Below, piece by piece: positions 1-64,000 of a stretch of 64,000 nt of DNA. Source of the DNA: Felis catus (taxonomy: Eukaryota); assembly GCF_018350175.1 (NCBI RefSeq), contig NC_058368.1, positions 1,302,001 to 1,366,000 of the forward strand, in the 5' to 3' direction. Each line of letters starts with the position of its first letter. Within the stretch, counting starts at the first letter, position 1. The notes below the pieces were generated by a model. It ran no database searches. It saw only the letters and a list, made by a program, of their open reading frames with translations, and was not told where the DNA came from. The translations under genes and the position numbers were made by a program.

Positions 1-499
1 TGACGAGAACCAAACGTGGCGACTTTAATGAAGCGCGCGTCCATTACGAGCCAGTGGGATGTGACTGCCCCCCAGCCATGGCAACTTTGGGCACCTTCAG
101 TGGAAGTTTGGTGTCTCAGTGAGCTGGGTGTTTCTTTTCCCTCTTTTCTAAGCTGGTCCCGCCCAGCGGGAGCAGATATGTTTCTTTCCAGGGGACATTT
201 ACAAACTGTAAACAGATGGGCCAGCAGTGGATTTCTATGAGGGGAGGAGTTGACCCGAGGCCAAATGACCCTCAGCAGGGTGCTGTCTGGATGGGGGACA
301 GACCGAAGGTCTGCTCACTGGAGAAACACTGGTAACACAGTCACCACTGGGGAGGAAAAAAACCGAGTCCAGAGGTTCCGTTTTGAGCTTGAATGACCTA
401 GACGATCATATTTCTCTTCCACTGACAAGTAGAGATGCTGATAAAGGAAGCCGCCTTGGGAGTGATGGAGTCTGTGAGGCTGACTGTGGGCCGGGACGG

Positions 500-530
500 T
501 GGGGGGTGGGGTGGGGGGTGGGGTGGGGGG
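500..530 (+). repeat. G-rich tandem repeat (TGGGGGGTGGGG)x2.5, G-quadruplex motif
   Basis: Five runs of 4-6 G separated by single T. Confidence 0.85.
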
Positions 531-1257
531 TTGGTGAAACGCTATAGGCGACGTGTGGCTGAATGTCAGGAATGAAAGCCTAGGTCTGGGAATCCAGTCT
601 TGTTTCGGACTCCCTGTTTACCCTTCATTCCTGTCTAGTCGGCCTTTTCCAGATGGGCCTGCACTTTTCCCAACCGTGCTCAAAATCCTATCCATCTTTC
701 ATGGGCTTGCTGTTCCGCGGTTGTTCTTTGAATTCTTGTTTCTCCCCATTTACTCCTGGAGAGAGATCATCCCCGTGTGCTCTCCCCGGTCCCTCCGCCC
801 CGCGCTCCTGTGCTCCACGTGCAGCCCTCCCTCTGTTACCGCTTTCCGTGCCTTTGCTTTACCTCTCTTGCAATGATTTCCTTGACGGTTAAGACATTTC
901 AGGATGGAACCCGTCCCTTACTTATCTTTGTATCATTGCTTCCCCCCGGCCCTTAGTACCACCTACCTAATGCGCAGATCATGTCTGCTGCTTCTGTATC
1001 ATTGATGGAGTAAATCGTTCAAGTTAACGTGGAATTGAGGCAGTATACAGTTGCTGTTTGGAAGAGTCAATTCTACAAGAGAAGGGCTTTGGTGGGAGGG
1101 AAGGTGGAGGTATAAATGCTGAGCCTGCAGAAAAGAGGAGTGGGAGCCAGTAATAGGAGAGAGAAGAAGGGAATGGAGAGATAGAGGCTAGCCCAGACGA
1201 GGGGCAGATAGCTGTGTGGCTGACTAGGTGGGGACAGAGTATCCAGGAGGCTGGTGC

Positions 1258-1690
1258 ACTGATCAGGACTCACCGGGGAAGCAAAACCAATAATATATAC
1301 ATATATATATTATACAGAAATTTATTTTGGGAATTGGCTCACATGATTGCGAGGGCTGGCAAAAGCCCAAATCTTCAGGGCAGGTCAGCAGGCTGGAGCC
1401 CCAGGGGAGAGCTGGTGTTGCAGCTTGAGTGTGAAGGCACTCTGAAGGCAGAGTTCTCTCTCCTTTGCCAGGGCGGGGGGGTGGGGGGACCAGTCTTTCT
1501 GTGAAGGCCTTCAACTGATGTGTTGAGGCCCACCCACATTATGGAGGGTAATCTGCTCTACTTAAAGTCTATGGTTTAACTGTCAATCACATCTAAAAAA
1601 CATGTTCACAGGCCATTTAGATTCATGTTTCCCCAACTACATGTTTGCACTGTAGTCTAGCCCAGTTGGTGGATAAAATGAACCCTCACA
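1258..1690 (-). mobile_element. ERVL solo LTR, MLT2-like
   Basis: Typical MLT2 blocks (GGAATTGGCTCACATGATT, GAGGCCCACCCACATTATGGAGGGTAATCTGCT); ends ...CCCTCACA, which is the TGTG start on the minus strand. Confidence 0.8.
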
Positions 1691-4600
1691 GGTGGGTTCA
1701 TTTCTTCCTCCCAGCAGATGAATCCTACCAAAGGGAGCAAAGCTTTAGGGCCACCCTGGTAGACAAGGTTACTTCTCCTTCCAGGGGCTCACAGTGGAGC
1801 TGAGAGGCCAGTGAGTAGACAAGCAATTGCAATACAGCAGTGAGGGCTGTGATAAGGGTGGCCAAGGGCAACGAGCACCATACACGGGCCGAGAACACGG
1901 GAGAAAAGCTGAGGGGACTTGTTAAGACCTTGATTTAATGTGTGGCATGCACATCGACAGAAGCCGCCACAAAATGTTAACAATTATTGATTCTATCTTG
2001 TCTGAGGTGATTTTACAAGTAATCTTAATTTCCACCGACGATAAATACATGATACATTGATTGTTAGAAAAATAAAGACTAAAAAGTAAACTAGAAGAGA
2101 CTAGGGATATCGGAGGGTATGCCTTTGTCCCTTCTTTCTGTACAAAGAACGGCGACCATACTGGAGACATTTTTCTCTGCGAGTGCCCTTTGGGAAAGAA
2201 GAAGTCGCCTGCTGATAAGGTGTCGAATTCACTGCGGATGCACCCTTTTGGAACAATGAGCTTCTTATACGGAGTGTTGTTTGTTTACTTCTTCTCCGTG
2301 ACTCTTCTCCAAAATGTAAGTCTGCTGACGTGACACATGACTGTTGTCACCCAGGTGTGTTATCAGCGGAAGGCTGCCGGGCCAGGCCCCGAGGCGAATG
2401 CGGCACCGGCCAGCGTTTCGAGCTGCGTGCGGGCTTGGAGCTAGTTCAGGAGTTGACCACGGAATAGTAGAAGACAAAACAAGAAAAGCCACGTTGACTG
2501 TGATCCTGAAATAAAAGCAGACGCTTTAAGTCTACTCCTAACTCTCCCTACTAGTTTCCAGGTGCGCTGTTCCAGCAACTGGCTTTCTAACTTCTCTGGC
2601 AGGTGACCAAGGTCAGTGGGCCTTCCCTGAGAAAGGCCCTCTTTGTAGTGGGTTCACTACGGGTTCAGTCGCTCCTAACCCAGCTTGCGGCGAAGGTGAA
2701 TCGAACACGGTTGCAGCTGAGCTTGGGGGCTGCTTCAGAGAAGAGACTCGGAGTGTTGGGTGGGATTGGAGGAGACCCAAAGGGATGGGCAAGAAGGCCC
2801 CAGGTAGAGTGAGGGAAGAGCCTCCCGATCCCTCTGCTTTCCTGCTTCCTAAGATCTCCGGCAACGGCGATGCCTTCCCTCTCTCCGCCTCCCAGGCCAA
2901 TCCAGGCATACTCCCAGGAGGAGATTAGAATAATAATGTTCTTATTACTTATTAATAAATTCCGTGGAACAGGCATTATCTCCACCTTCCGACAGTCCCC
3001 CAAAGCAGGTAATACTGTCCCCAGGGAGGCACTGGTGACTTAAGGCTTCCCGGCGAGGTGCAGAGCCAGGATTCAGACCGAGCATAATTCAATCTCCAGC
3101 TTCATAACTGTTCCCGACAGCCTGTCACCTCTGACTGCGTCCTCCTGGACGCTCCCCTCAGCCTCCGCCCCTCTGCCCGCTCTTGCCTCTAATTGCACTT
3201 GGCCCTCGACGCTGCATTTCACCACTTCTCTGATCTATGGGGATTTTCACTTCCCTTCTGCTCTCCAGTGCGCAGCTGTCCGCTGGCCAGTCAGGGCTCT
3301 GTGTGTTCTCTGCGCTTTCCTGGCTTTAGAAGACCGAACTACAACCGCGGCCCCGGCCTTTCCTGGTTAATGAACTTGCCACCTTAAAAATGAGAAGCTG
3401 AAACATGGTAGCAGGTGAAAGTTCCTGACAGGACCTGGCACCTGGGCAGGTGCTCCGTGAAAGCTCATTTCTTCCTTTCCCTCTCTTTCTCCTCCTCTCT
3501 TTTCTTGTCTTACTCTTTCCTCAGCTTCCTCCCTGTAAACTGGGGATGTTTCAGCATCTCACAGAATTGTTGGGATCTTAAATGAAGCCGTGTATCTGAA
3601 AGGCCAAGCACAGTGTCTGAAACGTAATGACGTCTCAATCCTTGCCACCATTTCCATAGGACATTTCTCACTCAACAAAAAATGTCAACAGTGCTTTTGT
3701 GTCACATTCTCCACCCCCCCCCCCACCCCCCTTGCCTGGTCCTCTCTTGTCTCGCCAGCGTGTAATTTGATGGTGTTGTCGCAATGCGAGTTTAGGGAAA
3801 GAGGGTCTAATCTCAGCCGGGATGGTGCTTGTTTGAGATCTGGTGGCCTGTTTGCTCCTGGGTTCCCTGTTGTGTCAGCCAGCTCCCGGGCTCCTTGGAC
3901 CTGCCTTTCTGGAGTGTTCCTGCCTCCTGCTCTCACGTGTGTCCAGGTCATCTGTTTGAGCTTGAAGACATTGCAGGGACTGTTTACAGGGTCCCAGGGA
4001 TCATTTGAGGAGAAGCTGGCAAAAAACCTTGTGGTTCAAAACTGCCCCGTGGGTTTATTTTGCCCTTGTTTATTGAAACATATTTTTCAGAATCTCTTTA
4101 CTCCTCCTGTTTCATTTAGCTTTGGCTGCCTATCTGTCAGTGTAAAGATGTAGGTGGTTTAATATTCCGGAGAACTTCTCCTGTCACAGTGAATCCTGAC
4201 TAGCTCATCCCACTTTGTTCCTGGTTACTTCCACTACTTAGGATGAAGTAGTTCAATCTGAGAAATGAAATGAGAAAAGAATGCGGCACATTTCAGGGAA
4301 ATTAAAAGAGGGCACCACCTGTGTGGAAGTAAGGTAGAGAGTTGGTTCATCCTTATTGGGTTGGGTCTTTGTTGTGTCACTATTTATCTGGAAGTATTAT
4401 ACACTATTGCAAATGATCCTTATTTCCTAATGTAAATATATAGAAAAGCCTCATCAGTTTAGCCTAATCCTTCCTCCTTCTTCCCTTTCTGGATCGGTCA
4501 AAAGTCTCTAAAGTACTTAGAAAGAGATACAGCCGTTGACAAACAGGACTAAACAAAAACGTATTGCCTAATAGAAGTTCTTAGGAAATTGATACAAACA

Positions 4601-6604
4601 TTTCTATTATTATTCTTTTTATGCACATAGATGCTCTTAAAAGATTTTAGGTTTGTTCTCTAGTTCAATACTTTTCCAAAAGGAGCTTTGCACTGTTAAT
4701 TTGTCAGCACATCTTTATAAGTAGTGAAAAAGTAAAATTTCAATCTATTTTGAATCTCTGTGAGTTCAGTTATTTTGAATTAGCACAAGGTAGAACTATG
4801 AGGTTTCGCCCCATGGCCTTGTGTTCCATCTCTGTGCTGGATGACCTTGGCTTTGCATTCTTTGGTTCTACTATGTATGTTCTTCCATTCAGGCCAACTA
4901 CAGAGAGGAGACAATACTTTTGAGCTTGACATCGGGCAGCATTGAAGTGCCTGTGCTACCCAGACCGTGGACTTCTGCCTGTTCGTGGATCTGGTCAGTA
5001 GCTCATCCCTTTCTCCTCAGGCACAGCTGTCACGAAAGAAAAGCTTCTCATTGACTCGACACTGGAATATTACAAACAAGTACAGACTCATCTGATGTTG
5101 CCCCTCTCTTTTTCTCTGTGGGACAGTAGGGAAGAACAAACTTTGGTAAGAATAGAGTAAAAGGAAACTGGAAAAGGTTTATTGTTGGACAGCCAGTTTT
5201 CCATAATCCATGATGTGGGTTATAATTTTATGAAAGTTGATGAACTCTAAAAGTAAGGTTGATTCTCTTCCTCACTAAAACCTCTTCCTCCTTCTGTCTT
5301 CTCCTTCCGCACCAACCCCATGTACATAATCTCTGGAAACTGGAGGTCTCACATGGGTAAGTCTCCTTGGGGTTCAGAAGAGTCTGGACATTTGGTTATA
5401 GGGTGGAGGCTGGGGACAGCACCGGGCCGATTGGTGCTTCATAAATGTTCACTGAATGTATGAGATATAGAAAAGATTCAATGGCCTACTAAAAGTCCTT
5501 TGGAGACTTCTGGTTTCTGGTACAACATGTAGAGACCTTAGAAGTCATCACTCTTGTTCTGACAACAAGGAAAAAGTTAAACAAACTGAAAATCAACAAC
5601 TCTTCTTAGATTGTTCAGAGAGTTGAGGTCACAGAGAAACCACTGTTCCCAAACTGGAGAGAGAAGCAGATACAGAGCAGAAGGTTGCTGCTAGAGCCAA
5701 TGTTTTTCCTTTTATCCACTATGTCCTGTCTGCTTTTCAACAACAACAACAACAACAACAAAATAGGGTATAGCTAAAAGGCACAAAACGCAGTCTGAGA
5801 TTCAAAGCAAGTGTCTGAACCAGACTCAGATACGGCAAAGATTTGGAATTACAGATTGAGAATTTAAAATAACTGATTAATATGCTAAGGGCTCTAATGG
5901 AAAGTGGACACCATAGCAGAATGGATGGGTGATGTGAGCAGAGAAATGGAAATGCTAAGAAATAAAATAAATAAAATAAAATAAAATAAAATAAAACAAA
6001 ATAAAAAAAATAATAGAGATCGAAAGCACTGTAAGAGAGAAATGGAGAATGGGTGCATAAGTACACTGGACAGGGGGTGAGGAAGGAATCATGAAACTGT
6101 GTCGATAGAAACTTCCCAAACCAAAAAAAAACAAGAAGAAAAAAATAAAATTAAATTAAAGAAGACAATATCCAAAACTATGAAACAATTACAAAAATTG
6201 TACCATACCTGTAGTGGGAATACTAGAGGGAGAAGAAAGAGAAAGAGGTAGAAGAGGTATTTGAAGCAATAATGACTGAGAATTTCTTAAAAGTAATAAT
6301 AGAGAGTAAACCACAGATCCAGGAACCTTAGAGAATACAAAGCAGGATAAGTATTTAAAAATCTACATCAATACAAAAAATATTCAAACTGCAGAAAATC
6401 GATGAAAAGAGAAAAATTTTTATTGAAGCCAGAGGATGAATAACTACCTTATTTATAGAGGGACAAGGACAAGCATTACATCAAACATCTTTTGAGAAAC
6501 TGTGCAGGAAAGAAGAGGGTAGAGTGAATTTAAGTGTTGAAAGAAGAAAACTTACCAACTTGGGATTCTTTATCCTTGAAATTCTTCAAAAGTGAGGAAA
6601 AATA

Positions 6605-6930
6605 CAAATACCTTCTGATCCCATTTTATGAGGCACCTAGAGCATTCCAATTAATAGAGAGAGAAAGTGGAAAGGTGGAATGGTGGTTGTCAAGACCTGG
6701 GTGGAGGAGGGGTGGGGAGTTGATTGTTTAATGGGTATGGAGTTTAAGTTTGGGAGTATGAAGAATTTCTGGATATGGAATGGGAGAGAAAGGACTGGTT
6801 GAGCTACATTATGAATATACTGAATGCCACTGAAATGTACACTGAAAAATGGTTAAAATTGTAAATTTTGTATCCCGTATGTTTTATCACAATGAAAAAT
6901 GAAAATATTTTAAAGTAGAGGAAAAATAAC
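6605..6930 (+). mobile_element. LINE-1 3' fragment (L1MA/L1MB-like) nested in ORF1 of the L1MC
   Basis: L1 3' UTR motifs (ATGGGTATGGAGTTT, AATGCCACTGAAATGTACAC..AAAATGGTTAAAAT); host ORF1 sequence resumes afterwards. Confidence 0.75.
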
Positions 6931-9411
6931 AAAAACAAAGTAAAAGAAATAAAGATTTCCTCAGACAAAAATTGAGAGAATTTGTCATCAGACCATTTTG
7001 GTGACAGACCCAGAACTAGAAGAATAGTCTTCCTTGCAAGAAATATTAAAATAAATTCTTCATAGAGAAGGAAAATGATATAGGTCAGAAACCTGGATCT
7101 ACATAAAGAATGGAAGAGCATTGCAGAAGGCATAAATAAGAGAAAATATGATCTTTTATTTTTATTATTATTAATTGATCTAACAGAAAATAGTTTGTTC
7201 AAAATAATTATTGCAACAATTGTTTAGTTACTATAACTTATGTATAAGTGAAAGGTATGACAACAATCTTATAAGGGACAGAGGGAACAGTTAGTAATAC
7301 TCTGATATAAGGTACCTGAACTGTCAGTGAAGTGGATATTTGATGTGGTTATTTGAAAGTTTATTTATATTAGTTGAAAGTGTATTTGCACACTTAAGAG
7401 CAACCTGTAAAAAAAGTAAAAAAAAATTATAAATGATATGCTAAGAGAGGAGAAAAGTGGAATAATATAAAATGCTCAATTAAAATCAGAGAAGACAGGA
7501 AAAGAATGGAAGATCAAAAACAAAAACAAGGGCAATGAATAGAAAATAGTTACAAATATGAGAGATATTAAATCCACTAGACCAATATCAACTTAAATGT
7601 GAATGATCTAAATAGATCAGTTAAAAGACAGAGACTATCAGAGTAGATCAAAAAATAAGAAACCAACTTTAAAGACACAGATACTTTTGATTTTAAAAGT
7701 AAAGGGATGGAGAAAGATATACCATGTTAACATAAATCAAAAGAAAACTGAAATAGCTATATTAATTTCAGACAAATTACACTTCAGATGAAGGAAAAAT
7801 AATCAGGGATAAAAAGAGGCATTACATAATGGTAAAAGGGTCAATAATCTAAGAAGATGTAACAATTCTTAACGTATATGCACCTAATAACAGAGCATCA
7901 AATTATGTGAGGCAAAACCATGAAACTGTAAGAAATAGATGAATCCACTATCATACTTGGTAACATATCAGGAATGGACAGATCCAACAGGCACAACATT
8001 GGTAAGAACACAACTGAATTCAGCAGCATCATCAATCAACTGGATCTAATTGACATCTACAGAACATTCACAGCAAAATACACATTCTTCTCAAGCTCGC
8101 ATGGAACATTCACCAAAATAGATCACATTCTAGGCTATAAAATATACCTTAATAAATTTAAAAGGGTAAAAATCATACAAAGTTTGCTCTCACACTACAA
8201 TGGAATTGAATAAGGAATCAATAACCGAATAATAGCCAGAAAATACCAAAATATTTGCAGATTAAACAACGCATCTAAATAATTCATGGGTCAAAAAAAA
8301 TTTCAAGAGAAATTTAAAAAATTTGAAATAAGTGAAAATGAAAACACAAGTTATCAAAATTTGTGGGATGCAGTGAAAGCACTGCTCGGATAGAAATTTA
8401 TGGCACTGAATGCATACATTAGGAAAGAAGAAAGACCTAAAATCAATATTTTCTAGTTTCTACCTTAGGAAACTAGAAGAAGAAGAGCAACATAAACTTA
8501 AATCAAACAGAAGAAAATAAATAACTAAGAAAAAAAGAGAAGACATGAATTGCTGTTTTAGACATAAAAGAGGGGCTATCACTACTGATCCTATGGACAT
8601 TAAAAAGATAATAAAATATACTATGGAAAGGTCTATGCCCACAAATTTGATAATTTAGATAACATGGAACATTTTTTTAAGTCACAATCTACTAAAATTT
8701 ACATATGGAAAAACAGTTAATCTGAATAAGCTTATATCTATTAAATAAATTGAAGCAATATTATTAAGAAGCTTCCAAATTAAAAGCACAAGACCTAGAT
8801 GGTTTCACTGGTGAATTCTACTAAATATTTAAGGAAAAAGAATACAAATTCTGTACAATATCTTCCAGAATCTGAGGGAATATGTTCTTATTCTGTGAGA
8901 TTGGCATTACCCTGATTCCAAATCCTGATAAAGACATTGTAAGAAAGGAAAACCACAGACTAATACCTCTTATGAACATAGATATAAAAATCTTCAACAA
9001 ATATTAGCAAATCAAATCCAACAAAGTATAAAAAGCATTATATACTACAACAAAATGAGGTTTACCCCAAGTAAGGAGTATTAGTACAACATTCAAAAAT
9101 CAATTAATGTAACCCATCACATCGACAGGCTAAAGAATAAGAACCATAGGATCATATCAATAGAAGTGGAAAAGCATTTGTCAAAATCAAGGCCCATTCA
9201 TGATAAAAACTCTCAATAAATTAAACATAGAAAGGAACCTCTTCAACTTGATAAAGAACATCTACAAAAACCCTACACGTAACATCATACTGGTGAGAAA
9301 CTAAATGCTCTCCTAACAGGAACAGGGCAAGGATGTCCCCTCCCATCCCTACTAACAACATTGTATTGAAAGCCTTAGCTAATGTAATAAGACAAGAAAA
9401 GGAAATAAAAT

Positions 9412-9620
9412 GGAGCACCTGGGTGGCTCAGTCTGTTGAGCGTCCAACTTTGGCTCAGGTCACGATTTCACTGTTCATGAGTTCGAGCCCCGCATCGGGC
9501 TCTGTGCTGACAGCTCAGAGCCTGCAGCCTGCTTCGCATTCTGTGTCTCCCTCTCTCTCTGCTCCTCCCCTGCTCGCACTCTGTCTCTCTCTCTCAAAAA
9601 TAAATAAATGTTAAAAACAA
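9412..9620 (+). mobile_element. Felid CanSINE (SINEC_Fc) nested in L1 ORF2
   Basis: tRNA-derived head, (CT)n, AATAAA tail; 18-bp TSD AAGAAAAGGAAATAAAAT. Confidence 0.95.
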
Positions 9621-9961
9621 AAGAAAAGGAAATAAAATGCATTTTATTGGGAAGGAAGAAATCTTAGTTTATATATGACACTATTATTTATGTAGAAATT
9701 CTGAAGGACACAACAAAAATTCTCCTGGAACGAGTGAGGGATAATAGCAAGGTTGCAGGACACAAGGTAATATGCAGAAGTCAATTGCTTTCCTGTATAC
9801 CAGCAATGGACACAATTGACAACACTATTTATATTAGCACCAAAAGTTAAATACTTAGGAACAAATCTAACAAAACACATACGAGATCTATACTGGAAAA
9901 ACTATAAACCTCTGAAATGAAAGAAATCACAGAAGATCTAAATAAATATATATTTCTTGTT

Positions 9962-10437
9962 TGTATTAGTTTTTTTATGGCTGCTGTAACAAATGACCAC
10001 AAACTGAGTGGGTAAAACAACAGAAAATTTTTCCCCCACAATTCTGAAGGCTAGAAGTTCAAAATTAAGTGTTTGGCAAGGCTGTGCTCCCTCTGAAAGA
10101 TCTAGGAAAGAATCCTTCCTTGCCTTTTTCTAGCTTCTGGTGTTGCCAGCAATCCTTGATGTCCGTTAGTTTGCAGCCATATCACTCCACTATCTGCCTC
10201 TGTCATCACATGGCCTTCTTCCCTGTGTGTCTATGTCTCCTCTGTGACTACTGTTTCTCTTATCTTTTCTAAAAGGACACCAGTCACACTGGATTTGGAG
10301 CCCATCCTAATTCTATATATCCTCATCTTAGCTAATTTTGCCTAGAAAACTCTACTTCCAAATAAGATCCCATTCACAAGTGCTGAGGGTTGGGACTTCA
10401 ACACATCCTTTTTGTGGACCCAGTTCAACCCACAACA
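9962..10437 (-). mobile_element. MaLR solo LTR (MLT1C-like) nested in L1 ORF2
   Basis: TGTATTAGTTT...CCCACAACA termini, GGCTGCTGTAACAAATGACCACAAACT motif, 5-bp TSD TTGTT/GTGTT. Confidence 0.88.
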
Positions 10438-10865
10438 GTGTTCTTGGATAGGAAGTCTCAACATGGTTAAGATGTCAGTTTTTCCCAACTTGGTCTCGAG
10501 ATTTAAAGCTACCCCTATCAAAATGTCAGCAACGTGTGGATCTGTCATCAAGCTGATTCCAACGTTTATATCAAGCAGAAGAGCAGAAAGGCAAAAGACC
10601 CAGAATAGATAACACAACACAGAAGAGGAACAAAGCTGGAATATTGACACTTTTCAACCCCAAGACTTCCTATAAAACTACAGTCATCAGGACGGTGTGG
10701 TATTGACAAAAGAAGAGAAATATAGATCAATGTAACGGAATAGAGAGCCTAGAAACAGACCCATACAAACATAGTGAGCTGATTTTTGATGAAGGAGCAG
10801 AGACAGTTCAATGGAAAAAAAATATTCTCTTTGATAAATGGTGCTGGAACCACTGGACATCCACA

Positions 10866-10868
<3 letters not shown>

Positions 10869-10937
<69 letters not shown>
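10869..10937. repeat. Compound microsatellite (TA)n(GA)n
   Basis: Directly visible. Confidence 0.97.
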
Positions 10938-10940
<3 letters not shown>

Positions 10941-12459
10941 TACACATTTCACAAAATTTAATTCAAAATGGATCATGTAAAATGTGAATGTAAAACTCCA
11001 GATTTTAAAATTTTAAGAAGAGAGTGTAGGAGATAATCTAGAGGAAATCTTAGGCTTGATGATGATTTTTTAGATACAGCACTGAAAGCAGAATCCATGA
11101 AAGAAAAAATTGGTGAGCTGGGCTTCATTAAAATAAAAAACTTTTACTCTACAGAAGATGCTTTTAAGGTAATGAAAAGACAAGCCACAAATTTGGAGAA
11201 AATATTTGCAAAGCACATATCTGATAAAGGGCTGTACACAAAATATGCAAAGGGCTCTTAAAACTCAACAATTAGAAAACAAAAACTCAGTTTAATAAAT
11301 GGGCAAAAGATCTAAACAAGGCACCTCACCAGAGAAGATATGTAGATGGCAAGTATGGATTTGGAATGATACCCCACATCATCTGTCATCAGGAAATGCA
11401 AATTAAAACAACAGTGAGATGCCTCTACACACCTATTAGAATGGCTAGAACCCAAAAGAATGAAAGGACCAAACACTGGCAAGGATGTGGGGCAATAGGA
11501 ACTCTCACTCATTGCTGGTGGGAATGCAAAACGGTGCAGCCACTTTGGAAGACGGTTTGGCAGATTCTTACAAAACTAAACATAGTCTTACCATACAATG
11601 TAGCAATTGCGCTCCTTGGCATTTACCCAGAAGAAGAGCTGAAAACCTACGTTTACACAAAAACCTATGCACAGATGTTTGTAGCATTTTTGTTCATAAC
11701 TGTCAAAACTTGGAAGCAACCAAGATGTCCTTCAGTAGGTGAATGAACAAACATGGTGTATCCAGACAAGGGAATATTATTTAGTGCTAAAAAGAGATGA
11801 AAAGTCATGAAAAGAGATGGAGGAAGCTTAAGTGCGTATTGCAAAGTGAAAGAAGCCGACCTGAAAAGGCTACATACTGTATGATTCTAAACAATAGGAC
11901 ATTCTAGAAAAGGCAAAACTATGGGGACAGTAGAAAGGTCAGCGGTTGCCAGGGGTTTGGGGAGAGGAAAGGACGAATAGGTAGGTGCAGCACAGGGGCG
12001 TTTTAGGGCAGTGAAATTATTCTATACGATACTATAATGGTGGATACATGTCATTATACATTTGTCAAAACTCACCCGATGGAACACCAAGAGCGAGCCC
12101 TGATGTGAACTGTGGACTTTGGGTGATAATGATGTGTCAGTTGATGTTCCCTGATTTTAACCAACATTCTACACTAAAGCAAGATGTTAATAATAGGGGA
12201 AACTGTATATGGGGAACAAGGGGTATTTGGGAACTCTCTTTTCTTTCCACTCAATTTTTCTGTACACCTAAAATTGCCCTAAAAAATAAAGTGTATTAAT
12301 TAAAAAGGAAAAGAAAGCCCTTTTGTTCTTTAGCTTAAGATCTTACATTAATTAACAAAATCATGTCCTGTAGCTAATAGCACTTACTTACAACAAACCA
12401 TTAAAATATTTAAGCAGTTGATTTTCTTAACAAATGTGTTTTTAAATTTGGGGGAGGCG

Positions 12460-12899
12460 TTATTTATTTATTTTGAGAGAGAGAGGAGAGCACAAGCAGG
12501 GGAGGGGCAGAGAAAAGGAGAGACAGAATCCCAAGCAGGCTCCACACCATTAGCACAGAGCCTGATGTTGGGCTTGAACTCAACGAACCTTGAGATCATG
12601 ACCTGAGCTGAGATCAAGAGTCAGATGCTTAATGGGGCGTCTGGGTAGCTCAGTCGGTTAAGCGTCCGACTTCAGCCAGGTCACGATCTCGCGGTCCGTG
12701 AGTTCGAGCCCCCCGTCGGGCTCTGTGCTGACAGCTCAGAGCCTGGAGCCTGTTTTGGATTCTGTGTCTCCCTCTCTCTCTGCCCCTCCCCCGTTCATGC
12801 TCTGTCTCTCTCTGTCTCAAAAATAAATAAACGTTAAAAAAAAAAATTTTTTTTAAAAAAGAGTCAGATGCTTAACCAACTGAGCCACCCAGGTGCCCC
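12460..12899 (-). mobile_element. Older CanSINE interrupted by a younger one
   Basis: Two halves join exactly across the TSD AAGAGTCAGATGCTTAA. Confidence 0.92.
12634..12858 (+). mobile_element. Felid CanSINE nested antisense in an older SINE
   Basis: 17-bp TSD at 12616-12632 and 12859-12875. Confidence 0.95.
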
Positions 12900-14817
12900 A
12901 ATAAATGTGTCATTTATTACATTGCTTACTGTAGTAATTTTCTTTTTCATTCATTCAACAAATAGTTGAACATTCATTCACTATGTTCTAGGCCTAACAC
13001 AGTAAATTGGCCATATTGCATGAATAAGTGAGTGAATGAATGAATGTGAAAACATTAAGCTCTTTGACTTTTAGCCTCCCTCATCTTTCTTTGATTTACC
13101 TCTTCTCACCCCTATCTCTATGTCTGGTCTGTTGAGTACACGTTCTGGTACGTATAATAACCAGCTGTTCTGGTCTCCACAAACAGGGCTACTCACTTAT
13201 AATTTCTACTTTGTGGACGGGTAGAAGGTTCAGGGGTTTCATGTTTTTATGACAAATCAACAAAGAATTGGGAGGGAAGCAAGCAGACCCTGAGCTCGTC
13301 CATTTTAGAACTTCTCTCAGCTCTCATTCTCCATATCTGCAGATCCAGGTTTCTCGAGCATTATTTTTATGGGGACCAAAGAGGACCCGGAAACAGTTGT
13401 CAATCTACTAAACAGTTACACTCTTCTTCAAGAAAATTTCTGAGAGCCAAGCCATGTTATTTGCAGAATCTGACCTACCTTCAGCCTTTGGTTCTTAGGG
13501 CCTTTGGCCCTATCTGGGCCCAGTGGTAAGATTTTGACCCAAAGTCTAAGCTATTTTATCTTCCAAGGCACCTGTGTCAAAGCTCCATAGCTGAAATGAT
13601 CCAGGCAGACGGAATCCTCTATCTTAACTGATGAAACAAGTTAGTGTCCCACTGTTTCTCTTTTTAATGTTTAACAAGAAACTTTGCACAGTTACCAGAA
13701 TCAACCGTGTAATCTTAAGCAACTGGAAGGATCAACATCCGTCTTAGTCTTAAGGGAGATGACGTGGGTTCTATCTTTGACCTGTTTCTGTCCCAGCTGG
13801 TGTCAGAAAAGCAGCTTAGCATCAATCACCCACAACTAACACCCTTGTATTTGGCCGGCACCAAACCGTAATATCCTTTCTAGCGTGTCATTACAAACTT
13901 GGAAGCCATCATTTGCCTCCTGGAACAGGGGAAATAGTATCCTGTGACAAATGGAGAGCAAAAGAGTTTGATTCAGTCTGTACCTAGTGTGTCAGTTTTC
14001 TAGTTGAGCTAGGGAAAAAGGAAGCATTGTTTATAATGCTAAATTTCATTATTGCAAGGGAAGGGGGAAGGGAGAAAAGTAAAAGCATGGTGATAAATAT
14101 ATACTGTAAGAAAAGTTGTTTGAGAACTTCCCCCCTTCCACCCTTCCTTTTGAGTTCTCTGTCTCGGGTAACGGCCCAGACAATCTTCCAGTCACTGACG
14201 TGAAACCTCCTTATCCTTAGGCACCCCCTAGCCCCCATAAGCCACTATCTCAATTCTCTCTTCTGAGTTCTCTTGTATCTCTGTTCTCTGTCTTTTCAAT
14301 GACTTTATTTAGGCCCTTGTCACCTTTTCATTGGATGACTCACCCATTGCATTCACTCAATGAACGTTTACTGAGTCTCCGTAGGTGTGCGTGGCTCTGG
14401 ACGTGCCTGCCGTGGGACCTGCATGGGACCCTGGCAGAGAAGAGACATTGACATGGGTGTGGCAATGCCGTAAAATTTTTTTGGGTGTGATTAAGAAACC
14501 ATATCCTGCAGTAGGTTAACACCTAAGTCTGTGTAATTTAGTGTGATGTAAGGAGTGACTTGTGCTGAGTGAACAATCTAAGCCTTGAGAGATCTAGCAG
14601 GCGTACCTTGGAAGATGGAGTCGAAATGTAAACCTCCTGGAGCTTCACGTACTCGACAGGCAACAATGACACTACAGTAAAGAATCTGTTTCTACTAAGC
14701 CCACATGTCCGCCATGCTTGACATCGACACTAGCGCTAAGCTCTTTCCCACCGGAGAACTACGTGGGCCGTAAATGTCGAGATCTGTCTCAAGATGCACC
14801 TTTCTCATAGAACTCAG

Positions 14818-15041
14818 GGGGCGCCTGGGTGGCTCAGTCGGTTGAGCGTCTGACTTCGGCTCAGGTCAAGATCTCACAGTCCGTGAGTTCGAGCCCCGCG
14901 TCGGGCTCTGTGCTGACAGCTCAGAGCCTGGAGCCTGTTTCAGATGCTGTGTCTCCCTCTCTCTCTGCCCCTCCCCTGTTCATGCTCTGTCTCTCTCTGT
15001 CTCAAAAACAAATAAAACTTTAAAAAAAAATTAAAAAAAAA
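14818..15041 (+). mobile_element. Felid CanSINE
   Basis: Consensus head and tail; TSD AGAACTCAG. Confidence 0.95.
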
Positions 15042-15669
15042 AGAACTCAGTAATGAAAGGAGCCTGTTAATAATGTCTTTATACTATTAATTGTTCAGTG
15101 CTATGCGGTTTTTGAAGAGCTCTCGTGTGCATTACCTCACTTGAAAACAATTCTCCAAGATAGGTGAGGTAGATATTTTCGCTCTACAGAGGAAGAAGCT
15201 GAGGGTTCAGAAAGGTTCGTTCATTTCTTCATTCAACAAATATTTATTGGATGTGACTGTGCCACACATGTAACATAAGGTGCTGCCCGGGCAGGTCTTT
15301 TCCCTTCTTGCTCAGGCTCTTTCTATCACCTCGTGAGACTGAAATGAAACATCAGCAGAAACGAAATGCAGGCAGTTGGGCCAGAGTAACTCAACTCTGC
15401 AATTTTTGGGTGCTGCAGATGATGCACCTGGGGTACGTCTCACGCCTGGCTTCTCCGCTTGGATTGAGCATTAAGCTTCAAATGACGAGGCTGACTCTTC
15501 TCCCTGCAGTGTCCTTTGAATCTCCCGGGATACAGTAAATCTTCAGCATGGTCCCACAGGATATTTCTGAGCTGAATATATATATATATTTTTTTGTATA
15601 TGCACACCCAGCTATTTGAGAGCTTAGTGGCTTAGACGTTTTTGATCTGTGTTTGCTGCAAAGTTGCTT

Positions 15670-15708
15670 TGATTGATTGATTGATTGATTGACTAAGTGG
15701 GGGGAAGG

Positions 15709-15760
<52 letters not shown>

Positions 15761-15882
15761 CTTAAGCAGGCTTCATGCCCAGTGTGGAGCCTGACGTGGA
15801 GCTCGATCCTACGACCATGAGATCATGACCTGAGCTAAATTAAGAGTCAGAAGCTCAACTCACTGAGTCACCCAGGCGCCCC
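15670..15882 (-). mobile_element. CanSINE with (GATT)n tail and expanded (GA)n
   Basis: Reverse-complement SINE body; TSD core GTTGCTTT. Confidence 0.9.
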
Positions 15883-15908
15883 TGGACAGTTGCTTTTAAA
15901 ATGGGTAT

Positions 15909-16124
15909 GGGGCACCTGGGTGACTCAGTCAGTGAAGCATCCGACTTCAGCTCAGGTCTTGATCTCGCGGTTTGTGAGTTCAAGTGCTGTGTTGGGCTCT
16001 GTGCTGACAGCTCGGAGCCTGGAGCCTGTTTCAGATCCTGTGTCTCCCTCTCTCTCTGCCCCTCCCCCCGCTCATGCTTTGTCTCTCTCTCTCTCAAAAA
16101 TAAATAAACATTTAAAAAATTAAT
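15909..16124 (+). mobile_element. Felid CanSINE
   Basis: TSD TAAAATGGGTA/TAAAATAGGTA. Confidence 0.93.
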
Positions 16125-16342
16125 AAAATAGGTAGACATCTTGGAAACCACCACTGGCGTGAATGTGAATTCCTGCTTGGTATGAACCAGATAGTTGAAT
16201 GCCTTGATACAACAGCACCAGGGTGTCTTTATGGAGCTGAATCAACTGTCAAACTCTCAAGGCATGAGTCTGCTCAGACGTGTGTAGTGCAGGGGACAGA
16301 AAGTGCTGGCTGGGCACTCTGAGGTCTTCCTACCTTCCTCTT

Positions 16343-16560
16343 TTTTTTTTTTTTTTTCAACTTTTATTTATTTTTGGGACAGAGAGAGACAGAGCATGAA
16401 CGGGGGAGGGGCAGAGAGAGAGGGAGACACAGAATCTGAAACAGGCTCCAGGCTCTGAGCCATCAGCCCAGAGCCTGACGCGGGGCTCGAACTCACGGAC
16501 CACGAGATCGTGACCTGGCTGAAGTCGGATGCTTAACCGACTGCGCCACCCAGGTGCCCC
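16343..16560 (-). mobile_element. Young felid CanSINE
   Basis: Long pure T tail, perfect 14-bp TSD CCTACCTTCCTCTT. Confidence 0.96.
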
Positions 16561-16940
16561 AGCCTACCTTCCTCTTGGTGGGCACTCTGCGGTCTGCCCA
16601 CCAGTCATAAGGAGCTAGTCTTTCTGCCCCAGGTGATGGCTCAGGTGCAAAGGGTTGAGTTTCATGGGCAGGTGTGGGGGGGGGGCCCTGACTTTGGAGC
16701 ATCATTCCTCACAGGAGCCATTCCTGTAGTTTCCAGGGTCCCCACAAATGCACGCACCGGCAAGATCATTGCACCGAGGGAAGCCCAAGCATGTGGCTTC
16801 CTGTCAGGTGTTCACATGTTTCCGGTCGTGGTGCAGTTATCAATCAGGCTGTTTCTATCATCAGTGACAGTTACATAGTCCAGGACAACAGGGCCCAGAA
16901 GTTAACCGCAGGTCAAATTCTTTTACAGAAGAGAAAGATT

Positions 16941-17156
16941 TTTTTTTTATTAAAAATTTTTTTTAAAAAATATTTGTTGATTTTTGAGAGAGAGACAGCA
17001 TGAGCAGGGGAGGGGCAGAGAGAGAGGGAGACACGGAATCCGAAGCAGGCTCCAGGCTCTGAGCTCTCAGCACAGAGCCTGATGTGGGGCTCCAACCCAT
17101 GAACAGTGAGATCATGACCTGAGCCGAATCTGGACACTCAACTGACTGAGCCCCAG
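16941..17156 (-). mobile_element. Felid CanSINE
   Basis: SINE body; TSD GAAAGATTTT. Confidence 0.92.
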
Positions 17157-19295
17157 GGGGAAAGATTTTGCTAATCCTTTGCCCACATCCCCATCCAGAC
17201 CTGGATATTAGCATTTACCTTTTCTTCATATGTCAGCAATATCACAAAGACATGTAAAGGCACTTGAAATATTTCAAAGGAAAATTCAGGATAATGCTAT
17301 GATTTGTACCGTCCAATTACTGTGTAAGTTAAAGTTAGGGTGTATTGCTCATATCCCCCGGGCTAATGCTGTTTTCTCCAGATTGATGTGAACAGCAGTG
17401 CTGACGACACAGAGGTGTCCTGTCATGACAGGACTGACTGCCGTGTTTTATGGACAGAGCTCTCCATCCTTCCTGAACTACGCCTGCTGCTGTCGGCCTG
17501 CCCACAAGGGGTTCTGCAGGGTCAACAGAGAGTTGATCTGCTGGTCAGTTTGATGGTGGGCTGCCTAGGCCAGTGGGCACACCCAGGAACACGGCCCCTG
17601 GCCCTGAGCCATCCTCTCAAAGATGCTGCCTGCCTGCTCTCAAGTTTAGTACTCAGGTACGAATCGCAAACTCTGGTTGGGTTGACCCTGGCCAGGTATA
17701 TCTCTTCAGCGATGCCTGACGATAACTTGAGGTGAGTGAGCTGTGTGGTTACCAGGCAGCATAAACAAACGTTGTAAATTATAAGCACTGTACGGACCAG
17801 GTATGATTCTGGCATTGCCCCTTCTTCTCAGTAGGGTGGTGGTGGGGCCTTCATCAGGACTGGCTGGGAGAGTGGGTCGGTGCCTTTGGCCACGATCCAT
17901 TTCACCTAATGTCCTGTTTGGGACTCCCGACCTCCCTTATCCACTTCTACATCTCTTCTTGACTGTGCTCACCTATTTGCTTCTGAGTAGAATGAGTTGC
18001 CCATCTCCCTGACTGTGGCTCCTTGCGTCCACGACCAACCAGTGAACTTCGTTTCAATAAGTGAGAGAAATGGCGCCAGTGGAGGCCTCGACCGTAGTCC
18101 GGGGGACTGTGCGGGCAGGTGTCAGCAGGGCCTGAGTTCTGTGCACCAGGCCTTTGAGGAGACCTCCAGGAGTTGCCAGATGGGTGCAAACGCTCGGTTC
18201 CCATTCCCCACATCCCTCTAAAGCAGCAGCTGTCGCACCATCTCCTAGGAGGTGTATCAGCAGAGGATAACAGAAGAGGGGACAATGACCCCATAGCTTT
18301 ATACACAAACTGGTTTACAAAGGATCCCCACATTCGATGACCTGCCATTGTTCTGCCCTGTTACCCGATTTACCCATCAGAGCGCTGTGTAGTCTTTGGT
18401 GTCAGTCTGAGGTCCTTTCTTGGTTTATATTTGGTTTATCTTGGCTATATTTTATCTTGGTTATATTTTAGTCCCAAGATCTTTCCAGCTTACACATACA
18501 AACACTTTAACAGGTTTATCATTTAGGATTAGGTGGTAGTGTTGGAATCAAGTTGTAGATTATCTTCGTGTTTATTAGCGTTGTAGGATTTACTATCAAT
18601 TTGCCTTCTACGTGGACATCCTGTTTGAGTTTTGAGCTTATCATCCCTGTTTGGAATGTGACTATTTGTACACTTCCATGTAAGCAAAATCATGAAGCAT
18701 GTGACGTTTATCATTTGTGTTCCCCATTCTTCCACTGTCTCCATCTTTAATATTTATTTCTCCGGCCTTGCTTCTTTGCTTTATCTAGGGACATATTGTA
18801 CTAAATCTTGTCCTTGTGATACATTTCTTTTAAGAACTGAGGACATAAAAGCTTAAGATGTTGTTTTTTTCTAATTAAAGATGTTGTATTTTCTAATTAA
18901 ATCTGGTAACATTTCCAGGTATTCTGAAAGATGTTGAGGGAACTATTTTGAAGCAGAGAACTCTACTGGTTATTTCCAACTCCAAAGGCTGGTCCACGTG
19001 GAGGTAGAGGGTGCTATGGTGCACGTGCGGGATTTGTACGTAATCTTCCTTTCTCGTCTACCTATTTAAAACCGTAAGTTCATTTCTAAGCACTGTTGTA
19101 ATTTCATTCCACAAATTTTGAGCTGACATTAAAAATGTGTTTGCTAATTCATCTGGTAATGTCTTCTTTGATCCATGAGCTAATTAGTTGTGTTTATTGC
19201 TTAATTTATACATACATGGAGTTTTCTACCTATCTTATTGTTAATTGGTTTTTAATTGAATTTGGTTTTGGTAAAAAAAAAAACTCTAAGATTTT

Positions 19296-20712
19296 GAAAA
19301 AGACTCCTTTTTAGGTCAATTTTATGTTGACAATAAAATTGAAAGAGAGGTACAGAGATTTCACATATGCCCTCCGTCCTCACACATGCAGAGTCTCCCC
19401 ATTATCAACATCACTCACCAGAATGCTACATTTTTTTTTTATCAAGGATGAATCTACATTGGCACATGGTAATAACCCCAAATCCATAGTTCACTTTAGG
19501 CTTTACACCTTAAGTGTTGTACATTCTATGGGTTTTGACAAATGTATAATGACATATTATATCACTATAGTATCGTATAGAGTATTTTCACTGCCCTAAA
19601 AATCCTCTACACTCTGCCTATTTGTCTTTTCCCCCACATCCAAACTCAACCCTGGGAAACTCCTGATCTTTTTATCATGTCCATTGTTTTTGCCTTTTCT
19701 AGAATGTCATATGGTTGGATTCATACATTATATAGCCTTTTCAGATGGCTTCTTTTACTTAGTGATATGCATTTAAAGTTTTTGTATGTCTCTTCATGAT
19801 CTTATATTTCATTTCTTTTATCGCTGAATAATGTTTAATTGTTTAGATGCATCACAGTTTATCCATTCACCGACTGAGGAGATTTTGATTGCTTCTAGGT
19901 TTTGGCAATTATGAAAACAAGTGCTACAATCATTCATGTGCATGGATGTTTTTCACTCATTTTTGTGTGGACGTAAGTTTTAAACATCAAGGAACACAAT
20001 TTCTGGGTCTTATGGTATCGCATATTTAGTTTTGCAAAAAATCACCAAATGTCTTCCAAAGTGGCTGTACCACTTTGCATTTCCACTGGCAATACATGAG
20101 ACTTCCTGTTCATCCTACATCGTTGTCAGCATATGGTGTGGTCGGTGTTCCAGATTTTGACTGTTCTAATAGATATGTAGTGGTATCTCATTTTTGTTTT
20201 AATTTGCATCTCCCTGATGACATACGATGTGGAACATCTTTTCAGATGCTTATTTGCCTCTATATATCTTCTTTGGTGAGGGGTCAAGATCTTTTGCTCA
20301 TTTTTTAGTTGGGTTGTATGTTTTCTTATTGTTGAATTTTAAGAGTTCTTTGTATATTTTGGATAGCAGTCCTTTGTCATATGTGTCTTTTGCAAATGTT
20401 TTCTCTGAGGCTTGGCTTGTGTTCTAATCTCTTGATACTGAGTTTTGCACAACAGATGTTTTTAATTTTAATGAAGTCCAGCTTATCAATTTTTTTTTTG
20501 TGGATCATATCTTTGGTATTGTATCTAAAAAGGCAGCGCTACATTCAAGGTCCTCTAAATTTTCTCTTATGTTATCTTCTAGGAGTTTTGTATTTTACAT
20601 TTAAGTCCATGATCCATTTGGAGTTGATTTTTGTGAAGGGTACAAGGTCTGTGTCCAGAAGTTTTTGTTCTGTTTTCCTTTTTGCATGTGGAGATCATTT
20701 GTTAAAGAAAGT
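19296..20712 (-). mobile_element. 5'-truncated LINE-1, L1MC1-like 3' end
   Basis: Reverse complement resembles 10800-12300; TSD-like CTCTAAGATTTT/CTGTAAGATTTT. Confidence 0.88.
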
Positions 20713-21233
20713 CTGTAAGATTTTCGTATTTTGAAATTTATGGAGACTTGTTTGAGGCTCAGCATATGGTCTGCCCTGATGTCACTTGTGCTGTTGAAAA
20801 AAATGTGTATTCTACAGTCGCTGGGTACAGTGTCTATGACTGTCAACTAGGGCAAGGGGGTTGGTGGTGTCGCTCATATCTTTTGTCTCCTTACTCATTT
20901 TTTTTTGTCTTGTTGTTCTGCCAATTAACAAGAGAGACGTGTTATTATCTAACCGTTTTCATAAATTTGTCTTTTTTTCTCTTCAGTTCTAACAGCTTTT
21001 GTTCATGCATTTTCAAACTATTGGTAGGCACATGCACGTATAATTGTTAAGTATGTGTGATGTTTGACCTTCCGTCATTATAACATACCTACCATTTTAT
21101 TTACAGAGGGAGGGCTCTTTACCTTGAAGTCTGCTTTGTTACATATCAACATAGCTGCTCCAGTTTTAATACATGTAGTGTTTGCATGGTGTATCTTTTT
21201 TCTGTCCTTTTACTTTCAACCTATTACTGCCTT

Positions 21234-21428
21234 ATTTTTAATGTTTGTTTATTTTTGAAAGAGAGAGCATGAGCAGGGTGGGACAGAGAGGGAAGGGGAC
21301 AGAGCATCCTAAGTGGGCTGCTGTGTGCTGACAGCAGTGAGCCCGATGTAGGGCTTGACTCATGGCTCACGAGATCATGACCTGAGGTGAAGTCAGACAT
21401 CCAACTGACTGAGCCACCGAGGCACCCC
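21234..21428 (-). mobile_element. CanSINE
   Basis: GAGATCATGACCTGAG..GACTGAGCCACC..GGCACCCC. Confidence 0.9.
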
Positions 21429-21766
21429 GTGTGCCTCTGTATTTAAGATGAGTTTTTTGCATACAGAATATAGTTGAATCTTGCTTTTCTTCCCCCAGCC
21501 TACTAATCTTTGCCTTTAACAGAAGATTCTAGTCCACTTACACTTAATGAAATTGTTGGTTTTGTTGGATTAATCCTGCCATTTTGCTATTTGTCTCCCG
21601 TTTTTCTTTTTTGCTTTCTGTGTTCCCTTCTATTCCTCCTTTTTTGCCTTCTTTAAATTATTTTTTCATATTCCATCTTAACTGTTCTGTTTACTCTATT
21701 CCATTCTATTAATTATTCTTTTTCACTATGTCTTTTTGCATTATTGTTTAACAGGCAGCTCTAGAA

Positions 21767-21950
21767 AAGCAATTCTGAAACTTCATGTGCACCTGAATCA
21801 CCTGGAGGGCTTGTTACAACACAGATCACCGGGCACCACCACACAATTCCTTGTTCAGTGGGTGGGGTGGTGTCCTGGGAGGTGCATTTTTAACAAGTTC
21901 CCAGGCGATGCCAATGCTGCTGGTCAGGGGACCACCCTTTGAGAATATTG
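21767..21950. mobile_element. MER5A-like hAT-Charlie DNA transposon
   Basis: GAATCACCTGGAGGGCTTGTT...TTTTAACAAGTTCCCAGGCGATGCCAATGCTGCTGGTC..GGGACCAC. Confidence 0.85.
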
Positions 21951-24419
21951 TTCCGGGAATTAAAGTCTGCACCTTTAACATTTCACATTATACTGAAAGT
22001 TAACACTGTACTCCCTCATGTGAAATATAAAACAGAAAATTTGCAACAGTACAGTTTCAATTACCCATCACCCTAACCATTGTATTGTCGTTGTCATATT
22101 TACTCTATGTATTTTAGAAACCCACAGTGCATTCCTTTTCCTTTTGCACTAAATAATCATATGCTTTCTAATGAAGCTAAGAGAAGAAGATCAAACACGG
22201 AGTCTCTTATAGTTACCACATATTTACCATTTTCAGTGATATTTATCCTTCTTGGAACCCTATTTATTATCTGGTGTGATTGCCTTTCAGCCTGAAGAAC
22301 TTGCCTTAGCATTTCCTGAAGAGCATGTTTGTTTATAATGAATTCTGTCAGTTTTTGTTTACCTGAGAATGGTTTTACTCTGCATTCATTTTTAGAAGAT
22401 ATTTAAAAGATATTTTTCCTGGGTCGGTTAGCTTTTTTTCTGGGTCTGAGACTCAGAAATCTTAATTTTTCACAACATCCCAGGTCATTGTTATGCAGAG
22501 CGTTATAGGCCCTATTTTAACGAAACCTGTAGTAAGCACTTCACTAATGTTATCTGTATAATGAGGAGATCACTTGTGGCCTTGGTGGTGGGAGTTTCGG
22601 TGGAGTGGGGGGCTGAAGTGGTTGAAAGCAAACGTGGAGGTGTAAATGAGGAGTATAGACAATGTTACTTAATTGACCTTCTTTCCTCTTAGAGCAAATT
22701 CAATTAAATTTGGGTTGTAGTCTGTGGCTCCACATTTTGGGTACTTCGATGGAACCTTGAATTTCTTCTGTCTGAAATTGTTAACAATCTCCATTTATTC
22801 TGCTCTCCAAAAGCTGGCTTGAAAAGGGTCATATGCTTTTTATGTTACGATTATTATGGTATATGGTATATTATGATTATTATGTTTATTGTTATGATTG
22901 TTATGGGTCTGAAGGTCCAGGCATTGTGGCCTCATTGCTCGTGCCAGTGACGTTCAGGATGAGTCAGCGCTGGGCCTGGTATACCCATAGTTGCTGCTTG
23001 AGCAGAGAGGCAGTACGTTTCCGGACACATCCTTTTAAGCAGATGAGGAGCCATCTTGCCCCGTTTCCTCACACCTCTGGGGAAGCAGCGTGCTGTGAAT
23101 TGATGTTTTTGGGGGAAGAATCATGTCGGGGAGAAAAGAGTGGGATAGAAGAGAAGGCCCGTGATCAGAATATGATGCACACAAGGAAGAATGCCAGGAA
23201 GGACATAGAAACAGAACACTGCAGGGTTTGGGGGGCAGCCTATAACAAGGGCACTTTATTTTCAAGCGGGCCTAGTGGCAAAGAAAAATAGGAGGAAGCA
23301 AGAAGTAAGGACTGTTCTGGGTCTATCAACCCACAGGTGGTTTTGTGGACATAGAAAGTAGTCTGCATGGGCCCCCAAGGGCAAGTGGCTGGCCAGGCGC
23401 CTTCCGCATGTCACATTAGTCTTACCAGTTTAGTTTCTTCTTTAGCTTTTAGTGATCAGTTGGAACATGTAAGTGATCATATTGTGGCTCTGGCCTCTCT
23501 CCGGCCAATTTAGCTTGTTTATTCTGGTGCTGATACCTTACGACCTAAGTGTGATTCAGGTCTTTAAGCTTTTTAAGGTGGGAACAGCCTGTCGTACTGG
23601 AGTAGCTTCTTACATAAGTATACATTATAACATTTGGAGATAAAGATCCCAGCTATGTATGGAGACAGTCTGCCACCACCCTTGGACACAATGCTTAGGG
23701 GTACGTATTAAAGATTAGACACAGTATCCACCCTCAAGAGCATTACATTTTAATTCGGGAATCCAGGGATATCAAAACAATCCACATATGTGTCAGCAAA
23801 AGTCATCAGATGGAATATAAGCGCACTATGCCGTGGGAGGATACGGGGTAGACGGTAAGTTATGGTTTCCTGGAGCAGATGAAATGCAAAATAAAGCAAA
23901 AGTGTGATGCAGTGAATTGGAAGTGAGAGAAGGTGTCTGTAGAGGATGGAGGAAAGAACACAGGGATATCAAGTATATGTCTAATTGCCATTGTGCAAAG
24001 GCCCCTATGAAATACTCCAGTTCTATGGGCTTAGCCCTTTTTTTTTTTTTGCAGTTTTGTTGTTATGTTGTTGTTGTTGTTTTGCAAAATCAGGTTTTCT
24101 TTGCATCTTTCTTGTGGGCACAGCTTACGAATGGCATTGTTTCATTTCACCCTTGAAGCCAAGAGTCACCTGAAGGACAGCAATCCCACCTACTTACCTT
24201 TCATTTCTGTCCTTCACAGCCATCCCAGCAGAAGTGGGGGGAGCTGCTGAGGTGGTCCCTGGAGGCTGATTCTCCCAGGTGTTATCATCTCTGTTTGATT
24301 TACCTATAGATGTGATGGCCTGTGATTAAAATGACTGTTAAAAATATTGTCCATACTCCTTCAGCTGCAGTTAAGGCTTTCTTAGTCATCATTTTTGCAC
24401 TTTTTGTGGAAAAATAACG

Positions 24420-24590
24420 TGCTATCACGTGTATCTTCTCAATTTGACTTTAAACTTCACAACAACCCTTAAAATATAAGAGTTGCGACCCCCATGCCAC
24501 AGTTGAGGGTGACTGAAGCACACGGGTTAGGTAGTGTGCCCAAAATGCATGGCTAGTAAATGGCAGGATTTGAATTCCCATGGCCTGGCC
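24420..24590 (-). mobile_element. MIR fragment
   Basis: CTTCACAACAACCCT...GCTAGTAAATGGCAGGATTTGAA. Confidence 0.65.
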
Positions 24591-25093
24591 TCAGGGCCAG
24601 ACCTCAGTCATCATGGAACCCATCATGGAATTTATAGTCTACCAGCAAGGATGGGGTTTAGGTTCATGAGCTGCATGAAACTGTACGCAGAAGTGTGTAC
24701 GCACATGACCATGGACATTTTTCTGGGGAAAGGGTTTATAGCATTGATTAGATTGTCTAAGAGATGCATCATCTTTGGAGAGAGGCAACAGCATATAATG
24801 ATGCCCACCACTCTAGTTCACTTCTGTGTGTTCTCCGGGTGTTATTATACTCCTAGAGAAGACCAAGCCTTTCCAGCTTAAACCTCTAGCCTTTTCGATG
24901 TCTTTGAAACGTTGCGTCAGGTTCCATTTATTATGTGACTAATTCTGCCCAATTGACTCCTATGACACTAATTACAAAATATTTCTACTTCTGACCATTT
25001 TGTTTCTCTATCATCTGTGATACAGTGTGGACCCAGACACAGATGAAGGGAGCATAAAATTTGAGAATAAGGATTGTAATCGTAAAAGGTGCT

Positions 25094-25300
25094 GGTGCGC
25101 CTGGGAGGCTTGGTCAGCTAAAGGGTCCGACTCTTGATTTCAGCGAAGGTCATGATCTCACAGTCGTGAGTTTGAGCCCCTTGTAGGACTCTGCACTGAG
25201 AGTGTGGAGCCTGCTTGGGATTCTCTGTCTCCCCCTCTCTCTCTGCCTCTCTTCTGCTCGCACTCTCTCTCTCAAAAATAGATAAAATAAACATTTAAAA
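25094..25300 (+). mobile_element. Older CanSINE
   Basis: CTCTTGATTTCAGC..GGTCATGATCTC, (CT)n, A-rich tail. Confidence 0.9.
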
Positions 25301-26329
25301 ACTGTGCCATTTGGAATATTTTTATGCTTGGAAATAGTAGTTCCTCTCCTGGGAAGGCTGACACTTCATTATACTTCCTGAAATGCACTGTGTGCAACAA
25401 GCACACGCAGTCTCTGTGGCGTGCCTCGTCCACGGCTGCCCTTCCTGTGCTGTTCATAGGGACCCAGCTCTGCCTTGCCCTTGTCTGGGCAACGAGAGCT
25501 TGAAAGCCATCCCGACATTCCATGGCGCAGGTGTCATCGCTCTAGAGTCTCAGCAGCGGACGACGTCCAGGAGCAGATTGCCTGAGACGGGTGGGAAGCA
25601 CGAGGTAGGTGGCCAGCCGTGGAAAAGTGACAGTTTCATAGAGAGTCTGAAGATGATTTAGGGCAGAGGAGTGACAGAAGCAAGGCGCTTCCCCCTCCCA
25701 AGCGAGGGTGTAATCCAGGCAGGGTGTGTGGCAGCCCTGGAGAGGACAAAGGGCTTCTGGGCACAAGAGGCCACCAGCTGCTTTGGGGTTGACACAGGCT
25801 AGTTCAAATCTCCAGGGCTTTTCTCTCTCCTTTTCTGTAGCATGTTGGGTGACTGTGTCCACGGATAGCATAAACAAGTAGAGGGCGAAGAAGAAAAGGG
25901 CAAAAATCTGAGTGTGCGTTTATAAGAAGTCAAGTGTGCGTGGGAGAGATCGAGAAAAGAGAGTTCAGCTAGTAGGTCTAACTAATCCCTGGTGCCTCGT
26001 CATCCGCTGTTACTTCTCTTCCCTTCCCTCTTTCCACCTCTAAGGAAAAACTGATATGTTAGTTAGCGAAAACCCAAAGGAGTCCTTAGACACTTGATGG
26101 TGACTGTCCTGTGCAGAGCCACCCGTGTAGAAGGTACAGGCTTCTGACAACAATGGATCCCAAGGCGCAGGCCCGGACTGTCACTGTCAGTTCCGCTGCC
26201 TCTAATGATCCGAGCAAGTCTCGAGGACGGCCTGCATTCAAGAGGGCACACGGCCTCATCTCTGGTCCACCCCTGTTGCCTATTTCCAGAGCACGTGCTA
26301 ATGCTTGCTTACAGTTTGTAATGCATGCT

Positions 26330-26530
26330 GGGGCACCTGGGTGGCTCAGTCGGTTGGGCGTCCGGCTTCGGCTCGGGTCACGATCTCACGGTTCGTGGGT
26401 TCGAGCCCCGCGTCGGGCTCTGCTGACAACTCAGAGCCTGGAGCCGGCTTCCGATTCTGTGCCTCCCTCTCTCTCAGAGAGAGTGGGACTCTCTGTCTTA
26501 AAAATAAATCAAAACATTAAAAAAAAATTT
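26330..26530 (+). mobile_element. Felid CanSINE with rearranged CT region
   Basis: SINE head; TSD TAATGCATG/TAATGCACG. Confidence 0.92.
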
Positions 26531-28875
26531 ATAATGCACGTTTACACCATTATCTGACACGATCTGCAGGCACTTATAGTCTTCACACAAGAAACCCACA
26601 TCTCCAAGTGGGAAAGAGACTTGCCCCCTGTCCTCTCAGTAGTGACAGTAGGGCCAGAACGTGTCTCCTGACCTCTGGGCTCCATGTGCTATGGATGCAG
26701 CCCTTCAACAAGGCTTCATCCAGCTGGAGTCAATTTGATTTTTGGAAACGTCTGAAAGCTGTTCTTCATCAGGGTTGGCTAAAAAATAAGTGGTTAGGTT
26801 ACCGTTTTGGTCAGCATGAGAGGAGACCATGTTACTTATTCTCTTGCATAACTCATAAGCAGCTCCTGGGTATATACCTGGGGTACGAGGGGGGTCCCCA
26901 CGGGGGGTGTTCAAAGGGGGTGCAGGTTCCTCTGTCTGTGCTGTCCGTCACCCCTCATGAGTATTCTGCCTGGAGGTTTGCACTGGGGCTTTCTGGGGTT
27001 GCCGAGGCCTGCCAATGAACGGGGCTGGTCGGTCTCTGAAAGTCATTTCCAGATCCGCACTGGTAGACCCTGTTGCTACTGTATTGATTTGCTTTCTTCT
27101 CAAACTCCACTTCAGAGGAATGATGGGAAGGAGGGAAGCTTTGAAACGAAAGCCTTTTATCTCTTAAATTTTTCTCTGTAAACGAGTCTCACCAGTTTTC
27201 TTTCATTTCCTTCTTGCCCCTTGGTGCCCGGCTCTCCTAAATTACCGTCTGTCATCTCCACAACAGAAGCAAAGCAGTTCCTTATATGCGATCCATTTAT
27301 TAATAATTTCCATTTCCACGGCTCTCACCGTCTGCAGCACTGCTTCCGCCCCCGGGCCGTGCTCATTTTCTTCCTTACTATTTCACGCACAGAGTTGTAC
27401 GGCCATTCCCGTGATAGCAGTTTTTCACGTGGCCGATTTCAGCTGCTCACTTTTACGGGATCAGTTATTTTCAAACACTTCCTTGGAGCCTCAAGATGAT
27501 TCAGGCGTTTTTCGCAGCACAGCAGTTATTACGTGATTAAACAATGTGTCATTTGTTACTGCCCATGGAGAATGTTTTATAATTAAAGTAAGACTGATGC
27601 ACGACTAGTTGCAGGAGTTGACATTTGGATATGCTGGCAAATGATCACCAGTGTGCCAACCAGTTATTCATTTACTCAGCGACGATTTCTTAAGTTTCTC
27701 CTTTGTCCTAAGCATGAGGGTTATAGTGTTGACAAGAGAGATGAGTCCCACGGAACTCAGTGGTCTGTATTCTGAAATGGTGAGTGGCCACTGCCTGAGA
27801 CCTTGTGGTTTCTTGGAGTTTTCTGACAACAGTGAATACACGTCGGAAGTTGCTTGGTCAAGTGATGAAACCAAGACAATTTAGTGACAAGTTTGATGTT
27901 CTTTGTTCAAAAGAAAACAGCCCGTGGACGGGAGGAGCACGGTGCCTCACAAGCAGCCACGGAGGACTCTGCAATCTTCCTGCGAGGTTTCGAGCAAGAG
28001 TGAGTGCAGAGGAGGCAATGTGGAGATGGGACAGTTGGCTAGGAGGTTGGGGATGTCCTTAGAAGGCCAGCAGTTTCTATTTTCTGGTGGAAGGTAGCGA
28101 GGTCAAGCTGAGCTGGAGGATTGTGATTGGTGTGATTGGTGACTGGTGTTTCCCAAGTGCAAGCCGCCTTAGGTTTAGATTTGTGACTTCGCCGGGGGCA
28201 GCCTCCATTTTGTGGGTTCGGATCCACAAATCAGTGCTACCCACCTTAAGGTGGTGTTAGGAGTCACAACCAGGAATAACACAATTTTAGACAGTCGAAC
28301 GCAACAAATTGTTGGGAATGCCAGGAGTAGGGGAGTAAGAAAGGATCAGTGGGCTTAGGATTCAGCGGCTTAGTTAAATAATGGTGTTTTAAGTGGTCAT
28401 GCAATGAACACTTTATCATGACCGCCATTTCAGCCTAGGCATTCTCTCTTCTGATCCTACAACAGATTGATGACACGGTGGCAGGAGGTGATTGGACATC
28501 GAGGGGACAATCAGCACCAACAGAGTGGTGAAGTCTTTACTCCGTATTGGGATGAGCCACCCACGGGGGCTCGCATTACTCATAGGCATTTATCTCAAAC
28601 TGCCCATTCTCTGGTAGCTTTGTGCTTTCACACATCCTTAGTTTGACTGTAAGTTCCTTATGGACAAGAATCCTTTCTTCTGTATATCTCTCCACTCAAT
28701 GCCTGTAACCATGCCCAACTGCCACGTGGGTTCCACTTGACAGAGGATTTCATCGGTCCTTGGGAAACGTATCATGGAATTGTCTTACACAACCAAAATC
28801 ACCCATAAAGAAGGTCCTTTTGAGATCTTTCTAATAACCATATGCTCTTGGGCAGGTTTCAAAGGTGTAAATCTT

Positions 28876-29111
28876 TTTTTTTTTTTTTTTAAAAATTTTT
28901 TTTTTTTTTAACATTTATTTATTTTTGAGACAGAGAGAGACAGAGCATGAATGGGGGAGGGGCAGAGAGAGAGGGAGACACAGAATCGGAAGCAGGCTCC
29001 AGGCTCTGAGCCATCAGCCCAGAGCCTGACGCGGGGCTCAAACTCACAGACTGCGAGATCGTGACCTGGCTGAAGTCGGACGCTTAACCGACTGCGCCAC
29101 CCAGGCGCCCC
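28876..29111 (-). mobile_element. Young felid CanSINE
   Basis: Perfect 16-bp TSD CAAAGGTGTAAATCTT, long T tail, CpGs retained. Confidence 0.97.
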
Positions 29112-31039
29112 ACAAAGGTGTAAATCTTGTACAATTCTACATGCGTACGGATCAGGATTCTAAGACGTTAATAAGGATATACTGTAATCCTGGAGAAGCT
29201 GATTATCCCAATTTTATAAACAAAGAGAACAAATCTTCCTGACTTTCCCAAAGCCACATGTTTTATAAGTGTATGTAAAAGGGAAAAGCCAGCAAACGGC
29301 TTGGCTCGCTTTAGACAGGTCACTTACGTATTTCAGGTCATTAACCTTTCCTTCCCCTTACATTTTCTTAAATTATTCTCTATCATGAAAACAGCTAAGT
29401 CTTTAAGTCTTCAGAGGCATTGCATTTGAAATACATTATTAAGTCTCCAGAGTCAACAGGTGCCATCAGATGCTATCAGCAGTAATAATACTCTTCTAGG
29501 ACCATCATAGGTGACAACCATGGGTCTTTTCAGCTTGAAGCTTCTATTTACCAGTTCTGTCCCACTGAAGAGCAAAATGCCTGCTGATCATACTGGTAAA
29601 ATGACCTTCTGCTATTTAAATTTATAAGATACAGGTTTTAATTGTATTCTACACTATTTAACTAAATAGTAGTGAAAACATCAACCATTTAAAAATTTTT
29701 ATCAAAACAAAAAAGTTTATAACTTTAAATTTTAGTTTATAACTTTAGTTTATAACTTTAAGTAGAACCGAAAGACTTTCAGTGCAATATTTCAGTCCAC
29801 TGCCCAGCCCCCGTACTTATCCCAGTACTTTGCCCCAGAGGCAACCAGCACCTTCATTTCTGGCCACTCTTCTGAGATTTACCACTATATTTCTAAGCAG
29901 TGTGCTTAATATGCTATATACTGATTTATGGATATTAGACCTGTTGACTTTTTATTCTGCCATTTGAGGGCTTAGTTCTTATGTAATCCCCACCATTCCT
30001 ACCAAAACCTACAACCTTATAACGGAGTCATAACTCCTATTTTGGTGAAATCAATATTGCTTCATTACATGATTTTAAACTACGTACGTAATCCCTTCTG
30101 GACCAAGGTGTGTTCTATGTTTACAGTTTCTTTCTCTTACAATTTCTTCCCCCCACCCCCAGTTCCCCCGCCGGGGCCGTGGAGTAAATAATGATTGTGT
30201 TTCCCTCCGCTTAGCTTTCTATGTGTTTATTGTTCCATTTTTCCCCTGCTCTACCAACCAATCTGTCACATGGCCAGAACTAATTTTTTCCAACTCCCAG
30301 GCACAGCTCTGAACACTCGACCTGTTCCATTTGTTTCTTGGCGTCCTCACCCTTGCCCTGCTCCCATCTGGACTGGGTCCGGCCGGCTGCTGCCCAGCGG
30401 CCAGCCAGGGCCCTCTGCCTTTCCCCCAGGTCCGAGCTTCTGCTCTCTGGGTTCCATGTCTTCTTTCCTGCTGTATGTCCCCATTTGGCTGAAGTGCATC
30501 TTCTAGTAGCTTCCTGAGAAAGAGAACAGGGGGAATACACTTCTGTGTCTTTCTATATAAAAAAAGCTTTATACTCGTCTCGTATGATGTCTTCATACAC
30601 TCGATGTGCCATCCTCTGGCCCTCCCCCTTCCCTTCCCATTTCTTTCTTCTTAGGAGTTTACGCCTTTTTTTCCCCTGTCATTTAATTGGCATGTAACAC
30701 CGGGGCAGAGATGAATGCACATGTTTAGGCTCGTGTTAAGCAGAAGTCTCATAATGTGTGTGTATTTAATGGACTCCTTATTTCAATGCCGGTTCTCATT
30801 ATTTGTGCAGGGTACTGCATTTTGCAGAGTGAGCCCACCTCTGTGCCAGGCCGGCCCTGTTCGGTTGGCACTGTGGTGCACCCCTGAGAGCCGATGAAAT
30901 GGAGAGTCATAGAAGTGAAGTAACTTTCCCCAGACCACACAGTTTAAAGGCCAGAGCTGAGGTTCGAAGGCAAATCTGAATCAAAGACTGCTCCCTTTCT
31001 GCCCACCTGCACCGATAGCCAAAGCCCCAGAGACAAGGC

Positions 31040-31745
31040 CCATCACGGCCCTATATGGATTAGCCCTGGGAGGCGCCGTGGCAGCCGGGGTGACTGAGAT
31101 GGGCACCGCGGAAGAGGGGACGAATGAGGATGGCAAAGATAAACGGGCAGTGTAACTCCAGGCAGAGTGAGTCGCCGGGGCAGGTGGCTGGTGCCCGCTG
31201 GGGTACAGCAGGTAGCAACCTGGGGCGAGATCCAACCGCAGGAAGAAGGGGTTAGAGTCCGAGGCTCCACCCCCGTGACCCTAAGTGACCTTAGGCAACT
31301 TACGTCTCTAAGAATCTGCCTCGCTGCGAAGTGGGGGCCATAACAGTTTCTTCAAAGCGCTATTTGAAGGGTTAAATAATATGTTATATGTGAATGTTCA
31401 CTGTGTTAACTTTAGAGCACTTAATAAATATAAAATATTCCTCTGATCAGCCTAGAAGGATCAATTATGATTATGAAAGGCCTTAAATTCCAACCTGATG
31501 AATCTTCTCATTTTTATAGGCAAAGGAGAAACGGAAAATACGTCTGATGGGGGAGTGGCAGTGTGGCGGATAAAGCGAACCTCTGCTAGGTAAGGTCTGG
31601 GCTTCGGTGTGGGGTGCGGCGGCCCCTGGTCCTGCAAAGGGCGCCGCGGGGAGGCTGGACACGCGCAGGCGGCGCACACTCTCCGCTGAGCGGTGTTTGT
31701 TCTCAGGAGGGAGCCCAGTGGAAAATTTTGAGCTGCGGTCAGAAA
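31040..31745. promoter_or_regulatory. GC/CpG-rich patch (possible regulatory element or gBGC tract) containing a MIR at about 31250-31430
   Basis: Locally dense CpG compared with CpG-poor flanks. Confidence 0.4.
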
Positions 31746-34349
31746 CCATGTGTACGGTCTTGGAAACTGAAGATGTTCCTTTAAAAGAAAAATCACAGTG
31801 CTTTTTAAACTCAAATGACAGCATTGACCATTATCTGCTTTTCTCTCTTGCCAGCTCTAGAGTTTTCTTGGGATGTTATCAGGGCAAGTATCAGAACAAT
31901 GCCCACTTCTGTTTTGTTTTTAACCTGAATTACAAATTACCAATCGGCAGATGTAGGCCAAGCAAGGAGGCTTCTTCTGCATGCTGGACTTTTCCAAAAA
32001 TGTAGAGGCTCGGGGGTTGTTGTTGTTCTTTCTGCTCCCCCACCCCCCTTTTCCCCAGTGGAGGTACTTTTTGTGTTCTGTTTTTGAGGGCTCCTGAAGA
32101 TTGTTTGAGAACTTGACTGCTGGGGCAGACCAGCACTGATGTTTTTTGTTGCCGTTATTTATTCTGCTGAGATTTCTAAAAGAATCAGACGAACAAAAAA
32201 GCTAACCCCTCCAAAACAAACTCCAAAACCAAAACAAAACACACAGACAAACTCACAACTTTCTTACAGTTGCTTCTGAGAGGCAAGATGCTTCTGGTCA
32301 CCATTATATTCTATGTAAAGCTTCAAGTTTTGATAGTGTAGTAAATATAGCCTGTATCTATTTTCGCTGTTGATGTGTTTTTCTCTTGAGAGAGGGAATC
32401 GAGTGAAAATGAACATGGTTGGGGTCCCCTTATCTAGTGTACTTCTCAGGAGTCTGTTGGACTAGGCATCTACTCTTTCCCCACGCTCCCTGAATGTGGT
32501 TCAGCCACTGCCCTTCTCTTTGCTTTCAGAATATCTTGCCCCTGACATATCATTGTGCTTATCGGTGATTTACGATCAACTGCTTTCCACTAACCGGTGG
32601 GCTTCTTGCGGGCAGCATCATGTGCTCGACAGCTTTCTAGCCAAATGCCGAGCAAGGATTGGTGCCCTGCGGGAGGCTGGAATCTATTTAAAATGAGGCC
32701 AGCATCAGCGGTACAAAGGCCACCCTCTGGCAGCCCAGGAAGAATGTGCTGTAATCAACATTCTGGGAAGACTAGACAAGAATGGAGAAGTCACCCACAC
32801 CGGGAGCCCCAGGGAGCTTCGGGTCCCACTCCAGCACCAGGAGCTCATCTATTACACAGCACGGCGATCATAAACCGATTTTTATTCTGGGTGGGCGTGT
32901 GCGAGTTATACTTATCTCTTTCCCTCATCAGATTGTGATTTCCTGAAGGGCACGGGCTACTCCTATTCAACTTTTTATCCCTACATCTAGCACCTAGAAC
33001 TGTGTGATCACTCAGCGGTGACTGAGGTGAAGAGGGGAGGGAAGGAAAAAAGCGAGGACAGGAGAAAGGTCTGGGTGCTTGAGAAAGCCTCTCCTTTGCT
33101 TCAGAGGCTTGTTCTGGGGCTTCTGGATTTTCGGTCCTTGGGGGCAGGCTGCGAGCTCTCACTGGCCCTTGGTGGTTCTTTCCAGGCTCCCCGTCAGCCT
33201 CACAGGGTTGTTGTAAACTGCTCTCGGAAAGGAGTCACAGAGGGAGCCCGTGCTAGGATCACCCGTGCACTGAACACCCAGCTCATCCCAGTGGCTATTT
33301 CAGAGTGGAAGATGGCAAAACGTTTTGATTTCACTTTGTTTAAAAGCAAGTTGTTCCTTTTCCTGACTTTTATATCCCAAGGCTAAGAAACAGTATAAAA
33401 CAACTTTTAAAAATGTATTTCAATGTTATCCATTGTTCACTAAAAGAGGGTCATAAAGGGCACAAGATGAGAGGAGACGCCGGGGCTCATGTGAGTCGCT
33501 CGCGGAACGCATTGGGAGAGCCCTTTCAAAAGATTTGATTTAGGAAGCAGGAAATGATTAAAACCGGATGGCTCTGATGAAAATTAGATTTAAATTTTTC
33601 ATTAAATTTGCATAGTTGGATGTAATTTTACTTACGATCTCCCCTATATTCCCTGCCTACAACATTCAAAACAGGTAAGGCCAGGTGAACACCTGTGCGC
33701 GTATGTATGGGTGTAGGTACGCACACATATTTTTAAATTATCGAGTCCGGATGAGAGTTTTTCTTATGACATACAGATGTACAACAGTGTATCCCCAGAT
33801 ATGTTTAATTCACTTTCATTACCAGCCCATCTCTTTGCCACATAATCGTCACACAGTGGTTCCAACAGGACACCTGAGCGTGGAACGCCGACCCAGCCTT
33901 TAAAACACAAGTTTCGGATTTGGTATTTTAGCAGGTAAAAGTTCAGTTTTTGGTTTTATCCTTAGAAGAGAGTACGTACATAGCATTTACTCCATTTTTG
34001 TAAGGTAAAGACCGATAAATCCCCAAAGGCCTTGGCATTTAGGACAAGGTTAATGCTTTATCCATAAATTTACTCCTTAAACTCTGTGATTCCTTGTATC
34101 CAAGTGAGATACCCTGTTGGCTGGACAATGGCCTATATCTTAAATATGCAGAGACCCTCCCGAGCACACGGAGTGTGAAGGAACCATCGCGAATGGACAA
34201 TTAGAAGTCCTAGCGAGTTTAGCCATCTCTGGGTGTCTAAAATAAGAATGCCAGGGTATGACTGATACCCGGGAGAGCCTCTGGACTTCTCTACGTGATG
34301 ATTAGCCTTCACTTTATGGAGGCGTGACAACAACATAATAATAGCCACC

Positions 34350-34540
34350 GTTTATTTATCTACTCCTGAATGCTTACCATGTGAGGGCGAAAGCCTCGTT
34401 AATTCTTATCTTATTCAGTCCTCACAACAGTCCTGTGAAGTAGGTACTATCATCATCCCATTGTGTAACAAACAAACTGAGGGTTAGAGACGTTAATTAA
34501 CTTGTCCCAGGTCGGACGACTAAAAACGTTTGGGAGCCAT
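34350..34540 (-). mobile_element. MIR
   Basis: CCTCACAACAGTCCTGTGAAGTAGGTACTATCATCATCCCATT..AAACTGAGG core. Confidence 0.8.
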
Positions 34541-35309
34541 TTTTTTGAATAAAATTCTAACAAAGTCTACGTTTTAAACCGTTGTAAAGTCTTCCTGGTA
34601 AGACACACGTCTGTGGGATCCCGTGATTTGTAGTTATTCATTTTGTGTATAGCTTGACGGAGAAAGTATCATTCTCGTTGCCTACACATAAAAGCTTCAA
34701 ACTGATCCTTTAGGAGGATGTGTGATTCCATTTAGTTGTTGATAAATAGAGTCCTGCGTTAGCATGTAACATGGATCTTTTTCCTCGTTTACCTTCTGCT
34801 GAACTTTCTGAGAGACCGTCTCACTCAGAAGAGCTTTGAATCAGTCCCGTTGGTAATGAAATGCGAAAACAAACCTTTGTTTTGGCGGGAACCACGAAGT
34901 CGCGGGCTTCTGCGCTCCTGGTCCGCGTCCGTATCGACGAGGAAACCGAGTTTCACGAGCTGCTGTGGGAGACGGTAAGATTTCCTAACTGAACAAAAAA
35001 TTCTTTTGACTTTATGGACTCGCTCTAACTTGGTGCCCGTGTGGCTACTTAAGTTTAAACTGGAATTCATTAAAATTAAATAAAAATAAAAATCCAGCCC
35101 CTCAGGCCCCCTAGCCGCATTGCGAGTGCCCAGTACCCTCCAGGGGCTGCCATATTGGAAAGCACGGATACGGAATATTTCCAGCCGCGCAGAAAGCTGG
35201 GCTGGACAGAGACGTCTGGATTATTTAGACTCCCGAGCACCAAGTTCCACACTTAGCAAAGACCACTACTTTTTTCACCATGAAAAAGAATTTTTTCCCC
35301 CACAACTAA

Positions 35310-35615
35310 ACAACGTCGAAGTATAGTTACGCACAGGATGACGTTCGTTTTAGGTGTGCGACACGGCGATCTGACAGGTCTGTGTGTCAGGCCGTGTTCG
35401 CCACAAGTGTAGCTGCCATCTGTCGCCACACAACACTACGACGACACCGTCGGCTGTCCTCCCCGTGCCGCACCTCTGATCCCTCCGGCTTCCTCATTCC
35501 GCAAACGGAAGCCTGTGCCTCTACTTCCTCTCACCCGCTTTGCCCATCCCCCCACTCCCTCCCCTCTGGCAACCTCCACTCTGGCCTCCGTACTGATGGA
35601 GCCGACAGCTGCTTC
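35310..35615 (-). mobile_element. LINE-1 3' end (L1MA9/L1_Carn-like), strongly GC-shifted
   Basis: Anchors CCACAAGTGTAGCT.CCATCTGTC, GGAAGCCTGT, CCCTCCCCTCTGGCAACC; partly homologous to the reverse complement of 62031-62195. Confidence 0.8.
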
Positions 35616-36136
35616 CGAAAGTAAGGGTGCCTCGGGATGCGGAAGCCCAAGCGGAACCGCCCATCCGTGGAGTGAGACTACTTTGGGCTCCGCTGCCTGT
35701 GTCTCAGGGCTGCCAGTTGCGTTTCTTTTCATTACCGAGAGGAGAGGACGTTCCGCGTGGTGCCTAGTAAAGCAGCGCAGACAGTAAACAGCAGCTCACA
35801 GGCTGCTCCTGCCAGCCTCTCTCGGGTGTTCCGCCTGGGGGGGGTTACAACACCTGCCACGGCCTGGGTGGGCCAGTGCAGCGCGTCGCCGGCAATCTGC
35901 CCGCACCGCCAGCACCAGGAAAGGTAGGGCATTCCTCTCCCTCTGCCTCTTTGCCGTGCAAACGCTCGTCGACTGTTCACCAAACGTGGGGGACGCTTTC
36001 TCTGGATTTATTCACGATCGCCCCCTGATTCGCCGCCTCTCAACCGTTTCCACGCAGGAATACAAAGTAGGAGTCTGTGATTGGGAAGGACGGCACATGG
36101 CGTGGGGACGCAAGCCCCGCTGAGCCACAGTACCAG

Positions 36137-36137
<1 letters not shown>

Positions 36138-36180
<43 letters not shown>
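36138..36180. repeat. (CA)n microsatellite
   Basis: Directly visible. Confidence 0.97.
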
Positions 36181-36183
<3 letters not shown>

Positions 36184-36346
36184 GCTGCAGCGGCCACGGG
36201 GACCAGCGGCATGTGCCGTCCCTGCTGGAAGTGGCCCAGGGAGGCTCGGGCTGTGTTCCTGAAGCTCCAACACCCCAACTAACACACAGACTTTTCTGTG
36301 AGTGTGAGAACTGTGAATTCACTTTGAATCTTTAGAATTAATTTTA

Positions 36347-36586
36347 GGCGCGCCTGGGTGGCTCAGTGGGTTAAGCCTCCGACTGTAGACTTCAGCTCAG
36401 GTCATGATCCCACCCCTGGTGAGTTGAGCCCCTTAGGGAGCCCCACACAGAGCTCTGAGTCTGGCTCTGGGCTGACGCCTCGGAGCCTGGAGCCTGCTTC
36501 GGATTCTGTGTCTCCCTCTCTCTCTGCCCCTCCCCTGCTCGTGCTCTGTCCTGCTCTCTCAAAAATAAATAAACATTAAAAAAAAA
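36347..36586 (+). mobile_element. Felid CanSINE with internal GAGCCCC duplication/insertion
   Basis: SINE head and tail. Confidence 0.9.
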
Positions 36587-36611
36587 GAAGACATTGAAAA
36601 GAGTAAGGGTG

Positions 36612-36838
36612 GGGGCACCTGTGTGCCTCAGCTCGTTAAGCCTCTGACTTCAGCTCAAGTCATGATCTCTCAGGTCGTGAGTTTAACCCTCCCCCCCCCC
36701 CCCCCATCGGGCTCTGGGCCGACAGCTCAGGGCCTGGAGCCTGCTTCCGATTCTGTGTCTCCCTCTCTCTGCACGCCTCCCCTGATTGCACTCTGTCTCT
36801 CTCTCTCCAAAATATAGAAATAAACATTAAAAAAAAAA
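36612..36838 (+). mobile_element. Felid CanSINE with poly-C expansion, tandem to the previous SINE
   Basis: SINE head and tail. Confidence 0.9.
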
Positions 36839-38039
36839 GTAAACAATCGCAAATCTTTCAAGGGTGTGATGCCTTTGAAGCCTTATGGCACTGAGGAATA
36901 AACTGCCCTGTGGGACCTTTGTCATTAATTCATTAGACAGATGCCAATGGCACAGCTACAGATTTCTATGATTCCCATTCATATAGATTACTTAATCTAT
37001 ATAACTTCCCATAAACTAATATACATACATCTAAGTGAGATGTGGTCTTTTTTTTCATGGTGGAAACCAAGTAGAAAGGTAAGGTATCCAATAACTGTAG
37101 CGCAAAAGTGATTTTTATTAGTTGCCACAACTGGAGGATGAGAGTCCAGTTTTCAGTTTATCCATTTTCTAAAATTTTATTTAGGAAATTTGTTTTTAAA
37201 TTGTATGTAACAAATGTTATTAAGTGGTTAAAGAGGATCAGGTGTTATTGCTTCCTTTTGTGACTGGCAGATGACTGCTTTTCTGAATTTAGTGCTTAGG
37301 CTAAAGAAAAAAGGGTGCTTCCCGTAGGAAAACAGAAAAATGACCGGGTTTGGACACCAAAAAGGATTTAGCTCTTAAACACGAGAGGGGTCTAGAGCCA
37401 TGAAGTCTACATCTAAGCACCCCGTCTCTTTTGAAGGGCTCAGGGTGGTCACATGAGAGGGCTCTGCAAAGACATGTTAGCAGAGAAGGAAGGGATTGAC
37501 GGCATTTTCTACTCTTTGGATTCTTGGGATCCACTCTTCCGATGCATTCCTCCTCGTTGTTTCGTGATAAATGGAACTTCAGAGGGGAGCCGTGTGGGCA
37601 GAGGGACAGAGACACAGGGGAAGAATCCAGCCCATTGTCCAACTGGGTGATATGAATGGTGGGCGGAAGCTGCGGACAGTAGAGCATTCATGAGGAAGGC
37701 ACTGAGTTCTCATTGTGACCCCTTCACCCTGATGCAGAGTTTTCAAAGACGGTTCATTCAATATTCACGCCAGCCTAAAACCAGACTGAAAAAAATGATG
37801 GGATGGTGTCTTTTTTTAGGCAGCTGAAGATGCAGACTATTCCGGATGGCTGCACTGAAAAATCACAGGGAGGGCTTCCTCCCCGATTCACTAGTGAGGA
37901 CTCTCTGGGCTTGGCAAATTCTCTTTGTACCTGGGGTAGCAGCTTCTACGAGACAGCCAGAGGCAGAGGATTCTATTTTCCTGTAACCCTTGGGAAGTAA
38001 TGTCCCGCCTTCGTATCAGAATTGGCCTGGGTCTCCGTG

Positions 38040-38515
38040 CCAGACTGCAGCCTACCTACCTACTATCCAGCATTCCTTTCTTCCTCGGTGGCAGAACTCT
38101 GATCTAACCTTGAATCAAAAATGACTTTTCCCAGCCTTCCTTGATGCTGAGCTTGGTGATAAAATTCTGGCCAAAAAAAGATGAAAGTGAGTAAGTTGGG
38201 TGGGTTTCTTGGAAGACTCTTTAAAGAGGGCTGACAGGTATACCTTTTCCTTTCCCTTTTTCCTTTGTGCTACTTCTTGGAATGGTTGTGATGGCTGGTG
38301 CACAGCAGCCATGTTAGATCACGAGGTAAACTTGAGGATAGAAGCCATGTCCTAGGATGGCAAGGCAGAAAAATAGATGCGCCTGGGCTACTGGTAACTG
38401 CAGAGCCACAACAGAATTGTATATTACCTTCCTCTGGACTTCATTTAAGTGAAAAAAGATAAACTTCTTATTTTGGGGTGTTCTGTTATATGCAACTGAA
38501 ACAAAGTTTAATTAA
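38040..38515 (+). mobile_element. Old MaLR LTR (MLT1J-like)
   Basis: TTCCCAGCCTTCCTTG..TTCTGGCCAA, GCAGCCATGTT..ATCACGAGG, GGATGGCAAGGCAGAAA motifs. Confidence 0.7.
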
Positions 38516-38679
38516 TTTAGGTTCTAAGACCAATTTACTTTATTGGACCTCTATTAAATTTTAATATTTCCTTTTCTGACCGTATCAGTTATTCCTCCTT
38601 CCCTCCTGAACTTGGCTGAACTTGTTTTCCCACTCTTCCATTTTCTCTAGTTCAGAGGCCCCACTGCCCCCCCCCACCC

Positions 38680-39720
38680 CTTTTCTCCCTACATTCTGGG
38701 CCGTGTGAGTCTTCGTTTTAGCAACTATCTCTGACCAGCACCACCCACTCTCTCCACCCCACTATTCTACTTGCTGCAGCTCCTGTGCTAAACTAGCCCA
38801 AAGTTAACCAAATCACGTATCTCATCCTACACACAGGCTACTGAGGATTGTAGGAGAAAACCTTCATATAGTCCTGCAGTTTAATACAACCAAATTAATG
38901 CTTCCCGCAGCCCTTCCTTGTGCAACTTGTCAGATTCCTCTCCATCCTTCTCCCTAAATCTTCACGACTCTCCTCAGGCCAGTGACCACCTGCTTCCCTC
39001 AGCCAGCAGCCACCCTGGCTTCCTACTTCCTCAGCGCTGCCTCTCCAACCTGACCACCAGCCCTGGGGCTGGTGAAAGAGGTGCCCTCTTACCCGCTGGT
39101 GGAGAGTGAGCCTCTGCTCTGCAGTTAGCCCTTCCCTCCTCCAACTCTGCTATCTTTTCCCTCCAACTTTTCTCCCCTAATTTGATCCTCTGTTAAGCCC
39201 GTATCCATCTGTGGGTCACACGGCCTCTTTTCTCCAGTCTTGATCCTCTTGAGAGAGTAATGTGCATTTATTTTGTTCTTGCTCCTAATTTTACTTCTTG
39301 ACCCATTGCAATCTGACTCCTATAACTCTATGGAAACCGCTCTTGCTAAGGTAGCCCATCTTCCACCCAAATCAGTGGAATTTTTGCTGTCCTTAATTTT
39401 TTACCTTCCTCTGGCATTTGACATAGATTGATAATTTGCTTTCCAATGGCATTCCTCTTGTGGTTTGTATCGTAACAATCTCCTGGCACCATTCCTTCTT
39501 CATAGAGTGCTGTCTGTCCTTTCCTCCACATGGCTGGCCCCTACCGTGCAAGACCTAGCTGAAGCGTCACTTCCTCTGCCTTGGCTGAGCTGAGGTCCAC
39601 CTGCTGGATGTGAGCCTGCCCAGCCCCTAGCCCAGTACAGCAATGCTGTCACTCCAGCCTTGCCTTTCTGTTCTTCTGAATCTGCCAGAGTCTTATCTGG
39701 CACATAGACAACACGTGAAT
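38680..39720 (+). mobile_element. LINE-2 fragments
   Basis: Pyrimidine-rich L2 motifs (CCATTGCAATCTGACT, GAAACCGCTCTTGCTAAGG, GGCATTTGACA). Confidence 0.6.
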
Positions 39721-39946
39721 TTTTAGTGACATTTCAAGTAATAGAGAAGTGCGTAAGTAATAAGTGACAGTTCCCCGGTGACACCACCCCCAATCCCACA
39801 TCCCATGCCTTCCCCCAGCTCTTTCTGTAATCTAACATCCATGTTGTATGTGGATGCATCTAATCTTTTTTTTTTTTTAACATAGGATCACAACCTGTGT
39901 ACCATTCTGCCACGCAACATAGTTTTCTTATTAACAGACTGAATTA

Positions 39947-40167
39947 GGGGCGCTTGGGTGGCTTAGTCAGTTAAGTGTCTGACTCTTGGTTTTGGCTCAG
40001 TTCGTGACCTCACGGTTCATGAGTTTGAGCCTTGCATTAGGCTCTGCCAGCTTGAGATTCTCTCTCTCCCCCTCTCTCTGCCCTTCCCCTGCTCACACAT
40101 GCTCATGTTCCCTCTCCCTCTCTCTCTTCAAATAAATAAATGAACATTAAAATTTTTTTTAAAAAAA
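39947..40167 (+). mobile_element. CanSINE
   Basis: TSD AGACTGAAT. Confidence 0.9.
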
Positions 40168-40924
40168 GACTGAATCAACTGAGCCCTAAGGTATGTATTT
40201 CTCATCCATCCAAGTAAATGAATACCCAGATATTTGATGGGTTATTTGTTGTCATTTTCAATAATTACACAAAGAGAATTTTACTGTATTTTCTAGTTAA
40301 GGGTCTCTAGGAATACAGTGTTCATAGTTTTACCTTATGCTGCCATTTTACTGAATACATTTATTACTTCTAGAATATTTTGGTCAATGCCCTTGGATTC
40401 TTTCCATGTAGTCATGTAATGCACAACTAATAAGGAAGCAAACAGGTCTACATATTTTTAAATTATAAAAAAACTCATAGCATTTCTAGAACTCTGAAAA
40501 AATAGAAAAAGTAAGATTATAGATTATATGTGTCATCTTTCTATTTTAAGAGAAATGAGCTACCATTACATATAATGTACCTTCATTTTAAAATATGCCA
40601 ATCAAGAATAGATTTTGAAGTAATAATGGTTGATATAGTAATGATTTTTCTTTCATTAATAAAATAAGTAGTGTTTTGTGTTCCCAGTGTTATATTAACT
40701 TTTCGTTTCTAGAACAAACCAATCTTTTAATGTGTCCTTATGTTCCTTGTATTGCTATTTTATTTTAAGCTTTAAGGAAATTGGTCTGTTTGGAGTACCT
40801 AACAAATCTGAAGATCAAATTATATTTGTCTTGTGAAAGAAATTTTATGCTACGCCTTCTTTTTGTACACTTTGAAACAGGTAATATAGCAGAAGAAATT
40901 TCTTTTCTTTAAAAAATTTATGAA

Positions 40925-41310
40925 ATCCTTGTGGACTGTTGGTTGGGACTGTAAAATGCTGCAACCACTATGGAGAACAATATGGAGGTTCCTGAAAAAA
41001 TTAAAAATAGAATGACCATATGATCCAGCAATCCTACTTCTGGGTATATATCCAAAAGAATTGAAGGCAGGATTTCTGAGAGATATTTGCCCACTCATGT
41101 TCATAGCAGCAGCATTCATAATAGTCAAGGGTAGAGGCAACCCAAATGTCCATTGCTAGGTAAAGAGAAATACACAATGTGACATGTGCCTATAATGGAA
41201 TATTATTTGGTCTTAAGAAGGAATGAAATTCTGACACATGCTACAACATGGGTGCACCAGGAAGACACTCTGCTAAATGAAATAACTAGTCGCAAAAGAG
41301 ACAAATATTG
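40925..41310 (+). mobile_element. LINE-1 ORF2 end / 3' UTR fragment (L1MA/MB-like)
   Basis: CCATATGATCCAGCAATCCTACTTCTGGGTATATATCCAAAAGAATTGAA. Confidence 0.88.
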
Positions 41311-42164
41311 CCTTTTTTAAGACCACTGAAGTGCTGGGATAGGGTAAGCAAGGCCACAAAGCTTTCCTAACCATTCTGAAATTGCCTCTTCAATTGATTC
41401 AGCATTTGCCTGGTTGCTGTAAGCCTCCAGCTCTTTTCTAGAGTTCTGACAAAGCTGATTTTTAACAATTTCTGCTTTTTTTTAAATTTCTATATAAGGA
41501 CAAGAACTTAGAACTACCTATCCACCATTTTGCTATCATTCCAATGTCTTCTGTCTTGATGATCTGTTCTTGGATGATCTATGCTTTTATCTTTGTCTTG
41601 CACACCCTTTCCCTGTCTACTTGGAAAATTACATTCATCCTCTAAGATCTTGACTGAATATCACCTTCTGTGTGAAACCTCTCAATGATCACATTTTGTT
41701 TGTGGGTGCTCGCTAATGGTTTCATGCACACATGCTATTACATCAAGTATAACTGTTTATTTAACATATGTGTTTTCCACTGGATGGTGAACCCCTTGAA
41801 ACTCATGATGGTGTTTTGCTTACATTCCCCCTCATAACCCTTAAGCTCAGAGCCTGGCACAGAGTGGGCATCCAAAAGTGGCACATAGAACAGTTCATAT
41901 TAAGGGGACACTCAAGAACAGGTGAACAGGAGTTTTCCCTGACATCATGAGAAGACTGATCTTGCAAGAGTATGGAAGTGGGTACACGTGGAGAACAAGA
42001 CAAAGGAGGGATAGTAGAAGACAAGGGGTAGTTTGAGTATCTTCAAATTCTATAGGTCATGTACAGCACCTGTCATTTTCTCAGAAAATTATCCATTAGT
42101 TAAGCTCTCAATGGAACCCTCAAGGGTAATGGAAAGGAGTGGAAATAAGCAGCAAATAAAATGT

Positions 42165-42363
42165 TAATGTTTATTTTATTTATTTTTTTGAGTGAGCATA
42201 TGCACGAGCTGGGGAGGGGCAGAGGGAGAGGGAGAGAGAGAATCCCAAGCAGGCTCCACACCCTGCCTGAGCCTAAGGGGGCTCGATCTCACAACCATGA
42301 GATCATGACCTGAGCTGAAATCAAGAGTCAAATGCTTAACTGACTGAGCCACTCAGGTGCCCC
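42165..42363 (-). mobile_element. CanSINE
   Basis: SINE body, reverse complement. Confidence 0.9.
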
Positions 42364-42469
42364 TTTAATTTTTTTTTTTTAATGTAAGGTGCATTACATT
42401 AAAAAAAGTTTGTCAAGAGTTGTTGATTGGCAGGACATTTCATTCACCCAATTCTGTTTTTTTTTTTTA

Positions 42470-42673
42470 AGTTTAAACAAAAATGCTTTTTGTTTATTTT
42501 TGAGAGACAGAGACAGAGCACGAGCAGGGGAGAAGCAGAGAGAGAGGGAGACATAGAGTCCCAAGCTCTGAGCTCTCAACACAGAGTCTGATGCTGGGCT
42601 CGAAACCATGAACTGTTAGATCATGACCTGAGCTGAAGTCGAATGTTTAACCGACTGAGCCACCCAGGCGCCC
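42470..42673 (-). mobile_element. Felid CanSINE
   Basis: SINE body, reverse complement. Confidence 0.9.
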
Positions 42674-42979
42674 CCACCTAATTAATTCTTATTCAACATA
42701 TATTTTTTTCCTCAAATAGGTAAATGGAAGTCTTAGGCTTTTCTTTTTTTAATGAATAGTTTACTGCTTCTCCCAGTTGAAAGCTGGGCTAATCCACTTT
42801 GGTGTTGGAGAACTCGTCCATCTTTTTGGTGGCCAACAAGTAGCCTCTAACGCTTGAGAGTGGGGAACGGCTAGCAAAGATGGTCTTTGTACTAACAGAG
42901 AGTGGAGTGGTGGCTACGAGGGTTTGGGGAGGAGTGCGTGCAGTGAGCTGTCCTTTAATGGACATACAATTTCAGTTGT

Positions 42980-43190
42980 GGGGCGTCTGGGTGGCTAAGT
43001 CGGTTAGGCGTCCGACTTCGGCTCAGGTCATGATCTCATGGTTGGTGGGTTTGAGCCCCACGTCAGGCTCTGTGCTGACAGCTCAGAGCCTGGAGCCTGC
43101 TTCCAATTCTTTGTCTCCCCTTCTCTCTGCACCTCCCCTGCTCATGCTCTGTCTCTCAATAATAAATAAACGTTAAACAAATTTTTTTAA
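42980..43190 (+). mobile_element. Felid CanSINE inside an L1 3' fragment (about 42895-43245)
   Basis: SINE head and tail; L1 3' UTR motifs on both sides. Confidence 0.9.
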
Positions 43191-43874
43191 TTGTTAAGAT
43201 GATAACTTTTGTGTGTGTGTGTGTGTTTACCACAATTTAAAAAAACAAAAACAAGAAATTCTTCCATGAGGCCACTGGGATTAAGTACCCTTTGGTTTTA
43301 ACCATTGGTTCTTGGGAATCAAATCTATTACTTTATCTTTCTCGTACACTTTCTTCATCTGTTAGTTAATTTAACCTCTGAGACAAGAATGTCAGGGCTA
43401 AATGGGTAACACACACGCAGACACGCACACGTGTGTGCCCCCTAAGAGGAGGAAGGAACCAGCTCGCAGACTTTGGCACCTGAACCCCTTAATTTTAGAC
43501 AAGAAAGCCAAGTGACGGGCAAAGTTCTGCCACCCTTGTGGCACGAGCTTGTGGCAGATTTGAGACTCCAACCCAGGGGTCTGTCCTTGCTCAGTGGATC
43601 CTCAGGAGCTATTGAGATCTGATGATATAATGGTGGAATCCGCAATTAGTCTTAGCTCTACATCATTCTATGTACCTGTAGTTTGTGTTACGTATTTTGT
43701 TGTGCTTCATCTAGTTACTGTAACTCGCTGCCCTTCAGTTTCTGTAAAACTGAGATAGCAGTTCCTGACTTCATTGGGTGGTTTTGAAGGTTAAATGAAA
43801 TCATATTCAAAACACAGTGTTTGAACTTGAATAAGTATTTAATAAATGTCAATTAGTAGTATCATTATTATTAT

Positions 43875-44093
43875 TATTAAAAAAATTTTTTTAACATTTG
43901 TTTATTTTCAAGAGACAGAGAGAGAGTGTGAGCAGGGGAGGGGCAGAGAGAGAGGGAGACACAGAATCCGAAGCGGGCTCCAGGCTCCGAGCTGTCAGCA
44001 CAGAGCCCGACACGAGGCTCGAACCCACCAACCCTGAGATCATGACCTGAGCCGAAGCTGAATGCTCAACCGACTTAGCCACCCAGGTACCCC
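43875..44093 (-). mobile_element. Felid CanSINE between MIR fragments
   Basis: TSD TCATTATTATTATT/TCATAATTATTATT. Confidence 0.93.
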
Positions 44094-45047
44094 TCATAAT
44101 TATTATTTTAAATGTGTCATTAAGAGGTACTATTGTGTAAGGTATTATAAATTGCTTTACATACATTCTCATTTAATCCTCACCACACGTGGGTTATTCC
44201 GTTCTTATAACTGAGGAAACTGAGGCCCAGAGAGGTTAATATCTTACTCTGGGAACACAGCAAGCAAGCCGATGGCGTTCTACTCCACAATGGTGAGATC
44301 TCGTTGAACTTTCTTTCTTTGTTGTGTCCCTTGGGCGTCCTCTTTTTCTAAGAAATGTCACTCATGTTTAGGCCTGTGCGCTGCCCTTCAGCTGGTCTGT
44401 GCTGGCATTTGACATTTTCCCAGTCTTGTTTCTGGGCACATCAGGACTTACACTGTATTTATAATTCTTTGTTCTTATCTTTTTAATTTAATATGAGCAT
44501 ATTTTTACGTATAGTATGAGCATTTTTTTGTATTGTGAAATATTTTTAAAATCTAATTCTTAGTGGCTAAGTGGTGTTTGATTTTATAACTCTGGCAACA
44601 TTTGTTTCGCCATTCCCCTAACTTTAGGCATACCGAATGTTCTCCATATCTCACTATTATGCATAACTGCAGTGGTTTCCTGGTCCAGACACATCTATGC
44701 ACATCTCTGATTGTTTCTCCAGTGTAGAAATTCAAAAGCAGATTTTCCAGGTCAAAAGAGATGACTATATAAGACTTTTTGTTACATGTTGAGGAATTTT
44801 TATTTCATGAAGGCCTCACTAACCCATTTGAGATTTACAGTTTTTAAAAATCTTTGCCAAGCTAAATGCCATGATAACTCATTGTCACTTGCCTTTCTTT
44901 TATTTCCGTGGGTTACACTATTTTTCTTCCGTATTTTATTGGCCACTTGCCTTGTTCTTTTGCAAATTGCAGTTGATAGCCTTTGCCTGTTTGTAAATCT
45001 GGAAATCTGGGTGTGAGATTTTATAAATTAAGAGCATCAACACTTTG

Positions 45048-45048
<1 letters not shown>

Positions 45049-45096
<48 letters not shown>
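45049..45096. repeat. (TA)n microsatellite within an old antisense L1
   Basis: Directly visible. Confidence 0.97.
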
Positions 45097-45101
<5 letters not shown>

Positions 45102-45254
45102 CTGGCTGTCATTTTTTGGTAGTTTTTCCACCCATTTTATTTAATATTATAAATATGTCTAACACTCCCAATCGTTTTTTATATTAACCTTTATAATAGC
45201 TATTCTTTTCATCTTTTCTTTCAAGTAGTTTCTGGGCTGAACTTGAAGGTTTGC

Positions 45255-45365
45255 TGTAAGTTCAGAATGAATTGGCCAGGGCGTAGTAGGGTAGGATATT
45301 TTTTTTTTTAGAAGATCGCCAAGTGATTCTAGCACACAGCCCAGGCTGAGAATCACGGCTTTCAA
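45255..45365. mobile_element. MER5-family fragment
   Basis: AAGTGATTCT..CACAGCCCAGGCTGAGAATCAC terminus. Confidence 0.55.
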
Positions 45366-45716
45366 CCACACTATGGATGATCTTAGCCAACTGACATATT
45401 TTTCTGCTTTTAACATCCATATATTTTAACCCAACTATTTTACATTTATGCATGTCTTTAAGTTTAGCTGTTGTATCCCAAATATCAGGACACTTCCCTT
45501 TGGCTGTGGTCACTTAAGACATCCAATGTGATTTGTGTTTCCACTATGCCTTTCTGTAACTTACTAGGTGATTTTACTGTCCTTTCCTTCATAAAACTGT
45601 CCTAATTTGCCTCATAAGTGTAGCATCTACTCTTCGATCTTTGTTGCTTTTTGCAGCTGTAGGATTTTGTGGAGAAATCATATTAGGGTCTCTGCCTTAA
45701 AATTGTTCTCTACTGG

Positions 45717-45907
45717 GGGCACCTGGGTGGCTAAGTCCGTTGAGCAGAGTGGTTGAGACTTCGGCTCAGGTCATGATCTCATGGTTCATGAGTTTGAGCC
45801 CTGCGTTGAGCCGTCTTCAGATCCTGTTCCCCTCTGCACCTCCCCCGCTTGCACGTGCGCTCTCGCTTTCAAAAATAAATATTAAAAAAATATAAATAAA
45901 TAAAAAT
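45717..45907 (+). mobile_element. CanSINE, short variant
   Basis: SINE head, shortened middle, tail. Confidence 0.88.
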
Positions 45908-47616
45908 TTTCTATTCTGACTTAAAAGAAAAACCCAGCCTGACGATGTTTGCAGGGATGTTTCCCAAAGGCAAGGTCTGAGATCACTCCTACTGTGGTAT
46001 CTCGCTGGCTTGTAAGAGCCTGTCTTTCTCTTTATAGTTAAAAAAGCTGACAGTGAGGTATTTGTAGATTCTCGGGGGATGTTTCTGCGGGAAAATTCTG
46101 TCTCTTTAAAAATCTTTGCTGTAAGGCTTTCAGTTGGGGAAAATAGTTTTGAATTATTAAGCTAGCTTTCTTATCTTTGGCCTTTTTAAGTTCCTCTTAT
46201 TTTCCATTATTATGGTCCCTGATTCTGTCTCAGCGGCACTGTTTATCGTATGTTTGAGTGTATCACTGTGATTCAGTTGCCTGAAATCGCGAACTTTCTA
46301 TATATCTGGTGCCTTCTGCTACAGCTTGTTCCTCGCTCATACTTCTTTGGATGGTTTCAATACCTTTATGAAGTTACTGGTTGGACTTTTTTTTTTTTCT
46401 CATTTCAAGTTTAAAGGACATTTTAAGCACGGGCACTTTGTTTTAAAGTTTTAACTTTGGAAAATATTTCTGTGACAGAAATAATACATGCATATGTGCT
46501 AAAAATGAAACAATCCTTTACACAAATAAAATGAAATGTAAATGTGTCTTATAATCTCAATCCCCCAAAGACCAAACCATACTTAACTGGTACTCTATAG
46601 TCTTCCAGAATTTTATTCTATAGTTATAAAAATCTATTCTTTTATTACTTGTTTTTTTTGTTTGTTTGTTTTTTGTTTGTTTTTAATACTGGAGTCATAC
46701 CATACATGCTATGCTTAACCATAACTTGCTTGGTCGCACACTAGATTGTTGTCATATTCTCATTCTTTTTATTGCTGGACAATTTGTTGTTCTTTGGATG
46801 TGCCATACATTTTTGGAAATAATTCCTTGTTAATAAGCATTTAAGTTGCTTCTGTCTTTTCCCATTATAAATAATGCATTGGTAGCTATCCGGACACACT
46901 CATGCAAACATGTATATCCTTCCACAGCTTTGCAAGAGTTTTATATTTTTGAAGGATAAATGCCTAAAAGTAGAAATATTGAGGAGTATTTTCTGGTTCT
47001 TCTAAGTGGAAGTACTCATTTCTATTTCCTCAGGTTCTCCTCTAAACTGATTATTAGCTCTTTTTCTCAGAATTTCCTTTAACCTGGTTATTATTATTAG
47101 CTTTTAAATCTAAGCAATATTTTGTTTTAATTTGCATTTTTTGAACTCTAAGAAGATTGACCCTTTTCCAAATGTTTATCTACCATCTGTGCTGTCTATT
47201 TGTTTCTTTCTTTATGATTTTCATTCTTTTCTTTTTATTTGTGGAATCCCTTTATGTATTAAAAATACTAACTGACATATATGGGATGCACTGTTTCACT
47301 TCACCCCAAGTGCATTTTGAGTTAATATAGGTTGTTTTTTTTTTCCATCTTATGTTTTTAACTTTAATACAGTCAAATTTACTTTACCTTCATGGGATTT
47401 TGGCCTAGATCAAAGCTAACAAAGCTATTTAAACCCCAAAGTCACAAAAACATATTCTTGTTTTTTACTAATATAATTTATATATATATAAAAGTTTATA
47501 ATTTTGTTTTTCACTGTTTTATGTTTGGAGCATTAATGCATCTATAATTTCTTTTAATAGATGATTTGTGTTGAAAGTCAGGCTTCATTCTTCTTCCAAA
47601 TGGATAGTCAGTCATT

Positions 47617-47750
47617 CTTTTTTTTTTTTTTAATATTTATTTACCTATTTTTGAGAGAGAGAGAGCACAAGTGGGAAAAGGCAGAGAAAGAGAGGCAGAC
47701 ACCAAATCCAAAGCAAGCTCCAGGCTCCGAACTGTTAGCACAGAACCCCA
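47617..47750 (-). mobile_element. CanSINE 3' half only
   Basis: Similarity stops abruptly at ..GCACAGAACCCC. Confidence 0.85.
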
Positions 47751-48009
47751 GGAGACTAATTCAGAGAATATTTGTATATTTAGTGTTTGTAGATGACATC
47801 CAACAATTTTCCAAAATGGTTGTACCAATTTACTCTTCCAGCAGCCATGTTTGAAAGTTCTTATTGCTTTTCCATCCTGGTAAGTCAGCTGTTTCCTGCT
47901 TTAACCTCTCTGTTGGGCATCAAGTAATATCTCACTGGTGTTAATTTACATTTACTGGTTTCCTCGTACCATTGAGTTCTTTCACAAAAGTTTATGGCCA
48001 CTTTCTTTC

Positions 48010-48238
48010 TTTTTTTTTTTTTTAATTTTTTTTTTCAACGTTTATTTATTTTTGGGACAGAAAGAGACAGAGCATGAACGGGGGAGGGGCAGAGAGAGAG
48101 GGAGACACAGAATCTGAAACAGGCTCCAGGCTCTGAGCCATCAGCCCAGAGCCCGACGCGGGGCTCGAACTCCCGGACTGCGAGATCGTGACCTGGCTGA
48201 AGTCGGACGCTTAACCGACTGCGCCACCCAGGCGCCCC
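48010..48238 (-). mobile_element. Young felid CanSINE
   Basis: Near-identical to 16343-16560 and 28876-29111. Confidence 0.96.
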
Positions 48239-48430
48239 ATTTTCTTGACGTACCTCTTCAAGTTTCTTGTCCATTTTTTAATGGGGTTTTGTTATTTTTC
48301 TTATTTTATTATAGGAGTTCTGGATAGGAGTTCTTTGTAAGTAATTGGTATGACAGATATCTTCTCCCACTCTGTGGTTGGTTTTTTCACTTTCTTAATG
48401 GTGTCTTTTGATGAACCAAAGTTCATCAAA

Positions 48431-48643
48431 GTTTATTTATTTATTTTGAGGGAGACAGGGAGAGCACACATGTGAGTAGGGAAGGGGCAGAGAGAGAGAA
48501 AGAGAGGGAAAGAGAATCCCAAGCAGGCTCCACACTGTCAGTGCAGAGCCCAATGCAGGGCTTGATCCCACGAACTGGGAGATCATGACCTGAGCCGATA
48601 TCAAGAGTCTGATGCTTAACTGACTGAGCCACCCAGGCACCCC
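48431..48643 (-). mobile_element. Older CanSINE
   Basis: TSD-like TGATGAAC..AAGT on both sides. Confidence 0.9.
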
Positions 48644-48750
48644 TGATGAACTGAAGTCTTAATATAAAGCTTAAATTAAGTAAGTTACTTAAATTGGGTA
48701 ACTTAAGTGTTAATTAAATAGTAAAATGAGTATTAAAATAGTCCAATTTA

Positions 48751-48924
48751 GGGGCGCCTGGATGGCTCAGTGGGTTAGGCGTCTGACTTTAGCTCAGGTC
48801 ACGATCTCGCGGTTAGCCTGGAGCCTGCTTCCGAGTCTGTCTCCCGCTCTCTCTGCCCCTCCCCTGTTCATGCTCTGTCTCTCTCTGTCTCAAAAATAAA
48901 TAAACGTTTAAAAAAAAATTAAAA
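48751..48924 (+). mobile_element. Felid CanSINE lacking the B-box segment
   Basis: CTCGCGGTT joins directly to AGCCTGGAG; perfect 16-bp TSD AAAATAGTCCAATTTA. Confidence 0.93.
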
Positions 48925-49000
48925 AAAATAGTCCAATTTACCACTTTTTCTTTTGTGGTTAATACTTTTTGTGTACACTTGCCTTTCACATTTAGAACTA

Positions 49001-49433
49001 TGAACATTCCCCACCTTATAACAGTTTGTGATTTTTTGACTTTACGATGGTGCAAAAATGATATGCATTTAGTGAAAACAGTACTTTGAATTGTAATCTT
49101 TTCCCAGGCTAGAGATAGGTATGATACTCTCTCATAATGTTGGGCAGTGGCTGAAGCTTCCAGTCAGCTATGTGATCACGAGGGTCAACAACAACTCACA
49201 CACTTAGAACCATTTTGTACCCATGCAACCATTCTATTTCTTATTATAAAATAGGCTTTGTGATTTTGCCCAACTTCAGGCTACTGTAAGTGTTCTGAGC
49301 ACATTTAAGGTAGGCTAGGATAAGCTGTGATGTTTGGTAGGTTAGGTGTATTAAATGCATTTTGATTTATAATATTTTCAAATTATGATGGGTTTATTAG
49401 GACATAACCTCATTGTAAGTTGAGGAAGATCTG
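49001..49433 (-). mobile_element. MER47/Tigger5-family TcMar DNA transposon
   Basis: Minus strand begins CAGATCTTCCTCAACTTACAATGAGGTTATGTCCTAATAAACCCATC; TA flanks on both sides. Confidence 0.88.
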
Positions 49434-49499
49434 TAAAAGTAAACTAGAATGATTTTTGCTTATGGTGCAAAGTAACAGTCAAGGTTCATCATTTTCCAT

Positions 49500-50125
49500 C
49501 TGATCCTGGACTTTTGTTCGTTGGGAGATTACCCTTACTAGTACTCAGTCTATTCAGATTTTCTCTTTGGTGGGTTGTATATTTCTAGGAATTTATACAT
49601 TTCTTCTAGGCTTTCTGGTTAGTTGGCATATAATTGTTTGTAAATGGCCTCTTATGATCCTTTGTATTTCTGTGGTCTCAGTCATAAAGTCTCCTCTTTC
49701 ATTTCTGATTTTATTTATTCAAGTCCTCTCTCTTTTTTTCTTGGTTAGTCTAGGTAAGGGTTTGTTGATTTTGTTTATCTTTTCAAAGAACAACTCTTAG
49801 TTTCATTGATTTTTTTCTATTGTCTTTTAGTCTCTATTTCATTTATTTCTACCTGATCTTTATTATTTCCTTCCTTTTACCAACCTTTGACTTTGTTCTT
49901 ATTTGTCTAGTTTCTTTATGTATAAAGTGAGATTGTTTATTTGAGATTTTTCTTATTTCATGAGGTAAGCCTGTGTTGCTATGAATGTCCCTCATAGAAC
50001 AACTTTTGCTGCATCCCATAGATTTTGGCATGTCATATTTCTGTTTTCATTTGTGTCTAGGTAGTTTTTGTTTCATCTTTGATTTCTTTCATGATTTATT
50101 GGTTGTTCAGTAGCATGTTGTTTGA
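49500..50125 (-). mobile_element. LINE-1 ORF2 internal fragment
   Basis: Antisense ORF2 motifs (TTTGCTGCATCCCATAGATTTTGG, ATCTTTTCAAAGAAC). Confidence 0.88.
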
Positions 50126-50164
50126 GAGGTGTTTATATATATTTTATCATACAGTAAGTTTGAT

Positions 50165-50304
50165 CTATACAAACTTCTATATAGTTGTATAGTTGTATAC
50201 AAACTATACAACTATAGTTGTATAGTTGTATAGTTGGTATACAAACTATACAACTATAGTTGTATAGTTGTATAGTTGGTATACCAACTATACAAACTTC
50301 TATA
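50165..50304. repeat. Palindromic micro-repeat cluster of TATAGTTG/CAACTATA units
   Basis: 17-bp direct-repeat flanks, 42-bp tandem duplication, perfect palindromes of 26-28 bp. Confidence 0.92.
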
Positions 50305-51183
50305 CAGTTCTTGAATTTTAGTACATGAAAAATATTTGTGTAATCACCACCACAAGCAGAATATAAAGCAGTTCCAGCACCCCAGTAAATTTCCTTGTGT
50401 TATATCCCCTTATACTCACCTTTTCCTTAACTCTCAGCAATTATTCATCTGCTCTCCATTACTATAGGTTTTGTCTGTATGTAAATGTCACACAATGCAA
50501 GAGAGAAAAGCTTTTTTCTGAAGTTTTTGCAGGGTCTGGACTTTGCACTTCTCTAACAAATCATCTGATTTTATCTTAATCCTATTTTCCTTTAAAACTC
50601 AGGTGAAATGTCATTTCTCTGGAGTGTCCCTTGACCTCTGCTTATTTTCATTAAGTTAATTTATACGCCTTTTCTAGGTTTCCATAACATCTTGTGCATA
50701 CTTCTAATCCAGAAATTTTAATCTCCTGTCTTAGTCTCTAAACTGCTTAGGGGGGCCAGGTATTATACTTTACTCAAATTTTTTCCCAATTGCCTATCAT
50801 AATATATACATACATATACAAATATACATATATAATTAGTGATAAATTATTAAAATTTAACGAGTAAATAAATAATTAAAAGAGATGCTAAAGAGGGTAA
50901 CATTGAGGCTCCTAACCTTGGGTGTCTCAGTACTGAAATTAAGAAAAAATAAAATCAACAGCATGTGGTAACTTGGAAATACAAGAATTTGAGAATGTTT
51001 CCCAGAAAAAAAAAATCACAAATAGAAAGTTGTGCTCAGATTTCATTATTTATTAGCTATTTGAACTCCACACACATATTCAGGTAGTCTAGTACAAATA
51101 TTCTAATAAATATTCTTGTACTTGATAGCCAGTTATGGCAGTAACCAATCGTGGTTGGGTTAGGGGAGGTTGTATTTCCAAGG

Positions 51184-51382
51184 CCAGTGGTTTTCAAACT
51201 ATTCCCCATCTTTATGGTTTTGAAGAGGGATTTTGGAATCACCTCCAAGGTCAGTATCTGGGTAACGGAGCTCCAGACCCCTGACCCCAGTTTTAATCAG
51301 AGTTCTGCCGTTGTTTCCATTTCAAGGAAGAGTTCTACTGCTTAAAAAAACAAAACACAAAAAAACTTGGAGCACCGCTGCC
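51184..51382. mobile_element. Old hAT-type DNA transposon (MER103-like)
   Basis: Terminal inverted ends CAGTGGTTTTCAAACT ... ACTTGGAGCACCGCTG. Confidence 0.55.
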
Positions 51383-53119
51383 ACAGATGGAGTGGCAAAT
51401 GCAGTTCATGTCCATCTGTGATGTGCCAACTTCTTCAAATTCATTTCCTCTGGGGTATTCTTTAAGTGGATAATTTCTTTCTCATTTGATCCCATTCATA
51501 GTTAGAATCCACCCTTGTCCTGCTTTCTTGAGTTTCTGCCATGTTCTGGGAATTGTCAGTAATTTGGATAGTTCTCTGGAGTTTTGTCTTGAGAGAATGG
51601 TCTTCAGCCAACCCCTGGAACTCCTTCATTAACCAATAGGCACTTAATCACTTCTTTTCAGAGTCCTTTCCAGTGAAAATCTTTCTCAATGGAAAATTGC
51701 GCTAGTAGTCAATGATCCTTTGGCTTATACTGTTCATTTTTACTTATTTATAGTATTCATTGTGTAGCACAAAATTATGAGATTTGTAAATAACAGAAAT
51801 ACTACTTGAATTCCAAAATCAAATTTAACTCATCACTATTATAATTTAAATGCAATGATGATTAACTCAGTGTCTTTAATCCATAGAGTTTCATTCTGAG
51901 TAGGAAGGAAGGCAGATGATCACCTTCAGAGGAGGTCACAGGTGACTGGGAGAATGGGGAGGAGTTAAGGAACAAGAATCCATAATGAGGAAGAAGAGCA
52001 GGTTCAATGGGTATAAGTGTGTGGGAGAGGTAGAAGTCAAGAAAGTTCTTGTCAAGAGAAACACCTCCAACAAGAAAATTCTGGAGGTGGAACAAGTCTA
52101 AGCAATGACAAGATCCAAGCTGTGACATTGCTGGTGGGTGGCTGATGGAATGAGGTGAAGGCCAGTGGAGTTGAGAAGGTTAATTTGTGAGGCAGCTAGT
52201 TAAATGGATTATCAATATGGCTGTTTTAGCCAATTACCTTTCTAACCCTCTAGGTAAATTCTCTAAGTGTCACAGTAGTGGCTTAAAAATGACATTGCTT
52301 CTCCTAATAAAAAAGTATTTTATGAATTTTTCAACTACACTAGGTCTCATCTTCTGTTGCTAACCTAGCTCCGGGAGGAGCATAATTGGATAATAGGATC
52401 AATGAGGGTCATGGAAGATAAAGCAGATAGGATAGCTGGCTGCCAGAATGTGGAGATGCTGAGGACTTACCTAGGTTGGGATGATTTATATATATTTTAA
52501 AATTTTAATGTAAAAATTCAAATTTTGTTTGGTTTTGCTCACTGAAGGCAAGGGTGGACAGAAATCAACCTGCATCTTCTCTGGGGTCACTGCCTCCTAC
52601 TCACAGCCAGGCCAGCAGGTATGGCCTGAGGGGCCCTGCCGTGGTCCTGGATGCCCAAGCAGGTGAAGAAGGGATTCTTGGTTGTTTAAAAAAGAAAAAA
52701 GCATGAATTGAGAAGACCAGGAACCATGGTTATGATTGAGGGCTCTAGGAAAATTCAGAAAACCAGTTTAGAGCGGTGGAAAAGTGTAACTGGGAATTAA
52801 CCAGAAATGAAGGAAAAATGTATCCTTTACAGCTAGAAGGGTCTAGCTGCAATATGATGTACAATGTGTTTGGTCGCCGTGATTTACAATTTCTTGAGAA
52901 CAGCTTTTCAGATGGGTGTGTGCAGTGACAAAGTCCAAGGTGTGGCTCTCTGATAGGGTGAATGGGGAGGTCAGTTGAATTAAGGAAGCCAGACGGTAAC
53001 GAGTCATTTTGTCAGATGGATCACCAATAGAGAAGTTTTGACCAGGTAGGAACAAGGGACAGTTAGGCAGCAGATAATGAAAGTTATTCAACGATGCCTT
53101 TTCTTGACCAAAGGAATGA

Positions 53120-53372
53120 ATTTATTAACTTCTTATGACTGCTTTAACAAAGCCCCACAGACTGGGTGGCTGAAACATTATAAACTTATTCTCTCCTAAT
53201 TCTGGAGGTTAGAAGTCTGAGATCAAGGTGTTGTTAGGGCCACAATCCCTCCACGATTCTGGATTGAATCCTTCCTTGCCTGTTCCTAGCTTCTGGTGGT
53301 GACCATCAACCCATGTGTTCCTTGACATGCAGCTGCATCGTTCCAATCTCCACCTCTTGTTTAAATGGCATT
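53120..53372 (-). mobile_element. Partial MaLR LTR (MLT1)
   Basis: Homologous to 9962-10230 (CCACAGACTGGGTGGCT, TTCTGGAGG.TAGAAGTCTGAGATCAAGGTG). Confidence 0.82.
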
Positions 53373-54349
53373 TACATTTTTTCCTGGGGAAAGAATTGCC
53401 CTTTTTGGTTGCTTCCTTGATTGTTTTTCAGCGTACTTTTCTCTAATTCAACTTGTCACTCAGACACATTGTAAGACTCCTCCTTGTCGTCAAATACTTT
53501 AGATAAGCCATGAATCCCTTAATTTCTTGGCAGTATTCTTCCTAAAACTCTCTGCCTCCGTGCCCTCCTGTTACTGCTAGGCTTATTGCACAGCCGTCTT
53601 CCCCTCACTAGCATCTTGAAGATGACAGATGACCCTTATGGGTCCTATTCTCTAATCATGCCTCTCACCTTTTTTGGACCTCCTGATCCAAGAACCCATG
53701 TCTCTCCCTCTCTCTGATTACTCCCTCATTTTGGTGGAGAGCATACTCCAGGAAGTTTCTGAAGAAAGATACATGAAAGGTAAATTTTTTGAAGTCCTTC
53801 ATGTATAAAAATGTCTCTAAATTCATTCTTGATTGGTGGTTGAAAGAAGTAACTATCATCTTGCAGATTCTAATATGGCTGTTGACAAGTCTAATGTCAT
53901 TCTACTTCTCATCAAGTTGACTGAGTCTTTTCTCACCTTGTGTTCAGTCTGCTGATTCATACATTAAAAAATCTTTGATTTGACATCATGTTTTTAAATT
54001 TCTAACTTTTCCATTTGAGTCTTATAGTTTTTATGTTGTAGTATGTGTCAGAACATCATTCCTTTTCATGGGTGAATAATATTCAATATGTATATATGTT
54101 ATATACATATATATATCACATCACATTTTGTTTACCTATTCATCCATTTTGTGTCCTATTAATCATTAAACCCAAGATTATAAAGATTTTCCTTTGTTTT
54201 CTTCTAAGAGTTTTATAATTTTAGTTCTCACAATGGCATCTTTGACCATTTTATTTAATTTTTTGTATGGTATCAGGTAAGGGTCCAATTTCATTATTTG
54301 CACGTGGAAGTGAAATTTTGTCAGCACTTTTTAAGAACCAGCTCTCTTT

Positions 54350-54562
54350 GAGGCACCTGGGTGGCTCAGTCGGTTGAGTGTCCAACTTCGGCCCAGGTCA
54401 TGATCTCGTGGTCCATGAGTTCGAGCCTTGTGTCAGGCTCTGTGCTGACAGCTCGGAGCCTGGAGCCTGCTTCAGATTCTGTGTCTCCCTCTCTGCCCCT
54501 TCCCAACTCATGCTCTGTCTCTCCCTCTCTCTGTCAAAAAGAAATAAACATTAAAAAAATTA
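54350..54562 (+). mobile_element. Felid CanSINE
   Basis: TSD AAGAACCAG(C/T)TCTCTTT. Confidence 0.93.
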
Positions 54563-54579
54563 AAGAACCAGTTCTCTTT

Positions 54580-54825
54580 TCATTTCTCTCCCCCCACCCT
54601 GTTCTCTCTCTCTCAAAATAAATAAATAAATAAGTAAACACTTAAAGGGGAGCTGTAGGGGGAGGAGAGAGAGAGAGGGAGGGGCAGGGAGAGAGAGAAT
54701 CCCAAGCAGGCTCCATATTGCCAGAGCAGAGCCCAACGTGGGGCTTGATCCCATGAATGGTGAGATTATGACCTGAGCTGAAATCAGGAGTTAGATGCTT
54801 AATGGACTGAGCCAACCAGACACCC
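54580..54825 (-). mobile_element. Tail-less minus-strand CanSINE (54650-54825) abutting a plus-strand SINE tail (54580-54646)
   Basis: CT-rich plus AAAT tail on +, then GA-rich segment and SINE head on -. Confidence 0.8.
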
Positions 54826-54829
54826 CTAC

Positions 54830-56640
54830 TGTTCCCTTTTATATTGTTTTTGATGCAAATCACATCCTTCTATATTGCGTGCCAATTAGCATAAATATAT
54901 GTGTTTTAAAATGAATTTTTCTTTTAAATCATTTAGGAATAAAATTAAATTTACAGACAAAAAATACAGTAACACTGGCTTTTATATTTGTCTATGTAGT
55001 TACCTTTACTGGAGTTCTTTATTTATTCACATGAGTATGAGTTACTGGCTAGTAAGCTTTCCTTAAAGCTCAAGGACTCTGTTCAGCATTTCTTATAGGA
55101 CAGGTTGGCTAGCAAAAGATCCCTCAGTTTTTGTTTTTCTGGAACTGTTTTATTTTGTCTTCATTTTTGAAGAATAGTTTTGTTGGATATAGAACTGTCA
55201 GTGTACAGTTTCTTTTTCTCTCAGTATTTAAAATATATCATCCTTCTGGCCTCCAGAGTTTCTGATGAGAAATCAGTTGTTCATCTTATCAAAGATCCCT
55301 TGTATATGATGAGTTGTTTCTTTCTCGCTGCTTTAGTTTCTCTCTGTCTTTGTTATTGGACAGTTTGATTATATATCTCAGTGTGGAACTCTGAATTTAT
55401 CCTCTTTGATGTTCACTGAACTTATTGTATGTGTAAATTCATGTATTTCATCAAATTTAGGAGGCAGTTTTGGCCACTATTTCTTCAAATATTCTTACTG
55501 TTCCTTTCTCTCTGTCTCTGTCTCTCTATGTCTCTCTCTCTTCTTTCTGGGACTCTCACAATGCTTATTTTGCTGTACTTGCTGTGTTCCACAGTTCTCT
55601 TAGACTCTGTTAATTTTTATTCTTTTTTCTTTCTGTTCCTCAGACTGGATAATTTTAATAATCTTATGTTCAGGTTTGTGGATTCTTTTTTCTGCCAGTT
55701 CCAATCTGCTGTTGAACTCTTCTAATGAAATTCTATTTTAGTTATTGTACTTACAATTTCTAGAATTTCTATTTGGTTCCTTTTTATAATTTCAATCATT
55801 TTATTGATGTTCTCAATTTGTTCATCTATCATTTTCCTTAGTTCTTTGTCCATAGTTTCCTTTAGCTCTTTAAACATATTTAACACCATTGACTTAAAGT
55901 CTTTGTCTAGTAAGTCTAATGTCTGTATGTCCTTAGAGGTGGTTTCTGTCGAATTGCTTTTTTGACATGAATGGGCCATACTTAGATGATTCGCTGTACA
56001 CCTTGAAATTTTTTGTTGAAAAATGGGCATTTAAAAATTACAATTAATATTTTGATATTTAATAGTATTTCTTATATAATAAATTAACTTTCCTGAGGGT
56101 TTGCTTTTGTTGTTTTTTGATGGCTTAGGGTTTTTTAGTGACTTTTCCTAACAATTTTTTGCAAAGTCTGTATTCTTGGTCACGTGTGGTCACTACCATC
56201 TCTGTTGTTATTTCAGAGGTTGGCCAATGACCTGAGAGAGTTCCTTAAATGCCCGGAGCCAAAAGGGGGAAAAAAAGCTACTCTCTCAGTTTTTGCATCT
56301 TGACTATAAGCTGGGGCATTCCTTCAGTGAGAAACCAGCCTGCAAAAGCAAGCTCCACCAGGAATGTGGGCCACCATTCCCATAGCTGCTGCTATCCCTG
56401 CACTGGGGAATGAGATAGTAGTCAAATGGGCAAAAATGCCACAGTGCCCTCTTACTGAAATTCAGTTGCCCTTTTCTTCATTTAGGAGTGTTCTGGTTGT
56501 CCTAAATTTAAGATTAGATTACAGAGTTCAAAACCAAAGATTGACAGATTGATTCTGTCAATCTTTGCCAATTTCTGCCTGTTTCAGTGGAGGTACCGCT
56601 TCTTTAAGTGCCCGTCTCTGCCCTCTTATGTGATGTCACT
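54830..56640 (-). mobile_element. Old LINE-1 5' portion (5' UTR/ORF1 remnants)
   Basis: ORF 55722-56030 LDLLDKDFKSMVLNMFKELKETMDKEL resembles the ORF1p coiled coil; similar to the reverse complement of 5800-7300. Confidence 0.8.
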
Positions 56641-56666
56641 CTTGTAGTTTAAAAACTTGTGTTGTC

Positions 56667-56865
56667 GGGGGGCCTGGGTGGCTCAGTCGGTTAAGTGTCT
56701 GACTTCGGCTCAGGTCATGGTCTCACGGTTCATGAGTTCGAGCCCCGCGTCGGGCTCTGTGCTGACAGTTCAGAGCCTGGAGCCTGCTTCAGATTCTGTG
56801 TCTCCCTCTCTCTCTGCCCCTCCCCCACTCATGCTCTGTCTTTCTCTGTCTCTCAATAATAAATA
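56667..56865 (+). mobile_element. Felid CanSINE with truncated tail
   Basis: SINE head and body. Confidence 0.92.
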
Positions 56866-57829
56866 TCTAATCTCTATGAAAATACTAATTACAACAGGAA
56901 GTTTGGGGAGATTTGTTTCCATGCTCCATGAACTGTTTCTTTCCTCTGATTTCCATTTTTCAGTTTGTTTTGCTCTTTATCTTTTAAGTGTTCCTCAAAG
57001 ATCTCATTGACTATTAATATTTAAGAGTAACATACTAAAAAGCTGACTGTAATCTCTGTGTGCATGAATAGGACTCTGACAGGTGGATCACACTGTAAGT
57101 GACTGAGTGGAATCCTTGCCATTTCATTAGAGGACAGGAGCTCTCACTGTTTTGCATGGTGACATTCACTTGTTTTCAGAGCTGTTGTACCCTGTGGGCT
57201 GTCATTTATGTCTCCAAGTCCAGAGCCCCTCTTGTTCAACTTCACTGAAAAATCAAGCTATGGTCTTTTCAGAAGGGGAGGACAGTTTCCTGCCTACATG
57301 CCAGGATATTGCTGCTCCTTATATACACTTCCAATCCAATCTTCCTTCCAGCTCCACTCTACCTCTCTGCTTTCAGAGGTTCCTGGCACTTCCATTCCTG
57401 ATCATTGCCAGGCTGTTGCAGCCTCCATGGGCTAACTTCCCATTGGCTTCCCCACTTGCAAGCAGTGAAGTTATAGCTTTCACCTTGCTGCTAAGACAGC
57501 AGCGGCGACTTGTTCACTTGCTTTCCATTACACATTTTGTTGATTGTCTCTCATCTGCTATTGTCTTTTCACCTGTGGTGATTTGTGGTCATTTTAATGA
57601 AGCTTGGGGAGGAGAGGAGATCAACTATGCATTTAATCTGCCATATTTCCACGATTTCTTTCATATCATTAGGGTGAAGGAAAGCCAATGACACTGAATG
57701 AGTGAGATAAAACAACTATAGACTCAGTAGTTTGGTAATAAAGCATGATCATGGCATTGTGGCAGGGAGTGGTTAGCTCATTCCTTCTTATTATAGGTTA
57801 TCGACGTTTTGTTTTGAAAATAAAGTATG

Positions 57830-57835
57830 GTGCTC

Positions 57836-57877
<42 letters not shown>

Positions 57878-57936
57878 TATTAGCATGGCCCCTGCGCAAG
57901 GATGACACGCAAATTCGTGAAGCGTTCCATATTTTT
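57830..57936 (+). pseudogene. RNU6: Full-length U6 snRNA retrocopy (5' part of a chimeric processed pseudogene)
   Basis: GTGCTCGCTTCGGCAGCAC...GAAGCGTTCCATATTTTT matches canonical mammalian U6 except G49>T at 57878. It is followed by an extra 18 nt and an A-rich tail, and flanked by a 13-bp TSD AAAATAAAGTATG (57817-57829, 57979-57991). Confidence 0.97.
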
Positions 57937-58162
57937 AATAAAAGTCACTCCTGCAAAAAAAAAATAAATAAATAAATAAAAATAAAGTATGAAGAATTGA
58001 GACTGACAGAACAAATGTCATACAGGAGCTATCTGAGCCTGGTCAACAAGGACCATCTAGAAGTGAAAAGACTTTGATTATAACTCATTCCTTGTTTCTG
58101 ATGTAAACTCTACTACTTACAAAAATAAAAAGGAGAGTGACAATAGTCTCCCTCCCTCTTCT

Positions 58163-58366
58163 TTTTTTAAGTTTATTTATTTTGAGAGAGAGAGCATGAA
58201 TGCACAGCAAGGAAGGGGCAGAAAGAGAGGGAGAAAGAGAATTCCAAGTAGGTTCTGTACTGTCAGCACAGACCCCAGTGCAGGGCTCGATCTCATGAAT
58301 CATGAGATCATGACCTGAGCTGAGGTCAAGAGTCAGTCACTTAACCAACTGAGCCACCCAGGTGTG
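58163..58366 (-). mobile_element. CanSINE
   Basis: SINE body, reverse complement. Confidence 0.9.
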
Positions 58367-59311
58367 CTTCTCTACCTCTGTTGTTCTGTAACAGTTCATT
58401 TTCCATGCTCTTCTTCTGATTAATGTAAAAGGTTTTACTTACTAAACGGTTAAGACACCAGCACTAAAATCCTTTGTAGTTCAGCTCAGTTCAAGCTGAA
58501 TTTTCACTACTTATAAAAAAAAAGACGTTATATAGGCAGGCTCAAGAGAATTTACTTAGCCTAAGGATTGTACAAATCCTATTATATACCAGATAAATAA
58601 AGGACAAAATAAGCCTGCATTGAGTGCTCTAGGAGTGGTGGTGAGATGAACATTATCCTCCACATAAATATCACATTGAAATGAAGTTTTGTTCTGCTCG
58701 AGAAATGTTTATTGAGCTATTGCAGGTTCTGTGTTTGCAGTGGTGAAATAAAGATGAATGAGTCAGTCCTTCACGCCCTTGGGACCAAGGGAGGGAGGTG
58801 GAGAAGTGACTTCAGCACAGGATGGCGTGTTTCCTGCTAAAAGTACACATGGATTGCCAACAGAGGCCAAGGAGCCACATCCGTGCGGGGCGGGGCGGGC
58901 GGGAGCTCACTTTGCCTCGTCAGGGCCCCCTGTGCACATCTCTTTAAAACACTGTGATCAATACTGTTGGCAGCTTGAACTCAACTATGTTGGCAATACT
59001 TACACCTCAGAAGTTGGCCAAGGCTACAAATCAGAACTTTCCCCCCAAAAAGCCAGTTGTCAAACATTTACCAGAACAATGCTGCCATTTCACTCTACTT
59101 GTTTGCACCTTTCTCCACCTAAATAGCCTCTCCAGGACAGACTCGTGTTCACTTAAATTTACCTCTTAGAGTTGCCCCTACTCTCCTTCCTCTTTGTTCT
59201 TGTCACTTAGGACAGAAGTTGGGTGGGAGCTTTTCCCAGGTGGTGAGACAAATCCTCATTTAATCTCTCTTGAATGAGGTGAGGGTAGGAGGCAGGGGCT
59301 GATTTCCTCAG

Positions 59312-60115
59312 CTAGTCTTGACTTTTTTCAAGCAACGCATCATTAAATCCTTTCAGCCTGCCTTCAGAACACATCCGGAATCCAGTCCCTGATTGCCATG
59401 TCCACTCTATCAGCTGGTCCGGGCCACCACCGTCTTTTGTCTGCCTAACTGCAGTTGCCTCCCTGCTTCTGCCTTCACAGTTTTTTCTCCACACATCAGC
59501 CAGAGTGACCCTGCTTTGTTTCTGATCATGTCATGTCTCTGCTAGAACTCTTCAAAGGGCCTTCCATCTCACTGGGGGTAAAAACTCACATCCTCAAAAA
59601 TGGCCTCCCAGGCTGCTGTGATCTGGCCTCCATCGCATGCTCTGTACAGCCTCCTTGGCCACTTCTCTCATGAGGCATCAGCCATACTAGCCTCATTGCT
59701 CTTCCTCAATTATGCCAAATATGCTCCTGCCTCAGGGCCTGCCTGTGTGCTGAAATTGTTCCCTGATATTCCTCACTCAGTGATATTCCTCACTCCCTGG
59801 TATTCCTTTACCTCCAGCAGATCTCTACTCAAATACCACTTTGTCAGGGAGCCTTCCCTGACCACTCTGTTTAACATGGCCATCATCCCCATTCAGCCTC
59901 CAACACACGCATCTCACTTGGGCCCCCCAGCAAGTCTATTCCATTTCCCTCCTTTGTGTTTGTGCATAGTGCTTAGCATTGTGTGATCTATTATGGACTT
60001 TACTTATTTTCTTTTTTTCTGATTTCCTCCACTAGAATAAAAACTCCATAAAGGCAGAGATGTTTTCGTTTGCTGCAACATCCTTAGCACCTAGAACAGT
60101 GAGTGGCACGTTGTA
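59312..60115 (+). mobile_element. LINE-2 (L2a-like) 3' region
   Basis: CAGCCAGAGTGACC, CTCCTGCCTCAGGGCCT, CCACTAGAAT..AAACTCCAT, GCACCTAGAACAGTG. Confidence 0.85.
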
Positions 60116-60706
60116 GAAGAGAGGGGAAGTGTGGTGACAGCTTAGAGGTCACCTTAATCTCCCAGGACTCCCTGGGGAAATGAACCAATCTCTGTGGGTG
60201 AGCTGCAATCTTCCCAGAGAACATGGCCCAATTAGAGAAGGGTGGGACAGAAGGAGGTCTCCCCTGGCATGTGGTTTACACTCACACACCCCTGGGAGGG
60301 GTCCTGCTAGACTAACGTCCACTAATATTGTAATGACTGGTTAGTTCTTTGTTAGGGATTTGTGGCAGCAGGCTGAGAGCATGGGCCGCCGGGAGAAAGG
60401 GGAGATGGATAGAGACTAATACTTACTCTCATTTGTAAGCCACCCTGTAGGTGCAGAGCATGTCTACCTGCACTATCTCACTTGTGCCTCATGACAAGGC
60501 TGTGACATAGGCCAGAAAGATATTATTGTGCATTTTTTATAGATGAGAGCAATGAGGCTCAAAGAGGCTAAATGACTTGTCCAAAGTCAGATACCCAATA
60601 GGAACAAAAAGTCAAACCCCACTGCCCTTTCTAACACCTCATTCAGTTAAAAGGTTTTAAACTAACTCTGGCATATGCTATTTGAAACTACCTTGAAAAT
60701 TGCCTT

Positions 60707-60906
60707 AAATTTTTTTTAATTTTTTTTTTTTTTTTTTTTTGAGAGAGAGCAAGAGAGAGTAGGAGAGAGGGAGACACAGAATCCAAAGCAGGCTCCAGAC
60801 TGAGCTGTCAGCACAGAGCCCAATGCAGGGCTTAAACTCACAAACTGCAAGATCATGACCTGAGCTGAAGTCAGACACTTAACCGCCTGAGCCATCCAGG
60901 CGCTCC
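60707..60906 (-). mobile_element. Felid CanSINE
   Basis: TSD GAAAATTGCCTT. Confidence 0.92.
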
Positions 60907-61643
60907 GAAAATTGCCTTTCTGGTGTGTGATATGAGTTGCTTACCTCTCACTGGAGAAAAGAGATTGGGATCTAGTCATTTCTCTTTTGATTTATCCCAC
61001 GGTGTAATCCAATATAGTAATATTAAAATATGCCTAATATTAAAATATGCCATGATCTCAGAATTCAAATGAAGCCACAAAAGAATTTCTTGAGTGCCGA
61101 GCATGTGCCAGAAATCTAGGTTACTTGACGTGTACTTCTTCAAATTCTCAAAATAACCGTGCAGAGCGGGCAGTGGTGTCCCCAGTGTACATTACCTGCC
61201 TACGTCCCAACTGCTAGGTGAGGCGGACCTTTAAGATCTGTCCAGCTCCAAAGCCCATCTTTCTGATGCACCAAGCTGTCCCCTTATAACAACAAAGTGA
61301 CTTCCAAATTAGGGTGCTCCATCTGTAGGATCCATCACCTCTTGCTATAATAACTGTCAAGAAACACAAAAGAGACAGTTGGTTTCAGTATGATTAGTAA
61401 GCAGATTCTCCTCAGGGCCTTGGCCAAGCTATAGTTATTTCAAACACATTCACAAAATGTGAGTCTTTCTTGTTTGTCAGGTTGCTCTTTTGTCTTCTTA
61501 TCTACATTTTCCTCTTTATATTCTTTTTATCTTTGATCCACCAAATGGAAACGTCCCTTAAAGAAGAATCCTACCATCATCTGGGCAGATTGGATTTTGG
61601 TGAGAGGAAAATTGAACGACATGCATTTAAAATTGGTAGTTGT

Positions 61644-62015
61644 CATTTGCAACTATGTGGATGGAACTGGAGGGTATTATGCTAAGTGAAATTAGTCAGA
61701 GAAAGACAAAAATCATATGGCCTCACTCATATGACGACTTTCAGAGAAAAAACAGATAAACATAAGGGAAGGGAAACAAAAATAATATAAAAACAGAGAG
61801 GGGGACAAAACAGAAGAGACTCGTAAATATGGAGAACAAACTGAGGGTTGCTGGAGGGGTTGTGGGAGGTGGGATGGGCTAAACGGGTAAGGGACACTAA
61901 GGAATCTACTCCTGAAATCATTGTTGCACCATATGTTAACTAACTTGGATGTAAACTTAAAAAAATTAAAAAATTTTTAAAATAAAATAAAGTAAAAAAA
62001 AAAATGAAATAAAAT
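61644..62015 (+). mobile_element. 5'-truncated felid LINE-1 3' end (L1_Fc-like)
   Basis: GGAATCTACTCCTGAAATCATTGTTGCAC..AACTAACTTGGATGTAAA plus A-rich tail; TSD-like flanks. Confidence 0.88.
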
Positions 62016-62030
62016 AAAATAGATAGTTGT

Positions 62031-62220
62031 AGAAAACTGGTGGTTGCCAGAGGGGAGGTGGGTAGGGGGATGGGTAACATAGGTGAAGGAGATTAAGAAT
62101 ACACATATCATGAGGAGCACTGAGTAATATGTAGAATTGAATCGTTATGCTATACACCTGAAACTGATATAACATTGTATGTTAGTTATACTTGAGAAAA
62201 AAAGAAAGGAGATTAAAAAA
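62031..62220 (+). mobile_element. 5'-truncated carnivore LINE-1 3' end (L1_Carn-like)
   Basis: GGTTGCCAGAGGGGAGGTGGG...TACACCTGAAACT.ATATAACATTGTATGTTA plus A tail. Confidence 0.85.
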
Positions 62221-63278
62221 AGAATTGTTAGCTGTATTGAAGAGTATTGATCCCAACTCCTTGTAGGGTGTACTTCATGTTGGTTGGTTGTTTTTGGTAC
62301 TGGTCTCCGTTTGGGACATCTTGCCAGGGTCCACCCTGTAATGTGACCTCTGACATTAGGTGTTTTTCTAGCCTCACTGATGGCCTTTAAAAGGACAGAG
62401 AACATCCTTGAACAAGTTTAAGAATGAGCGGCTGACTATTATTAGGCTTCAAAATATGTTAGCACTCTTGTAATAATTCTCAGGAACAATTTGGTACATA
62501 GAGAATGGAATGTACACAAGCGAACTTCCTTTAGGCATGTTACCTGTGCTTTTTAAAAAATTCTTTTTTAACCGATCTCTTGGTGAATAGCAGCTACATA
62601 GACAACTGCTTGTTTTAAATGACACTCATCCAAAGTTTTAGAGCTGGTGTCATTCATTCACTCGTTTAGTAGCTGTTCTTTATTTACGTATGCCAGATAC
62701 TGCACTAGGCACTAAGTATAAGTGGAGAACATGATAGATGTGTCCCTCACTTCCTGACAGGGGTAAGATGGATTTCATGAAAGTAATCATTTAACTACAG
62801 TTATGAAAGATTGCCTGAAAGAAAGGCACAGGGTACCATGGAGTGTGTGACGGGGAGGGACTTTAGCTAGACCAGGAGATCATCTGTCTACTTTCCTTCC
62901 TTTACAGATCAGGAAACTGAGGCATACTACAGTTAAGCAACTTTATATACCAGATAGTTCCATCTTGTCTCAAAATCTTAATTATTAAATGAAGTATCAT
63001 ATTCAGCTAAATTTCACAAATTTTTAATGGCCTAGAAGCTAAGGAATTTATTAATTTCTTCCATTGGTAAATAATAGTAGAATTTGGAAATAATGCTTAG
63101 GAAGTACCCCCAACCAAGATCCAGGTATTTCTGTTACGTTCTTTAGAAGAAGAAGAAGGAAAAAGAAAAACAATATATGTATACATATGAATATATTTCA
63201 TATATATTTACATATTCATATATATTATGTACTTCTATGTCTCTAAGATATATTGTTATGTAAAAAGAGAAAAGTGGA

Positions 63279-63510
63279 GGGGCGCCTGGGTGGCTCAGTC
63301 GGTTAAGTGTCTGTCTTTGGCTCAGGTCATGATCTTGTGGTTCACGAGTTCGAGCCCCGCGTCGGGCTCTGTGCTGACAGCTCGGAGCCTGGAGCCTGCT
63401 TCCGATTCTGTGTCTCCCTCCGATTCAGGGTCTCTCTGACCCTCCCCCCATTCATGCTCTGTCTTTCTCTGTCTCAAAAATAAATAAATGTTAAAAAAAA
63501 ATTAAAAAAA
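63279..63510 (+). mobile_element. Felid CanSINE with small internal duplication (TCCGATTC)
   Basis: TSD AAAAGAGAAAAGTGGA. Confidence 0.94.
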
Positions 63511-63577
63511 AAAGAGAAAAGTGGAGGAAAGTATATATGGAATGCTATCATTATCTAAGAAAGGAGGAGGTATGTCA

Positions 63578-63733
63578 TTATATATTATGTATATAACATA
63601 TATATATAATACATATACTTATATTAAAGTATATAAAGTATATTTTATGCAAATTATATATAAAGTATATAGGAAAATATATTATAGAATGTCTATAATA
63701 CATATTTAGTATATATAAACTATATATATATTT
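63578..63733. repeat. AT-rich low-complexity tract within an old L1 3' region that runs to the window end
   Basis: Degenerate (TA)n. Confidence 0.75.
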
Positions 63734-64000
63734 AAAGAAAACAATGAAGGATAAACCATAAAAATTTAAAAATTATTAGCTATGTTGGGATGGAGGGTAT
63801 AGGCTGGAAAAGACTGAGCTAGAATGTATATTTCTTTGAATATGCCTTCTTTTGTAGATTGGACTATGGAACCTTATAAATATTTTACTTAATTATAGAA
63901 AAATTGTAATGTTAAAAAGAAATCTATAAAAATGGAAAATAAAAAGAAACAAATGAACCTAACAGAGTATTCAGTGGTGGGATAACCACACAGAGAAGAA

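Follow-up and report, generated by a model that had tools for sequence, protein, structure and literature searches.

Weak-to-strong rewriting of an L1 3′ UTR fossil within a subtelomeric CpG island of Felis catus

The DNA analysed here, a 64-kb stretch of the Felis catus genome referred to as the window, contains a fossil of an L1 element with 20 CpG in 35311–35510, while a related L1 sequence elsewhere in the window has 1 in 62031–62195, exactly as counted in an earlier sequence-only reading of this DNA. That reading ascribed the difference to a long-lived, possibly PRDM9-independent recombination hotspot at which GC-biased gene conversion (gBGC) built a CpG island out of junk DNA. The locus therefore raises the question of whether the CpGs of the fossil were kept or newly made, and by which process the tail of a dead L1 element came to be so rich in G and C.

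The L1 fossil and the origin of its CpGs

Homology to L1 3′ ends spans 35318–35614, which bears out the alignment to an L1 3′ UTR proposed in the sequence-only reading, and both strings quoted there are present in the window, at 35321–35370 on the plus strand and as the reverse complement of 62141–62191.

35318–35614, minus strand: L1 3′ UTR fossil, defined by its homology span and alignments; poly-A/3′ end on the low-coordinate side; GC 0.59; 20 CpG in the scored columns.

Comparison within the window alone was set aside as too weak, as a BLAST search of 35250–35700 against the window gave only 54- and 64-nt matches (62038–62090 and 61828–61891), and copies from the whole genome were used. 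A query of 35300–35620 finds 948 first-look candidates in the cat's own 2.43-Gb genome, the best 40 of which were scored, with a non-self identity of 69–75%; a typical copy (L019) as query finds 7361, and the copies among the best 40 of these that were scored are 81–85% alike. Such numbers are those of a high-copy interspersed family. A short plus-strand T run adjoins the 3′ end of the L1 element.

In 28 of 29 copies homology stops at a common end that matches the low-coordinate side of the fossil, with no collinear homology past that end, and on the opposite side the copies extend variably, by 51–700 nt in 24 of the 29. Opposite-strand translation of these extensions yields the C-terminal part of LINE-1 ORF2p (human, PDB 8uw3), the extension of one copy (L059) matching residues 1160–1221 of the human protein with E = 3e-13 and that of another (L051) residues 1066–1125 with E = 6e-19; a Pfam search of nine copy-extension pieces gave no match. 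The fixed common end, the variable other side and the ORF2p-coding extensions identify the fossil, by homology, as the last ~300 nt of an L1 element, i.e. its 3′ UTR, in minus-strand orientation and ending, in the L1 sense, at ~35310–35318. Past ~35615 no homology is detectable to the sequence that follows in longer L1 copies (35600–36340 compared), and only (CA)n matched.

The state of the CpG sites was read from a main control set of 30 genomic copies, picked by likeness to the typical copy and scored over 283 columns. At 19 of the 20 fossil CpG sites these controls have essentially one non-CpG state (TG, CA, TA or another), and the mixture of TG, CA and CG expected of a decayed ancestral CpG is absent there. 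The sole site that looks ancestral is 35500, where the copies read CG in 6, TG in 3 and CA in 20 cases, and the majority state of the family has zero CpG in the CpG columns of the fossil. Judged from these control states, 19 of the 20 CpGs are newly made and not retained. An equally GC- or CpG-rich source repeat, which the sequence-only reading had itself named as the finding that would tell against it, was not found, the control copies being without CpG at 19 of 20 sites.

Substitution skew and its spatial limits

Substitutions in the fossil were classed as weak-to-strong (W>S), strong-to-weak (S>W), W>W or S>S, with the ancestral state of each column taken from the genomic L1 copies. Against a first set of 29 copies, picked by likeness to the fossil and hence leaning towards it, 72 of the 283 columns differ (56 W>S, 12 S>W, 1 W>W and 3 S>S). 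Against the 30 control copies the number is 79 of 283 (61 W>S, 14 S>W, 1 W>W and 3 S>S), the W>S:S>W count growing from 56:12 to 61:14 on moving from the fossil-like to the typical-like set. Most differences are A>G or T>C, as had been claimed from the sequence (46 of 72 with the fossil-like and 50 of 79 with the typical-like copies), and the even balance of W>S and S>W that would have spoken against the claim is absent when counted against sister copies (61:14). By type, the W>S changes relative to the 30-copy set comprise 23 A>G, 27 T>C, 5 A>C and 6 T>G. The same controls average 11.1 W>S (maximum 18), 15.7 S>W, 2.3 W>W and 2.4 S>S, which gives the fossil an odds ratio of 6.2 relative to the pooled controls (Fisher, P = 1.8e-11). 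The skew persists when CpG-making changes, which include 23 W>S in new CpGs, are left out (38:14 vs 9.5:15.7, odds ratio 4.5, P = 6.8e-7).

The skew is symmetric between strands, with A>G per A at 0.32 and T>C per T at 0.30. The two classes that are neutral with respect to gene conversion, W>W and S>S, together number 4 vs 4.7 expected; as they are not raised, neither general hypermutation nor misalignment explains the pattern. Transitions and transversions among the W>S changes stand at 50:11 vs 263:70 in the pooled controls (P = 0.73), and all W>S types are thus scaled alike, as fixation bias predicts. Overall, 38% of all W sites in the fossil have changed, with 28–46% changed in each of six bins along its length, and the GC of the fossil columns has gone from 0.43 to 0.59. 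The implied equilibrium GC is 0.76 vs 0.35 in the controls, or 0.67 vs 0.31 with CpG-making changes left out.

Other members of the family show the same tendency in weaker form. Among 59 other copies, the surplus of W>S over S>W rises with the GC of the flanks (rho 0.45, P = 3e-4) and with their CpG obs/exp (rho 0.43, P = 6e-4). Since weaker skewed copies exist, such as L007 (34:9) and L012 (35:19), the fossil locus is the extreme of a continuum among family copies. Sequencing run X13 shows only two SNPs in the fossil, 35466 T/C and 35504 A/G, which are too few for testing; the reference carries the L1 state and the other individual G/C, and one of the two is a CpG site. Apparent variants at 35415–35429 and 35550–35567, present in all runs, were rejected as alleles, their depths of hundreds to thousands being those of other L1 copies.

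Five neighbouring repeats show how far the skew reaches, each compared with its own genomic copies.

34425–34520, no strand assigned: MIR-like core; 11 W>S : 7 S>W vs means of 10.5 : 9.4 (11 copies, 111 columns); not skewed; left limit.
35065–35215, no strand assigned: core of an older interspersed repeat; 24 W>S : 3 S>W vs means of 12.3 : 9.7 (19 copies; Fisher P = 5e-4); skewed.
36347–36590, plus strand: SINE of an abundant family; 8 W>S : 8 S>W vs ~6 : 12 (60 copies); not skewed.
36610–36840, plus strand: SINE of an abundant family; 9 W>S : 16 S>W vs ~6 : 12 (60 copies); not skewed.
39911–40200, strand not given: SINE; 9 W>S : 20 S>W vs ~7 : 13 (48 copies).

The older repeat, which has 25 genomic matches including itself, is skewed like the fossil, and its S>W changes are lowered as well (3 vs 9.7, Poisson P = 0.013); its copies were picked by likeness to the query, which makes the skew test conservative. 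The counts of all three SINEs lie inside their copy distributions. No skew is seen at the MIR-like core, ~0.8 kb to the left of the fossil (a weak test on a short old repeat, with 11 copies, 111 columns and ten short stretches serving as copies), or at the two SINEs of 36347–36840, 0.75 kb to its right; these two SINEs bound the skew on the right, either spatially or in time. The skewed tract is at most ~1.8 kb centred on the CpG island described below, or the skew is older than the SINE insertions, or both.

A CpG island and a spliced minus-strand RNA

The window has a single large CpG island, detected by scanning 200-bp windows at GC ≥ 0.5 and CpG obs/exp ≥ 0.6, and the skewed zone matches it in position.

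34748–36238, no strand assigned: CpG island of 1491 bp, GC 0.55, CpG obs/exp 0.83, 94 CpG; the largest in the 64-kb window.
36138–36184, no strand assigned: (CA)n microsatellite at the right edge of the island, read directly; contigs of the sequencing runs break there.

The interval has the length (≥ 200), GC (≥ 0.5) and obs/exp (≥ 0.6) of a CpG island, and CpG obs/exp stays at 0.8–1.2 across 34500–35500, even at a GC of only 0.43. The L1 fossil makes up ~1/5 of this 1.5-kb island, and no repeat homology was found for the island core at 35620–36240. Two proxies for low germline methylation, the high CpG obs/exp and the 19 new CpGs that have survived, suggest an island zone that is probably unmethylated in the germline. 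In the wider setting, TTAGGG repeats stand at the start of the 239.4-Mb contig, 1.337 Mb from the fossil. They read TTAGGG on the plus strand and not the expected CCCTAA, so the contig end may be misoriented.

Four sequencing runs were aligned to 33300–36340. Transcription and the splice joints are read from contigs of the single run X15, whose RNA label is a guess, yet these contigs carry two canonical GT..AG joints on one strand.

35335–35577, minus strand: exon 1 (first known); X15 contig depth 24.4 vs 8.3–8.7 in the flanks; wholly inside the L1 fossil, in L1 sense; 5′ end approximate.
34875–34962, minus strand: exon 2 (88 nt); 89-nt X15 contig (34874–34962) of depth 66, flanked by two joints.
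33768–33897, minus strand: exon 3; X15 joint and contig 33768–33901; acceptor at 33897 supported.
30351–30513, minus strand: alternative second exon, joined to the exon-1 donor; acceptor AG at 30515–30514; downstream donor AAGG/GTGAGG predicted from the sequence only.

The donor of exon 1, CCT/GTGCGT at 35335/35334, lies ~20 nt from the 3′ end of the L1. The X15 joint from 34962 to 35335 has CT..AC ends when read on the plus strand, equivalent to GT..AG on the minus, and the joint from 33896/7 to 34874/5 skips 977 bases with the same ends, again GT..AG on the minus strand. Exon 2 has good splice contexts (acceptor ..TCTCCCACAG/, donor AAG/GTTTGT), and ..TTTTAAAG/ is a further good acceptor context on this strand. 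The alternative exon comes from 29 loose letters of the X15 contig at 35334, which match 30484–30512 exactly, with 0 matches in 100 shuffles. Taken together, the X15 contigs, with their two GT..AG joints and a fall in depth from 24 to 8, describe spliced minus-strand forms whose 5′ end would lie at 35577 or above it; contigs as such cannot map a start. In the oligo-dT RNA run X24, ~2% of which was read, 30 reads fall on the locus, 29 of them only partly on the stretch. As their loose ends resemble other L1 copies, these reads are cross-mapping from such copies; no own-locus reads occur in the ~2% of the run, which is uninformative on expression either way.

No long frame runs through exons 1–3, and a search of proteins of 87–2000 aa with the 49-aa open frame of the alternative exon gave no homologue, which is weak evidence. 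A Pfam search of the 138 stop-to-stop frames of at least 80 aa in the window returned none at the cut-off and three weak hits below it, and Rfam has no family at the locus. With no long frame, no homologue and no Pfam or Rfam family, the minus-strand RNA looks non-coding.

Gene conversion and its rivals

The best explanation of these observations, and in our judgement a probable one, is episodic gBGC in a promoter that is probably hypomethylated. An old minus-strand L1 3′ UTR and the adjoining older repeat would lie inside a ~1.5-kb zone, probably unmethylated in the germline, that would serve as promoter and first exon of the spliced, apparently non-coding minus-strand RNA, 1.34 Mb from the telomere repeats. 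Meiotic recombination, which we infer to be the cause, would have been initiated in or near this zone, and heteroduplex mismatch repair would have preferred G/C over A/T alleles. W>S changes of every type would then have been fixed ~4 to 5.5 times more than in other family copies, with W>W and S>S, which are invisible to gene conversion, continuing at the normal rate. CpGs made from TG and CA would have been retained, likely because the zone escapes CpG methylation, with ~20 new CpGs piling up. The bias would have come in strong bursts over part of the lifetime of the element, not as a steady mild pressure. The W>S excess in all types, the unchanged W>W and S>S, the symmetry, the sharp limit and the subtelomeric, putative CpG-island promoter together point to a fixation bias on a short tract, i.e. 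gBGC. The features of a gBGC tract are indeed found here, with W>S far exceeding S>W relative to controls, W>W and S>S not raised, a symmetric and type-blind pattern, and confinement to ~1–2 kb.

The rates bear on the timing. With a background B of 0.87, the B_mean given for Felis_catus in the supplement of PMC11161765, a constant B of 5–8 is needed for the W>S excess and predicts S>W at 0.004–0.04x of control. The S>W rate found is 0.89x in the L1 (95% interval 0.49–1.5), 0.31x in the older repeat and 0.67x when pooled (0.39–1.07). So slight a reduction of S>W is at odds with constant bias, and the bias would have been strong only part of the time; bursts fit at a time fraction of up to ~0.5–0.6, with one third of the time requiring B ~13–22 and half requiring B ~9–15. 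The hotspot proposed in the sequence-only reading thus stands in part. The W>S rewriting holds up as a real and local effect, symmetric between the strands, with gBGC as its best explanation, while the rates (S>W at 0.89x in the L1 and 0.67x pooled vs at most 0.04x under constant bias) and the unaffected SINEs 0.75 kb away suggest something other than a persistent, steadily acting hotspot. The SINEs may be younger than the burst.

The same rates are also compatible with a W>S-specific rise in mutation. Local W>S-biased mutation in open, unmethylated, transcribed germline DNA, for example through error-prone repair synthesis and with no fixation bias, predicts exactly what the L1 shows, a W>S of 5.5x and an S>W of 0.89x of control. 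However, A:T>G:C and A:T>C:G have gone up by an equal factor and without strand asymmetry, a combination that, to our knowledge, is unlike known transcription-linked or polymerase signatures. The lowered S>W of the adjoining repeat (3 vs 9.7) and the W>W and S>S that are not raised also argue against a mutational origin, which we regard as distinctly unlikely. Selection for function is unlikely too. Here gains of G/C and CpG would have been favoured after the L1 tail joined a promoter or first exon, in the service of a nucleosome-free, unmethylated state, of factor sites such as those of CGGAAG type, or of RNA processing. The fossil is indeed the first known exon with its splice donor, and the GGAA-core motifs ACGGAAGC (35505–35512) and CCGGCTTCC (35485–35493), which we take to be candidate ETS-type sites, arose through W>S changes where 27–29 of 29 copies have A or T. 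Such motifs are set against a change of 38% of W sites that is even over 283 columns and includes the adjoining repeat, and against a transition:transversion ratio as in neutral copies; the pattern is regional and type-blind, not site-specific. In addition, the GC peak at transcription starts is reported, in portions of PMC11323403, to be decaying in apes and rodents, against general selection for it.

Three further explanations are less likely still. If hypomethylation acted alone, ordinary CpG-creating T>C and A>G changes would survive with CpG decay switched off and no other bias, and the 23 of 61 W>S changes in new CpGs, as well as the CpG obs/exp of 0.8–1.2 over 34500–35500 even at GC 0.43, would fit. 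The 38 W>S changes that make no CpG, 4x the control mean of 9.5, and the rise in GC from 0.43 to 0.59 would not, so that hypomethylation is contradicted as the sole cause, a role in which it is very improbable, and remains a needed co-factor. Descent from a GC/CpG-rich L1 subfamily, or retention here of ancestral CpGs lost in other copies, has next to no probability; it can point to the one site 35500 (CG 6, TG 3, CA 20) and is contradicted by the single non-CpG state of the other 19 in the 30 controls and by a non-self identity of only 69–75% among the best 40 of 948 candidates. A-to-I (ADAR) hyper-editing of L1 RNA prior to DNA copying would yield the 23 A>G changes, but T>C is as frequent (27 vs 23; 0.30 vs 0.32 per site) and the unrelated adjoining repeat is skewed too, which leaves this origin with a negligible probability. 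On the control CpG states, the 69–75% identity and the strand symmetry, RNA editing was accordingly rejected, as were a GC-rich subfamily and the retention of ancestral CpGs.

Episodic gBGC as the preferred reading leaves the origin of the island itself to be considered. That a CpG island was built from junk, as the sequence-only reading had it, is unproven: the fossil is the first known exon with its donor and only ~1/5 of the island, whose core at 35620–36240 is without repeat homology, and the data agree just as well with a promoter island that already existed and took up the L1 within or next to it. The keeping of new CpGs also needs low germline methylation, an element absent from that reading. 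In a stronger form of the idea, two dead repeats lying side by side would have become CpG-island sequence through a gBGC burst in a felid lineage that has PRDM9, to be followed by escape from methylation, a transcription start and a splice donor. We consider this sequence of events doubtful; if it were true, recombination would have created a new non-coding RNA promoter and first exon from repeat DNA, and not embellished an existing one.

Two other kinds of locus invite comparison. HAR1 is an exon of a non-coding RNA, subtelomeric, with an all-W>S burst of substitutions over which gBGC and selection are debated. Unlike the deeply conserved HAR1, which changed on one branch, the substrate here is a repeat fossil without shown conservation. 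L1 fragments are also exonised or form promoters in lncRNAs, usually described without heavy base-composition remodelling, and the present locus is like them in that a sense L1 3′ UTR supplies the first known exon and the splice donor.

The closest published systems are hotspots of the promoter type. Portions of Joseph et al. 2024 (PMC11161765) describe promoter-like, hypomethylated, PRDM9-independent hotspots, detected via gBGC signatures and active in ~75% (39/52) of placentals alongside intact PRDM9, and say that such hotspots explain the GC-richness of CpG islands. Its supplement lists PRDM9 of Felis_catus as 'complete' (773 aa, 6 fingers), with a relative recombination rate of 1.22–1.31 at such loci and an equilibrium GC of 0.51–0.55 vs 0.46 in the flanks. 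Parts of other papers give historic recombination as the source of the GC peak at transcription starts (PMC11323403), find no clear link to GC in a small survey of cat hotspots (PMC4747544), and describe episodic hotspot gBGC, with the strongest human hotspots at B > 10 (PMC4510005); orphan CpG islands overlapping gBGC tracts are reported in PMC11170920. Like the PRDM9-independent ('default') hotspots, as portrayed in excerpts of PMC11161765 and, for the dog, of PMC4350167, the locus has a CpG island at an apparent transcript start and a local peak of equilibrium GC (0.76 vs 0.35). It differs in strength, the mean given in that supplement for the cat branch being small (1.2–1.3; GC 0.51–0.55), while the locus, known here from sequence alone, is far stronger or its changes mostly older; given the small cat-branch effect (1.2–1.3x), it would be exceptional, or the bulk of its changes would predate felids. 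It also differs in dynamics, as default hotspots are described in those excerpts as fairly stable, whereas the rates at the locus suggest bursts. A hotspot of promoter type that does not depend on PRDM9 is plausible, given the position of the fossil in a CpG island from which a spliced transcript appears to start, and is the class we favour. Tracts of the phastBias type (PMC11170920 and passages of PMC4510005) are similar in their dense W>S cluster within 1–2 kb, burst-like dynamics, B of the order of strong hotspots and CpG-island-like result. Unlike in those tracts, the ancestral state here comes from paralogous repeat copies and not from an alignment of orthologues, so that no branch can be named for the changes of the fossil.

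Events of this kind are already in print, the cat included, as gBGC-enriched CpG islands and as PRDM9-independent promoter hotspots in PRDM9-bearing mammals, and the locus as it stands illustrates the genome-wide results set out in PMC11170920 and in portions of PMC11161765 and PMC11323403, without extending them. Three things set it apart: how strong the effect is, how cleanly the sister copies give the ancestral state, and a fossil that acts as first exon and splice donor. Dozens of sister copies provide a clean internal clock, giving the ancestral state of each column and making it possible to read, at one site, an excess of W>S beside unchanged neutral classes and an S>W rate that has hardly moved, and the rate pattern that results points to a burst-like rather than steady conversion bias. 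If the burst turned out to belong to the felid branch, the locus would provide a strong example at a single site of a promoter-type hotspot at work despite intact PRDM9.

Transcript depth and variation between individuals

In X15, a public sequencing run presumed to be RNA, a further contig at 34215-34903 of the window falls within the minus-strand transcript whose first known exon lies inside the L1 fossil. This contig covers intron 2 together with part of exon 2, and its depth of 34 exceeds the depth of 24 recorded for exon 1. Retention of the intron may account for it, or the transcript may have a long terminal exon as an alternative form. Two indels between individuals were also seen at the locus, with 3 bases absent in X15 at 35045 and 1 base absent at 35485 in both X15 and another public run, X13.

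CpG-rich patches, contig start and small-RNA matches

In addition to the main CpG island that encloses the L1 fossil, 12 small patches rich in CpG, each 300-650 bp long, lie in the window. The window as a whole has a CpG obs/exp of 0.37 and a GC content of 0.417. The subtelomeric setting may be the reason for these patches, examples of which are listed below.

CpG-rich patches, examples among the 12 (window positions)
2191-2605
26030-26562
27209-27528
30955-31841
48009-48337

At the very start of contig C1, which carries the window, TTAGGG repeats are read on the plus strand (L086, G000:C1:1-300). At the left end of a chromosome the repeat should read CCCTAA. The assembly may have the terminal piece of C1 in the wrong orientation, or the TTAGGG repeat may be interstitial.

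Two matches to small-RNA models lie on the plus strand of the window. The U6 match spans the whole model (positions 1-105 of 105), and the borderline tRNA match may be a SINE head.

Small-RNA matches in the window
57830-57936, plus strand, U6 spliceosomal RNA, 114 bits versus a gathering score of 44
14823-14907, plus strand, tRNA, 32.1 bits versus a gathering score of 29

Other copies of the L1 3' UTR

The W>S skew recurs in weaker form in two further copies of this L1 3' UTR, and one of them, L012, lies 6.3 Mb from the start of C1, the window's own contig.

Further copies with a W>S skew
L007, G000:C31:16.82 Mb, W>S to S>W 34:9, flank CpG obs/exp 0.19
L012, G000:C1:6.26 Mb, W>S to S>W 35:19, flank CpG obs/exp 0.43

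Near-identical L1 fragment copies were found at L005 (G000:C27:32.98 Mb) and L010 (G000:C27:33.97 Mb), which have private changes and the left flank in common, lie about 1 Mb apart and are opposite in orientation. The pair looks like a segmental duplication. Six L1 copies (L052, L039, L060, L040, L041 and L042) carry a dinucleotide (TG/CA)n run on the ORF2 side, approximately 160-250 nt past the aligned 3' UTR block. Such a run beyond the 3' UTR block may be a trait of the family to which the L1 fossil belongs.

What the first reader, a model, noticed from the sequence alone, without database searches (positions are those of the whole stretch)
57817..57991. Chimeric retrogene: full-length U6 snRNA fused to an unidentified polyadenylated 3' end
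Seen: one TSD-bounded insertion (AAAATAAAGTATG at 57817-57829 and 57979-57991, at a TTTTG/AAAA L1-endonuclease-like site). It contains complete U6 ending in 5 T (57830-57936), then AATAAAAGTCACTCCTGC (57937-57954), then an A tail. The extra 18 nt start with a poly(A) signal, and only 12 nt separate that hexamer from the tail. They match neither the L1 nor the CanSINE 3' ends in this window. Known: U6-L1 and rarer U6-mRNA chimeras are mobilised by L1 and attributed to template switching or RtcB ligation of U6's cyclic-phosphate end. Inference: this is a young (1 mismatch) U6-mRNA chimera with an unusually short partner joined right at the AATAAA.
Basis: partly seen in the sequence, partly recalled or inferred. 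Interest (0 to 1): 0.75.

Follow-up and report, generated by a model that had tools for sequence, protein, structure and literature searches.

The report
U6 fused to SLC3A2 mRNA end
This is a dead retrocopy in which a complete U6 spliceosomal RNA was joined to the last 18 bases and poly(A) tail of the SLC3A2 messenger RNA and pasted into the genome by a LINE-1 element: a tidy example of an already known kind of event.

Summary
Rfam scores a complete U6 (114 bits) at 57830-57936. It is followed by the 18-mer and a 24-nt A-rich tail, and a perfect 13-bp direct repeat bounds the whole.

The 18-mer is now identified. It has exactly one other copy in the 2.43-Gb genome, on another contig, starting at the AATAAA hexamer 111 nt after the stop codon of SLC3A2 (4F2hc/CD98hc). 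There the genome reads on CTGGTG, where the insertion turns to A's.

RNA-seq coverage of that locus stops there. Poly(A) ends lie 2-7 nt downstream of the chimera's tail point, and none is shown exactly at it.

Five promoter-bearing U6 genes end in four T plus G with unrelated flanks. Read-through is therefore refuted, and the five T mark mature U6. No sister junction exists.

It is an L1-mobilised U6-mRNA chimeric retrocopy, a known kind. In a 76-copy survey, 10 of the other 75 copies also have a partner plus tail of 50 nt or less, and two more junctions start exactly at a hexamer.

Ligation versus template switching cannot be decided. The insertion's age could not be tested.

The parts
57811..57816 (.). 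Upstream flank of the target site, top strand GTTTTG before the AAAA that opens the duplication. The bottom strand reads TTATTTT/CAAAAC.
   Evidence: read directly. The T-run before the nick fits the L1 endonuclease preference. The base after the nick is C, not the consensus A; the consensus is as quoted in Doucet 2015, passage.
57817..57829 (.). Left copy of the 13-bp target-site duplication AAAATAAAGTATG.
57830..57936 (+). Full-length U6 snRNA copy of 107 nt ending in five T. It has one internal difference (position 49, G>T) from the genome's five gene-like U6 copies.
   Evidence: (Rfam RF00026, 114 bits, model 1-105/105).
57937..57954 (+). Last 18 nt of the SLC3A2 (4F2hc/CD98hc) mRNA 3' UTR. 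It begins with the AATAAA hexamer (57937-57942), and 12 nt separate the hexamer from the tail.
   Evidence: The only other genomic copy is at G000:C21:106388983-106389000. That copy starts 111 nt after the stop codon of an exon matching 4F2hc at E 4e-51. RNA-seq coverage ends there.
57955..57978 (+). Poly(A)-derived tail: A10, then TAAA repeats.
57979..57991 (.). Right copy of the 13-bp target-site duplication.

Best explanation
The insertion is a chimeric retrocopy made of two RNAs and pasted in by LINE-1 target-primed reverse transcription.

Shown:
- The 5' part is a complete, mature U6 snRNA. Its fifth U is not encoded by the genome's U6 genes.
- The 3' part is the terminal 18 nt of the SLC3A2 mRNA from another contig, followed by a poly(A)-derived tail.
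- A single 13-bp target-site duplication bounds the pair.
- Nothing like a U6 promoter lies upstream.

Inferred:
- An L1 endonuclease nick at TTATTTT/C primed reverse transcription on the poly(A) tail. The cDNA ran through the 18 nt and then through U6 to its first base.
- The product is an inert pseudogene.

For the step that made the junction I commit to RNA ligation before reverse transcription. The 2',3'-cyclic-phosphate end of mature U6 would be joined, RtcB-type, to a 5'-OH decay fragment of SLC3A2 mRNA that began at the hexamer. I put this at about 55:35 over template switching by the L1 reverse transcriptase.

The confidence given (0.88) is for the identity and the L1 mobilisation, not for the choice of junction step.
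For: - Complete U6 in sense orientation.
- 13/13 duplication flanking the whole composite, with none inside it.
- The 18-mer has 2 genomic copies and 0 for the reversed control; about 0.07 chance copies are expected.
- The other copy begins at an AATAAA 111 nt after the stop codon of the last SLC3A2 exon. That exon matches PDB 4F2hc chains at E 4.2e-51, against 1.6e-4 for the paralogue rBAT.
- At that locus the genome reads TGC|CTGGTG, while the insertion reads TGC|AAAA.
- In three raw-read RNA runs, depth falls to zero after L002 1531. Poly(A) loose ends sit behind L002 1520-1525.
- All five U6 copies with a TATA-like box near -30 end in ATATTTTG and have 3' flanks unlike the 18-mer.
- Moldovan 2019 (PMC6789731, passages read) states that the major U6 form ends in five U with a 2',3'-cyclic phosphate. 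The same passages report that RtcB can join it to L1 and other 5'-OH RNAs, and that retrotransposition of such RNAs gives chimeric pseudogenes.
- The junction is exact. There are no extra bases and no shared bases: the source has A before the hexamer and the chimera has T.
Against: - The poly(A) ends shown lie behind L002 1520, 1521, 1522, 1523 and 1525, whereas the chimera's tail starts after 1518. No row at 1518 is among the 10 shown, and 3 rows were not shown. The source mRNA would therefore have used a minor or tissue-specific cleavage point 2 nt upstream of the observed cluster.
- The partner identification rests on a single 18/18 match.
- The base after the inferred nick is C, not A.
- The tail is not pure A.
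- No empty orthologous site was seen, so the insertion polarity rests on the duplication alone.
- Nothing in the sequence separates ligation from template switching. What would create a 5'-OH exactly at the hexamer is unknown.
Confidence: 0.88

Rival explanations
1. Same two RNAs and same L1 mobilisation, but the junction was made during reverse transcription. L1 ORF2p began on the poly(A) tail of an intact SLC3A2 mRNA, copied 18 nt, then jumped to the 3' end of a free U6 RNA and copied it to its 5' end.
For: This is the classical model for U6/L1 and U6/mRNA chimeras (Doucet 2015, PMC4476161, passages). Moldovan 2019 says its model does not rule template switching out for some snRNA/L1 chimeras (passage). 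Very short partners are expected if switching can happen at any point.
Against: There is no microhomology at the junction to guide a jump. U6 is complete with its mature five-U end, as in ligated products. ORF2p prefers poly(A) ends, not poly(U) ends; this is Moldovan 2019's argument. None of these points is decisive.
Confidence: 0.33
2. Two independent insertions. A severely 5'-truncated SLC3A2 retrocopy (18 nt plus tail) landed first, and a U6 copy later landed exactly at its 5' edge.
For: Nothing positive. It is allowed only because no empty or intermediate orthologous site could be examined.
Against: One duplication flanks the whole composite. U6 has no tail or duplication of its own, and the second insertion would have to hit one exact phosphodiester bond.
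Confidence: 0.03
3. Read-through transcript of a U6 gene whose natural 3' flank is the 18-mer. This is the refuting case the reader named.
For: None found.
Against: The 18-mer occurs only twice in the genome, and the second copy is in the SLC3A2 3' UTR, not beside a U6. The junction 28-mer has 1 match at up to 3 mismatches, which is itself. The five gene-like U6 copies end in T4+G and have other flanks.
Confidence: 0.01
4. The 18-mer matches SLC3A2 by chance and comes from something else, such as untemplated synthesis or another RNA.
For: 18 nt is short, and the cleavage point is not among the RNA-seq ends shown.
Against: About 0.07 chance copies are expected genome-wide. The one copy found starts exactly at a used poly(A) signal and ends 2 nt before the observed cleavage cluster.
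Confidence: 0.03

Closest known systems
U6/mRNA chimeric retrogenes (Buzdin et al. 2003 and Garcia-Perez et al. 2007, known to me only as cited in Doucet 2015, passage)
   Same: Full-length sense U6 at the 5' end, the 3' end of a polyadenylated cellular mRNA at the 3' end, one target-site duplication, and an L1-type target.
   Different: The mRNA part is only 18 nt and begins exactly at the poly(A) signal. It is in a carnivore-type genome and the partner is SLC3A2. I did not read the original papers, so I cannot say how short their shortest partners are.
U6/L1 chimeric pseudogenes (Moldovan 2019, PMC6789731; Law & Burns 2025 preprint, PMC11838501, section 29 read)
   Same: Same architecture and the same mature U6 end. 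They are the majority type in this genome too. One of them, L037, also has an 18-nt partner that begins at the L1's own hexamer.
   Different: The partner here is not L1. Against the other copies' flanks, only the A-rich tail of this insertion finds matches (first match at flank position 19).
U6 'Poly(A)' class of processed pseudogenes (Doucet 2015, table 2, section 9 read; cat: 21 of 279)
   Same: Full-length U6 followed within a few bases by an A-rich tail and a duplication. A pipeline that asks only for an A-rich window after U6 could file this copy there.
   Different: 18 templated bases from another gene stand between U6 and the tail.
Ordinary processed pseudogene of SLC3A2
   Same: The 3' end and poly(A) of the mRNA were copied by L1 in trans.
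   Different: No coding or UTR body is present, only 18 nt. The 269-nt 3' end of the gene has no second full-length match in the genome.

Membership tests
L1-mediated U6 chimeric retro-pseudogene (U6/L1 and U6/mRNA class) | Full-length U6 in sense orientation at the 5' end of the insertion | tested here: met
   model 1-105/105, 114 bits; aligns base for base from position 1 with five gene-like copies.
L1-mediated U6 chimeric retro-pseudogene (U6/L1 and U6/mRNA class) | U6 ends in the mature oligo-U tract, not in gene flank | tested here: met
   The insertion has five T, while the five gene-like copies encode four T then G. The five-U mature form is as stated in Moldovan 2019.
L1-mediated U6 chimeric retro-pseudogene (U6/L1 and U6/mRNA class) | The 3' part is the 5'-truncated 3' end of a polyadenylated transcript, in the same orientation | tested here: met
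   The 18/18 match is unique, to the end of the SLC3A2 3' UTR. RNA-seq 3' ends lie 2-7 nt further on.
L1-mediated U6 chimeric retro-pseudogene (U6/L1 and U6/mRNA class) | A-rich tail at the 3' end | tested here: met
   57955-57978 is A10 plus TAAA repeats.
L1-mediated U6 chimeric retro-pseudogene (U6/L1 and U6/mRNA class) | One target-site duplication around the whole composite and none inside it | tested here: met
   13/13 at 57817-57829 and 57979-57991.
L1-mediated U6 chimeric retro-pseudogene (U6/L1 and U6/mRNA class) | Target resembles the L1 endonuclease site 5'-TTTT/A | tested here: inconclusive
   The bottom strand reads TTATTTT/C. The T-run is present, but the base after the nick is C. 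The consensus is as quoted.
L1-mediated U6 chimeric retro-pseudogene (U6/L1 and U6/mRNA class) | Empty site at the orthologous locus of an outgroup | not testable with these tools
   No other animal genome is held. The single calls of the run tools went to the RNA question. The look-up of look-alike stretches found none.
Bona fide U6 snRNA gene | TATA-like box near -30 and the upstream block shared by the gene copies; four T then gene flank | tested here: not met
   L039, L040, L050, L052 and L053 have TATA-like boxes at about -30 to -22 and share an upstream block. The window copy has neither at that spacing and has a duplication and tail instead. This was read by eye.
U6/L1 chimera in the narrow sense | The 3' partner is L1 sequence | tested here: not met
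   against the 3' flanks of the 76 copies plus the rest of the window, this flank matches only from position 19 on, which is the tail; there is no close copy of the 18-mer in the window.

The most novel reading that the evidence does not exclude
Junctions that fall exactly on the first base of a poly(A) signal may not be accidents. In the 76-copy survey, three U6 chimeras have a partner that is just hexamer plus 12-14 nt plus tail: this one (SLC3A2), L037 (L1) and L029 (source unknown). That would fit a discrete 3'-terminal mRNA fragment, whose 5' end is set at the hexamer by a bound cleavage/polyadenylation or poly(A)-binding complex or by a specific cut. Such a fragment would be a preferred 5'-OH substrate for ligation to U6. 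The genome would then hold a fossil record of an mRNA decay intermediate.
Probability: 0.12. Interest if true: 0.55.

Novelty: new member of a known kind. Interest (0 to 1): 0.25.

Why it matters
It matters little for biology at large. The locus is an inert pseudogene of a well-described type.

Its value is as a clean, fully resolved case. Both parent RNAs are identified, the junction is exact to the base, and the U6 end can be shown to be the mature one because the genes encode only four T.

It also shows that a copy like this could be misfiled among 'U6 plus poly(A)' pseudogenes, if a pipeline asks only for an A-rich stretch after U6. Very short partners might then be under-counted in censuses.

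The recurrence of junctions at the hexamer is a cheap hypothesis to test genome-wide.

Tried and rejected
- **Read-through of a U6 gene:** rejected.
- **Sister copies of the junction:** the 28-mer at up to 3 mismatches gave 1 match of 1, itself.
- **SLC3A2 processed pseudogene as donor:** the 269-nt 3' end gave 4 matches. One is the gene itself. Three are 30-31-nt matches to query 182-212, which falls in the T-rich run of the UTR.
- **Source of the L029 partner:** 1 match at up to 1 mismatch, itself. At 3 mismatches there were 76 matches against 70 for the reversed control, which is chance level.
- **More hexamer junctions:**
  - U6 with five T plus AATAAA at up to 3 mismatches gave 42 places. 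Only 2 are exact (this one and L029), plus L037 with one change. Most others are plain A-tails or L1.
  - The four-T version gave 18 places. The one AATAAA hit (C39) is an (AATA)n tail.
  - L132 is an L1 partner.
- **Run X2 (contigs of a metatranscriptome):** one 823-nt contig covers L002 1469-1900, straight across the cleavage zone. It is DNA or unprocessed RNA and says nothing either way.
- **Earlier notes of this scan:** none near the place and none for look-alike stretches.
- **Empty-site and age test:** not done.
- **Classing of L1 partners:** it was done only by all-against-all BLAST of flanks, not against an L1 reference, so the L1 count is approximate.
- **Buzdin 2002/2003 and Garcia-Perez 2007:** not in the two search listings and not read.
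- **Supplements:** no supplementary files of any paper were opened. The tables of human chimeras in Doucet 2015 and Law & Burns 2025 may list partner lengths that bear on 'unusually short'.

Full report
**1. The observation**

- A scan of the whole window against Rfam finds a complete U6 snRNA at 57830-57936 on the + strand: RF00026, 114 bits against a gathering score of 44, E 5.1e-29, model positions 1-105 of 105, not truncated.
- Directly after its five T comes AATAAAAGTCACTCCTGC (57937-57954).
- Then comes a 24-nt tail of ten A followed by TAAA repeats (57955-57978).
- AAAATAAAGTATG stands at 57817-57829 and again at 57979-57991, 13 of 13 identical.
- The 467 nt upstream are single-copy in the genome, so the repeat is not part of a larger duplicated element.

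**2. What the 18 bases are**

The window's own genome (2.43 Gb, 71 contigs) can be searched.
- The 18-mer occurs exactly twice: here and at G000:C21:106388983-106389000. The reversed control pattern gives 0. About 0.07 chance copies are expected.
- The second copy lies in locus L002 at 1501-1518. Upstream of it an open frame ends ...EPHEGLLLRFPYVA with a stop codon at 1388-1390.
- The last 113 residues of that frame match solved chains of the 4F2 cell-surface antigen heavy chain (SLC3A2, CD98hc) end to end at E 4.2e-51. The paralogue rBAT reaches only 1.6e-4.
- The 18-mer therefore starts 111 nt after the SLC3A2 stop codon and opens with an AATAAA hexamer.
- After ...CTCCTGC the gene reads on CTGGTGAGG, whereas the insertion turns to A's.

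**3. Is that the end of the mRNA?**

I laid three raw-read RNA runs of the same species label and one contig set on L002:1100-1900.
- In the three raw-read runs, depth is present up to the bin 1505-1531 and is zero in every bin from 1532 on.
- Reads that run off into poly(A) sit behind L002 1520 (6 reads), 1522 (6), 1523 (14) and 1525 (7) in run X23.
- In run X24 they sit behind 1521 (5) and 1523 (10).
- Three further rows were not shown.

The gene's mRNA therefore ends here at a scattered set of points. None of the 10 rows shown is at 1518, where the chimera's tail begins. The donor molecule would have been cleaved 2 nt upstream of the nearest observed point. I regard that as ordinary scatter of cleavage sites, but it is a gap in the evidence.

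The contig of run X2 crosses the whole zone and is uninformative.

**4. The refuting case**

- I collected every genomic match to the last 27 nt of U6 with at most one mismatch: 76 places. I read both flanks of all of them.
- Five copies (L039, L040, L050, L052, L053) have a TATA-like box about 30 to 22 nt upstream and share an upstream block, so they look like real genes.
- All five end in four T followed by G, with 3' flanks unlike the 18-mer.
- They differ from the window copy only at position 49 (G against T) and position 107 (G against the fifth T).
- Doucet et al. 2015 likewise count 5 'alone' U6 copies in the cat (table 2, section 9, read). The species of this window was not established here.

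Read-through is thus refuted. The fifth T, which no gene encodes, shows that the template was mature U6. Its major form ends in five U with a 2',3'-cyclic phosphate (Moldovan et al. 2019, passages read). The junction itself has no second copy at up to 3 mismatches.

**5. How it got there**

- A full-length small RNA, the 3' end of an mRNA from another contig, an A-rich tail and one duplication around the whole are the marks of L1 target-primed reverse transcription acting on a composite template.
- The bottom strand at the target reads TTATTTT/CAAAAC. The T-run fits the L1 endonuclease preference (5'-TTTT/A, as quoted), but the next base is C.
- These steps are inferred from anatomy, not shown.

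Two models exist for the junction.
- **Ligation.** Moldovan 2019 showed that RtcB can join U6 ending in a cyclic phosphate to L1 or other RNAs with a 5'-OH. They also showed that retrotransposition of such RNAs gives chimeric pseudogenes.
- **Template switching.** The older model has the reverse transcriptase jump from the mRNA to U6.

The junction here is exact. There are no extra bases and no shared bases, since the gene has A before the hexamer and the chimera has T. U6 also carries its mature end. That fits ligation slightly better, and I put it at about 55:35, but the sequence cannot decide.

**6. How unusual it is**

By BLAST of each 3' flank against the 3' flanks of all 76 copies and the rest of the window, roughly 45 of the 76 copies run straight from U6 into sequence that recurs in other flanks. 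That sequence is L1. The count is approximate, because no L1 reference was used.

Ten of the other 75 copies have a duplication-bounded partner plus tail of 50 nt or less: L012, L015, L017, L029, L031, L037, L041, L056, L071 and L080. For L029 the duplication is imperfect and was read by eye. An 18-nt partner is therefore short but has company.

A second U6-mRNA chimera exists, L077 at C42.
- U6 is followed by 79 nt that match, at 99%, the stretch after the last coding exon of a gene at C16:64987858-64987936.
- Fourteen A and a duplication follow.

**7. A curiosity**

Three of the 76 copies have a partner that begins exactly at a hexamer and holds only 12-14 further bases.
- This copy.
- L037, whose 18-nt partner is the end of an L1 with one change in the hexamer.
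- L029, with AATAAA plus 14 nt. Its source could not be found: at 3 mismatches the search gave 76 matches against 70 for the control.

Leaving out the window copy, two such cases against about 0.2 expected gives P about 0.017. This is a post hoc figure with a crude model.

Direct searches for more found none. Of 42 places for the five-T form, only 2 are exact. The one hit for the four-T form is an (AATA)n tail.

**8. Age**

- There is one change in 151 sites: U6, the partner and both copies of the duplication. The T at position 49 is shared only with one diverged copy, L081.
- That makes the insertion one of the less-changed U6 copies of the survey, but seven copies match the gene sequence even better.
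- No orthologous site could be examined, so 'young' remains an inference.

**9. Verdict**

The missing partner is identified as SLC3A2.

The kind is well known. U6/mRNA chimeras are cited in Doucet 2015. The ligation route is in Moldovan 2019. A recent human census is in Law & Burns 2025 (abstract and section 29).

This is a new member of a known kind with no likely function, so interest is low. The only open lead is the possible pile-up of junctions at the poly(A) signal.

Noticed in passing
L077 (G000:C42:20273379-20273855, minus strand) and L116 1501-1579: A second U6-mRNA chimera in this genome. Full-length U6 is followed by 79 nt that match, at 99%, the stretch just after the last coding exon (ending ...AEIRETHLW*) of a gene on C16. 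Fourteen A and a duplication (AAAAGCAACATATCT) follow. The gene was not named.
   Followed up: partly
L029 (G000:C22:7502019-7502065, minus strand): An older U6 copy (14 differences) is joined to AATAAACCCTCTTTGCGGCC plus six A, inside an imperfect duplication. The partner starts exactly at a hexamer, like the window copy. No genomic source was found.
   Followed up: yes
L037 (G000:C1:182713700-182713732, minus strand): A U6-L1 chimera whose L1 part is only the last 18 nt, beginning at the L1's own hexamer (with one change). Tail and a 16-bp duplication follow.
   Followed up: partly
L039, L040, L050, L052, L053: Five U6 copies have a TATA-like box near -30 and a shared upstream block, and all end in four T then G. 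L052 and L053 lie 1.1 kb apart in opposite orientation on C15 with identical upstream 70 nt.
   Followed up: partly
L017 (G000:C15:71083359-71083391): A full-length U6 is followed by only GCTAAT and then a 17-bp duplication, with no A-rich tail at all. That is an odd structure for an L1-made copy.
   Followed up: no
L002 1414 and 1517 (SLC3A2 3' UTR): All RNA reads of three runs show C where the assembly has T at 1414 (81/81, 20/20, 76/76). At 1517, inside the 18-mer, part of the reads show T for G (4 of 46-47 in X23, 8 of 22 in X24). The chimera carries the assembly's G.
   Followed up: no
window 14823-14907 (+); window 56660-56865, 58158-58365, 60713-60906, 61641-61974: A tRNA-like hit just above the Rfam threshold (32.1 bits against 29) looks like the head of a tRNA-derived SINE. 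Four stretches around the insertion match about 20 of the other loci's flanks, which fits common SINE copies. From about 58160, the stretch after the insertion reads as such an element on the minus strand.
   Followed up: no
G000, 8 to 10 places listed: A recurrent class of U6 copies is cut back to three T and followed directly by a long A-run (...CCATATTTAAAAAAAA). This fits the 3'-truncated class that Doucet 2015 reports as dominant in the cat.
   Followed up: no
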